A stretch of DNA of 62,668 bases, counting the filler, from Dirinaria sp. TL-2023a (lineage: Eukaryota): assembly GCA_051941275.1 (NCBI GenBank). It is 38 parts of 38 records of this genome, joined end to end, with 100 filler letters (N's around TTAATTAATTAA, not from the genome) between each part and the next. Parts side by side here need not be neighbours in the genome. Positions count along the whole stretch, not along the records: positions 15,083 to 16,647 come from JAVEBF010002646.1; 37 more parts are not named here. One strand, 5' to 3'. The translations under genes and the position numbers were made by a program. Positions 1 through 62,668 of the stretch are shown here, piece after piece (the first letter of the stretch is position 1; the number at the start of each line of letters is the position of its first letter). The notes beneath the pieces are model-generated. The model saw only the letters and a list, made by a program, of their open reading frames with translations, was not told where the DNA came from and did not search any database.

Positions 1-1581
1 CTATTACACTATCACGTCTTTCACACAAATACTGCGTCGACGAATAATCGACGCATACGATCTTACAGTTCTAATCACTTCAATCTTTTGAAGAAAAAGA
101 CTCGAAGTGTAATAGTGATGACGTTCTCGCGTGAAATGTCAGAGTCTCAACAATCGAAGGACGATTTTGAAGTCGTTTCGAGCGATCGTTCGTTTCTCGT
201 CGTCGCGACTTTATCAAACGACGCTGAGTCAAACAACAGCTCGAATATCTTACGAGATGAGCTCGCTCAACGCATTCACGACTTGAAATCTCAAAATCAG
301 CTGTTACGAAATCAACAACGATTGCGAGATCTGAAAAAAGAGAATCGTCAGCTAAATAGCAATCTCTTGTCTGAATTCGCCGATTCGGCGACGTCTCTCT
401 CTGTTAGAGACAAAAGCATTAAATCAGAGAAAATGCGTCTCTACAAAGAAGAGAGTCAGAGCGAGCATACTAGATGATTTAGAGACGCGGAAGTTAGATA
501 TCTGATGAGCCCGGAGTATTTTCCAAATGATCGCACCAAGATCGTTTTTTGTATGCAATCGTTAGAAGGTGACGCTGCCACTCAGTGGTATCAGGCCACT
601 AAAAATGGTATCGACATTGGCAGCTTTACTTATAAGCAGTTCGAAACCTTTCTTTTAGATCTTGTCGCGGATCCGGCGACTCGTCGGCTCGTTGCGTACG
701 AGCGCTGAAAGTCGGCTCGACAGCGAAACGATCAAAAAGTAACTGTTTTCAAGGCATACCTGAAAGATCTGAAGGGTCATTTGCCTGCGTTCTCCGAAGA
801 GCATCGAGCGAATATTTTTCTAGCGAAGCTTAAGTCGAATCTTAAGACTAAGCTTCTTAGCACGGGTACTGTGCTTAAAACTAGGGAAGAAATATTGGCT
901 CAGGCGATCATGATGGAGAGGACTATGGAGCGTCAGCACACCATGGGTGGGGGTCACCGAAGCACTAACAAGTCCGGGGGACAAAAATCTAAGGACCGCC
1001 CAGAACGTACCGCCGCTTCGGAGCCGGCGAGTCTAGGCGGTAAGTCGAAAAATCAAAATCGACCAAATCAAAGACCAAATCAAAAACGTCGCAACGTCGA
1101 TGACTCTGCGAATAAAGGGTCAGACGCTTGTTATAATTGTGGCGAGTTTGGACACTGGAGTAAGTCGTGTCCAAAACCCCCAAATTCAGGCATTGCCGTA
1201 GGCGGCGCCGTGAATTCAAAAAACTCCGGCGCTCCGCAAGCGCCTCAGAAGCGGAGCAAGAAAGACCAGTTGAGGCGGTCGACCCCATCGTAACTAAGGG
1301 ATGGGCGACACTTCAGGGAGATAAGCGTCAAATTAGGGCTCTTCTGGATCCCGGAGCAAAGCTAAATTTAGTTAACAACGCGTTTGTTGTTCAGTGGGAC
1401 TTACCGCAGGTAGCCGTCGCCCTACCGCTGCCGAGATTCCTAGACGGAGAGAGCCGCTATTGTTATGACGCTTATGAACTCATCTACTGACTAGTTGACT
1501 CTTGAGGACAAGGTCGCGAATGTACTACCCTGTTTTATGCAGTTGATTTTGTCGATCTCGATTTGATTTTGAGCATGCTCA
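1..1581 (+). mobile_element. Ty3/Gypsy LTR retrotransposon fragment: LTR 3' end (1-67), disrupted gag with CCHC knuckle, start of pol protease
   Basis: CYNCGEFGHWSKSC zinc knuckle; ALLDPGAKLN protease-like motif in the -1 frame; in-frame TGA stops at 475 and 706; 1-110 matches 16533-16647. Confidence 0.9.
1218..1257 (+). promoter_or_regulatory. Programmed -1 ribosomal frameshift signal (A AAA AAC plus stem-loop/pseudoknot) at the gag-pol junction
   Basis: Heptamer 1218-1224 is in the gag frame and the protease ORF is in the -1 frame; GGCGCT/AGCGCC (1228-1244) and GCTCCGC/GCGGAGC (1231-1257) pair. Confidence 0.8.
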
Positions 1582-1681
1582 NNNNNNNNNNNNNNNNNNN
1601 NNNNNNNNNNNNNNNNNNNNNNNNNTTAATTAATTAANNNNNNNNNNNNNNNNNNNNNNNNNNNNNNNNNNNNNNNNNNNN
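1582..1681. other. Artificial contig-joining spacer (N44-TTAATTAATTAA-N44); first of 37, recurring about every 1.65 kb
   Basis: The same 100-nt spacer with six-frame stops recurs throughout; contig lengths fall steadily from about 1580 to 1530 bp. Confidence 0.98.
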
Positions 1682-2761
1682 ACTGGTCTGGCACTATACC
1701 ATGCAGTATCTCAAGGAAACGCGAAATTGGTTCAAACGCTTCTTGACAACGGTGCCAATGCGAACACAAGGCCTTCTTGCGCCAAGCCCGCTGTAACTCG
1801 AGCGGTTGAAAACAACGACTGGCACATCGTGCAGATGCTCTTGGAAAGGGGCAGGCCCGATCTTGAAGCAGCGCCGCCAGCAGGACCAACAGCTCTCTAT
1901 GTAGCTGTATCTAAAGGCTTCGAAAAGCTCGTAGAATTGTTGTTGAAGTACGGCGCAGACGTGAAAGCAAAGCCTTCAGGAGGCGAGCCGATGCTCTATA
2001 AAGCTACCTCGAAAGGATATACCGAAATCCTCGAAATGCTCCTTGAAAGCGACTCTGTGGATGTTGACGCAACCCCGCCAGGTGGAAGCCCTTCTGTATA
2101 CCGAGCGTACGAAAAAGGAAACGTAAAAGCCATGGATCTGCTTCTCAAGAAAGGTGCTGATCCTAATGCGAAGCCTCCCGGAGGCAGCACAGCTTTACAC
2201 AAAGCAGCTGATAAAGGAGAAATTCAAGCGACCCAGTTGCTGCTTGAGTACGGTGCCGACCCCGATGCCAAGCCAAGCGGTGGAAGAACTGCCTTGTATG
2301 GTGCTGCGTCAAAGGACCGTGAAAATCTTGTTCGCATGCTCATAAACTATGGCGCTGACATCAACAAGATGCCATCGGGCTGTGACTCCGCTCTGTGGGC
2401 CGCGGCCGGGAAGGGCAATCTTCCTATCGCCAAGCTTCTCCTCGAGCACGGGGCAGAAGTTGACACTGCGGTGAGCAATACGGCGTTATGGCACGCTGCG
2501 AAGAGAGACGACGTACCCATGGCTCGCTTGCTGCTCGATCACGGCGCAGATCCAGATAACAGAGTGAGTGGCGGAGAAACGGCGCTGATGGTTGCCGCGT
2601 CGAAATGCAATGTTGCCATGGCCCGGCTGCTGATCGGCTACGGTGCCGACCCGCATCGAAAGATGAGTGGCGGTGAGACACCGTTTTCTCGCGCAGGCAA
2701 GAAGTCCCATGAGGAGGTTTTGAGGGTAATGTTGGGTGCGGAGCCCGCGAGGTCGAAATGA
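1682..2761 (+). CDS. Ankyrin-repeat protein, 5'-partial (about 10 repeats)
   Basis: 33-aa periodic (G)xTALxxAAxxGxxxxxxLLLxxGADxN repeats; frame open from the contig edge. Confidence 0.93.
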   Translation, partial: TGLALYHAVSQGNAKLVQTLLDNGANANTRPSCAKPAVTRAVENNDWHIVQMLLERGRPDLEAAPPAGPTALYVAVSKGFEKLVELLLKYGADVKAKPSGGEPMLYKATSKGYTEILEMLLESDSVDVDATPPGGSPSVYRAYEKGNVKAMDLLLKKGADPNAKPPGGSTALHKAADKGEIQATQLLLEYGADPDAKPSGGRTALYGAASKDRENLVRMLINYGADINKMPSGCDSALWAAAGKGNLPIAKLLLEHGAEVDTAVSNTALWHAAKRDDVPMARLLLDHGADPDNRVSGGETALMVAASKCNVAMARLLIGYGADPHRKMSGGETPFSRAGKKSHEEVLRVMLGAEPARSK

Positions 2762-4363
2762 AATCCAGTAGCCCAGCAGACTTGAGTTGTGCAAATATCG
2801 GTCTCGTTTCCCCTCTCCCCCCCCCTTTCTTTCTCTGGATATATTCTACCACGTGTACCGCAGGGCTAGATTCACTGTTTCACCAAATCAAAGAATCACC
2901 TGAGTCCTACGAATTCCACATCATCAGGGCCGAGTGTTGTTGAGGCACATAGCGCCACGATGGAGGAATCGCCACCGAAATACAAGCCTTATAAACCCAT
3001 ATAAAGCCAACTGTCTATCCAATTCTCTTTACGAAAATACATGGCCCTTTCCATCATCCCACCATAATTCATTTACAAGAGAACTCACTAACAATCCCCG
3101 AGCCAAACCCCCCGCCCCCAAACCAAAAAATGTAGAACGCGATCATCAAGATCTTGCAGCTCGAATCAGTATTCCCACTCGTTACATACCTACATAACAA
3201 AGTGCGTACCCCAGCGCCACAGCCATTTATTTTCCTTCCCCTTTCCCCCCCTCGTGGTCCNNNNNNNNNNNNNNNNNNNNNNNNNNNNNNNNNNNNNNNN
3301 NNNNTTAATTAATTAANNNNNNNNNNNNNNNNNNNNNNNNNNNNNNNNNNNNNNNNNNNNGCTTTGAAATTTTCCATGACTTTCAGAACAGCCCACTAGG
3401 CCCGCGCCCACGACAAGAAGTAGATTCTAGATGCTGATGACCCCGACTGAATATACGCATCTCAACACGGTATCGTACAAGGGATCTCTCGCTAGCGAAT
3501 CCGTTGCGATAAAGCTTACGCCATTCGCAAGCTCAGGTTTGGGGACAAATTCTCAATACAAGAACTGAAAAGTAGTAACTCTCAACAAAAGTAATCTTAC
3601 ATTTTCCTTTTCCATGACCCCTTACTTTTTCGTTCGCAAACCAAACTTAGGATTTCACGTGGTACCATAGACTGTATGAACAGGATATCAAAGGCGAGAT
3701 ACTCATACCTTACGCCCCGGTCCAGTGGCTTCCGACGATTCTCTTCACATGTAGAATGGATCATCCCATTCATCCATCAATCAATTATCAGGGACATGCG
3801 CGTAGCATTGCACGAAGGATGCCCAGCTACCTTAGATAGCTGTAGACGAGATATAGTAAGGTAGGTACTCATTCCTAGCCCTGGTTGTACAATAGTCTGA
3901 CGACGCGACCTTCATGAAATAATGCATGAAGATTTGAAATATAATCTAAGGTACCCATCATTGCGATGTTCCGATGCAGGAGTAGTCTAATCCATGCATG
4001 CGTGACTTCAGTCAGTACTTTTGTGGACTAACGAAATCCTGTTCAGCTTTCTCAAGCCAGAGAAAATGTGAAGTACCTCCTGAGCTCCTCTCCTCCTGAA
4101 TGGACAATGAATAATAACAATAGGACCTGAATTTGCCTACCACCTCAGTATCAGCGCGACCAGAATTCTTGGCGGCGACAGCTAATGACGTCACTAGAAC
4201 ACCACACACATAATTGCGTCAAAATTCCGCATAGCAAAACATCTAATCCCGCCTCCATTCTAATCAAAACACAAAGTTCCCAGCACTCACTCGCAGTACC
4301 TGAAGAAAATCGACTTACGACATCCAAAAAAAAATCGACCATACTTAAAAAGAACTTGCAATC

Positions 4364-4938
4364 ATGTCTGCCACAAGCAACACAGACTCCGTCTCAGGCC
4401 CCAACCAAGGCGAATTCCATGCCTCCAAACCTCGCGACGAACCTTTGACCACCCATGGCGTAAGGCAACCCCACCACACCCTCCTCCATCCCCAAATCCT
4501 CCTCCAAAAATTCCCAGCACAGCTAATCCCCGCCAATCTCAAAACAGCACAAACCAGGCCTGAACGTAGGCAACGACGCCGTCCCCGAATTCCACGCCCA
4601 AACCCTGCCCGCGGGGAGCGCTCCAGCCTCCAACACCTTCACCCCAAACTCCATCTCTGAGGTTCCCGGACAAGCTGACAACGACGCGGTACTACGCAGC
4701 CACGGCAAAGAATCGACCCAGACGCCCGCCTCGGCGACACTGGGCGGCGCCACGAGCGCGGATGTGCATACCGGTCTCGGCCACCCGGGGCAGGGGCAGA
4801 CGAGCAGTGAGCTGCGGCATGGGGGTCCCACGAGCAAGAAGGAGCCCGTGGGCAGCACATTCGCGAGCGGGGCCCCCAGCGGCAATTTGATGGCGGATGA
4901 GCGCGTGCAGGAGGGTCAGAGGGGGCTGGAGAAGGAGG
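4364..4938 (+). CDS. Hydrophilic fungal hypothetical protein, 3'-partial; intron 4460-4547
   Basis: GTAAGG donor, GCTAAT branch and CAG acceptor join MSATSN...PLTTHG in frame to HKPGLNVGNDAVPEFHAQTLP...GGATSADVHTGLGHPGQGQTSSELRH. Confidence 0.8.
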
Positions 4939-5038
4939 NNNNNNNNNNNNNNNNNNNNNNNNNNNNNNNNNNNNNNNNNNNNTTAATTAATTAANNNNNN
5001 NNNNNNNNNNNNNNNNNNNNNNNNNNNNNNNNNNNNNN

Positions 5039-5538
5039 CCACCTCCCCCATACCCACGATGAAAAACCCCATGAATCATATCATCCCGATGCAACCACTG
5101 TCTCGGTCCCCCATAACTAATATGATACGTCAAACTACTATTGAGCAACGGCGCGATACAGAACTCCTCCACGCGATCCTCCCACGTGGCCGTGCATCTC
5201 CGTTCCAAGACCGCCGTCCGCAGTTTGTCAATCACATCCAACTCGGCGATCCGAGCCATCGTATCTGATTTCCCCACTACGCCGGGAACCATTACTGTTT
5301 GGGATGGGATCAGGTCGTAGGCTTCGTGGCTTGAGGTCTTGGATTGCTGGATGTAGGGCTCGAGTTCGGCATTTATGGCGGCGAGGTCGGTGGGGGAAAC
5401 GAGGTCTGTGAGGATTAAGCCGCCGTCCCGGGTTAGGGTGCTGAGGAGCTCGGGGAGAGGGGTTGTGGCCGCGGGGTGTTTTGTGAGGGTGGTGCGGGGG
5501 GTGTAGGATGGGTCTATGGGCGGAGGGAATTCGGGCAT
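5039..5538 (-). CDS. Phytanoyl-CoA dioxygenase (PhyH)-family Fe(II)/2OG oxygenase, 3'-partial
   Basis: LTRDGGLILTDLV N-terminal motif and QWLHRDD HxD iron-binding motif. Confidence 0.85.
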
Positions 5539-6994
5539 TGTGCAAGGTTGATATTGGTGCTGGATGGTTAGGATTTGAGAAGGTGGGGAGGAGAGTTTTT
5601 TTTTTGTCCTTTTTTTCTCCTCTTTTTTCTTTTTTTTTTTTCTCTTCTTCTTTTTCTCTTTTTCACAATAATGGAGCAGGAAGGTTGGTCTTGCGAATCA
5701 TGAGTATTTTCTTTCAAGTTCTGATGACTCCAGTCTCAAGATCGTTCGTAGCTCTCACGACGCTTCTATCTGTGAAAGATATATGGCTAAAGCTTTTCAT
5801 AACCGCTACGTACTGACTCGGTCGAACTTGGCTGCTACGATTTCGTATATTCTGTCGCATGTCGCGTGGGCTGGCCGCATGTAAGCGCTGAGAATTGATC
5901 AGCCACACATACACACAATGATGATCGTTCGGAAGGGAAGAGATAAAGTGGCTCAAAGAGTCTAGAATACTGTACTTTTGCTGGGGGATGTAGCTAAAAT
6001 ACCTCTCAGAAGCTACCGGTCACAATTGGTGCTAACAGCACCTCTGTATTGGGTTTTATAGCCCTGATCGAGTGGAGAGGTGAAGCGCGCTTGACATACG
6101 CCTGTGAGGAAAAGTTTCCCATTCAGAGAAGGTTTTCCTACCTATGCATGTTTGCAACTCACACAGATAGTATGGAATGAGCTCCTCTCATGTGGCCGGC
6201 TCCCCCTATGTGGTCAACCGCCATCGAACTCATCTGAACATTGCCAATGCTTTGCATTTTTCGCTCGCAGCTACGCCTTTTGAGACACTATTTTCTTTGC
6301 TGATCCCCGCTTGGCGGAACCTGACAGCTGCAGCCAGAAGCTGCTTGACTGTGATGGAAGTGTGACGATGATTGCCCCTAATCTGCACGCTGTTTCTTTT
6401 TCTTCTCTTAAATTCGGAAACTAATCTACTGAAAGGAGGCCAGCGACAAGAACTACCTGTACGTGGTGCTGGCTACGAACCTGCTGGTATTGCTTGCAAT
6501 ACTCAACAGAGCCAAATGTCCTAGCATCGTCGTCGTCACGATGCGATCGTCGCAGCAATTCAGTCTTCCTCTCGATCGACAACGATAATACAAAACAACA
6601 CGCATCACCAATCCANNNNNNNNNNNNNNNNNNNNNNNNNNNNNNNNNNNNNNNNNNNNTTAATTAATTAANNNNNNNNNNNNNNNNNNNNNNNNNNNNN
6701 NNNNNNNNNNNNNNNGCACCTGCATAGATCATCCCTTCTGCACCGGTCCTGACAATACCCTGGGAAGTCTGGGTGCAATCGCCTGCTAAATAGACCATAC
6801 CTGCCCCAGGGGTTTGCACCATAGGCCCGAAAGCATCTGAAATCGACATTGGTGCGGAAATGCGCCAAGTGCATGGTGTAAAGCCATAGAAGTAAAAGAT
6901 AAAAGCTAGTACCAAAATGCTAGTCTCAGAAGCACAGAAAGAAGCATGTGAAAATTCATAACAATGCTCACAAAAAACGAAAAAAGGCATCGTC

Positions 6995-8292
6995 CTCGAT
7001 GCTATTGTCTTCTAGTCATTATGTCTATGAGAACAGCTCGGGTGACTGCAATTGTAATCGTAGATGACCCAGTTAGCATCGATGTTATTGCCGTCATCAT
7101 GTGCGTTGCCAAAGCGACGCGATGTGTGAGTAAGTGACGGAGAACCTCTTGGCTTAGATGGTGAATCTTTCTCATCTCAATAACTAAAGAGATCTTCAAT
7201 ATCTTCGTCGTCATCGTCATAGTCTGTCTGATTTGCAAAGTGAACGCGTTGTTGCGATGCAGGAAACAGTGCGCGAAACGGGTTATACTGCGTTTGTTAC
7301 TCAGAAGGTGATAAGACGCGATTTTGCTGCATAGGTTGCTGTCGCGATTTTGAAACATTAGAAGCATAGATAGAGCCGTCTCTGTTGTGGTTCTCGAAGA
7401 TGTAAGGTTGCTTGTCATAGTTCTTATACTCCTCATATCAGGCATTACGTTTCGTGTTCAATTGTTTAACAAATGACTTTACTGTTGTGTGTGATTCTGA
7501 AGACAGTAATGTGAGTTGCAAAGATGCCTCAAAACGGTCATAAATCATGACGAGTCGATCGTACATAGTAAGATGATCATTGTCTGCGGACCTTGTCAAA
7601 CGCAATATGCTATGTAGAAAAGCTATAGAGTCAGATTTTTTGACCGCATCGATCCTGATATAACGGCATTGATCCAAATCATGCATGAGGTCTTGCTGAT
7701 ACGATGCAAATCTAAATATCAGATAGTCGATCCAAGCTGAAACGTCTACAGCAGAGTGACGTAGTTCATCTTTTTGAAAAGTATCTAGCTCATAATCGTG
7801 CCATCTGACAGCATCGATTTATAGATTTTGACGTAGATTGAGTTGCATTAAACGAAGTTGCTTTAGATCGACGATTTCTTTAATCCGATCAGTAAACACA
7901 AATACGTCAGATGTAATGTCTTTCTTCTCTTCTTTGACATTCGAGTCAAAGTATTCTATATCCTCAACCCGATAACGTTCTGCTATAACGATAAATTGTT
8001 GCCGCGGTGAAGAACGTTGATTGTTGCTCGCATTGCTGTCATTGACATTGTCGCTAGAAGTCTCAATGAAGGGTCGTTCGATTGTAGATATAACCGTGTC
8101 GAAGACGACGACAGAGAAGACGTTTTCAAGCGCGGTGACGCGGAAGCCTAGAGCGTTCATTGCTTCAAGCAATTGTTGAAACATTTGTTGCGTATTTGAC
8201 TCATTAGAAGCAGAGATAGACGCAGAAAAAGTCGTAGAATCAGCAGCAGAGGCGAAAGCGAAGTCTGTCATAGTAGACTCGTTGACGATAGA
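6995..8292 (-). mobile_element. Hypermutated retrotransposon gag-like remnant
   Basis: Fragmented low-complexity ORFs (7819-8271, 7438-7686), EDIEYFD-like motif, CC/GG depletion; the contig starts with an LTR end (6716-6754) resembling 61735-61767. Confidence 0.6.
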
Positions 8293-8392
8293 NNNNNNNN
8301 NNNNNNNNNNNNNNNNNNNNNNNNNNNNNNNNNNNNTTAATTAATTAANNNNNNNNNNNNNNNNNNNNNNNNNNNNNNNNNNNNNNNNNNNN

Positions 8393-8621
8393 TCTCGAAA
8401 TGAGAATGACCTCTTTATTCTATACGACCCCGCAATCACTTGGCAGTATTGCGAATATATTGTACTGAAGTCTACGCAGCGCTTATAGAGCGATGACATC
8501 AAATCATCTAGAAGTTCCCGAGTATCCGCTTAAGTTCTACTGACCTCTGAGAACCTTGAGAAAGCTTCCACCCATCTCACGTAATAAGTCACTAGGCCGT
8601 AAGGGTCAAAGTATCATGACA
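8393..8621 (-). repeat. LTR family B, 5' part, inserted into a pol remnant
   Basis: Starts TGTCATGATAC on the minus strand; near-identical to 58610-58838 (+) and 61138-61297 (-). Confidence 0.85.
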
Positions 8622-8910
8622 GAAACTGAATTACTAAACTGCTTCTTTCGAGCAGACTGAGTACTAGATTGCTTCTTGCGAGCGAACTGAGTACGAGATT
8701 GTCTCTTGTGAGCTTCTGAATAACTAGACTGTTTCTGACAGACGAACTCGATATTAAATTGTCTTTTGTAAACTTCTAAATGACTAGATTGCTTCTGACG
8801 AGCGGACTGAATACTGAGTTGTCTTTTCTGAGTTTTTATAAAACTGAGTTGCTTTTTACGAGTCGACTGAAGACTGAGTTGTCTTTTCTGAGCTTTCGTG
8901 AAACTGAATT
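8622..8910. repeat. Degenerate 30-bp tandem array (about 9-10 units) inside pol
   Basis: Recurring ACT(A/G)..TTG(C/T).T.T motif at 30-bp spacing. Confidence 0.75.
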
Positions 8911-9969
8911 AATTTTTCAAAGAGAATATTGAATGAGATGAAAAATTGTTCATCTCGTTTAGATTTTCTTGATTTTGAAGTTTTCAGATTCGCTGAGATT
9001 TCTGAGAGAACAGAAACTCTTTTTCTTCTCGAATAGTGTTATAAATTTAAATCGAGAACTAACAACAATGAGCGAGACAAAAAGAGAAGAATATGATAAG
9101 CGTATTTTGCTCAAAGTTTGTATTAATAACATGACGACGAAGTTATGATAAACTTATAACGATTGAGTATTGATTTAACTCGATGACATAAAGAAATATT
9201 CTCTCGATGTGATCTTCGATTATCATGATAATTTCGACAAAATAAGTGATGTCGTCAGTGAGAGCTGCTTGATCGTCAAAATCTCGAAGTCTTCGAGAAT
9301 AAATTAACGAATGAAGAGAAATATTGTAATATTGCGCGAAAGATTTATCAATAAAAGTATAAATCGAGACTTCACTATTAATCAAAGCAAGAGCGTGTAT
9401 TCTAGATTGAGCTTGACGTAAAATACAGAAAATTATCATGTGACTATCTCTGAAGACTGAATCAGATTCGAACAGTTTCAGAGTCGATTGAGTAAAAAAT
9501 TTGTGATAAAATCGAAAAGATAAAGAGAACGTTGAGATCAGAAGACAATAAAATATGTAAATTGATCTCTGAGCGCGATTTTGCACAGAGACTAGACTTT
9601 TTCCGCTGATAGCGGAACATTTTCATCGATACTGCTGATGTCATCGAAGTCTATAACGCGAACAGTAGAGGGCTTTTTATTTGAGCATTCTCTAGCGGTC
9701 TTGTCTGAGTGTTACAATTTGCAGTAGTAGCAGAGCTTTCACTTGTTGTAGATTTCTTTGATCTCTGAGATGAATATAGATTTCCTCTGAACGACTGTCA
9801 TAACAGAGCTCAGGTTCATTGAATCATCAGTCAGAGCGACGACGATCGAAGTGACAGAGACGACGAGTACAGCGATTACGATGTTAGCGAACGTCGATTC
9901 GTCACTGAGATTGATCAAGATCTTAGATCTGATCTTAGTCACGAACGAGTTGACGATTCGAGATAAACG
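8622..9969 (-). mobile_element. Hypermutated Ty3/Gypsy gag end plus protease
   Basis: Degenerate CYYC knuckle; gag stop at 9592; -1 frame ALINSEVSIYTFID (degenerate ALIDSG...FID protease motif). Confidence 0.75.
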
Positions 9970-10142
9970 NNNNNNNNNNNNNNNNNNNNNNNNNNNNNNN
10001 NNNNNNNNNNNNNTTAATTAATTAANNNNNNNNNNNNNNNNNNNNNNNNNNNNNNNNNNNNNNNNNNNNGCTGCGGATCAGGGGTATGACAGGGGTACTG
10101 CGCAAGCATAATCTAGAAAATAGGGGGGTATTTATACTATAT

Positions 10143-11500
10143 ACACTAGTCAATTTATATGACAATTACTAACAATTCTCCCAGTCTTCCCAATTCTCAT
10201 TCCCATCCTCATTCTCATCCTCATCCTTGTCGCCTGCCCGTATACCTGCCTTTCTCGCTGCATAAATGCCTCTGCGCTCCCCACTATTATATGGACGCAT
10301 ACGGGAAATAACGCGGCCTTCTCTATATTCATTACCGCCATTGAGCTCAATTACCTGTTGCAGATGAGCAGGCATACGCTCAATCCACGATTGAATACGT
10401 TTCTGAGTCAATACTCTGTTCTAACAATGCTTCCATGTTCGTGCTAACACGGCTTTATTGCGCGGTATACCTCGTTGTCAGGGACTCAGGCTAGAACCAT
10501 CTGAACAGAAGGTATCTGGATTGGCTATCGAGGTATAACTAGATTTTATGTACAAGACGAAAGACCAAGAAAGAAGAAGGGGGATGGGGTTGTCCTGGTA
10601 TATAAGATTGGCAACCCTCTATAGCCGCATACGCGACCCGTACTAGACTTGGCAGGCTCTATCAAGGACTATGCAGCTTGGCCTGAGAACTGTGCAACTT
10701 GGCACCATGACACTCGTCTCGTTATCCATCGCTTCATCCACCACCAATACGGCTCTATCATGTTAAGATCAGGCGAATTGCCGCACCAAATCAAGCGCAG
10801 TATTCCTGCTTTCATCCAAATCGACCCACGATGCTTAGAAATATGACTTGATGCTAACTCAGTGTCAGTATTGAAGGTCAACGTTAATGAAAACTCACCT
10901 CCGTCATCCATAACAAAAGTATCTGGTCTGTTCTCAAGACACGATTTGCCGAATGGTATAAGAAGTGGCTTCAATATATGCTTTTGATAGCGTATTCAGT
11001 CTATACTGCCTCTGCTTTCTCGTACTATCTTGCTGTTCTTCTTATTCCACCTCCATTCCGGCTTGGTGCCTCCTCTATTGCGAAGACCAAGACGTCTCAT
11101 TGCAATATTGAGCTCCCATTCCGTCTTCTTGATTGGCTCTAGTTCTTTATTGAGCTTCTCAATGAGCTTCGTGGCTTGTTTCTTCTCTTCCTCCGTCTCA
11201 TTTTTTCGTACATGACACGGGCCTTTTCTATCATAGGAGAAACATCGACAGAACATGAATTCCGAGAAGTCTTTCTAACGTCGACGTATGCATGTGTTGT
11301 CATATCTTTCCCGAGACCTGCGCTATATACGTCTGGTGCCTCGTTTTTGCATAACGACGCTCGTTTCATCCGTCCAAATAACACGTTTCCAATCTTTCAC
11401 CGTCCAATTCTTATACTTGACAGCGAAATCGTAACGGACTTGCTTTATTTCTTCACTAAGTCCTGGTTTGATTGTAGGTTTGAACGTTTTGAATTTATGC
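10143..11500 (-). mobile_element. Tc1/mariner-superfamily DDE transposase pseudogene
   Basis: WCGNSPDLNMIEPYW (SPDLNPIE motif), FVMDDG, and a W-x-D-E-like region upstream; frameshifts, stops and an LTR insertion. Confidence 0.85.
10476..10712. mobile_element. Solo LTR (237 bp) inserted in the transposase
   Basis: TGTCA...TGACA termini, 5-bp TSD CTCGT (10471-10475 / 10713-10717); removing it rejoins ITRR-GIPRNK in frame. Confidence 0.9.
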
Positions 11501-12328
11501 TTGCGCAGTACTCGCAGAATAGTTCATTGAGAAAATCCGTGTTTGTATCCTAATGCGGCGGCAGGCATTTCTCTGCTATTTCTATCTTTTCTTACTATAA
11601 TCCATTAGCCAATAGTAGGAACTCGATTATATTATCAATTAAAANNNNNNNNNNNNNNNNNNNNNNNNNNNNNNNNNNNNNNNNNNNNTTAATTAATTAA
11701 NNNNNNNNNNNNNNNNNNNNNNNNNNNNNNNNNNNNNNNNNNNNGAGAGAGGGGAGATAAGGTAGTTCCACATGCAATCAATCCATTGTTGAATTGAATT
11801 GAATGGGATTTTTTGCCCGTTTGTTAGATCCAGAGATGGGATGATGTTTTCTGTGTCAGAAGTGTCCAGTTTTTTTAAATGAGGTTTCTTTGATTTGATT
11901 TACTTTACTTTACTCCTCATTCCTTGGTTTCTCTCCCCCTTTTTTCCCCCCTTCTTTCTCTTTTTTAAAAAGAGAGAGAGAGGGTATAGAGGGGCGAGAG
12001 ACTATAGCCTTGATTGAAAGGCTAGGGGCTTATTTTTTTTGTGGAAGTCTTCCAGCATCAACCTTCCTTACTTTTATGAGGATGAATAGATATAAAGCCC
12101 GGTTTCCGAGGAGTTGGGATTAGTTTTTTTACGGAGATGGCTGTAAGTATCATTCGTGGAAGATTTACATGATAATTATACCCTTTGCCTCAGTTACGGA
12201 AAACTTATATATTGATGATGATGGTGTGTAGATCTGGTTCATTATCTCATTCATATATATATATATATCCATACGCGTATCAGAAATCCAATCCCTGAAC
12301 AGCAGGACGACCCGGGGGGGTTTCCTTT

Positions 12329-13315
12329 TCAACAAGCAAACGGCGAGCTAACCTCCCCGCTATCATACGCGTCCACGATTTGTTTGACGGTAACGTACAT
12401 GCCTGCCACACAGATAAACGCCCCGGCCGCCAACGTCAGCACATTCAGGCCCGTCATGGCCCATCTCCGTTTCCACGCTTCGAACCCGCCTTTGTAGTGA
12501 TAGGTATCATACAACCAGAACGCGCCGGCGATGCCGTAGGTGTACCAGCTCGCGAACAGACTCGCTGCAATGCCGATGAGGTAATTGAAAATGGGGACAC
12601 CGACCGCGAGCACAAACGCCGCGGCATTCATGAGGAAGACGAGCAGGATCCAAGTGCTCCAGCCAAGAACCGTGTGCTCGTGCAGGTGTTTTGATTTGCG
12701 GAAAAACCGGACGAAGAGCAATTTGGCGGCCGTGTGGCTGTATAAGCTGCCCGCGATCAGGAAATTGGGTATGGCGATGCCGTAGGCCGCTTTGGCCCAT
12801 TTTGTCGGCAGGCTGGTGAACGACGGGGACGCGACGTCCGAGCCCAGGTAGACGTACGTGACGACTGCGAAAAGGACGTAGAAGATTGTAGCGAAGATCT
12901 GGAGTGTATAGGCTGCGCGCATGGCGTGGTGAGGGTGCCGCATCTCGGAGATGAGGATGAAGAACATGAAATGGCCGGCGTAGGCGAACACGGGATTGGT
13001 GACGCTGATGAAAGCGGTGACAAAGTCTGTTGACGAGGCTACGCTGATACTCCGCCCAGCGGTAGGATACAGACCAGCGCCGATCATACCCACGATGCCG
13101 GCAACGATGATTGAGAGGACGGAGGGAACGGAGAGCCAGGAAAGGCGGTCGAGAGTGCGAGGGAGGGCACATATAAGGGTCGGGATGGCGAAAATGCCGG
13201 TGTATAGCATCAAGCAGAGTTTATTGGAGGAGAGCGTACCAAGAGCGATTTGCCCGGCGAGCAGCTGTCCACCAGTAGCGAAAACGGCGAACACGATCGT
13301 GCCAAAGGAAAGAAC
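12329..13315 (-). CDS. Neutral amino-acid permease (AAAP family, Mtr-like), 5'-partial
   Basis: Multiple TM helices; NPVFAYAGHFMFFILISEMRHP motif. Confidence 0.9.
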   Translation of the reverse strand, partial: VLSFGTIVFAVFATGGQLLAGQIALGTLSSNKLCLMLYTGIFAIPTLICALPRTLDRLSWLSVPSVLSIIVAGIVGMIGAGLYPTAGRSISVASSTDFVTAFISVTNPVFAYAGHFMFFILISEMRHPHHAMRAAYTLQIFATIFYVLFAVVTYVYLGSDVASPSFTSLPTKWAKAAYGIAIPNFLIAGSLYSHTAAKLLFVRFFRKSKHLHEHTVLGWSTWILLVFLMNAAAFVLAVGVPIFNYLIGIAASLFASWYTYGIAGAFWLYDTYHYKGGFEAWKRRWAMTGLNVLTLAAGAFICVAGMYVTVKQIVDAYDSGEVSSPFAC

Positions 13316-13415
13316 NNNNNNNNNNNNNNNNNNNNNNNNNNNNNNNNNNNNNNNNNNNNTTAATTAATTAANNNNNNNNNNNNNNNNNNNNNNNNNNNNN
13401 NNNNNNNNNNNNNNN

Positions 13416-14210
13416 CCCTTGTGGCAGCGCATTGCTTTCAATGGACTGCAACAGTTTCGAGTCCGTCTTGTTGCAGATCGACTTGGCATTTGGTTGCTGC
13501 GAACTCTGAGGTGTAAGCTGGGAGAAAGAGGCAGATTGAGAAAGGTCGAAATAATACCGGCCGGTAAGTCATCAATGACAGAGTAGATCCTCCTGTGCAG
13601 ACTCGGCATCTAAACATCGTATACATTCTTAGTGAATTTGTATGCGGTTCATTTTCTCCTTACCATCTAACGCTGTGAAGCTAAATTCGTGGATCGGATG
13701 GCGATAGAAAGTAGTCTTGTCTCCTTTAATCACAGGTTAATGGCCGTAGATTCTCACGGACCTGTGATCGTGCGAGATGAAAGAGGCGAGGGTCTTCCGG
13801 TCCAGCTCTTTCTCGCGCTTCACTGACCGGAAAAGTCCGGCAAGGGCTCTGACGGCGACGGTCATGCTGTGGACGTTCTGGCGATTGGTAACATCGAGAG
13901 CGGCAGCACCGCATTTGACCTCAGCGAGGAAGGGAAAGTACATCCGATAATTTGCAACGAACGAGGAGGTTTCGAGGACGCTGTCAATGAGCGGATCGAG
14001 CTTTCTGAGTTCGTCGTTAAACGCGGACCGCTTGAACCCGACAGAGTGCAGAATTGGAATCGTGATGCCTGGTTAAATGGATTTTCATCTACAGAATCTG
14101 CATATTATGCAGTAACCCTTTTGCCCGTAAAGTAGCGCGAAGAAGGTATGCTGTGCTGTACAAGTTGATCTGCGCCGGCAAGTCCGTAGAAGTATTCCGC
14201 AAATCATGGA
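13416..14210 (-). pseudogene. Degenerate fungal conserved-domain gene (FPFL-EVK...RQNxHS, nuclease-like fold by recall)
   Basis: YFPFLAEVKCGAAALDVTNRQNVHSMTVAVRAL...SHDHRSVRIYGH followed by a stop; flanking parts frameshifted. Confidence 0.6.
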
Positions 14211-14332
14211 TGATCGCCTCTTCTACTAATATCTAATAATTTTAGGTGCGAATTTTCCGCGCCGAGATACTTCCACACCAACCCTTCCCATCTCAATTTA
14301 CTCTTTGATTCCAAACCAGAGATGTTTCAAGC

Positions 14333-14812
14333 TCACTCACAAGCTGAAATACCCAGATTTTGAAAGGTATCCAACAGGCCATCGGAGATGTCGTTATCTC
14401 TACGGATAGTCTGATCCATTTGTGTCCCTTCTTTCATGTCAGCCAGAATAGTCTCAAGGCCTGTCAATAGCTTTTCGAATGCAATTTTCAAGTCTGGAAT
14501 GTGGACTTTCCACTCGTCATGTCCATCCGGCAAGAATGACGAGTTAACCTCTTTCATGAAAATCTCAAACAACTCAACAATCTCGTGTTTTGATTGGCCG
14601 CTCGCTGTTAGCTCTGGTATATTTATTGCAACCTCTATGCCATCATCCTTGATATATCCTCGCGCATCTGCCGAATGATTTTGAAGACCCTTGATACAGC
14701 GCTGGAGCAGCCAGCGAGATTGTTTCCCGACAGCACAGACCAAGGATTCCAACTTAGGGATTGAGCGTAGGTCTTTGTCAGGGATATTGGAACGATCTTC
14801 GGAAATAGACAC
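14333..14812 (-). CDS. Hypothetical ORF, function unknown
   Basis: 159-codon ORF with protein-like composition; no motif recognised. Confidence 0.35.
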   Translation of the reverse strand: MSISEDRSNIPDKDLRSIPKLESLVCAVGKQSRWLLQRCIKGLQNHSADARGYIKDDGIEVAINIPELTASGQSKHEIVELFEIFMKEVNSSFLPDGHDEWKVHIPDLKIAFEKLLTGLETILADMKEGTQMDQTIRRDNDISDGLLDTFQNLGISACE

Positions 14813-15239
14813 TATCAGTAATGCATCGCAGCAAGCTCGTTGAACCTCGTGTTCAACAACGCGTTTGTAAGAATTCCCTCTCTCGCTAGAATTGTAAAAG
14901 CCTCTTGAGCGTTTCCCGCTAATGAAATCATGGATCCTTAAAATACTAGTTTTAAATCGGCGCTCGCACCGTTGGTTGATGGNNNNNNNNNNNNNNNNNN
15001 NNNNNNNNNNNNNNNNNNNNNNNNNNTTAATTAATTAANNNNNNNNNNNNNNNNNNNNNNNNNNNNNNNNNNNNNNNNNNNNGTTGTTGAGGAAATCATC
15101 TTTGGATATTTCCGGGGAGGCACATGGACTACCGCCACTCAGAGCTTCCTCCTGAGACAAGACTACTGCTCAACCCCCCACTAGCCACTGGATTTCCCTC
15201 GACTCTACTTGATAAGCCCGTAAGATGATTTGTGGTGGA

Positions 15240-16175
15240 TGTCTCCGTTTCCTTTTCGGTCTTCGATCTTTTGAATCAAGAAGACTTTTCGATCGCCTTT
15301 TTCTGAATTCTTCAAAAGTTTTTCCTCAATGTGATCAGTCTTTCATCAAACTCATTCATTGTCTCCGTGACTTGTTTTTTCAAAAGCACGTTCTCATTTC
15401 TGTAATCTGAGCATGCATTCTCGTCTGTCAAATCGTGAAATGTGACATTTTTTCAGAATTTAGTTCAATCTTAAATCTCTCTGAGAGCATTTTCATGACT
15501 CGATTGAATGTTCTGAACAACGAGGTAAAACGAGTTTCTAAATTTATGTGCTATCAGCGGTTTGAACAATGTGATGCTCGCAAATCGATCGAAGATGCGT
15601 ATCGTCAATACAGTATCTCATTTATTGATTTTGTGCAATAGAATCATCATCGAGTCTCTCACTCTTACATGTCGTAACTCAATCAATAACTGATTACATG
15701 TTAGTCGTCTGATTTTATTTCGTTGTCGAGACTTCATCATATTATGAGAATGATTTCGAAACATTTGATCGTCGCAGAACACAAGATCGAATCTTTTTCT
15801 CGATCAAATCTCATCTTTTTAAAAATCTTCAAAATTCGAATGTCGTTTCGAGATATTGATATCATCGATACTCATGTCTTTCACAAGCGACGTAAGACTC
15901 TTTTGTCAAACTCGTATAGACGCATCTCTGAAATCGTTTCGCATAAACGATTTATGATCTTCATGTTTCTCGAGTAAAATGATTTCTGACACAGATGTCT
16001 GAGAATTAAATTTCAGTGCTGAGACGCTGTACTCATCAGATGTCATGTAAAGATCGAGAATATTTTTAGTGTAAACGAGACTCATCGTATCTGTGATCTC
16101 GTGCAGTTCATTTTCGATTCGTTGCATAAAATTGGAAAATCTCAGTGAAGTTCTATTATCTGCGTTATCTGTCGT
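15240..16175. repeat. Heavily hypermutated repeat remnant of unknown class
   Basis: Near absence of CC/GG, excess TCG/CGA; flanked by LTR-like DNA. Confidence 0.55.
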
Positions 16176-16304
16176 TGTCAAAGACCCAACCTTGGTTAGA
16201 TAGGTTTCCCAATGGTAAAAGTCCCGGCAGCGCCAAAAGACTCACTAAACCAAGTCAAAGGACTTGGTGTCTATCTTACTACTTAGGTCTTCCAGGGTCG
16301 TAAC

Positions 16305-16599
16305 AGAGTCAGCGTCGAAAGATTGAATCTCGAGACTAATTAGAAGTCAGTGAGCGATTGACGCTTATAGAGTATTGTGTCTACGAGCGCTCGTGATCCG
16401 TCAGCGCGGAGCTCGTCATGATGAGACAATGTTGACGCTCGCGATTAAGTATAGAGGATCACTCACTTTTTCGAAGAAAAGTCCATAGTGATTAGTTCTA
16501 GCAGAAACTACAGTATGAGGTAGCTATATAATCTATTACACTGTCACGTCTTTCACATAAATACTGCGTCGACGGATAATCGACGCATACGATCTTATA
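16305..16599 (+). repeat. LTR family A, heavily mutated copy, followed by the same internal leader as position 68 onward
   Basis: Colinear with 57874-58145 and 1-67; 16305-16330 matches 62645-62668. Confidence 0.9.
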
Positions 16600-16753
16600 G
16601 TTCTAATCACTCCAATCTTTTTAAGGAAAAGACTCGAAATGTAATAGNNNNNNNNNNNNNNNNNNNNNNNNNNNNNNNNNNNNNNNNNNNNTTAATTAAT
16701 TAANNNNNNNNNNNNNNNNNNNNNNNNNNNNNNNNNNNNNNNNNNNNGGTTGG

Positions 16754-16784
<31 letters not shown>

Positions 16785-17283
16785 GGTGTGCGTGGGGGGG
16801 AAGGGAGGTGGAGGTAGGATAATAATCGGGCCTTCTGGAACTGCTTAAGTATTATTGATTGTGAGATGAAAATAAGGAGTGTATCAGCAGTGGTTTAAGA
16901 TGTGTGGATTTTCTGGGTTAGGCTTGGCTATCTAAGGTATCTGATTTGTAGTAGTGTAGATTATCTATCTCATCATAAAGTTTGGCAGAGATAGGGGCTA
17001 CAAATCGCTCCAGTCACATCTTTCAACCCTGGTTTTTTTTCTCCCCCTCCTTGCTCAACTCCCCTCGCTCTCCACCTCAATCCTCCATAGATTACAACTC
17101 GGCAACTACACCTCTCTCTATCAAAACCAAGCAAAGCGAACACGCACGCGTCATCTATCCAGATGCGCTGCTGCCGTCAGGAACGAAACAGAAAAAATTG
17201 GGGCGAATGTACAACAAAAACCGGCCGTCTAGGATGCAATAATAACCCATTGCGCGTCAAGAACTCGAATCTCCGAACCGAAC

Positions 17284-18078
17284 CTACAGGAGGTAAGCGG
17301 CGAGACCGAGGAGACCTGCAAGGCTGGCACCGGATGCGGCCATCTTGTTGGCAGCACCGGTGAAGACGGGGAGTTTGCTGGTGGTGGCCGAGGGAGCACT
17401 GCTGCCGGTGCCTACGGGGGGCACAACGCCAGTGGGCAACGGCACGGTGCTGTTGACGTACACAGGGCTGCTGATTGGCGATGGGACGGGCACAACGCTG
17501 GCCGGGGGCGCGGGGGCCGCGCTGGTTACCGGGATGACAGGCGCTGGCACGGAGGTGCTCTCGGGAATAACAGGTGCTGCTGGAGTTGTCTCCGGCACAA
17601 CGGGGGCGGGAGTGCTCTCGGAGACGGGAGCAGCCGGGGTGGTCTCCACGGGCGCAGCAGGAGTAGTGGATTCGCTATATTGTCTTGTTAGCGGCGGGTA
17701 CATAAGGCTGTGTTTAAAGCCAGTGAGGGTACCAGGTGGGACAGTACACGACAGGGTAGGTTGTCACTGGGTGAGTAACCGTGCAGCCAGTGGGGCAGGG
17801 CAGCGTGATCGTGGTGGCCTGCGCGTGGACTTCGTTAGCTTCGCTGCTTTCTTTGATTGGGTTTGACAGTATATGAAGCAGAGGCATGATATTCGCCTCT
17901 TGTGGGAGCGACAACATACCGAGGTGATGGTGTAGGTCTTGCTGTTGTGCACCAACGACGTGGCTCCCGGGCAGTAGGTGGTGTAGGCGGTCACAACCTC
18001 AGTAGTGTAGCTGACGGTCCCATTCCAGGCATTCGCACCAGCCACGAGGGCGACGGCGACGGCGGCGGAGGAACGCAT
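17284..18078 (-). CDS. GPI-anchored Ser/Thr/Pro-rich cell-wall protein, ccg-6/MMC-like; introns 17919-17819 and 17732-17675
   Basis: Signal peptide, YTTEVVTAYTTYCP motif, CPTGCT, ETTPAAPV repeats, FTGAANK...LAAYLL GPI signal; canonical splice sites restore the frame. Confidence 0.9.
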
Positions 18079-20074
18079 TTTTGACTGATTTTTTTTTTTT
18101 TTTTTGAGGGGATTTGCTGGTTGTTGTTTTACGAGGGATTGGAATGTGTGTGGGTTGGTGGGAGAGAAAGGAGCGGATTAGATATTAAAGAGCGTAGAAA
18201 TTTTATTGGTTAGTGATAAAAACGAGTGTAATCGGTAATAACCGGTGGGCAAGTGTGCGAAACAGAAGCTTTGGATGGGGGAAAGAAAAGAGAGAGAGAG
18301 AAGGAGAAAAAGNNNNNNNNNNNNNNNNNNNNNNNNNNNNNNNNNNNNNNNNNNNNTTAATTAATTAANNNNNNNNNNNNNNNNNNNNNNNNNNNNNNNN
18401 NNNNNNNNNNNNCTCGTTCCGGGTAAGGTTCATGCATTTACTGACACAGTACGAACTTGGATATATAACTTGTACGTGAATCCATCTCATTCCGATCAGC
18501 TCCCATACTGTATAAATAGGATGCATTTCAAAAACAAAAAGAAAGTTGACAGACAAGACTTCATGAAATTATGGTTTCAGAGGAATTTACGTACTGAATG
18601 TATACAAGCGTTGATGTTTTCCAAGCTACCAATCCCGACTCATAGTCGTAATAGAAGGTTTGAAGCTTATTGTAGAGCTTAGAGAAGAGATATATCTGCC
18701 GCTTAAGGTCTGGTGTCAGGAGCTAGACCGATTTGTAGCTCTGTAGACTATAGAATAGGTTCGTGTGTCTAATTTTATCACGTCGGTGAGGAAAGGACGG
18801 TCATTGTCAGCAGATTCTCTGTCTAAGCATATCGTATTGGTGCTCAAGGACTTTGACTCACTGATGAAACGTAAACATATAGTAAAATCGAAGAGGGATG
18901 AGGTGCTGATTTCCTTCGCTTACGTCTGCATAATTCAGGAAACGACGTACAAGGATCGTATTTTCAGTTCAGTACGCCCAACATTCGTGCTTGCGTATGT
19001 CTGCTGGGTTTCATCCTAGAATTTAGAGCTGAATTTTGTGTCAAATCGATGAAATTGGGTTTTCAGGTTTTCTCTCGAGGCTTCTAGGGCGTTCTAACCA
19101 ATACGGATTGATTAATCTTATATCCGAACAAAAAGGGATTGTAAGATGCTTCGGAGATGCTTCAGACGCTTTGGATACCACGGCCATCGGAGGTCGCAAT
19201 TGAATCATACGGTCAGATGGCGTGGCTTAAATAGTGGAAAGGAATGTTTGCTCTAGGTACGGAGTACACTTGTATTACGAATTTTTCATATGTGTTCCTG
19301 GTGTTGCTGGAGATCCTGCAGTCTCTTGAAATTCTGATTGTGGTTTTGAGATTCACGATCTTTTCTAGCAGTCTCAGCATGCAATTATCTAGTAAGGATT
19401 AGTCTCTAGGATCGTGATATGGCATCTATAAGAGTCCTCGCTACGAGCTCTCAATACGTATCTTATGATGAACCACCGGGGAAATCCTGGTGGTATCAAG
19501 CCTTTCCTCATCGCCATCTGAAAGCTACTTTGATCCACTCTCCTTTCATCTCTTCACTACTCTAGATATCTGTAGAGCAGAGAGAGGTAGGTATGTGGCA
19601 TTGTTTAGTATTAAGATCGCTTAGCTAGATCACTCAGCGCCGATGTGGTACCAAGCATCAAATGGTCAAAGTACACTTCTGGGTATATTTGCGGATCTGC
19701 CGCTTAGGTGATTCAGATGCATCCCTCTCGACCGTAGGGCTCGGGATCGTAATGGGATGGAGTGCGTGGATTGCTGTACAGGAATTGGCTGTGTTTAAAT
19801 TAGATGGTTCTCCAGCTGAATGTGAGGAAGGAGAGCGGTCCGAGGAAATAAGTGATGTAGTCGATTACTCGGTTCAAGGCGGTATGGTACGTAGGGTGAT
19901 GAGTACAATAGTATGTATGATTACCTATAGCTAGGATTTTCGTTCGTTCGGCCATGCTATTTCTTCGCTGAGAANNNNNNNNNNNNNNNNNNNNNNNNNN
20001 NNNNNNNNNNNNNNNNNNTTAATTAATTAANNNNNNNNNNNNNNNNNNNNNNNNNNNNNNNNNNNNNNNNNNNN

Positions 20075-20247
20075 AGGACCCTGGAGGACCCTGATATTTG
20101 TTTACCCGCATACCCGACCCCCTATTTGTTGCTTGCACCTTCTGTATCTATACTTCTTCTTCTTCTGGTCCTTCCTTTTCTTCCTTATAGATAGTGTCCT
20201 AGTCTATTCGTACCCATATGTCATTGAGCGCTGTGCAGGCCCTGACA
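20075..20247 (-). repeat. LTR family C, partial
   Basis: Reverse complement of the LTR at 31914 and 61931; ends CCTGACA. Confidence 0.85.
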
Positions 20248-20984
20248 ATCTGTTATTGTTTTTCAATCAGATCAAACTGTTTCGTCAGACTCTGCTGTTT
20301 GACATATGTCTCGCGCAGCTCTTGTTTCAACTTTCTTCGTTGTGTTTTCAGTCTTTTTCATTTCGTCACGTTAAGAGAAATCAGATCGCACGAGATTGTC
20401 TGACAAATACACTCGACGCATTTTTTCACATCGTCGCTCACATAGCATTGTTTCTCGAACTTTGAACAGTATCGACAAAGACGCATTACGATGACGTTAT
20501 CTTTTAAAAAATGAACGCGAGCACGACGACGAATAAAGAAAAACATAGAGATCATGTTCTCGAGACGAGAACTTGAGAGAGAGAGAATGATGTTACGAGT
20601 CAGACTGACGTGATCTTATATACGCACTCAGTCGAATCAGGAAGCATGTTAAGTCGATGTTCATAACGTCAAAACTATCGAGCAGTGACTCATGAAACTC
20701 GACATGATGAGCAGAGTGAGCAGTGACTCATGAGGCTCGACATGATGAGCATAATGAGCAGAGATGCTCAAGATGCTCAGACAATTGAGCTTTATAGTGC
20801 TCAGAGTGCTCAGATAATTGAGCATCGTAAGCATGAGAAATCTCATTGTGTATATAGATCTTCAACACGACGCTTTTCTAGCATCGTGTTCAACATCTTT
20901 GCAATAGCTATCTACTGCTCAGAGTAACTTGTACCTTGTTGTGATATTGTCATATCACCTCGAAGACACCCGCTGTTCCTTGAT
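20248..20984 (-). mobile_element. Hypermutated repeat encoding a six-Cys (Zn2Cys6-like) plus coiled-coil ORF remnant
   Basis: CRYC-x6-C-x8-CVEC-x6-C in 20358-20555; 20435-20984 recurs inverted at 47416-47967. Confidence 0.65.
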
Positions 20985-21074
20985 AGACCTCTTCAACAGA
21001 CCAAACCCTAGCACCTTTCCTGTTTAGGACCTAACCCTAGGTATTAGACCGGTAGGACGCAACAACGAACTGAT

Positions 21075-21636
21075 TCACTTCTCGAGAACTCTCAAAAAAT
21101 TCAATATGAGCGTCAACATCAAATTAAATGAAAACGAGATGAAAATCAAATTCGACATCAAAGTGTTTAAAATGCAGCTGAACTCAAAACTGCGATGAAG
21201 ATCACATCTGCGTGAGATTGAGACGAAACTCGTCGTGAGACACAAAATCACACAGATAATTATCGACTTCACATGAGATTCGACAATGACAACAAACAAA
21301 CGCATATATTTCGCAGTGTCGCGCTCAGCGATCAATCACGAAACAGTCGTCTGATACACGTCGACGAATATCAAAGATCATAGAAAAACGATCGATGCGA
21401 AACTTCGTTTTATACAAAACAGAGAGCTTCGTCAGATCACAGACGTTTATAAAACGACGTCAACAGAGACATTACAGATAAAAATCAACACGACGCTCAT
21501 CGACATTCATCTCAAAAAGCTGCTTCAGAGATCAATAATAAACATAAACGCAAAAGACTCGAGAAAAGCGATCGAAACAGCGATGACACGCATAAAACGC
21601 GACATAAACTTTAGAAGAGATCGTAAATCAAAACTC
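21075..21636 (+). mobile_element. Hypermutated LINE (Tad1-like) ORF2 fragment, RT C-terminal region
   Basis: Plus frame reads MQLNSKLR*RSHL...FT*D...RQITDVYKTTSTETL, a degenerate LD.KL.W..H / TWG / R.I.GAYKT pattern. Confidence 0.65.
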
Positions 21637-23396
21637 NNNNNNNNNNNNNNNNNNNNNNNNNNNNNNNNNNNNNNNNNNNNTTAATTAATTAANNNNNNNN
21701 NNNNNNNNNNNNNNNNNNNNNNNNNNNNNNNNNNNNGATCCCATCACACTCACAGCCTGGAAGCAGTAGTAGTAAAAAAGTAAATTACGCGACGAAAGAT
21801 CTGGAGCTCGGAATCAACGTTCAGCAGCAACTACAGTAGTACAGTAGTACTCGTACTACTGTACTGAACATTATTACACTACACTAAAATACACTACTGG
21901 TCTATATGCTAGACCCTTGTGGGTGGGTGGACCAGATGATTATCGTGACAGTTGGAGGTTTCAGATGATGATGATGCTGTCTCTCGCAATTGCCGAAGAC
22001 ATCGGAAACTCTGTCGCCAGTACCGGCAGCACAGGGCAGCAGCGCGATTCACGATACTTCCCCCCCGCACCAAAGTCGATTTGAGAAACAGATGAAGCAA
22101 CCAGGACCTGGAATCCTGGATGTGCAAACGATCTGCTGCCAGGAAGTGCGGGAAGTCCGATCCCCTTGCGCTGGGTCAGGACACAGTGCATCATCGTCAT
22201 TCATATCCAAGGGCCCCACGCTCCTACGTAACTCGTGCATAGCGCAGCGTAGCGCAGCCTGAGTGGAGAGTCGTGTGTCCGAGAATAGACTTTCTTGCGA
22301 CTTTATTTTTTCCCGTTGACGGTGCAGAACGTCCCCTGAGTGAACCATTGGTAGTACTGTCCGCCGGTTGGGCTGTTCCTGACCATCTATGCATGGATGG
22401 ATCGGATTGTCTGGAGACGAGAGCCACCAAATGCATGTAGATGTGCAGAGTTTCCCAGCTTCGTACTATCTCCACATTTTGAATCTCACTGCATGGCCAT
22501 GTGGGCATCGCCCAGCTGAGCCAAGTCAGCAAAAGGCAAATTGACTGATACGACATCGTGGCGGAGATGACAGGCCCAAATGCCCAATCCCAATCCCACA
22601 GCCAGCATGCCTGTTCTTTTAAAAATAACCCACCCTTCAGCGAGAGGGAGATCTTCCGCGGCGACAAAAAGCTAAATCCCCATGTGCTTGCAAAAAAGGC
22701 CAGGTCCAGGGCACCAGCGTAGCCTCCCCGACAAGTTGCCGGCAGGGGCCGCGGTGATGGTAGCCAGTCCAATTTCACCCTAAACCTTGACTCTTCATGC
22801 AACGTGATTGTTACACGACGGCGTGGTTTGGTTGGTTCAGATGCTATTTTTCCGAAGCAGATCTGAGATCGCACAGAGCGCTAATCAGCATTCCCTTCCA
22901 TCCCTTCCATCCCCGGCCCTTTCAGGGTGGATGGTCGAATTGGTCGTCGAGATGCAGCAGCAGCATGGCCAGATGAGGAATAACGCTTGCTCGTTATTCC
23001 TTCAACGTCCGTAGCCGTCCATCGGGAAGGGGAATAGCGAGGTGCGTGGGATGGGTGGCTGCACGCCAGCCAACTCTTTTCGAGTCGCCGTTTCCAAGCT
23101 TGCGGGATTGGGATTGTCGAGTGGGAGGTTCACCTTCTCTCTTCGCTCGGCTCTTGGGGGTGCCCTGCTGCCCTGCTGCCCTGCAAAGGCCTGCAATGCT
23201 CTGCACGCTTTATCTTAACAGTCCCATGGGACCCAGCATATGCAGCACGATGTCGCCCGCAGCTGGAGCACTTCAGTCTCCCCCCAGGACCCCCCANNNN
23301 NNNNNNNNNNNNNNNNNNNNNNNNNNNNNNNNNNNNNNNNTTAATTAATTAANNNNNNNNNNNNNNNNNNNNNNNNNNNNNNNNNNNNNNNNNNNN

Positions 23397-24954
23397 GTAC
23401 TAAAGAGTTCGTAAACATAGTGAGTGATGAGATCTGCGATAGCTGCAGACTCGTCAAAAGTCTCAAAAGAAATAGAGTGTTTGAGAGAGATCATATCGAG
23501 ATCATGTCGTTGCGCGAAAGTTTGATCAATGAAAGCGTGCTCAGAGACATCGAGATCAACAAAAACTTGAAAAAGAATGAACAATTGATTGTTAACGATC
23601 TTGACTATGCTGTCGCTAACAAGTACATGAATGAACAGATTCTTCAACGTCTGTTCATCGTGAATGATCGTACTTGAAAAATTTAAATCTTGAGCAGATC
23701 TTCGAACGCGACGATGTTCAGAGACTATGCGTTTTTCGAGTAATTATGATTATGATCGTGATGATCGTTCGAATCGAGAGACGAAGCAGATGAACTTTCA
23801 TTCGTAAAGACTGCTCGAAGACTAACTTTCTTGATCAGCGAACAGTTCGCAATCTTGTGCTCGAGACTGCCGTAGTACAGATATTGATTATTTGCGAGTC
23901 GATATATTTTGTTGACATTCTTCTCAGCTTGAGTCAAAGATCGACGTGTTTTGTTGATCGACAAATTCATGACACTGTCACCTTCGATGATGATAAAAAT
24001 AGACGTCGAGAGTTCTGAGCGAGTGACGCTAGACTTGACAGAAGTTTCATAATCAGCGGTCGTCGAAATGTGTCTCTTCGATGAATTGAACGAATTGTTG
24101 ACAATGATTTTTAAGACATTCTTCAATCTATTACACTCGTGTTGAAGTTGAAGAATCGAAAAAATTGATTTCGAAGAATTGTAAGCTAGTGCGCTCTGAA
24201 TTTTCACTGAGAGTCCGCGTTTGAAAACGACCTTTGTAGCAACTTGATCATAGTCAGTGTTCACAATGTATTTCTGAAACTCGGCGAGATACTTGACGTA
24301 AAATTTGTTAGCTTGTTTAAGATTATTGATCTTGTTTTGAGCAGTCGTAGTACGATCGAGATCGTCGAATGTTTCTTGCATTCAGATGAAGAACTGCTCA
24401 GAGATATTAATCACATCGATATCATGAGTGAACGATTCGTCTTCGACGATGAATAGAGCTTGATCGACGACGAAGTCAGAAAGTCGTGAGTGTAGATAGT
24501 AAATCATATTACGAAGAGTTTCTGCTTCTGTATCTCTCACGAAATGATCTCGATTGCGATCGATCTTGATGCGACAATTAAAAAGAAACAAGCGTAATTT
24601 CTCGCGTTTGATCTCATCGAACTTATCTGAATTAGAATGTTTCGAGCTTCGCTCTTTCTTGAGATGAGACGTAAGAGAGAAGAGTCGAGTCGCTTCAGCA
24701 GTATGTTGACGGTTAAGATCTTCGACAATTTCGTTGTTAAGATTCAAACGATTATTGAAGTCGAAGACTTGCTTGATAAAGTGATCTTTCATGACTCGAA
24801 GATTTTCAATTACATGAGCGAAGAGATTGTATCAAGCATCGAGATTCTTCTTAACGACTTCACTTCAGACATTCTTACCTTGTTGAGCGATCTCGAGATC
24901 AGAGAGATCTAACAGAGTGTGATAAGATTGATAGCTCTGTGATCTATCATCAAG
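23397..24954 (-). mobile_element. Hypermutated Ty3/Gypsy gag plus protease with G AAA AAC frameshift site
   Basis: Retrotransposon-gag features (LKQ, degenerate knuckle YLYYGSLEHKIANC), SKNA* end, protease-like VFVDLDVSEHAFID in the -1 frame. Confidence 0.85.
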
Positions 24955-26859
24955 NNNNNNNNNNNNNNNNNNNNNNNNNNNNNNNNNNNNNNNNNNNNTT
25001 AATTAATTAANNNNNNNNNNNNNNNNNNNNNNNNNNNNNNNNNNNNNNNNNNNNTGAAACAGTGTTTTTATGATCTGAGCAAGGGTCCAAGTAACTCGTA
25101 ACAGTTGTTAGGGTGTGACACTTGCATAGGGTAAAGTATCTTGTCTACATTGGCGGGCTTCGACGCTATACCTTATCACCTATTGACTACGAAACAGTGC
25201 AGCTTGCGCGTCTTTTGTTGACAAAATCCGCAAGCAAGATGCGATTTCATATCGCGGCCCAGCAGTATTGAAGACCCTCAATGACTGATTCGAAGGGGCT
25301 TGCCAAAACCAAAACCGCTACCGATGCGAAGATAGTGTGCAGACCTTCATGCGTTTCGCATGAGGAATTCGGACAATTTCCTATTCAATAATTGGAAACT
25401 TGCTGATCGTTTTACTGCATCCTTACAATTATACAGTCCAAGCTATTATTCAGATACTGAATCTGATGTATGAATGGTGCAAGGCAACGAATTCATTGCT
25501 CACCTGCATCTACTGCAAGTTCCGGCCTTGTAGTCATTTGGGTAGAACCCGCTAAGCGGAAAACCCCTGACGCAGCTGAGAATTGTGGATGAAGGATGAT
25601 GTACAAGTAATGAGTTTGACCAAGGCTGTAATGATTGACGAACTGTTTGTAGCAATCCTAGAGTGTGGTCTAGTATTCACTCATATCCTCATCTCTTGTC
25701 ACTTTGACAGTGAAATGCTCGATTGAAAAGCTTCGAGGCCAACTAGGTGGACTAGCTCAGGTATAGCAGGGGGTACGACCTGTTCTCGAGGGACGCGTCG
25801 TTTCCAATCACGTCTCAGGCTCAATTTGGCTCAGGCATCTCGATGCAGTGCTTGACCTGCATCAGACGCGCCAGGCTTCTTAGTATGCGCATCCATTCTG
25901 TAGCTTGAAGTTGAATCTCTCAACTCTGGGATCCTCCCAAGATCACTTGAGAGGCTTGGTTTTTCTGTTCACGGGCAGAGTCCTATTCATTTCGGTATCA
26001 GGTGTCATTTGCTGTTTTCCCTGCTAGCCCTCGACCTCATATCGACTTCTATTCGAATTTCCTTTTGGTTTCGAGTAACGCTGATCAGTAGAATATGTCT
26101 TTTGCATCCGTTCGTCTTATGACCGGCCGACGCGTCAAGCGAATTCCGTCTCCAAAGCGCACCCGTTACTGCAAGACAGACCACTGGTAGAATGATGCCT
26201 AAAATAATCTTGGCTTGTGGGTCTCGAGGTGCCTCGACGTGATGAGACTTGAGAGGGGTTGTCGCTGTGCTTCAAAAGACCAGATTGGATGTGGCTTCCA
26301 TACTGCTTGGGGGTAGTGAACCACGTGAACCACGAAGTTTGGGGACTTTCGCCTCAGTGTTCTCTCCAAGCATTTGCCAATCCTAAGGGAAGTGGCCGCA
26401 TTGCACACGACGAGCGAGCTGGCATCTGTATCACTAGTGTTATGTGTCCGTATCTAGAAGCATCACAGACGTTGACACTGTTTGTGCATGAAAAGCCAAG
26501 CTCACCTTAACTACCTTCTATTTCGGCATCCTTACCTAACTTAGGTAAGGTGGGATCTAGGGTTACTGGATTTCCGCCAGAAGGGGCGTTGGTGGGACAA
26601 CCCTAGTCNNNNNNNNNNNNNNNNNNNNNNNNNNNNNNNNNNNNNNNNNNNNTTAATTAATTAANNNNNNNNNNNNNNNNNNNNNNNNNNNNNNNNNNNN
26701 NNNNNNNNAAGAATCTCAATCTCCCATCGCCACAGCCAGTCTCCTCCCAACCCCTTCACCCCCGCTATTCATTGGCACGGAGCGGGGGTTCTGCTTTAGA
26801 TAAAGTTAGTCGCGGTCGTGGCTGAAGTTGGGGAAGGCGCATTACTTACCAGTCCAGCA

Positions 26860-27842
26860 CTAGAAGCTGGTCTTGTACCAGTCCTCCCCGCTAAGATCCT
26901 CCATCCCGCTGACGTGAAACGCATCGAACTCGTCTCCGGCGAAAGGATCGTAATAATACCCCTCTAGGCTCAAGGGGTCAAAGGCGAGGTTATGGGGATA
27001 TAGGCCCACATACTGGTCGAGCTCGTCTAAGCTGGGCCACGAGATATTGAGATGCTGATCTTGAGGTCCGACAAAAGGCTCATCGGTAGAGGGCAGCTGG
27101 GAAGAAGTGGCCATTGTGATTGATTCCAACGGCCCTTGCTCCGCCTCTCCCGCGTTAGCCTTGCCCGCGTTAGCCTTGCCGAGCCCATTGGTATAGGAGT
27201 TCTCGAGAACATCCTCGACCGACTTGTTTGTCGTAAGCATATGTTGATCGAAGCGTCCAGTGTTGCAGTTGAGCTTCTGGTAGAGGGTTGTGCGGCCTTC
27301 GGCGTCGACAACGAAAGTCCATCCAAGGGTTTCGAGGTACACTTCAGGAGTTACCATCTCAACAAAGCCGGTGTTGACTTTAAGGAACTTTTGAAGAAGT
27401 TCGCGGTCGCGGATGTCTTTCTCATCACGAATGATAGAATAGGCTTTAGCCAGAATAGCCCACTTAGCCTTGAATGGGTCGTGCTCCCAAAGCTTGGACA
27501 AGAAAGGTGAGTTCTCCTTCTGTTGCAAGCCTTTGAAGATCTTTGCATAGTACGCTGCAAGCCTATTAGGCTATGCTTCGTTCGAAGCGAATGGAAAGGA
27601 TTTCATAACTTACCGCGGAAGGCAAAGAAGGAGTTGAGAGGTCGTTGAGTGTTTCGCTTTGGTAGAGCGCTCAATTTGACGCCGTATTTGTTCGGAAGGC
27701 GATGGTAAATTTTCTTACCCTTCTCGCGGGCCTTGAAAGCAGATCGAACTTTTGGCGTGGTTGAGCGAACGATATTGGTGGTGGCACGTTTCTCGGGGAC
27801 CAATTGGCCGGTAAGGCGCTGGTGAGTCACTTGGCCCATCAT
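26860..27842 (-). CDS. MAT1-1-1: Mating-type alpha-box transcription factor; intron 27613-27555; about 307 aa
   Basis: RPLNSFFAFR^AYYAKIFKGLQQKENSPFLSKLWEHDPFKAKWAILAKAYSIIRD alpha-box with an intron at the usual position (GTAAGT, CTAAT, CAG). Confidence 0.95.
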
Positions 27843-28358
27843 TTTGCTAGGTTGAGAGTGATTTCAAAGTGAGATAGGAAGATTCCTTGACCAGCAAGTG
27901 AAAGTGAGATTATTATGATACGTGATAGCCAGCTATCCCAAAAAGCAATTGCAACGTCGGTGTAGGATGATATACAGTTGTGTGCGGCAATGGAGAAATG
28001 TTTGGGTTGTCATGGTGAGGTTGGGAGGTCGAAACTCGAAGACAATGACTTATCTGCCGCTACCAGAACAAAGAAAACTAGCGGCTCGATTCACCAAAAC
28101 CCTCACAGGTGATCTAAGCGCCCGACTACTGTAGCCTGATTTTCACAACACCAGGGCTAGATACATGATTTCCATGTCATTTCTACTTTTCTACGAGAAC
28201 CTTGCTTGTTTTGCCACTCTACTTATTCGTCTGGTGTGTCCTCTATCAGAAGACTCATNNNNNNNNNNNNNNNNNNNNNNNNNNNNNNNNNNNNNNNNNN
28301 NNTTAATTAATTAANNNNNNNNNNNNNNNNNNNNNNNNNNNNNNNNNNNNNNNNNNNN

Positions 28359-29052
28359 TGCAGACAACAAACTCCGTCGTTTTGCGAGTTTGGGATGGGT
28401 AATTCAGGTTCGATCGGACATTTCCTGGACTCGAACCGGTCACGTCCTTGTGATGGACATGGATCTCGGACGTGAGCATCATCCATGGTTCGTTCTGGCG
28501 TCACGATGGCCATCAGATATCGATAATGCCAATGGAGAGTTCACTGCCTACGCGGAAGAGAAAGTTCTCTGTAACGATTCAACGCAGCCAGGGGTGCTGC
28601 CCGGAGGAAACAATCGCACTCCAGTAGCCAAGGTCTATGCACCTAACGACAACGATCAGCCGATGCCGAAGCGATTCGGACCCGACTTCCACTTCGAAGT
28701 GGTCAGATTCGGTGGAAATAGGACGTACGACAAAGATATGAACATGTACGGCCCGGATCTGCCTCATGTGATGGAGTGGCACTGGGACGCTGCGACCGGC
28801 GAGGAAGTCTGCTTTTATAAGAACGGTAGAGAGTATATGAGGTACGATCGCACGAAAGGGCAATATACCTACCCGGAATGGGAGCAGTTGCAGCAGTCTG
28901 TTACGGGAGAATCAGGGATGTTTGGAACTCTCATGCCGCCTCAGCTTGCCATGACGGTTATACCACTGTCCGCTCCATCGAGTGGCATACCATCAGCTAC
29001 GTCCGAGCATCGGAGAAGAGAACGCGAAACATGCACTATGGCAGATTTTTAG
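28359..29052 (+). CDS. Hypothetical protein, probably 5'-partial
   Basis: ORF of at least 220 codons, aromatic-rich (HHPWFVLASRW, MEWHWD), followed by a U-rich 3' region. Confidence 0.65.
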
Positions 29053-30199
29053 TAAGGTCTTGAAGGTGGATTTTTGATTTTTCATGTACATACATAATCT
29101 TTACTCCGTAATATTTTGAAGCCTCAACTCCCATCCCCCCCCCTCCTCCTGCTCTTGTAGAGCCATTGTTCATCTACACACTACATTTTTGACTCCTTCC
29201 TCTTTTCTCACGCATCCGCACTTTCGCAGGTCTTCTATTTAACCTCTTTTTTTTTTCTCTTTCTTAGTTTCCGTGTATTGAACTCTCAATATTTCTGCTT
29301 CCCAATAATACTTGTTTCATAATCTTCTTCATGCACGAAATTATACGTTTGTTGATTTTCTCGTGATCGTGATTGTGCCCACGACAAAAAGATCTATTGC
29401 TTTTTGTCTTCTCTTCATCTTAATAAAGATAGTGCAGATACTCAAACCTAGATAAATCCATCATCATCACCGTTTCTATGTGCTCCTTTCACAAAACATC
29501 CTCTTTCCCCCCCCCTCTCTCCAACCTCCTTTCTCTACTCCCATACTAAATCCTCACTCACCGACCAACATCCCCGATACCCACACTGAACCGCCTTCAA
29601 AATTTGTTTTCATTCAGAGAATATTCGTCGTCGTCGCCGTTGTATATATTTCTTAGAAAATGAATAATAAATGAAATTATAAATACGAGTAAAAAATCGA
29701 GTTCAGGGCATAGATAATTCTAAAGCACCGTCTTGAAACCAAATTCTTTTTTCTTTTTTTCTTTAATAATAAGAAAGAAAAGAAAAAGGACAAACCCTCA
29801 TCTCATCATACCCTACCTCCTATCTCCCTTCACTATACCAATCCAATCCAATCCCTCTCCAATCTTTAAACCCCCCCCGGCATTCGAAGTCACTATCTTG
29901 ATAATCNNNNNNNNNNNNNNNNNNNNNNNNNNNNNNNNNNNNNNNNNNNNTTAATTAATTAANNNNNNNNNNNNNNNNNNNNNNNNNNNNNNNNNNNNNN
30001 NNNNNNAGGGATATTCGACATCGTAAAGCTCAAACGCTGTGGCTACAAACATCATTTCTGTATTTGATCACGAAAGCTCGTTGCGCTGGAAGTGGTTGCC
30101 TTCGCTGATGCTGGAAAAGTTTGTTGTCTTGCCAGCGGCTTCTGAATGCCTGAGCATGACTGAATCTCAGTTGCTGCTTCTCCCAAAGATAGATCAAAG

Positions 30200-30830
30200 C
30201 CACTTCTGATCATTTTATTCCTAGATCATCTCGCTTGCCGAATTTAGCAAAAGCAATTTTTGAATAGCAAATGCTTGGTTTGTGACTTACCTCGTCATTC
30301 ATTCAATTATCGTATGTAAGGTCGTTGTGTTAGGAGTGATTTCCATGACTGACTTTGAAAAAGTTCGCTTCCTCATCAAAAGCTTCTGAACAGTCCGCTT
30401 CTGGCAAAAGCATGTAAAAGCTAATTCTAATCAGATACTTTGCTGGATCATCTCTTGCTGGGTTCAGTAGAAGCATCTGTTGAATAGCAAATGCTTGTTT
30501 TTGGCTTATCCTGCCAATCATGCAACTACTTTATGTAAGGTCATTCCGTTAGAAGTGATTTTCACGACTGATACTGAAAAAACTCGCTTCCTCGTCAAAA
30601 ACTTCTGAAAAGTCCGCTTCTGGCAAAAGCGAGTAAAAGCTGGTTCTGATCAGATACTTTGCTGGATTATCTCTTGCTCGATTTAGCAAAAACGTTTGTT
30701 GAATAGTTAACGCTTGGTTCGTGGTTTACCTTGCCAGTCATCTAACCATGTAAGGTCCTTGCAGTAGGAGCCGTTGCTATGGCTGATGTTGAAAAACCTC
30801 ATTTCTTTATCAACAACCTCAGAATACCCA
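30200..30830 (-). repeat. Degenerate tandem repeat of about 219 bp (about 3 units), each resembling an exon plus intron
   Basis: 30330-30548 aligns with 30549-30763; GTAAGT/GTAAAC...GCTAAAT...AG recurs on the minus strand. Confidence 0.7.
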
Positions 30831-31913
30831 AGCATGTCTGGATCTCAGTTGCTGCTTTTTGCCGAAGTGAGCTGAAGCCAACTGAGATCAATTACCCTTG
30901 CTAGATCTTCTTTCAGACAGTGGCTGTCTCCGGACTTGGCAGAACTGGTAATCGATGACCGACTTGCGGCGCCGTTACTCGGCGGGCTCCAGTCCATTCA
31001 GGAAGAGAGTTTCATCTTGATGCTGCTGTTGAGGTCCAGGGATTGATATTGCAGAAATATTCTGTGCTTGAAAGCGTCGCAGAAGACGCTTTGCTCCCTG
31101 TTCTTAGACTTTCTATTGTTGATGTACTGAGGCAATTTGAAAAAGCGTGTTCTGACAGACGTTTTTCTTGGTCGAAGAGAGCTCGCGCTTCTGTCTGTTT
31201 GTTTTTAGAGCAGCGCGTCCGTGAAGAGAAATCTTGCTTACCATCAGTGAACAATGACATAGTAGGTACAAGGCATGCCATGGAAACTTCTGCATGGATA
31301 GAGTCGAATACACAACACTGAACAAAGATGCAGACCATGTATCTCAAACTCTAGGAGCTCGGCTTTTTCGCTGAATACTCAATATGTTCCCTCCCTGAAT
31401 CCGTGTAGAGCCAAGAAATCAGTTTTGACCATATATCCATTCAATAGCCATGGTACAGACCTCATAAACACTCGCTCTAGGATAGTGCCCACTTACAGTG
31501 ATCCTAAGCTCTGGAACCGGAGATCTCCGTATTGACCTTAAAGTCCATGTCTCANNNNNNNNNNNNNNNNNNNNNNNNNNNNNNNNNNNNNNNNNNNNTT
31601 AATTAATTAANNNNNNNNNNNNNNNNNNNNNNNNNNNNNNNNNNNNNNNNNNNNGAAATGATATATTTTGATTAATGCGTTTAATCGTTCGATTCGATCA
31701 ACACTCACGTTTAATAACAATCGATTTGAAATTGAAATTCAAACACGATTTGAATTTTTGAAATTAATTTTTGAGTTGATAAAAAAACGAATATGTATAA
31801 AAATTTTCGATTAATTTACTGAGTTTAATATCATTAGCGCCAGCGTTAATTCGATTGTTTTTCGAATAAAATCGAATTTCACATAAGCATTTCGTCATGA
31901 TTGTTCTCAAACA

Positions 31914-32583
31914 TGTCAGGACCTGCACAGCACTCAATGACATATGGGTACAAATAGACTAGGACACTATCTATAAGGAAGAAAAGAAGGAAAGAACCAG
32001 AAGAAAAAGAAGTATAGGTACAGAAGGTGCAAGCAACAAATAGGGGGTCGGGTATGCGAGTAACACTGTGAGGTGAAGGGCCTCGTTTAGGGGAGCTGCG
32101 TAGTAGAAGCGAAGCTGCAGGCGAGGCACAGACACACCGCGTGGACGCGGACGACGATTCTTGCTAATGAGTGAGAGGGACAAAAGAGCAGGTTGCTTCT
32201 ATTGCTAAGACTAATAACTGAGGAGCCCAAAAGAAGTGAGCGACCCGCTTCTTCATTCGAATACGCTTGCTCCCCCTTTGCTACCTTGACTCCTAAATCC
32301 GACCTCGCGCTAGACTCTATCGAAACGCCCTAGGCGAGGTTGGCGTGGCCCTAACTCGCGCTCCAATAGCAAGCGAGGTCAGTTATCACGAGGACTATCT
32401 TGTCTTCCAAGCAGGCGAGGCTCCGTGCGACGCTCCTGAGGCCAAATTCCCCTAAAGCCGTCACAAACACGCCTAGAAGGGTATAGAGCAAACCCCTTAA
32501 TATCAAGGTCCTCCAGGGTCCTAAGGGTCCTCCAAGAGAGGCACGTGACCACACATAGATGCTTCCAGGTTAGGTTTATGACA
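31914..32583 (+). mobile_element. Solo LTR family C carrying a nested solo LTR
   Basis: TG...CA termini, TSD AAACA (31909-31913 / 32584-32588); colinear with 61931-62187 apart from the insert. Confidence 0.9.
32067..32465. mobile_element. Nested solo LTR (399 bp)
   Basis: TGTGA...TCACA termini, TSD AACAC; the empty site is visible at about 62079-62083. Confidence 0.9.
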
Positions 32584-32806
32584 AAACATAAATCGTTAAC
32601 GATCAAACATAAATTGTTAAATTTTTTTCCCGATCAATGCTCATTATGCGACGATTTCATTGATTTTGTTAACATGTTAACGTTTTACATACGAAAACAA
32701 ACAAATCGCGAACAAAATAAATTTAATCAGGAAAACGATATATTATTTTAGCCATCAATTAAAACTACCTTTGAATTCGAAGAGCTACTGAGGGTTATCA
32801 CTGGCG

Positions 32807-33201
32807 ATGGGGTCCGCGATTCACCCTGATCGTCGCGGTGAGATGAACGCGGTCGGCGCGACGCCGACAAGTGAACGAGGCACCATCGAGACGCCTTCGC
32901 AGAGAAGAATATCAGAATCGGGCGAAATATTGAATGAGGTAAATAAGATTGTGAGGCTCTATGAATCTAAGGGAATCAATGTCAGCGAAATGATGCCGAT
33001 GACTGAACTGCACAATCTGTTCGACATGATTCGCGCAAAGACGCGTCAGAGCGAAGTCGCAATTATCTCGATCACACAAAATGATAACGACGCGATGATT
33101 GCGCGACTTGAGAAGATGATCAGCAGGCTTGAAAAAGCTGTACAAAAGGAGAAACACGTGCAGAAAAAGAGCAATTGAGCGAAGATAACGATCATGAGCA
33201 T
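32807..33201 (+). mobile_element. Probable LINE ORF1 N-terminus, mutated
   Basis: IHPDRR start, coiled coil, then N*A (TGA where a Trp-Ala motif is expected). Confidence 0.45.
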
Positions 33202-34947
33202 NNNNNNNNNNNNNNNNNNNNNNNNNNNNNNNNNNNNNNNNNNNNTTAATTAATTAANNNNNNNNNNNNNNNNNNNNNNNNNNNNNNNNNNNNNNNNNNN
33301 NCCAGGTCCATACTTCATCCTGCGTCGCATCTTAAGCCCCAAGAAAGCCAGTAGTGCAACGGCTCCGACGACAAAAATGATGAATACGATAAGGGTATAG
33401 GTGATGCAGTGCTAAAGTACGACAATGTCAGCACTTTTTCTCACAAGGATAGCAGATACGTCGAATGAGTTCAAGAAGGGAAACATCACTTACAGGATGG
33501 ATCACAAGAGGATTCGAGCTCTTTCCATGCACGGTGCATTTTGATTCGATTCGGACCATGTTTGCGGTGATGGAATAAATTCTAGAATTGCGGTGCTTAT
33601 ATTGTTTTTGTAGAAGTTTATTAGATTTGGAGTTGCTGGCTTTCGAGTTCCGGACTCAGATGTACTGGTGAGATTAGTTCTAAACTCCAAGGACGAAGAA
33701 CGTTTAACTTTATAGCTTTGTGTGACTGGCTGGTTGCCAAAGGTCTTTGTAAGTTGAAGGTTAACAAAGCCAGTGACAAAAGCATTCAAGAATCTTATTG
33801 GGCTCGTTTCAATCCTGGAAGTGAGTTCTTTATCTTCGGTGCGCAGGACAATGAATTTTCCACGCTTTGCCGAGATCCAACGGAACATACGTTCTCGACA
33901 CTCTCGGCCTAAGCCAGATTTTATCGAATGGTAAAGGCAAAAATAGCTTCATTTCTGTAGTAAATTGAAAATTCCTTGATCTTTGTTTTCATTCGACGGC
34001 TTTCTGTTTCATTCCCACGGAAAGCACTGTTCGCTCCTCTGCATAGTCATCGACCTGAGTCCTGACGGTTTGTAATTCAGTTGCCAAATCTCTGGAACCG
34101 GCTATATCCATTATTTCTTGGGTAGCTTGTCGCGTGCGTCTTTTGGCTGCTGATGCACGAGCCGGAAGCCTCCGACATATGATGTACGCGATCATTTTGC
34201 GGTTCTTCAACGGAAGTGAAAGAGCTCAAAGCTTCTTATCATGCTCATTTTATTCAGATACGATTGAGAAGAACCTCGGTATTGGAATCACCAGAAATCG
34301 TCAAGCGCGAATCATCCGGTTTGGCTAAACTCACTACCTTAAAGAGGTGATCGGCCGACTGCGTATGGGTGGAAAAGACACACATAGGTCCAATAGATAC
34401 AGAGATGAACTTCTCCGGTCTCTCTCAGTCGATTGATTGACTCAGTGAGTGTGATTCCCCAAGCGTAAAAAAGCTCAATCACCAAAAGCTTTGAGAACCT
34501 CGGAAGAATCTCGGGCTTGGCGCTCAATTTGCCAGCCGACGAGCCTGTATTAATTATCGATCCAGAAGCTCAGTCTCGTATCTTATCACAGTTCATATTT
34601 CAGAGTACCTTACTTGTGATGCATTGGAAGCGCATCTCGATCACTGGTAACATAGCGCGCAACTCAGAGTATTGCTGACTAGCCAAGGCTGATCCTCTGA
34701 GTGGAGAGAGTGGCTACGAGTAAAGCGTGGTTTACTCAGACACCATTTGAGACCTCTAACTATAAACCACCCACAAAAATCCATATATTAACAGCACATG
34801 CTCCATCTCAGGAATGAAAGAAATCTATTAGGGTCTAATGTCTCTATNNNNNNNNNNNNNNNNNNNNNNNNNNNNNNNNNNNNNNNNNNNNTTAATTAAT
34901 TAANNNNNNNNNNNNNNNNNNNNNNNNNNNNNNNNNNNNNNNNNNNN

Positions 34948-36481
34948 TAGAATCTTTCGGCTGGTGGGTAGTCTTAGGATGCTCTTCCGCAGCTGGGATT
35001 TTATCCTTGACAGCATCAACCTTAGCGAGCTTCTGCCGCACCTGCTCGGCTTCCTTCTCTTCTTTATCAAGTCGATCTTGACGCTCTAAGGCTGCGAGCT
35101 CCTCATCAATCTCGTCCTCGTCAACAGCCGCCTCTCCACGACCAGCGTCTTCCATTACTTGGCCAATTTCGTCGACTTTGCTCATCTCATCCCTCAGGCT
35201 TTCCACAACACCTTCGACCTTCTCCACGCCGCCAACTTGAGCATGCAGATTCCGAAGGACGCCAGAGCTCGCTTCCATTACACGAACAAGGGCCACCTGG
35301 TCCGCAGCTTGCTCGATCTTACCATAGACACCTTCTAACTGTGTCAATGTATCATATCTTTGCGCAAGCGTGCTTTCGGCCGCTTTCTTGGATTTGAGAG
35401 CCGCTAAGGCCGCGACTCTATTTTTGGCTCTAACAGAAGCTTGTGCCTTCTCGTTGAGTGACGCTATTCGGACATCGAGCGCCACAATTTGTACATTCAG
35501 GTCGCCCATGAGTAGCTTGAGAGATGCGATTGTTTTGTCTTCCGTGGATAACATCGTGGAAGGCTCTTCAGGGCTTCTGAACTTGACTGCCTTGTGGTCC
35601 TATGAGCTGTATCCTCACTCATCCCTTACCGGGGCTTACCTGATCATCATACGTGATTGCATGCTTGTCTCGGGCAAGATGTTTCAGTAAAACATTCAGA
35701 TCGCTCTCTGTCAAGCCGCTCTTTAGTTCCATTGCTCTTGAAGCTTCTTTACTGAACATGGCCCTCGGGTATACCCGGTCGACGAGATTCGTTCGCGACG
35801 ACAATTGCGCAAGCACCTTACCAGCAGCCTCCTGAGAAGTCATCAAAAACCTAGTCGTAGATCAAGTTTCTCTCACGGCGTACCTCTACGTTGGCTACAA
35901 CAACATACCGCGCAGTGGGCAACTTCCCCAGTGCCGCGTGTTTCTCAAAGAGGCCCAGCTGCTGCAGACCCCATGAGATAAGCCACCAAGGTTTTATAGC
36001 CCAGCTCCGACTGTATATACTCGTAGGCGCATCGAGAAACTCTTGAAAAGGTATCATATGTCGCTTCGAAACAGCTTCATCCTGGAGTGAAAACCCGTAT
36101 CAGCTTTTCCCCTCGTAGTTCTGTTCAGGCAAGAGATGCCATTACCTACAACAGCGGTGCCCAAAGCGAGCGGCCTGCCCCATTGCTTCGTCGTCAGCGC
36201 CTGGAGCAGCTCCTCGCTTGTTCGGAGTGATAGCGTGTCATGGCTATTTCCTGGGCTGGGTATGAGTCCCGCCTGTGCGGCTTTCCGGAGCGCGTTCTCC
36301 CACGCCGAGACATTGGCAGCGAAGCCATCCGGGTTGGAAGATCGTTGTAGGCTGAAGTCTGAGTAGAGTGAGGGGAGGCGAGCACTGGGGGCATGTTAGT
36401 AGAGGCTTTTTTGGACGTGGATGGTAGGGACCTTCTGAATTGCTCGCTGGAGCTGAGAATGAACTGTAAGAGCTCGCTCAT
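34948..36481 (-). CDS. CHMP7/Chm7-like ESCRT-II/III hybrid (Snf7 family), multi-exon, 3'-partial
   Basis: RLPSLYSDF...NPDGFAANVSAW and WGRPLALG N-terminal motifs; C-terminal Snf7 coiled coil (ALAALKSKK...DEDEIDEEL). Confidence 0.85.
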
Positions 36482-36592
36482 TTTTGGGCGTTNNNNNNNN
36501 NNNNNNNNNNNNNNNNNNNNNNNNNNNNNNNNNNNNTTAATTAATTAANNNNNNNNNNNNNNNNNNNNNNNNNNNNNNNNNNNNNNNNNNNN

Positions 36593-38135
36593 CTTTTCAT
36601 CAAGAGACCAGTAGAAGACCTTAGATATAGGCGCCCAAGAAGCAGGACTGACCGCAGTAAAAGTTGCAGGGAGGAACAGAATTGTCACTGTAGCAATAGC
36701 CTTCATCGCAGCGCTATCTTTTGCTGTGGAGACCGCGACGGCGCGGGAATCTCTCGCGATTTGCAGCATCAGCTTGTTGTCGTGGCAGCTTGCTTCGGCA
36801 ATGTCGTGGGAGGCACGGGCGATGGACATATTGCTTAGGCTGTTTTGCGACGAGATGAGATTGTAAACCTGGATATGGCTTAGTATCTGCTTTCCAACTG
36901 GATTGATAAAGTTGAGTGTACGGTTTGGACCTGTGCCTGAGTGCGCTCGGCCAGGTAGCGGCAACGGGCTTGGATCCCGAGGTACCAGCTTTTGGTGTCT
37001 TCGAGCTGGGAAAGGATAGCGTGTTGGTTATCGATTCTGGTCTGTCGTTCTTTCCGACTTTGTAGTTTCGCTATAAGAAGTTCGGCGGATGAGTATAGCT
37101 GATGGACGAGGTGGGCTCCGGTCTCTGCTTGTAATTTTAGATGGGCAAATCGGCTCAGAAAGCCGCTCAGGTCGCGGGTAACGTCTATCAAATTCAAACT
37201 CTTCCAGTCCTGCGTCGTACGTTCATCGAGTTCGTGTGGATGGTTAAATTGTCTCATCCCAGTGAGATATTCGATCTTATGGATTTGATTTTGGCAGATT
37301 TTGATGGTGTCATTTAAACCTTTGACCTGGAGCTCCAGCGCAACTGCAGGAACGATGAGAGGTCCATATGGCAAGGGCGACATATAGTCTAGATAATCAA
37401 ACAACTCTGACAACAGCCCTTCGGGAGCGAAGATCAGGGCTCGAATCTGGCCAGTTTTGAAATTGAACGTGAGTGCCATTGAAAAGCTTGAATATGATCG
37501 ATTCTGCTGAACGATAAATTCTGCATTTTGAATATGTTAATCGAGTAGAAGTTTTCCTGTGAAAGACTTACGTGCTTCCTCCCAATCCCTCCCAATCTCG
37601 TTTCGTGCCGATGAAGAGATATACCTGGCGATACCGGTATCAAAAACCGTAGGAAAAGCGGGAGAGATGTTAAAAGCCCCAGTTATGTGTTTGAAGAGCC
37701 TTCGAGAGACGGAAAGCGGTAGCTTTCCGTTTTTCCCAACATTAGGTGAGGCGAATGCTCTGTTACTTTTATTAGCAGCTACTTCGATTGCTTGGAGGTA
37801 TTCCTACACTACACAAACATCCCAACTAGCCTAGCCCTTGGAACGATACTTAGAAAATTGGTCGATGTTGGAGCCAATATCACAGACATTTTGGAGAGAA
37901 TCGAGATACTTATACACATCTTGTTCAGAATATAAAGACTTTTTCTCGGAGAAGAACTTATTGCTTGAAGCAGCTAAACCGGCATCGCCAGACGGCGCGC
38001 CCTGTTTTGGAAGTCGAATCAGTAATCTCTTTATTTGCTTTTGAGCATGATCTATTAGATACTTGAAGTTTAGAGCAAAATGCCAGACATTTTTCAACCT
38101 CGCCGAAAACACCCGGTTTCTCGCATAGCGAAGAG
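36593..38135 (-). CDS. Fungal CorA-like transmembrane-domain protein, multi-exon, partial
   Basis: TAKDSAAMKAIATVTILFLPATFTA CorA-type TM motif after a helical region. Confidence 0.7.
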
Positions 38136-38529
38136 NNNNNNNNNNNNNNNNNNNNNNNNNNNNNNNNNNNNNNNNNNNNTTAATTAATTAANNNNNNNNN
38201 NNNNNNNNNNNNNNNNNNNNNNNNNNNNNNNNNNNTAAGAGTGAAACTTGGAGCTTTTTAAAGGCAGCTTCAGGAAAGGCCGGTCATGTATCGATACCTC
38301 ACGCTAGTCGTCGTAATTTATTCTCAACCAAACCGCAAACGGCTCAAATAGGTAAGGCCTTACATGAGGTAGCGGACTTTACCTGATGGAGGAGGTACCT
38401 CACATTACTTAAAGCAAGGTGTTGCGCAGGTAGCTAGACTGGTTTACCTTATGGAACCTCAACATCCGTGAATGTACTTCTTCCCTTGACTCTCGGACCG
38501 CACCATACATACCCGAACACAGCGCGGTC

Positions 38530-39695
38530 ATGTCTGACCGAGAATTTGGTGGTCCGCTCCTTCCTCCGCAATCACGGTGCGCTTGCTAACAGTATCCTCA
38601 AGGCAACGATGACCTCTCCCTTCCAAAAGGTACATACATCCTATTCCTTACGCATGTCCCATCATTCGTCTCTCTTCTGCTCCATGGCTATACGCTCTAC
38701 GACACAAAACACGAGGAGAGAGCCAAGCCATGGATTTCAAGCGCCGCAATTCCTATTTCACGGGCAATAGCAAAAGAGGAAAATCACGCCAGCCTCAGGT
38801 GATCAAAGGCCAACCTCATCCCCTTCGACTTCTGCTGCAGCCATGGCCGGACCCTGGAGCCCAGCCAAACCGTTCCTTGACCGTGGATTGCTCGGGGGTT
38901 TCTGCACCTTCTATCTCAGCCGAAGCAGCTCTTGGCCTTGCCCATGCTATACCTAAACCCAGGCCAGCAAAACGCATAATCACCCACGATGTTCTAGATC
39001 CGGATATCCAAGCAAGGAAATGCAGAGGCCAGCTTCCACGGGGGAATAGAGCTGGACTGATTCCTGGTGGGCGAACATGACCCCTCGGAAAGAGTGCCTA
39101 TCCACGCAATCCAAACCCATGAAATAGACAACTTCACACATCTTCGAGCCCATTCCCCAAGAAGCACACAATCACAAAACCCACCCTTCCTCAAACCCTA
39201 ACTAACTCCGTCTCTCTCTGTCTAGCAACCGTCTCCAAAATAACCTCCGAAATCCTGCCGCAGGGGGAAACAATGACCAAAGACGCGCGCGACATCCTCA
39301 TCGACTGCTGCGTCGAGTTCATCACCCTCATCTCCTCGGAAGCGAACGAGATCATGGAGCGCGAGAGCAAGAAGACCATCGGCCCGGAACACGTGGGCAA
39401 AGCGCTGAACGATCTGGGCTTTCCGGAGTACGTCGAGGGCGTGCTGGCCGTCGCGAGTGAGCAGAAGGAGCAGTTGAAGGTACGTCCTTACACAACACTT
39501 TTTGAGTAGAGAAAAGGGGGGGAGGGGAAGAATATGATAAGTAGGCTAATATTAGAAACGGAAAACCCCCAGACCCGAGAAAAACGCACGACGAAGATGG
39601 AGCAGAGCGGCATGTCGCAGGAGGAGCTCGAAGCGGCGCAGCGAGCCCTGTTTCAGCAGGCGACCGAGAAATATAATCAAGGCCCTGGGGAGTAA
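38530..39695 (+). CDS. NCB2: Negative cofactor 2 beta subunit (Dr1, histone fold); exons about 38530-38551, 38603-38629, 39226-39479, 39573-39695
   Basis: MSDREFG..NDDLSLPK^ATVSKITSEIL...DARDILIDCCVEFITLISSEANEI...KKTIGPEHV; splice sites restore the frame (first donor uncertain by 3 nt). Confidence 0.93.
38681..39133 (+). ncRNA. Candidate structured intronic RNA in NCB2 intron 2
   Basis: Several long helices, including a closing stem 38753-38764 / 39116-39127 followed directly by ACA; the intron is 596 nt against 50-100 nt elsewhere. Confidence 0.5.
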
Positions 39696-39877
39696 GGGAG
39701 GCTGCGTGGGTGCGTGGGTGGGAAAGAGGAGGGTGGGTTGGTGGGGAGCTAGCTTGTTCATTTTTTTTTTTTTTTTTNNNNNNNNNNNNNNNNNNNNNNN
39801 NNNNNNNNNNNNNNNNNNNNNTTAATTAATTAANNNNNNNNNNNNNNNNNNNNNNNNNNNNNNNNNNNNNNNNNNNN

Positions 39878-41244
39878 AGCTAGCATCTTGGCCAAGGCGA
39901 CCCGTTCATGAAGTAGAATACTGCCTGTGGAGTCTGATGGAATCTTTGATTGGAGCAGCCTTTTGAGCGATGTAGCTTTGCGCAGCTCTGACGACGCTGT
40001 AGAGTGAGATGGATATACACCATTTGTTTGCACTCTGCTGAGTCTTCAAGAATGACGCATGCATTCGCTGGCAGAGGGGGACGAAAATAGCGCTGCAACA
40101 AATCACAGAAGTCTGTCCCAACGGAAGGTGCTAAGTTTAAGACGATAGGGTTAATAACGGGGCGAGCAAGACAAGGCTTTGGCACCGTAAATTTTTCGGG
40201 AGACGCAAATCCCATATTCGTCTTCAACTTTTTCGATGCTGGAATGGCGGTGGATTCGGCTTGAAAACGGCGTTTGATGGACCGCTCAAGCTCGATAGTA
40301 CAAGCGCTCCGTTCATTAGAGCAAATAGCCATGTTTTCGTGAATGATTGAGTCCACCAGAAACCAGGTCGGATCTCTCGAGCTAGGTGCATCAGCCAGTA
40401 TTTGATGGTTAAGCGCCATATCAAATTTGACTTGTGGCGAGGACTCCCCATCCAAGACAAAATGCTCAGCTTCCATCTTACAGTGTACTATATGCTCTGC
40501 ATGCTTCGTGCATGCCTTTCGAAGCGCTTCATACACTTGACGAGAAGCTTTGCCGATGATTTGATACTTTCGAATGTCCGCACCAGCTCTGCTCAGTGGC
40601 TTCGACTTCGCATGTAAAGATTTGTGAACAGTATGGCGAGCCTGCGAAGCTAGATCCCTGAGATCGTCATTATGCGCTCGAAGTTTAGCAATGTTCTCGT
40701 CTAGCCTGGACTTCGAAAAGCTGAAACGGAGCTTTTGACCAACATTATATTTCCAAAGCCTATCTCGAATGGACTTGGGCGTTTTCTAGACCTCAAGCTC
40801 GTCAGTGGCGTAACATATGTCTGGAAAGGACGGCATAGTAACCATTTTCTCATCTTTAACAATAGACATGAAACCCGCACTTTCTCCACTGATATCAAGA
40901 AGACGCTCTTCTATTAGAAGAATAGCTGTTGAACAGGCCCCCAGAGAATCACCAAGTAGCTGTGCAAGCTGCTTATCGAGCTCCTGATCTTCCCATGCTT
41001 TTTGATCGAGTGCATGGAGCATGTCAGAGGCTTCGTCATGATCGACAAACTCTTCTAGAAGGTTTTAACATTCATTACGGGATCTAGCTCTCTACGCACA
41101 CAGTTCCCGAGAGTAAACCTGAGCTTCCTTGGCGAATTTCGTATAGCGGCTGAAGGGGCCTAAGGCATTGTTGTATTGTCGAGCAGCCGCCATCAACACT
41201 GGAAGGACTGCCAAGGCCAAGCCGGCAACTTCCAAGCCCGACAT
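39878..41244 (-). pseudogene. Disrupted fungal gene with a HeLo-like/NLR-type N-terminal helix
   Basis: MSGLEVAGLALAVLP start typical of this class; reading frame broken into several pieces. Confidence 0.6.
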
Positions 41245-41518
41245 GGCCAAGAAATTGCGAAAATGGAATTCAGTCACGAAGCAAGATTAAACCAAGACAT
41301 GCGAATAGCGCTGGCTTTAAAGCAACATGTTCCAATCCGAAATTTTTGACTCTGAAAGGCGAATACTCATCAGCGAGGTCGAAGTGGGCGCTTCGTCCAG
41401 CCTTCCTCACCATGCTATNNNNNNNNNNNNNNNNNNNNNNNNNNNNNNNNNNNNNNNNNNNNTTAATTAATTAANNNNNNNNNNNNNNNNNNNNNNNNNN
41501 NNNNNNNNNNNNNNNNNN

Positions 41519-42314
41519 ATCATCGTCTACTCGTAAACAAACATAAATCGTCTTATCGACTTCATTCGAAAAATGATTCACATTGATGCGAAGCTTGTTC
41601 GTCATTTGCAGACGTCAATTGATGTAAATAGAGTCGATATCATCGATAAGCACTGAAGAGTTCGACACTTTAGTCGACTTCTTCGAACGTGCAGAGAAAC
41701 TCATTGACGATCGATTTCTGCTTCTGCTACGATTTCGCTGACGTCGATGTTGATTATCGATGAATATCGAGTTTTCATCAGCATCAACAATCTCGACAAC
41801 AAGCAACTGCTTCTTCAATGCTGATATCTTCACATCGCGATCTCGTACTATATCATTCTTCTCATGCAATTGATCGTTGAGACTCAGATTTAAAATTCTC
41901 TCTTGCTCAAAATCTTGTTTGAACATCTGAAATCTTTCTTGAGCACTCATGATCTGATTCATTGCATCGTCTCTCATTTTTTTCATTTTTCTTCACTCTT
42001 TTACACAGCGCAATGCTGCATCGCGTTTCACTCGATACTTCTTTATAAAATCGAAAATAGCATCGTCGTCGTTGCGAACTCAATGTTTCAATTGATCGAC
42101 ATTGTTTATGATTTCGAGAATGAGAGTCTGATCTGCTTTCGAAGAAGTCTTTATCGAATCATCTGACAACATCGACACGCGGCGATTTTCTGTCTTCTGT
42201 CACAAGTCTTTCATCATTGAGAGAAGGTTCTCATCGTCAATTGAGTTACTGACGAAGGTAGAAGTCTGACTCTGAGTGATCGAAACTCGAGAGTTTTGTA
42301 TCTGTCTAGACATC
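41519..42314 (-). mobile_element. Hypermutated retrotransposon gag remnant
   Basis: KSTKVSNSSVLIDD...IN*RLQMTNKLRINVNHF, a degenerate K.PDP...W...M..KL..N.DHF gag pattern. Confidence 0.7.
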
Positions 42315-42432
42315 TTGATCTTATAGGTCTTATATCGTAAGTCTTCTTATTATGAGGTTCTTAATCTTGCAATTGCTTGATCTACTCGTGCAACGCCGAC
42401 GAGTGCAAAGATAAGGGTGATAGATAGTGTAA

Positions 42433-42730
42433 TGTCAGGGTCTGCACAGCGCTCAATGGCATATGAGTACAAATAGACTAGAACACTATCTATGAAAAGG
42501 AAAAGGAAAAGGAAATCTAAATACAGATAGATTTAAATGTGGAATCGAAACAACACCGATCCGAGGACGCTAAACCTGATCAGGCAAAAACACAACACCT
42601 CTAGCAAAACACTTAGTATAGGCCTTTCCACACACATGTGATATCCAGGGACTCTGCTTCAGGGTCCAGGGTCCATGCAACTATGTGACCCAATCATGTG
42701 ATCAGGCTCATAGGGGTCTGGTTTATGACA
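42433..42730 (+). repeat. LTR related to family C (shared ends, different middle)
   Basis: First ~70 bp match 31914 onward; ends GGTTTATGACA; no TSD seen. Confidence 0.7.
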
Positions 42731-43626
42731 GATTGAACGATCTTAGCATATAACGTAAATCGATACTCAAATTTATAATCAAAATTATGTGACGAACATC
42801 TCGTCTATAAATAAAAAATCGACATTCTTGAATAAATTTACTCAGCACGATTATATCGATTACTTTTAATTCTTTGTAAACTCTCGCGAGAAAAATCTCT
42901 TAAACAGTTTTTCAGTCAAAAAAAAGACTGCGATCAAGCGAGATTCACAATTTTTGAGACTGAAGAATCAAATTTATCGATTTCAAATCGAGCATGTTTT
43001 TGTTTCACAAATCAAAACTGCTCAGAACAAAACTCGAATTTATCGCGTTAGTCTCACNNNNNNNNNNNNNNNNNNNNNNNNNNNNNNNNNNNNNNNNNNN
43101 NTTAATTAATTAANNNNNNNNNNNNNNNNNNNNNNNNNNNNNNNNNNNNNNNNNNNNTCATGATTTCGGAACACGATAATGGCGTCATCCTTGATTATTT
43201 GCTCTTGTCGCAGCATGATGAGGCTGCAGATATGCATGGGTAAAAGATCAGGTGACCTCTGACGTATCTCTGCTCATAAGGCTGGGCTTACGAGGCTGAA
43301 GTGTGCTGACGCCTGCCCACCTCTCGTCCTTGCACCTTTCACCTACATCATCTTTCATGTATCAGCCGTTCATCACCAGTGCCAATACATCGACAACAGG
43401 CTCTAGTTGTCAGCTGCGAGGTAAAACAGATACCTACGGTATCATGGCACTTTTTGGAAGCTAATGCTCTCCAGACTCCGGAAACGATAAAGCCCTGTTT
43501 TATCTTTCGCAGTGGGAAGAGCTGCGGGAAAATATATTTCCGCGGAATTGTTGAAATTCAAAGCGGACAGAACTTGGAGTGATAAAATCTAGATACTCCA
43601 GAGCGCCTCATATACTCGTGCCTATC

Positions 43627-44695
43627 ATGAATACCTTACTTGACGTTCAATTTGAAGTAAGTATTGGTCAATGAAGTGTTGGACGCACTAACAATATATT
43701 TGAAGAGACGGGACAAGCATCTAGAAGAAGTAGGTATCGACTGATCTAATGAATTCACTGTTAATCGTATACTAATTCCTGACCTAAAGATCCAATATCA
43801 GAGTTTTCCGGTAGTAAGTAGTGATCACTGATCTAGCAAACGCATTATTAATATATCGAAAGAAATTTACTTCGGGTCGGGTCCCTGTAAATAGTGATCA
43901 CTGATCTGGCAAACGCATTGTTAATATACAACAGGATTTTTAACATACTATAGAATAGAAGAGCAGCAGAGAGCAGAGCCCGGAAAGACTTCAATACCAA
44001 ATCGCAGTCCACTGCGAAGCGTCAGCTACAATTCCAAGGGCAAGATTTCAAAGTCCAAACGCGGTCTTGCCAGCTTCGTCAATGGCGTACGGCTCTCTGT
44101 AATTGCGGATACGGGTGCAACCAAAAATTTTATATCGAAAGAGTATGCAGAAGAGCGGCAAATGGTCGTGGAAAAGACCTCACACTCGTTCCAGCTGGGA
44201 AATTCCAGCGTCGTCAAATCAATGGGTACGGTCGTAGTTGATTATGCATTCGCAGAGGAGCCGTCGAAGATATACAAGCTCGTTTGCCACGTTCTTCCGC
44301 AGTGTACCTATGATCTGATTCTCGGCAACGCCTTTCTTCTTGACACAGAGACGCTATCTAAACATCGACGCCGCTTGACTGAATGTCTTTTTTCGGTCTT
44401 CAACATGTTTCACTTGAGCTTTCTGGGCAATGATTGTCAATTGCTCAAGGGGAAATTAGCCGATTAGTATCCTGCCTATGCCCTCCCGGATACCGGTGCT
44501 GAAAGGAATGTTATGGACTTGAAGTATGTATCCCATACGCATAGGCCGTTCCATATTTGGAAAAGGTTGCTAATTCGTCTTGCATGATAGCTTTGCCCTG
44601 CAGCATGGCCTTAAAGTTCGTCAAGAGTCAAGGCATCGTGGCTGCCTACAGTTTGCGGATGGCACGATCCAGGAAACAGTCGGCAAGGTACACAC
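43627..44695 (+). pseudogene. Intron-containing gene with two retropepsin-like aspartyl protease domains; premature stop at 44465
   Basis: VIADTGATKNFIS, DLILG and ALPDTGAERNVM motifs; intron starting about 44524; upstream micro-exon-like blocks. Confidence 0.7.
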
Positions 44696-45514
44696 NNNNN
44701 NNNNNNNNNNNNNNNNNNNNNNNNNNNNNNNNNNNNNNNTTAATTAATTAANNNNNNNNNNNNNNNNNNNNNNNNNNNNNNNNNNNNNNNNNNNNGCCGC
44801 CGCTAAACCCCTATGTCCCAGCTCCTCGAAACCCCCAAAAAAAGCCATCAACAAAACAACAACATCCTAAAGCCCCGACAACTTACCCGTTCATTCATGA
44901 AAGCCACAAAATACATGTATGTTGAATTCTCCACCCCAAAAATCCCCCCCACAATTTTCCATATCCTAGTTTCATGTAATTAAAAAAAGCGCTGAAAACA
45001 AGGAAGATTCAAAAACGACGTGAGCATTTATTTATGCTCGTAGGTAGAGGATGTTGGATGACGGTCATATAAGGGGACGTTTCTTTTCTTTTTATTTGGG
45101 GCGTGTGGTTTGTAGGGGTGTGAGCAAGAGTAGGTAGGAAGGGAAAAGAAGAAGAAAAAAGTTTGATCTCTGAAGTGAACAGGAAACAGTGGTGTTCCAC
45201 TCGAGTAACGAAATTTGAAATCCTAAACTCCATGCGCGATGAAGACATATTTTTATACATCAGCTTTCTCTCGAACCGGATCGAATCCAATGGCGTTTTT
45301 CAGGAATCCGGTTTGGATGATTGATCTATCACTCCCAAAAATATTTATCTCAAACGATAAGTAAGATATGACCCAAAAAAATTCGATGAACGAAGAAACA
45401 AGCGGATCAGATCGCTTGGGAAATATAAGACACCTTTTTCTTTTCTTTTTTTTTTTTTTTGGTATTTTTTGAATCGGTTTGCTATGCTACGAGTTATATC
45501 CCTCCCTCCAACAC

Positions 45515-45732
45515 TGTTATGACGCTCTAGATATATGGCATTGTTCTACCGTGTAGTTACTAAGGTATACAGATTGCCTGCCGTAGCAGGCCTGTGTGAC
45601 TGCCTTCCCGGCCTTATGGCGTCGGGTCACTCTAGGCCGCCACCTTTAGTTAGCATTATTTCTGCCTATATAAGGTAGGTCCTTCCATAGCATCAATGGA
45701 ACTCAGACTTGTATTCCTCCAACACCCTCACA
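45515..45732. mobile_element. Possible solo LTR
   Basis: TG...CA ends, imperfect TSD AACAC/AATAC, internal TATATAAG; no second copy in the window. Confidence 0.45.
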
Positions 45733-47415
45733 AATACCTGATAAAGAACGTTTTTTGTGGACACTGTCTGTGTGTCTTTTTCGACGACGAGTCCAGCTCA
45801 CAATTTTATTTCTTTATTTATTTTCTTTTGAACACGTGTTGCTTGCTTCAGATCATCAATGCATGCATGCCCCCGACCTTAGACTGATAAGGTAGATATA
45901 CAACTGTTCATTACGTATTGTTAATACTATAGCTCAGCTTTTCTTAGCACCAGTACCCAAATATTCGATACACCCCCTCAATACTTGTGCTATGGCTCCA
46001 TGGTAAAGATCTTTTCGCGAATTATTATTATTCATTTGGTTTTGAAATAGCTGCTCCTTATATCTCTCTCGCGCGCGCGTATATCATGATTTAAACCCAA
46101 CCAGTCTCAGAATATCTATAATTCGGGTTTTGGGGGTATATTCTTCTTCTCAAGTAACTCGCTCGATTATGAGATATGTTTCTCATTATTGCCTTTTCAA
46201 AAATTGACGTTGTCTCTCGAAAAAAAAAAAGAAAAGAAAAAAATTTCACGAAGGCAATGATAATGTCAAACCATCGATTGAGACAGAGGCGTTGTTCGAT
46301 TATCGTTTGCGAGGGATATATCGTGGGGGGGNNNNNNNNNNNNNNNNNNNNNNNNNNNNNNNNNNNNNNNNNNNNTTAATTAATTAANNNNNNNNNNNNN
46401 NNNNNNNNNNNNNNNNNNNNNNNNNNNNNNNACACAGACTGAGATCGAAGCTATCTCAATAAAAACAAAATAATGTTATGCTGAGTGAGAAGCTTGATCT
46501 TTCAGAAAATGGATCATTTGTCGATTCAATTTTCGATTTCGCTGCTTTCAGCGATTTCTCTGTCATTTTTTCTTCTACGCAGAAATGAGAAACTAAGACT
46601 CAAGAGATTGTGAGATATTTCTGTAATGTTTATTCTACGAATTATTATGTCGTAGATATTTACAGTATTTAGTTATCTTAGTCATTGTCGTCAGTTTTTC
46701 CCATTCAGTCAGAGATCATCATCTGTGCTTATTGCAGAAGAATAAATAATACATTCGTGATTCTGATTTCGTTTCTAGAGTCAATAGATTCAAGAAATAG
46801 AATTTTTAAAGTTGATAAATATCTTCAATCTCGAACTCACGACTTCGTCAAAATTGATCAATGATTTGTCAATCGTTGACTAATCATTGATATATTTTAA
46901 AATTTGCACAACTGCAATTCATTCGCTTGCTCACGCAATTGTCAAAAAATAACGTCGAGAATTCTTAAATGAGATGACACTATTTCAATCAGTAAACAAC
47001 GACTGCCAAATCATAATCAAAACTTAAAAGGTTTAGCGTCGATAATAGTTTTACTTCAATAGAACAACGAGTAAAAAATTTAAATACAACGAATTTTCAT
47101 CGAATATACATAAATAGTTTGATGATTTTAATTTCAAAAATATTCTATAAAATGCAAACGATTGTTTTACTAATATACAATCGTCGAGAAACTAAAATAT
47201 TATTGAAGTACTTTTAGTAATCAACTGTAAATTTACTAAAGAAATTTTTACTCACAGTAAATATCAAAATTTTTCAGACAATCAACGACAAAAAAACTGT
47301 TTGTAAAAAGAAGTTTAACGAATAAATACTAGTTTCGTACTTGAAATAGAAGATTTGTCATTAAATAGCTGTAAAATAACTTATATTTTATGGCTCAAAA
47401 TAAAGTTAGTAGGGC

Positions 47416-47967
47416 ATCAAAGAACGAGTGTCTTCGAGATGATATGACGATATCACAACAAGATACAAGTTACTCTGAGCAGTAGATAGCTATTGCAAAG
47501 ATGTTAAACACGATGCTAGAAGAGCGTCGTGTTAAAGATCTATATATACAATGAAATTTCTCATGCTCACGATACTCAATCATCTGAGCATTCTGAGCAT
47601 TATGAAGCTCAATTGTCTGAGCATCTTGAGCATCTCTGTTTATTCTGCTCATTATGTCGAGTTTCATGAGTCACTGCTCACTCTGTTTTTTATGTCGAGC
47701 TTTATGAGTCACTGCTCAATAGTCTTGACGTCATGAGCATCGACTTGACATGCTTTCTGATTCGACTGAGTGCGTATATAAAATCACGTCAGTCTGACTC
47801 GTAACATCATTCTCTCTCTCTCTCTCAAGTTCTCGTTTCGAGAACATGATCTTTATGTTTTTTTTTCATTCGTCGTCGTGCTCGCGTTCATTTTTTAGAA
47901 AATAACGTCATCGTAATGCGTCTCTGTCGATATTGTTCAAAATTCGAGAAACGATGCTGTGTGAGCG
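47416..47967 (+). repeat. Second copy of the six-Cys repeat element (inverted relative to 20435-20984)
   Basis: Direct colinearity, mostly transition differences. Confidence 0.9.
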
Positions 47968-48604
47968 NNNNNNNNNNNNNNNNNNNNNNNNNNNNNNNNN
48001 NNNNNNNNNNNTTAATTAATTAANNNNNNNNNNNNNNNNNNNNNNNNNNNNNNNNNNNNNNNNNNNNCGAGCGAGGTCATCTGCAGAAAGAGACATATTT
48101 GTTCGACCCCATCAGATCAGATTTACGATCAAGGGCAGGCTTGATATTGCCGGAGATAGCTTAGTGTCGCTAGATTGTCAAGTACTTCATGGAATGAAAA
48201 GTGCACTATGTGTTACTTATACCCAGGGTTTTTCCAATTTGCTTTCGTTTGTTTACCTTCTACACAGGCTTTGCAAGTTTACCAGTTGCCAAGGCTAAGG
48301 AAACCAATGCAAGCGCAAATAGTTATAATGATAAGCGAACCGTTGGCAGTGATAAGCCGGGAAAGCGTCCTTAAAACTTACAGATGTCGACGCAACTTAG
48401 CGTCGACGGGCCCGCACTAGAACCATTCTGTCTTCAGGATTCGACACCTAGGCAAAGTCGACCACCATTTTCCACTTTGTTGTAGTTTGATTTTCCTCGT
48501 CCGCCAAGCGTCCTAACACCATTCATTGCCTTGATTCTAGCCTCGCCGCTAATGTGATGAAACTCCGTGCGAGTACTTAGAGATCGCTCCGTCCCTCTCC
48601 TGTC

Positions 48605-49561
48605 ATGTCCGCCTTCGAACCTCCTGAGAAAGCAGTCGCTCTCAGCGTTGAATCTACGGTACCATACATTGAGAAAGCCAACAGACCGAATATGGCGAAA
48701 CAAGTCTTTGAAAAGTTCGACGAATGCGAGCTCACTGATACCATGTTGAAGGAAGCAGCCCGGCTATTCAATGGAAATTACGAAGTCTGGGGAAGGGATG
48801 CTACGAACTCCAGGTCAACCCCAAAACCAGGCAAGCCACATGAAGTTATTCCGATTCTATCCTCTGACATATGGATAGAGACTCGTGTGAGACTAAGCAA
48901 AGACCGCCTCCGAGCTCAATATCTACCCCACAATGCCAGCTGCTCCTACGTGAGAGTTACTATTGAGGATTGTCTTGCGGGGAATGCTTTTGCCTGTCGC
49001 TGAAGATACAATGATAAAGTTGTGTGCTGGGTTACTCAGTTGGTTGTCCATAGCGACTTTCGGGAGCGTGAACTTGCAGCCAATTTGTTGAATCAGCTCA
49101 GGCAAGACAACGATACGATTTACGATCTTATGAGCTCCCATCCTGCTGCGTGCCTGGCGGCTGCAAAAGCATTTGGAAGTAAGAGGCTCACTACGCTATC
49201 ATACTGTGATTTTGAAATTTATATTTTTATAGATGATATCAACGCTGTGACCCTGGACTTCATTCGCGACAATGCAGATGCTATCATGAAAGTATCGCCA
49301 GTTGAGTATGTCAAGAACGCTAAACTCCGCGACAGCCTTTTCGATCCTCAGGACATAAGCGGGGCTATTTCGTCCGTTTATACTAAATTTTTCGTTGATC
49401 ATACTGAACCGCTTGAGGCTCTAGAATGAGTACGAGGAGGACTGTATTGGCCTCTTGAAGAATTGTTCGATGACTATGAGTTTCTCCTTATCATTGAGAC
49501 CAGACGTCGTGATCGACTGAGAACTCGTTCCACTTCACGGCCTTAGAGGAAAATACTGTAG
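48605..49561 (+). pseudogene. GNAT-like acetyltransferase-fold gene inactivated by G>A transitions
   Basis: AFACR*RY..VCWVTQLVVHSDFRERELA (motif A-like); in-frame TGA at 49001 and 49427; two apparent introns. Confidence 0.7.
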
Positions 49562-52500
49562 CGATACGAAAGAACGTCATGTCCTCTTCAATAATTATAG
49601 TTNNNNNNNNNNNNNNNNNNNNNNNNNNNNNNNNNNNNNNNNNNNNTTAATTAATTAANNNNNNNNNNNNNNNNNNNNNNNNNNNNNNNNNNNNNNNNNN
49701 NNGGGGACCTCCTCCGCATCGAGCGACCGAACCCGTCGAGTTCCCCCAAAGACCAAGGTAAGAGAATTTTTTTTTCTCTTTCTCGTTTTTTGTACATTTG
49801 CATACTGCATAGTGAAAGACGATTGAAATAAGGAATGCTGGGCTGGTTCTTCATATTGAATCCTGATGGGGGTTCAAAACTTACTGCACCGGAGATGACT
49901 CCTCAATTTCTTGGGATCTGACCTGGAAGTTTCCTTCCTTTGCTGTCTGGAAATCTGGGGGTTTCAAAATTTCTTGTTGCATCAGGAAAAGCATTGGTCT
50001 CAAATCTCGAACTGCCTTTCCACAAGTGAAAGACCATTGTATGATTTTTTAAATTAGAAGCCTCTCAGAACCTAGCTGTATCTGCTTAAGGCAGAGGCTC
50101 TCAGATAGACGTAACAAACTGAGAGCCCGTTTCTGACCCACAGCGTGAACCATGATAGCAAAAGCAATGAGTGAACAGAGTATGTTATCAATTCCAGAGA
50201 CCGTACTTGAGGGATATCCATCCTAACTTTTCATATCTTACCTATCAAATAGCTAGCTGATCTTGTTCCGACAGAACTGATCAAAAACTAAGCCACTGCC
50301 CATTCAAATCCAGAACACAACGAAAGTCCCTAATTCTATTGCACCCTAGAGCCTATGTACAATTGTTTTCCATTCGTCAATCGCCCACCGCTGCCAGACT
50401 TGCCACGAGGCTTAACCGTAACGAGAAAATAGATGTATGCTTTAATCGTCTGCCTTCGCCTGCTGCCGTCTTCTCACTGCTGGGTTTCGAGGATCGTCCT
50501 TATATTTGTCGGCTGTTAAGTAGCACTTGCGTGAGCAAAAGATTTCTTGAAGATCCAATGACTTGATCTGTAATGGGATAGGATCTTACTGTTCATGAGA
50601 GCAGTTGCAAGTTTGTCGACGCCGTAGAAGACGATTGCGCCTAATCCCAATTAGCTCATGTTCGTCCTGGACTATAATTGGTCTTGAGGAGACAGTAGCA
50701 GAAGGTGCTCATGTTGGAGGAGGCTCGACGGCTGATCGCTTCTGGTACTCTAAGCGGCCAATGGATGATTTCACGATGTGTATACTCTCAGGGAAATGAT
50801 AGACGTACTTGCGATTATGAAAGGAGCCATTGGCCGAGCTGTGCCTATCATTAGCATCAAATCCCACCCTGTTCTCAACCAGGAGCACATACCAACTGGC
50901 ACTGGATATTTCTTTCCCCAGAATCCCTCCGCCATTTTCCAGGAGTCAATACTGGTACCAATGAATTAGGGTTTAGCCGGGCTTGTTGCTGTTCGGATGC
51001 TTGGAGGAATTTGTGGTGAGCCTTTGATGGATGGATGGATGTCCGAGGGTTACGGCGGAGGTCGGCGGAAAAACGTTGAACCGGCCCAAGTCAACAATCC
51101 GTGCAGGACTCTTCTACTACTAGATTCTTGTCTGGCAATTGATGGCGCATAGGGAGAGCCAGAAATTCACTCGCATGATCTAGACAGAAATGGGGTCCGC
51201 GCTTGCTTCTTGCGTATCGTCTCTCCAATCCACGAATNNNNNNNNNNNNNNNNNNNNNNNNNNNNNNNNNNNNNNNNNNNNTTAATTAATTAANNNNNNN
51301 NNNNNNNNNNNNNNNNNNNNNNNNNNNNNNNNNNNNNAAATCTCGATTGAAACAGATAGATTTCTCGATATGAAAAATTGAGTAACAAATCAAAAAATTA
51401 ACACAAATACAAAATTGAGATCGAGACAAAAATGAAATCGATGCGTTTGTTACGCGTAATCATAATGAATTTGTTATCATTACATTGTTTCGTTCATTTT
51501 TCGATTTCTCATCATCATATCGATTTTTTCAATTTCAATCGCTGAATCGATTGTTACATTTCACAAAATAATCATTAAAAAATTTCGTCTCTCATTCGAC
51601 ATGGTTTTTTATGAGCTCAAAATAAACATGTTCGCAATCAGTTTTCAGTTTTTCGTATCATTTGTTTGATAGATTTTCGTGTTGATTTGTCTCTCAAATC
51701 AGATCAAACAGTGTCAAACCTTTGTTCAGTTAGTTTAGTCACTCCTTTCCATGAGAAAAACGTCATACACTTGTTCTGGAGGCAAAGCCATCATCCTCCC
51801 AATTCCTGATCAGAGTCTTGACAAGGCTTCCTGAGAGCCTCTGCTGGCTCATCCAAACTTCGCGCTTTTACGGCATCTGAGACTTTCTTATCGATCCAGA
51901 GCAAAGTGACTCATCCTATTGGTCATTTTTCTTTCTTTTTTCTCTTCTCGGATCGTGTCCCTTTGAGTCTATCGATTCGTATCGATGTATGGCCACGAGA
52001 AAGACGGTAATACTTCGTCAACGATATCGCGGCCTCTATCTATTCTGCTTTCACCAACCTAAAACGATTGGATCCAAGATCACGTTGAAAACAGGCAAAG
52101 GCACGTAGATTAGCTTCTACGTCGAGTCGATGATCTTCGATATACTAGAAATGTTAGCAGCTACCGCACCGTCAGCTTAGAGGTGAACTTACTCCAGTCT
52201 TTGGACTGAGACCAATGGTGCAAAACCTTGCAATAGTCACAAGGACCAAGTTCCCGCTTACGCTTACGTTTTCCAGACATGATAAACCATCACAGTCTAT
52301 TTATATTATAACATGTGCGACTCCTGCGTAGATTTAGCTATTATAACCGCAAGTGCGGTCTTTTTAAGTGGGTGGTTCAATAGTGCTTTCTCGTTGAAAG
52401 AAATTTCTGTTAGATCTGCACGACTTTGCTGCGCGTGTGCTCTTGCTCTTCTGAGCGTTGTCTATATTTTTGCTATTTTCTTTGCAAATTGGCGCAGTAT

Positions 52501-52972
52501 GGTTAAATGCTGACAAGTCGTCTGCACATGCTATGGGGGTGGTACTCAGTGACAAGTTTAACGAAAGATAATCGCTTCGATCACGCACTGATTCGACAAA
52601 ATCATATCGTCAGTATTAAGCTCAAGACTTCAAACTTCGTGATACAACGACTGTAGCGATGACGCTTTCGTGGATTTCGTCTTCAGTCGGAAGAACAAGA
52701 CATTCTTCGAGATTTATATCTTTGATTTTCGAGCTCTTCTTGTTCGAAGTTTTCTTTTCTTCGAATTCAATGTTTCGTGATAGAATCTGATCATCATATG
52801 CGCGGGATGTTAGTTGCTCATATAATAATCATGACGAAGTTTCGTCTCTTTCTTTGAATCGCTGGCTATTGCNNNNNNNNNNNNNNNNNNNNNNNNNNNN
52901 NNNNNNNNNNNNNNNNTTAATTAATTAANNNNNNNNNNNNNNNNNNNNNNNNNNNNNNNNNNNNNNNNNNNN

Positions 52973-53040
52973 ACTACCCACCTAACTACCCACCTAATTA
53001 CCTACCGAACTGCCTACCTAACTACCTACCTAACTGCCTA
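52973..53040. repeat. Short tandem repeat (ACTACC(C/T)ACCTA-like, 12 bp)
   Basis: About 5 degenerate units at the contig start. Confidence 0.7.
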
Positions 53041-54961
53041 TCATAGGAAAAAGCATGGGAAAAAAGCATGCGAAACACCTTATTACTCACCTTACTGCCT
53101 GTCATAGTGACTGCCATAGTGACTGTCATACTGTGTTGATTTTCATTTCTTATCTTAACTTGAGATAAAAGATTATGTCAGAGTTGTACGATTCTTGTGA
53201 TTTAACCCTAATTTTTTCACCTTGAGAAATGAGATAAATAGATGAAAACGAGTATCGCAGACAGTATAGCAGACAGTATTATGACAGATGATGTTGTGGT
53301 TGTGCGAAACAAAAGATGTAAAAGTGAAGTGAGATTTTCAATTTTGGATCCCGGATTTTGAATTTTGAGTTTTTGATTTTTTGCCGCAAAATAAGTTTGG
53401 TCGACCGTAATAGGGGCAGAGGCCTCGCTTTGAAACTCCTCGCACGTTGGACTTTGAGCCTCATATTTCTTTGGGGCTGGCGTAGGGCTGCGCCTAATTC
53501 TTCCCCAAGTGACAAATGATACATCGATACTGGCTGAATCTGCAATAAAAGAGCCTCTCTTTAACCACAGTTTCAAATTCTTCCTTTCACGAGCAAGGGA
53601 GATACAATAGGAAGATTCGATTCTAGCTTGCACTGATAAGGGTCGCGCATCCTTTGTCGTCTGATCATCCGTATAAAAAGCTGGGTCACAACTTCTACAA
53701 GTCCTTCTGTTTGCCCTTTCTTTGCGATATAGCTGATAATTCTTCGTCTTGGATTCGATTTAATTTGAGCTTCCATTATTCTGTTTCATTCTACCTGGTA
53801 GCCCATATCCTCATTAACGGCTATGAAGATGCTAAGACAATTTCTACCTTTTAAAAAAAAATTTGGGCTCGCGGCACTATAGCTAAAGCTTACGCAAGTG
53901 TATAAATAACAAACCCCGTATGTTTTGCTCCACTCTGGACTTGCCTGTGTAAGGAGTCGGAAAATCCATGATCCTCAGGCACGGATGATAATTTGCAGCT
54001 ACGAATCAAAAGCATCATATAGGAACGAGATCTGCATCGTTCCGTGACACCTTATTTTCAAATTTTATATTTCAAGAAATTGTCTGGCGGAGTTGTACCT
54101 AGTATGATAGACGTTCGAACGAATTGAAACGAAAGCGCTCCAGAGCCTTCATAGGAAGTACAGTAACTTCAAGTTTGATTCTTTGAAAAAGCCGTGGATG
54201 GACAGAAAATGTTTATGGAACCTTCGTTAGCGATTTCTCAAAGCTCACAACCTATATGGCGAGGGATCACTGATTGTGCAGACTGGCATCATGTGACTCC
54301 AAAGCCCTGAAGGCCTCCACCTTTTTGTCCTTGGGGTTCACCTGTCTTCTCAGTTACAGCCCATCATCACTTCTCGCTGCACTTATGGTGAGCTTACCTT
54401 TCCAGACAGGCTTTCAAGTCAATTTTTCAACCACACAAGAGCTTCCTCTACACCACCTTACTACTCGCGCACCAGCACGTATGATATCAAGCTGCACCTA
54501 GGCAGGNNNNNNNNNNNNNNNNNNNNNNNNNNNNNNNNNNNNNNNNNNNNTTAATTAATTAANNNNNNNNNNNNNNNNNNNNNNNNNNNNNNNNNNNNNN
54601 NNNNNNGGAAGGGGAGGGGGAGCTTCGTTGCTGGTTTTTTGTTGGTCGTTTCGCTTTTTTTTTTTTTTTTTTTTTTCTTTCGGCGTGCGAAAGTATAGTC
54701 TATAAGGTATACAGTATAGCAGGCGGTATAGCTTACGCTCTCTCTACCTTTTTCTTTCTTTATTCATTTTCTTTTCCCCCTTCTTTTTCGAAGAATCGCC
54801 ATCTCTGCATTTACTATTTACTTACATATAAGATTACGACTACTCGCTCGTGCAAGGAAGTAACGAGTTTTTTTTAATTCATGGTTGTGTGTATCTAATC
54901 GTCATTTATAGACTACAAATATATGATACAGTTTCGAGCTCATTTCCCAGAGCGCATCTTT

Positions 54962-56066
54962 TCATAACTTCGAATTCTTCATCCCCTTCACGCCCGTGAC
55001 CGCGTGGTCGCTGAGCAAAAAATCCGGGTACTCGAAGCCCGCGCCTAGGGTCGAGCCCTGGGTTCGCCATGCTGCGCCGTCGACTGCCGGATTTCGGTTA
55101 ATTAGTAACCGATCAGAAAAGGGAAAACTAAAAGCCCAAAAACTCACCAACCAAGACCGTCCCACTCACGTACCCTGCCGCCTCGCTGAACAGATACACC
55201 GTCGCGTCGGCAATCTCCCTCACGGTCCCGAACCGGCCCACCGGAACCCGCTTCATACTTCCGCTGGCGTCCTCTTTCCTCGATAACCGTTCCATGCCTT
55301 CCGTGCCGCCGATGGGGCCCGGGGCGATGACGTTCGATGTGATGCCTCGAGGCCCGAATTCGAGCGCCACGTTGGCCGAGAGCGCGTCCACCCCGGCTTT
55401 GGCGACCGCCACGTGCGTTTGTAGGGGTGTGCCCGTGTAGTGCAGGGTTGCGGAGACGAAGATGATGCGTCCGCCGAGGGGGGAGGGGGATGCTGCTTTC
55501 TGTTTGCTTAATATTGGGGGAAGAAATGAGGTATTGCGGTGAGAGGGGAGTGTTGGCTTTGAAGCACTTACAGTCGGTTTTAGTCCGAGCGGCTGATTTG
55601 ACGAGTTCAGGTATCGTCGCTTTGACGGTGTTGTACGAGCCCAGAACATCGATGTCCATCACGGATTTGAAAGCGTTCGCGCTGAGCTGGTTGATCGGCG
55701 CGAGGAAATTGCCTGCTGCCCCGGCACTAAACCCCTCTTCAATCCCTACTCATGCCCTTATACAAGATCCACAAATAACAGACAGAGAAAAAAACAATAA
55801 TACGTACATCACATAATCTATCCCCCCCAGCACACTGACACACTTCTCAACAGCCCTCTGCAAGCTTTCTACATTCCTCACATCCACCGCGCCGATCCCG
55901 AGCACTTTCGCCCCTGGGCGTGCAGTCGCGATGTCCCGGGCCATGGTCTCGGTCTTCTCGACATTGCGCCCTACAATGCAGGCGTTTGCGCCGAGGTGCA
56001 CGAGCGCGCGGACTTGGGCGCTGCAGATTGTCCCTGCGCCGCCGGTGCAGAAGACGATGCGGTTGT
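54962..56066 (-). CDS. SPS19: Peroxisomal 2,4-dienoyl-CoA reductase (SDR), multi-exon, first exon missing
   Basis: [11 protein letters not shown]ossmann motif, [33 protein letters not shown]-terminal SKL PTS1. Confidence 0.9.
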
Positions 56067-57873
56067 CTGATTGTATTAAGCGTTAGTGGGGTTCTGAGAC
56101 TGGGATTTGAAGAGATGGAGGGGAATGAATAGTGGTAAGGNNNNNNNNNNNNNNNNNNNNNNNNNNNNNNNNNNNNNNNNNNNNTTAATTAATTAANNNN
56201 NNNNNNNNNNNNNNNNNNNNNNNNNNNNNNNNNNNNNNNNTGTAAATGGAATATGAAGTGCAGAAGATCATCTTGATCTCAGAAGACTTGAGGTATTAAT
56301 TGGGCAGATGACAACAACAATGTGGGATATGTCAAGGATGAGCTATTGATGCAAAAGTGATCCTTCCAGTTGACAATCATCACCAGGATCAAGGCAGACT
56401 AAAGCCTGCACAGTCAAAGACAGGGCAAGCCAAGATTGAAAGCGATTTTGCCACCTAGAGTGATCCAAGGAACTCTCACCACCAACAACCTTGAGGAGTA
56501 TGCAAAGTAGCAATAGCAGAAAGTGAGGAAGAATTCAAGAAGAAAGTGAGGGAGAAAGGATTGTGTTAGGTTGTGTTGGAAGTGGGGGGATTCCAAATCA
56601 GCTTGTTCCCCCTAGCCTTGCTAGGCACTTGCAATTATTGTGTCGGATTGTGTCGTTGCGGCTACGCAGTTCTTTATTTCCAGAGTTAAACCACTTCCAT
56701 CAGATGACCATCCCACCTCTAAAACCAGCTAGATCTTTCCATGGGCTTGGAACGCAAGGGCAGGGATCTTAGTGGCCTTGTTCTCAGGCAGCAAGGGCTT
56801 CCCCATGTGCCACTTTTTCATGTCTTTCCATACTCTAGAGCCCCTGCAAGCAGCCTTCATTCAGATATGCAGAGCCCGGCAATGTCCCTTTATTTTCCGA
56901 ATTTAGGATAGGCAGTACAAGGACTTCTTGCTATGCAGCAAAGGATTCTATTTCTTCTCGTCTCAGAGCCTTTCTTAATTCTAGCAAGCCCATCAAAATT
57001 GTCAATCACTCAAATAGATACTGAACAAGGGTTGGGATAACCCGAATCCTTGCATGAAGTGGACGGAAATTACCCTTTGAGGTTTGAGACAGAAGATGAG
57101 ACTCTACTTAGATAGACTTAGAGAATGCAGTAGCTGGTTCCTGAGAAACGTTGAAAGAGTAATGATGGCTTGCAACAGAGTTTCCAAATGCAAATATTTG
57201 ACGATACCTGAGCATAGAACTAAGGCTACAAGACGAGTTTGTTGAGGAGCTTGGGAAAGTGAGTTCTCAAGAAGGAATATGTGGTTGAATGATTTGAAAT
57301 AGACTATATACTGTGGGAGAGCCAAAAAAATACTTCTTATGACGATATAGTAGTCAGCAGAGAGGCAAACGTCGTCCAAGACGTGTGGAGGCGTTTGTCT
57401 CTTTGGATTGATTAAAGCCTTCCGTTTTTTCAAACTCACTCGGCCTTCTTTGCGCCATGCCGACAGAAGCTCTCCCTCGTTCGCAGGAAGTGAATTTTTA
57501 TGTGAGTTTCGGCGCTTTTTCTCTGCTGTGACTCGTTCCTTCATATCCCCGTCGGTGACAGGACGTAGAGGCATTAGCCAGTCGCTTTCTGATGTTTCCA
57601 TGGACTCTGGCGTTTGGAGAAGATTTTTGATCGAGCCGCAGAGTGATTTTCTCGGCACTTCCGGCAGTACCAACCACCAGACAAGCAGGGCTCCAGAGTG
57701 AGCTCCTTGTTTTCGTGGTAGTGCTGGTCAGGATGCAGGTAAGAGTTTCTCCATGCCTCATCCGAACCATGTGNNNNNNNNNNNNNNNNNNNNNNNNNNN
57801 NNNNNNNNNNNNNNNNNTTAATTAATTAANNNNNNNNNNNNNNNNNNNNNNNNNNNNNNNNNNNNNNNNNNNN

Positions 57874-58145
57874 ATCCCGAGGCTAACTAGGAGCCAGTGA
57901 GCGGTTGACGCTTATAGGGCATTGTGCCTACGAGCGCTCGTGACCCGCCAGCGCGGGGCTCGTCACGGTGGGGCAATGTTAACGCTCGCGGTTAAGTATA
58001 GGGGACCACCCACCCTTTCGGGGGGGGTCCTTAGTGATTAGTTCTAGCAGGAACTACAGTATCAGGTAGCCATATAATCTATTACACTGCCACATCTTTC
58101 ACACAAGTACTGCGCCGGCGGGTAACCGGCGCATACGACCTTATA
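57874..58145 (+). repeat. LTR family A, little-mutated copy
   Basis: Colinear with 16327-16599 but retains CC/GG runs. Confidence 0.9.
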
Positions 58146-58609
58146 GTTTTTCCAGTGCCAAGCTGTTGCAACGATTTCGGGAACGCTAATAGGGGTATTC
58201 AGATTAGGAATTTCGAAAATCCTGGAATGCTGGAAGACCTGGAAGACCTTTTTCTTGGAAGACCTAGAACAGCTGTTTTCTCTGTTTTATCATGAGGACC
58301 CTCATCTGACATTTATCAGAAAGACTCCTGATTCAGATGTTTCATTAGATAATGGCGGCTCTTTACTGCAGTAGCGTTAGATAGAATAATCGTCCTATCG
58401 ACACGATCGAGGATTTGTCAGTAGTTGAAGATGTCTCGAAAAAGCCTCAAATACTACGTCGTTCATAACGTCTATTTTCTCTTTCTTCACGCGATGACCT
58501 TCGAGAGTATCACCTCGTCGACATCTATGCGATGATCTTCGAGAGTATTATCTCGTCAACATGTATACGATGACTCGTCTTAATTCTAGAGTAATAGAAG
58601 GTAAGGAGG

Positions 58610-59406
58610 TGTTATGATACTTTGACCCTTACGACCTAGTGACTTATTACGTGAGATGGGTGAAAGCTTTCCCAAGGTTCTCTGGGGTCAGTAAGACCCA
58701 AGCGGATACTCGAAAACTTCTAAATGATTTGATATCATCGCTCTATAAGCGCTGCGTAGACTTCAGTATAATATATCCGCAATACTGCCAAGTGATTGCG
58801 GAGTCGTATAGAATAAAGAGACCATTCTCATTTCGAGAACTTGAGTTTCTCAGTAATTAGTCTTGATAGTTATAGACTTCTTGTTTCTCATACTGTTGCA
58901 CATTGCCACATAACCTAGCTAGTACTTGATTTTCATAAGAAAATTCTTACTAGCATAACAATTCTAATTACTCTCCTTCTAAGGGTGATGATTCGTATAC
59001 AGTATGATAGAAACAATCCGACAAGAACGTGTCGCGTCGCGGTCTGCAAGTGTGCGTGATTTGAGCGAGCAGCTAGACGAGAATCAGCAACATGAAGATG
59101 TTCTAGACGAGATGATAAATACATCGCATGAAGATGCATCACTCCGCGACTCTGCCTTTAATGGTCGATCTTCTGTCATCTTGACGGCTTTGGACGCACA
59201 ATTGGCACAAGTCATACGCGAACGCGATGAGCTTCGAACGAAGAAGATGAAACTTCAAAGAATTCAGATAAAAATTAAATCTCTAAAACAAGCCGCGACA
59301 AATCTGCAAGCCGCTGTTGACACGACGTCGAGCCGAGATGAAGACGACGACGTTGAGATCGTCCCCGAATTCGAAGTTGGGACGAGAATTGCTCGAGAGA
59401 TAAAAC
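58610..59406 (+). mobile_element. LTR family B followed by a gag-like coiled-coil ORF (59004 onward)
   Basis: TGTTATGATAC start matches 8621 and 61297 copies; the downstream ORF runs to the contig end. Confidence 0.75.
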
Positions 59407-61137
59407 NNNNNNNNNNNNNNNNNNNNNNNNNNNNNNNNNNNNNNNNNNNNTTAATTAATTAANNNNNNNNNNNNNNNNNNNNNNNNNNNNNNNNNNNNNN
59501 NNNNNNGGATTCGATGATTCGAATTGGTGGATACTGTGTGTGGTAAGGATACCGGATACGGTTCCCCCGAGCATCAATGAAAGCAATACCAAGATCATCG
59601 AGATACTCTTGAGTCAGCCCTCTCGAACTGATAGTCGTTGACCCTTCATCAATGTTGGGTAGAGTTTGGCTTTGAGGTCTACGACTTGCTATGTTCTGCC
59701 CTTGTAGCCGGAAGCGACCGAAAGATGAGTTTTGAGAGTTGTTCTGGGCTACGTTTGCGTCGGCGGTCCGGCGACTAGCGTTGGGCTTGGGAGTTTTCCT
59801 GGGCATAACGTGGAGTCAGGAGTCCTGTGGTATCTTTGTAATGATGACGTTTCAGCTGTGAATATAATTTTTCCGGTAGTACTGAAGGGGCTGTTTGTCG
59901 ATAACGTGAGACATTTTATACAAGCCCATGCCCAGAGCGTGATGTCTCCACCATACTCTTTGTACAAGACACAATGCCATTGTTTTGGGGTAAGCTATTA
60001 CGAACAAAGACCTTTGGACGATTTGTTCTCGATTCGTTCCTAACACATTAGCTACAGGGAACGACTGTTGGGAATGTTAGAATGATGGTTAATTTACGTA
60101 TTCAGCTCAAGGCTGAAGCGAATTGAAAGGCTGATAGGACGACAAGCTTGCTAGAGGCCCCGGTGACTATTTGCTCGAGACAGAGGCATGTTTGCAAATC
60201 TTATTGAGTACATCAAATAGACCTCTGACCGTGAGCAAGCAGCGATGGTATGTCCTGATAACTCACTTTCAGCGGGTAGATCAGAGTGATGAGGAATGTT
60301 GTTTCATTTCAAGGTCTGTACGATGCGGACTGACGCTTTCGGAAGAGAGCCAGAAAAACAAGCTGCTAACTTCCCGAAGTTGACGAAATACCATACTCGC
60401 AAAACACAAAGATTTGGACTACGTATTGGAGACTTGGCAAGGAGTTTCAAAGCGCTTATTAATTTCAGCGCTCGACTCTGGCTTGTGTTTCAAAATTGCT
60501 CCTGACTTCATCGCTTGGACCCTCCAGAAGCAACAAGACACTGCCTGTTGGGACGAAATTAAACGATTTGTCCAGAGTTTGTTAACTTCTTCTGGTTCGA
60601 AAATATAGGGTGTAGGAGATGATTTGCCGGCACTTGTGTGTGGTCATTTCAAGACCAATCCAATGCACTAGCAGGATGTTGGGTGACGGTTGCCACCACA
60701 GTTCCGGTTGCCTCTGAACTGAGCACCGACTTGCAACTTCTTCGAATTGAAAATGGAACTTCTACTTGCGAACGCTGAAGTTCATGGCATGACCTGCAGA
60801 TGCTCTGAACATTGACGATATTGTTGTTCTCCAACAAGGCTGACAAAATCCTACTGGTTCTCCTTGTGGATACAATTGACAACGGAGGGAGCAAACATGA
60901 GTTCAATACATAGCTCATTGAAAGCCTTGAGCTGGTCTCAAAGGATATAAAGAAGATATAGCGCTAGTCGTGAAAAAGGTTCAAGTCTCGATGGGCTCAA
61001 AATGACTCTAAGCGCGTGAAAGCCGGGCTGATGGCACNNNNNNNNNNNNNNNNNNNNNNNNNNNNNNNNNNNNNNNNNNNNTTAATTAATTAANNNNNNN
61101 NNNNNNNNNNNNNNNNNNNNNNNNNNNNNNNNNNNNN

Positions 61138-61297
61138 GTACTGAAGTCTACGCAGCGCTTATAGAGCGATGACATCAAATCATCTAGAAGTTTCCGAGTA
61201 TCCGCTTGGGTTCTACTGACCTCAGAGAATCTTGGGAAAGCTTCCACCCATCTCACGTAATAAGTCACTAGGCCGTAAGGGTCAAAGTATCATGACA
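61138..61297 (-). repeat. LTR family B, 5' part, abutting a truncated family D LTR
   Basis: Matches 8462-8621. Confidence 0.85.
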
Positions 61298-61488
61298 TCA
61301 ATGCAGGTATAGTTAACTAAGATATTATCACTAAGGAAGGAAAGAAGAAGAAGAGAAGCTAGATACAATGGGGGTCCCAGATATATACGCGTGCGGATGT
61401 CGCGTACCCCGATCAGGTTAGCGCATTACCCCTGAGAACCATGAGAGGTATTGCCCCAGGTAGTATACCTAGGTGCATGCTCGTAACA
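61298..61488 (-). repeat. LTR family D, truncated, inverted relative to 61553-61767
   Basis: Reverse complement of 61553-61744. Confidence 0.85.
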
Positions 61489-61552
61489 AGAATGTTTTGA
61501 TTTTGAACGATGAAAAAAATCGATCATAAATGAGAATACGAATTTTCATTGT

Positions 61553-61767
61553 TGTTACGAGCATGCACCTGGTATACTACCTGGGGCAACACCTCTCAGG
61601 GTTCTCAGGGGTAATGAGCTAACCCGATCGGGGTGTTTACCCGACACCCGCACACACGCATATATACCCGGGACCCCCTATTGTATCTAGTTTTTCTTCT
61701 TCTTCCTTAGTGATAATATCCTTAGTTAACTATACCTGCATTGACTTGCTCTGCACCGGTCCTAACA
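61553..61767 (+). mobile_element. Solo LTR family D (215 bp)
   Basis: TGTTA...TAACA termini; TSD ATTGT (61548-61552 / 61768-61772). Confidence 0.9.
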
Positions 61768-61930
61768 ATTGTGTTATTGAGAACATTGAATGAACACGTC
61801 AATATATCGACAGATTCAGACGATAAACAAAAAAAATCAATTCGCTCTGTAATTTTAAATGATTCGACATATTTGTAAGGGAACCACAGCATCTATAGAC
61901 AGAAGACATAATATTTGAAGATACTATGAC

Positions 61931-62187
61931 TGTCATGGCCTGCACAGCGCTCATAGGCATATGGGTACTACTAGACTAGGACACTAAGTATAAGGAAGAA
62001 AAGAAGGAAAAAACCAGAAGAAGCAGAAGTATAAGTACAGGAGGTGCAAGCAGCAAATAGGGGGTCGGGTATGCGGGTAACACGCCTAGGAGGGTATAGT
62101 GCAAAACCCCTTAATATCAGAGTCCTCAGGGTCCTCCAGGGTCCTCCAGGGTCCACACATAGGTGCTTCCAGGTTAGGTTCCTGACA
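61931..62187 (+). mobile_element. Solo LTR family C (257 bp)
   Basis: TGTCA...TGACA termini; TSD ATGAC (61926-61930 / 62188-62192). Confidence 0.92.
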
Positions 62188-62321
62188 ATGACTATGTACG
62201 ACAATATCAGACTGTTGCGGCACTGTGCTATGACCTATCTTTATGCGGTAGTCTGAGGAACAGAAACGCATCATGATCAAGAAGACGCATCTTCTTGACG
62301 CTTGAACTTGATAATCACGTG

Positions 62322-62456
62322 GTCAGTTCAAGTAGTTCAAAATAATCTGATGTCTAAACATCTTGATTAGTTCAAGTAGTTCAAGAGAATCTGATGTTTA
62401 GACATCTTGATCAGTTCAAATAGTTTAAGAGAATCTGATGCTTGAACATCTTGAGC
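62322..62456. repeat. 45-bp tandem repeat (3 units) within a mutated element
   Basis: AGTTCAAGTAGTTCAAGAGAATCTGATG..ACATCTTGA repeated three times. Confidence 0.8.
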
Positions 62457-62565
62457 ACTTAGCGTAGAAAGACTACTATATAGATCTTTAACACGACGTT
62501 TTTTTGACATCGTATTCAATCTCAGTGTAACAGTGATACCTGATACATTGGTATATATTGACCAA

Positions 62566-62668
62566 TGCAGGCTAGCGCCGCTTGGCAGCCGGGGGTGCCC
62601 AGGGGCAATCCTTCGGGGTCTGAAGCATGGCTAGCGCCGCCTAGGAGCCAGCGTCGAAAGGTTGGATC
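62566..62668 (+). repeat. 5' part of LTR family A, little mutated, cut by the window end
   Basis: GAGCCAGCGTCGAAAGGTTGGATC matches GAGTCAGCGTCGAAAGATTGAATC at 16305; probable TG start at 62566. Confidence 0.7.

Follow-up and report, generated by a model that had tools for sequence, protein, structure and literature searches.

Transposon-derived repeats in a lichen mycobiont genome have lost cytosine to thymine almost exclusively where the cytosine is followed by a second cytosine. The changes fall on both DNA strands, and the same signature occurs in an independent retrotransposon family from metagenome contigs, so that two or more unrelated data sets show it. The pattern is best read as the footprint of a repeat mutator of the RIP type whose specificity is 5'-[C]C. 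RIP is a textbook fungal genome defence, and in Neurospora its preference follows the order CpA > CpT > CpG > CpC.

The window, by which we mean the whole stretch of DNA analysed (62,668 bases), is composed of 38 contigs of 1531–1581 bp each, ordered by size and linked by N44-TTAATTAATTAA-N44. All are short and belong to a metagenome-assembled genome (MAG). As the window is a chain of joined contigs and not contiguous genome, the two LTR copies compared below lie on different contigs. A minus-strand open reading frame at 26863–27570 carries a MAT alpha-1 HMG-box domain and represents MAT1-1-1; it matches with 100% identity a protein entered at NCBI as 'MAG: ... [Dirinaria sp. TL-2023a]', and the relatives that follow come from other lichen-forming fungi. 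Therefore, the window DNA consists of short leftover contigs of a lichen mycobiont bin, which explains its richness in repeats.

Dinucleotide composition separates the contigs of the window. In 8 of the 38, the CC/GG odds dropped to 0.07–0.57 (0.07 in contig 15 and 0.10 in contig 29), as compared to 0.85–1.12 in ten contigs taken as genic on the basis of Pfam gene hits or a GC content of about 50%. The same eight contigs had TC/GA odds of 1.24–1.78 and CpG odds of 1.20–1.66, while TpA reached just 0.49–0.71 and thus was not increased. The poverty in CC/GG that an earlier note on this DNA had ascribed to transposon interiors is true for these eight contigs, set against odds of about 1.0 in genic DNA, and the TCG/CGA richness that it described amounts to a modest rise (19–35 TCG+CGA per kb in the CC/GG-poor transposon contigs vs 11–22 per kb). 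Among the depleted contigs are contig 5 (6716–8292; CC/GG odds 0.54), containing a single long minus-strand frame with five stops, contig 26 (41519–43057; CC/GG 0.36, TC/GA 1.57, TpA 0.55) and contig 32 (51338–52872; CC/GG 0.57). Loss of CC was restricted to transposon-type DNA, gene contigs staying at CC/GG odds of about 1.0, and the repeats that we saw were all transposon-derived.

For one LTR, a heavily mutated copy on contig 10 (16327–16602, plus strand) can be compared to a little-mutated copy (57874–58148, plus strand) that begins at the edge of contig 36 and shares 84% identity with it. A 5' LTR is the probable identity of the contig 10 copy, because the DNA downstream of it runs on into contig 1, where a third, partial copy (1–115, plus strand) comprises the LTR end and adjoining downstream DNA. 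With the contig 36 copy serving as reference for polarity, the alignment of 276 columns revealed 42 substitutions and one indel. G>A accounted for 20 of these and C>T for 18, the remainder being 2 A>G, 1 T>A and 1 C>G, such that 38 of the 42 are C>T or G>A, on both strands as the earlier note had reported. Put differently, the contig 36 copy keeps C or G at 38 positions where the contig 10 copy has T or A, and the converse applies to only two. The two types of change were intermixed along the LTR, forming 19 runs vs 20 expected.

When C>T rates were normalized to the target sites that the less-mutated copy offers on its two strands, CpC had changed at 30 of 46 sites (65%), compared to 3 of 27 for CpA (11%), 1 of 41 for CpG and 3 of 35 for CpT. 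The odds ratio of CpC against all other contexts was 25.7 (Fisher p=1.5e-13). A previous hand count of about 26 CpC, 3 CpA, 3 CpT and 1 CpG changes agrees with these figures once a G-run is restored to the comparison. Within CpC, it is the 5' C that is altered: the middle C had changed in 8 of 12 ACC and 9 of 12 GCC triplets, but in none of 11 CCG triplets, where it is followed by G. Basidiomycete-type loss of CpG (TCG) was not observed in the window, where none of the seven TCG sites of the LTR pair had changed and CpG odds were 1.2–1.66. The strand asymmetry expected of an APOBEC3-type enzyme was not detected. With 18 C>T vs 20 G>A changes, CpG at 1/41 and CpA at 3/27, the judgement of the earlier note that neither APOBEC3G, CpG decay nor the Neurospora CpA preference fits this DNA is upheld. 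The partial copy at 1–115, which is 93% identical to 16533–16647 and 83% identical to 58079–58148, differed from the contig 36 LTR by 12 transitions and no transversion, with eight of the changes at CpC.

Other repeats of the window carry the same signature at different stages. Repeat family B is represented by copies on contig 36 (58610–58838, plus strand), contig 6 (8393–8621, minus strand) and contig 38 (61138–61297, minus strand). The first two are 92% identical and differ by 18 transitions and 1 transversion, 11 of the differences being at CpC. At one homologous position, contigs 6, 38 and 36 carry TCGGGAAC, TCGGAAAC and TCGAAAAC, respectively, reproducing a graded series that had been noticed before. 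A further repeat is common to contig 13 (20435–20984, plus strand) and contig 29 (47416–47967, minus strand; contig CC/GG odds 0.10). Here, CpC is nearly gone from both copies, with two shared CpC sites remaining, and the copies differ by 43 transitions vs 2 transversions, found at CpT (20), CpA (15), CpC (5) and CpG (3). These late changes therefore place the targets of the window genome in the order CpC >> CpT, CpA, with CpG last.

The direction of change was addressed with a retrotransposon gag relic on contig 15 (23397–24954, minus strand), which is nearly free of CC/GG (odds: CC/GG 0.07, TC/GA 1.78, CpG 1.66, TpA 0.49). Its frame of 519 codons contains no Pro, no Trp and four Gly codons, and five of its eight stops are TGA. 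A word-indexed protein search with the relic (P0091) returned no match at E<=0.001; an exhaustive HMMER search recovered 250 relatives with a median composition of 6.2% Pro and 4.4% Gly. To infer the direction, we aligned the relic with 45 normal relatives. At 13 columns in which the normal relatives conserve Pro, the relic lacked this residue altogether and had S, L or F in 7 of 12 aligned residues, V also occurring at such columns, and at 11 conserved Gly columns it had D, E, N, S or R in 7 of 10. At conserved Gln columns, Q was retained in four of six cases, and of 14 conserved Arg columns, 12 held R or K. The loss of Pro and Gly together with the retention of Gln and Arg means that cytosines were lost and that CAA/CAG codons, the classic RIP targets, were left untouched. 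Judged from this alignment, the direction of change is C>T. Reverse (A>G) editing was considered and rejected, as Pro and Gly are lost relative to the homologs and majority polarisation (see below) points the opposite way. Among the matches listed, 11 of 149 other relatives were likewise nearly free of Pro and Gly and had retained Gln and Arg. Their mutual identity was 19–59%, except for one pair at 87%, and one of them (P0099) belongs to a set of 10 paralogs found in ENA only.

An independent view was provided by metagenome data. A 30-nt conserved LTR core gave no matches in metagenome_contigs, and scanning the metagenome contigs with a gag alignment of nine normal relatives plus the Pro/Gly-free P0099 identified 48 loci. 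Many of these had whole-locus CC/GG odds of 0.24–0.6, TC/GA of 1.4–1.6 and TpA of 0.47–0.68; loci of other series had CC odds of about 1.05 and low CpG. Nineteen loci are copies of a single 5586-bp LTR retrotransposon with 273-bp LTRs, ten of them full-length; one further locus, a 99.96% duplicate, was left out of this set. The alignment of the 19 copies spans 5587 columns, of which 4820 are invariant, 759 vary by transitions only and eight include a transversion. Polarised by the majority base, C>T changes number 486 and G>A changes 307 in the family, next to 110 T>C and 159 A>G, amounting to 1062 transitions vs 9 transversions. Per site and copy, C>T changes affected 14.7% of CpC, 1.02% of CpG, 0.80% of CpT and 0.23% of CpA. 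In 258 of the 269 apparent T>C or A>G changes, the C allele resides in a CpC context, so these changes are mis-polarised and reflect ancestral cytosines surviving in few copies. Using the alternative polarity, with C or G taken as ancestral in C/T or G/A columns, 657 of 713 CpC sites (92%) were mutated in at least one copy, as compared to 18 of 706 for CpA (2.5%), 23 of 721 for CpT and 61 of 602 for CpG. On this polarity, 37% of CpC vs 0.3% of CpA cells were mutated. A normalised rate far higher at CpC than at CpA, as the earlier note had supposed, thus holds for this family as well as for the window (65% vs 11%).

The base 5' of the target had a weak effect in the 19-copy family (ACC 17.0%, CCC 13.8%, GCC 12.9%, TCC 16.8%), with rates of 0.08–0.36% for NCA and TCG changed in 1.05% of cells. 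The choice by 5' neighbour expected of an APOBEC3-type enzyme was not seen in these rates. The +2 base had a mild influence (A 50%, G 45.5%, T 36%, C 17%); on these values, a symmetric CCG/CHG-type target was rejected. Mutated targets per copy ranged continuously from 61 to 496 of 713. C>T and G>A changes were both present in every full copy (for example 284 vs 212, or 165 vs 178), such that the concern that one strand alone might be edited is dispelled for the window and the family alike. Clustering by strand was mild, with runs-test p values from <0.0005 to 0.29 for 11 copies, below 0.05 in six of them, including three at <0.0005, 0.004 and 0.009. Conversion was patchy and tract-like, approaching saturation locally: tracts with 80–90% of the targets changed adjoin tracts at 0–30%.

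The two LTRs of an element are identical when it inserts and hence record what happened to it afterwards. In nine full elements, the 5' and 3' LTRs exhibited 102 differences, all of them transitions and 101 of them at CpC/GpG, and in the tenth element the realigned LTR pair had nine mismatches, again all transitions. The divergence of LTRs inside single elements was 2–6%, with no transversion. The insertion of these elements is thus too recent for even one ordinary substitution to have accumulated, and the CpC changes arose in resident DNA, after integration. Because the LTRs compared here belong to one element on one contig, the worry raised in the earlier note that copies from different organisms had been mixed in the assembly is also removed. 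The coding consequences follow the target. The least-mutated copy retains frames of 398, 532, 552 and 225 codons, and relative to it the other copies have gained 156 stops, 148 by TGG>TGA and four by CAA>TAA. Among amino-acid replacements, P>S (474), T>I (316), G>E (250) and A>V (217) were the most frequent.

On either side of such elements, the DNA forms kilobase blocks without any CC or GG, at 22–35% GC. The longest runs lacking both dinucleotides measure 5430, 4231 and 3679 bp, whereas shuffles expect about 247 CC+GG per 5 kb. Borders between the CC-free blocks and normal DNA are sharp, and at locus L010 a gene for AP-3 delta adaptin (CC odds 0.83–1.07) is located within about 1 kb of a CC-free block. 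Going by its sequence, the host of the metagenome family is an ascomycete, resolved to the level of Ascomycota. All four stops in the scanned 300-codon window of an RT_RNaseH relic inside a CC-free block are TGA. In three low-stop frames of the CC-free blocks searched for a DNA-transposon relic, RT_RNaseH of an LTR element was the only thing identified. Every mutated sequence with an identifiable nature was part of an LTR retrotransposon (gag, RT_RNaseH or LTR), and therefore the process may concern retroelements specifically and not repeats at large. UV damage as a cause was rejected, since neither T[C] nor [C]T is a target and genes are spared.

Standard RIP indices do not register this pattern. 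The most mutated sequences had TpA/ApT values of 0.50–0.75, a substrate index of 1.06–1.86 and a composite index of -0.3 to -1.3. For the CC-free blocks, TpA/ApT was 0.54–0.75, (CpA+TpG)/(ApC+GpT) 1.72–1.86 and the composite -1.0 to -1.3, and for window contigs 15, 29, 6, 13 and 26 the composite was -0.32 to -0.77. Neither the CpA>TpA preference nor the positive composite index of Neurospora-type RIP was found in these sequences. Index-based tools would thus score them as unaffected by RIP, in line with the suspicion of the earlier note that standard indices under-call the process. Two loci of the same scan, L003 and L004, yielded composites of +0.26 and +0.41, with 142 transitions vs 22 transversions and a mixed spectrum (CpA 10%, CpC 11.5%), and a transposon pair of another fungus, used as negative control, had 81 transitions vs 76 transversions with a CpG bias. 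Since these loci and the control pair differ from the CpC pattern, the method detects other patterns where they are present. The claim that CpG is spared held in part: it stands in the window, with CpG odds of 1.2–1.66, but not in the old blocks of the metagenome relative, where CpG odds were 0.41–0.55 and CpA odds 1.5–1.6. Second-tier contexts also differed, with CpT and CpA above CpG in the window and CpG > CpT > CpA in the metagenome relative, and several processes may therefore be involved. The difference in CpG between the two genomes could reflect a second process, such as decay of methylated CpG, or a difference between lineages.

Many features are shared with RIP in Neurospora crassa: a spectrum made up almost wholly of C:G>T:A transitions and affecting either strand of repeats, saturating tracts laid down after integration, AT-shifted relics with sharp gene borders, and a context that depends on the 3' neighbour of the cytosine. 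In contrast, CpC, the least favoured dinucleotide there, is preferred here and CpA is almost untouched (18/706). The canonical preference is thus inverted, and it is far sharper (92% of CpC vs 2.5% of CpA sites). Moreover, the product is TpC/GpA rather than TpA, so the TpA/ApT and composite indices turn negative, and stops originate from TGG>TGA, not from CAA or CAG.

Considering all data, we propose that repeat copies, so far LTR retrotransposons and their relics, would be targeted on both strands after integration by an enzyme-driven burst of C-to-T deamination at 5'-[C]C-3', which appears as G[G>A] on the opposite strand. The 3' neighbour of the cytosine would define the target, other contexts being hit 15 to 120 times more rarely. 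Successive rounds would strip every CC/GG, converting Pro, Gly and Trp codons to Ser/Leu, Asp/Glu and TGA, and the end product would be blocks of 25–39% GC, rich in TC/GA, not TpA. Reading of the 3' neighbour is typical of cytosine-5 methyltransferases (CpN), whereas AID/APOBEC and toxin-type deaminases pick their targets by the 5' neighbour. The 3'-dependent context and the RIP-like features therefore lead us to propose a RID/DIM-2-type agent, i.e. an enzyme with a C5-methyltransferase fold and an altered target-recognition preference, presumably triggered by duplication or homology and acting before meiosis. We assign a probability of roughly 0.7 to this reading, a RID/DIM-2-type enzyme with CpC preference that acts on duplicated DNA, most likely premeiotically; enzyme, trigger and timing are the parts that we infer. 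In the retrieved part of a report on another lichen-forming fungus, RID and DIM-2 homologs are described (PMC12542154).

A similar enzyme could also leave such a footprint without meiosis or homology sensing, if a DIM-2-like heterochromatin methyltransferase placed 5mC at CpC in silenced transposons and the methylated bases were then deaminated, spontaneously or with enzymatic help, during vegetative growth. The dependence on the 3' neighbour suits a methyltransferase, the changes are limited to transposon-rich blocks with sharp gene borders, and the old blocks of the metagenome relative have lost CpG too, as methylated DNA does. It would resemble the Dim2-dependent mutagenesis of repeats in Zymoseptoria tritici, where, according to the part of the report at hand, repeats mutate from C to T at a higher rate through this cytosine methyltransferase (PMC8016269); with our data this case shares C>T change in repeats and is likened by theme only. 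Such a decay is nevertheless hard to reconcile with LTRs that are 2–6% apart within one element yet differ by no transversion and by a single change in 102 outside CpC, with 1062 transitions vs 9 transversions across the family, or with tracts of 80–90% conversion next to tracts at 0–30%. The purity of the spectrum and the tracts speak for bursts rather than clock-like decay, and an enzyme-driven mitotic process would be compatible with them; overall, we regard vegetative decay as unlikely.

Somewhat less probable still is a deaminase unrelated to RIP, AID/APOBEC-like or specific for double-stranded DNA, that edits transposon DNA or the intermediates of reverse transcription. The identified targets are all LTR retroelements, and CC is the preferred dinucleotide of APOBEC3G, which as here deaminates C to U at CC dinucleotides of retroelements. 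APOBEC3G, in contrast, edits the 3' C of CC in minus-strand cDNA and so produces GG>AG on one strand, whereas in our sequences editing affects the 5' C, in integrated DNA and on either strand, and the 3' neighbour is decisive, the opposite of an APOBEC-type choice. Editing of cDNA would yield G>A on one strand, but the strands are affected about equally in each full copy and the changes are interspersed. Moreover, CpC differences separate the two LTRs within a single integrated element, and kilobase blocks at zero CC/GG would require many rounds on resident DNA. An artefact, be it a bin of mixed organisms, sequencing error or a transposon lineage intrinsically poor in CC, would be suggested by the make-up of the window, where 1.5-kb MAG contigs are chained and the compared LTRs sit on separate contigs. 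We consider this highly improbable, as the signature is present inside single contigs (LTR pairs), recurs in the independent metagenome collection and in the 11 Pro/Gly-free sequences among the 149 database relatives listed, and grades continuously between copies, from 61 to 496 of 713 targets, and as the homologs indicate that Pro and Gly were lost, not absent from the start. The preferred reading thus remains a RIP-type mutator of CpC.

Shifts of the targeted dinucleotide in RIP-like processes have been described in other lineages. In the retrieved text of the RIPCAL paper, these include mixed CpG/CpA RIP in MATE elements of Aspergillus nidulans and TCG hypermutation in Microbotryum (PMC2621366). 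As in our case, the shift is lineage-specific, but there it is towards CpG, which here accounts for 1/41 sites or about 1% of cells. The same text defines a CpC>TpC index and reports dominance of CpA, CpG or CpT, with no CpC-dominant species in the portion retrieved (PMC2621366). A kingdom-wide survey from 2025, as far as its accessible text goes, presents a CpA preference as common to RIP-like defences, and a 2021 survey of Ascomycota used CpA/TpA-based RIP indices, with neither 'Lecanoromycetes' nor 'CpC' in the main text as retrieved. The lichen genome papers, in their available sections, call RIP by GC content or RIPper, without analysis of context. We found no description of CpC-dominant RIP in the full-text literature searched and partly retrieved, surveys in subscription journals lying outside that scope.

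Whether the process has wider reach is, in our estimation, an even bet: lichen-forming ascomycetes, meaning at least the Dirinaria-like genome and the ascomycete hosting the metagenome family, lichen-forming or not, would run a repeat-directed mutator whose enzyme is near-absolute for 5'-[C]C. To our knowledge, the deaminating enzyme of RIP and the way in which it reads context are still unsettled. If our reading is true, the responsible methyltransferase-fold protein would be a natural specificity variant that could reveal both, and if CpC targeting is general, comparing the target-recognition regions of RID and DIM-2 between CpC-type and CpA-type species would directly test who does the chemistry. 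Generality would also mean that gene callers keep predicting long Pro/Gly-free 'proteins' from dead transposons, which persist because few stops arise, and, should it extend across lichen fungi, that maps of RIP prevalence need to be redone in a context-agnostic manner. For the lichen-forming ascomycetes themselves, it would imply that a RIP-like genome defence has been systematically overlooked by surveys based on CpA and TpA.

The window (positions 1-62668) is a pseudo-molecule of 38 contigs, 1531-1581 bp each and ordered from longest to shortest, separated by 100-nt linkers that read N44 + TTAATTAATTAA + N44. Distance or neighbourhood across any linker has no meaning. One contig carries, on the minus strand, a MAT1-1-1 (alpha-box) mating-type ORF (26863-27570) with 100% identity to a Dirinaria sp. 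MAG protein, the next best match reaching at most 53%; since the host contig measures only 1.55 kb, the idiomorph flanks are absent. A gene-type contig of normal CC content harbors an open ankyrin-repeat frame of 359 codons (1682-2758, plus strand). This gene is rich in repeats and bears no trace of CpC-type mutation, that is, of C>T changes at the 5' C of CC.

Among the metagenome loci fetched with a gag alignment, CpC conversion was uneven within individual copies. For the element interiors of L007, L010, L013, L019 and L023, tracts of about 1 kb with 80-90% conversion adjoin tracts with 0-30%, and some conversion tracts occupy identical element positions in several of these copies, perhaps because the copies have a common ancestor, perhaps because they paired with partial ones. 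At the kilobase scale, runs with zero CC or GG and a GC content of 25-31% extend over L017 (1-5430), L024 (1039-5269) and L034 (1-3679). CpG, too, is depleted in these old blocks (odds ratio 0.41-0.55), and CpA is elevated (1.5-1.6), a state that differs from that of the CC-poor contigs in the window.

Two further loci, L003 and L004, show a RIP-like state that is different from, and more canonical than, the CpC pattern. Over their whole length, GC is 0.31-0.33, CpA odds are 0.72-0.74, TpA/ApT is 1.08-1.19 and the composite index is positive; their pairwise spectrum shows CpC at 11.5%, CpA at 10%, and CpG and CpT at 5% each. As a negative control for the CpC pattern, we used gag-bearing related elements of other fungi (L014/L025 and the Ga03075xx-named loci L027-L048). 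With CpG odds of 0.55-0.8, CC odds of about 1.05 and, in one pair, 81 transitions vs 76 transversions with a CpG bias, their state is ordinary decay plus CpG loss.

Few stops arise from CpC-type mutation, and dead gag genes are therefore retained by gene callers. Eleven Pro/Gly-poor predicted 'proteins' in public sets, relatives of the contig 15 gag relic (P0095, P0097, P0099, P0100, P0109, P0114, P0131, P0153, P0158, P0176 and P0223; 101-344 aa, Pro 0-1%, Gly 0-1.7%), are such dead genes. Among the copies of the 5586-bp LTR retrotransposon, the one in L001 (241-5826) is the least mutated: it has 61 of 713 CpC targets changed and retains frames of 398, 532, 552 and 225 codons, interrupted by two stops only, both in pol. 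This family was probably active very recently.
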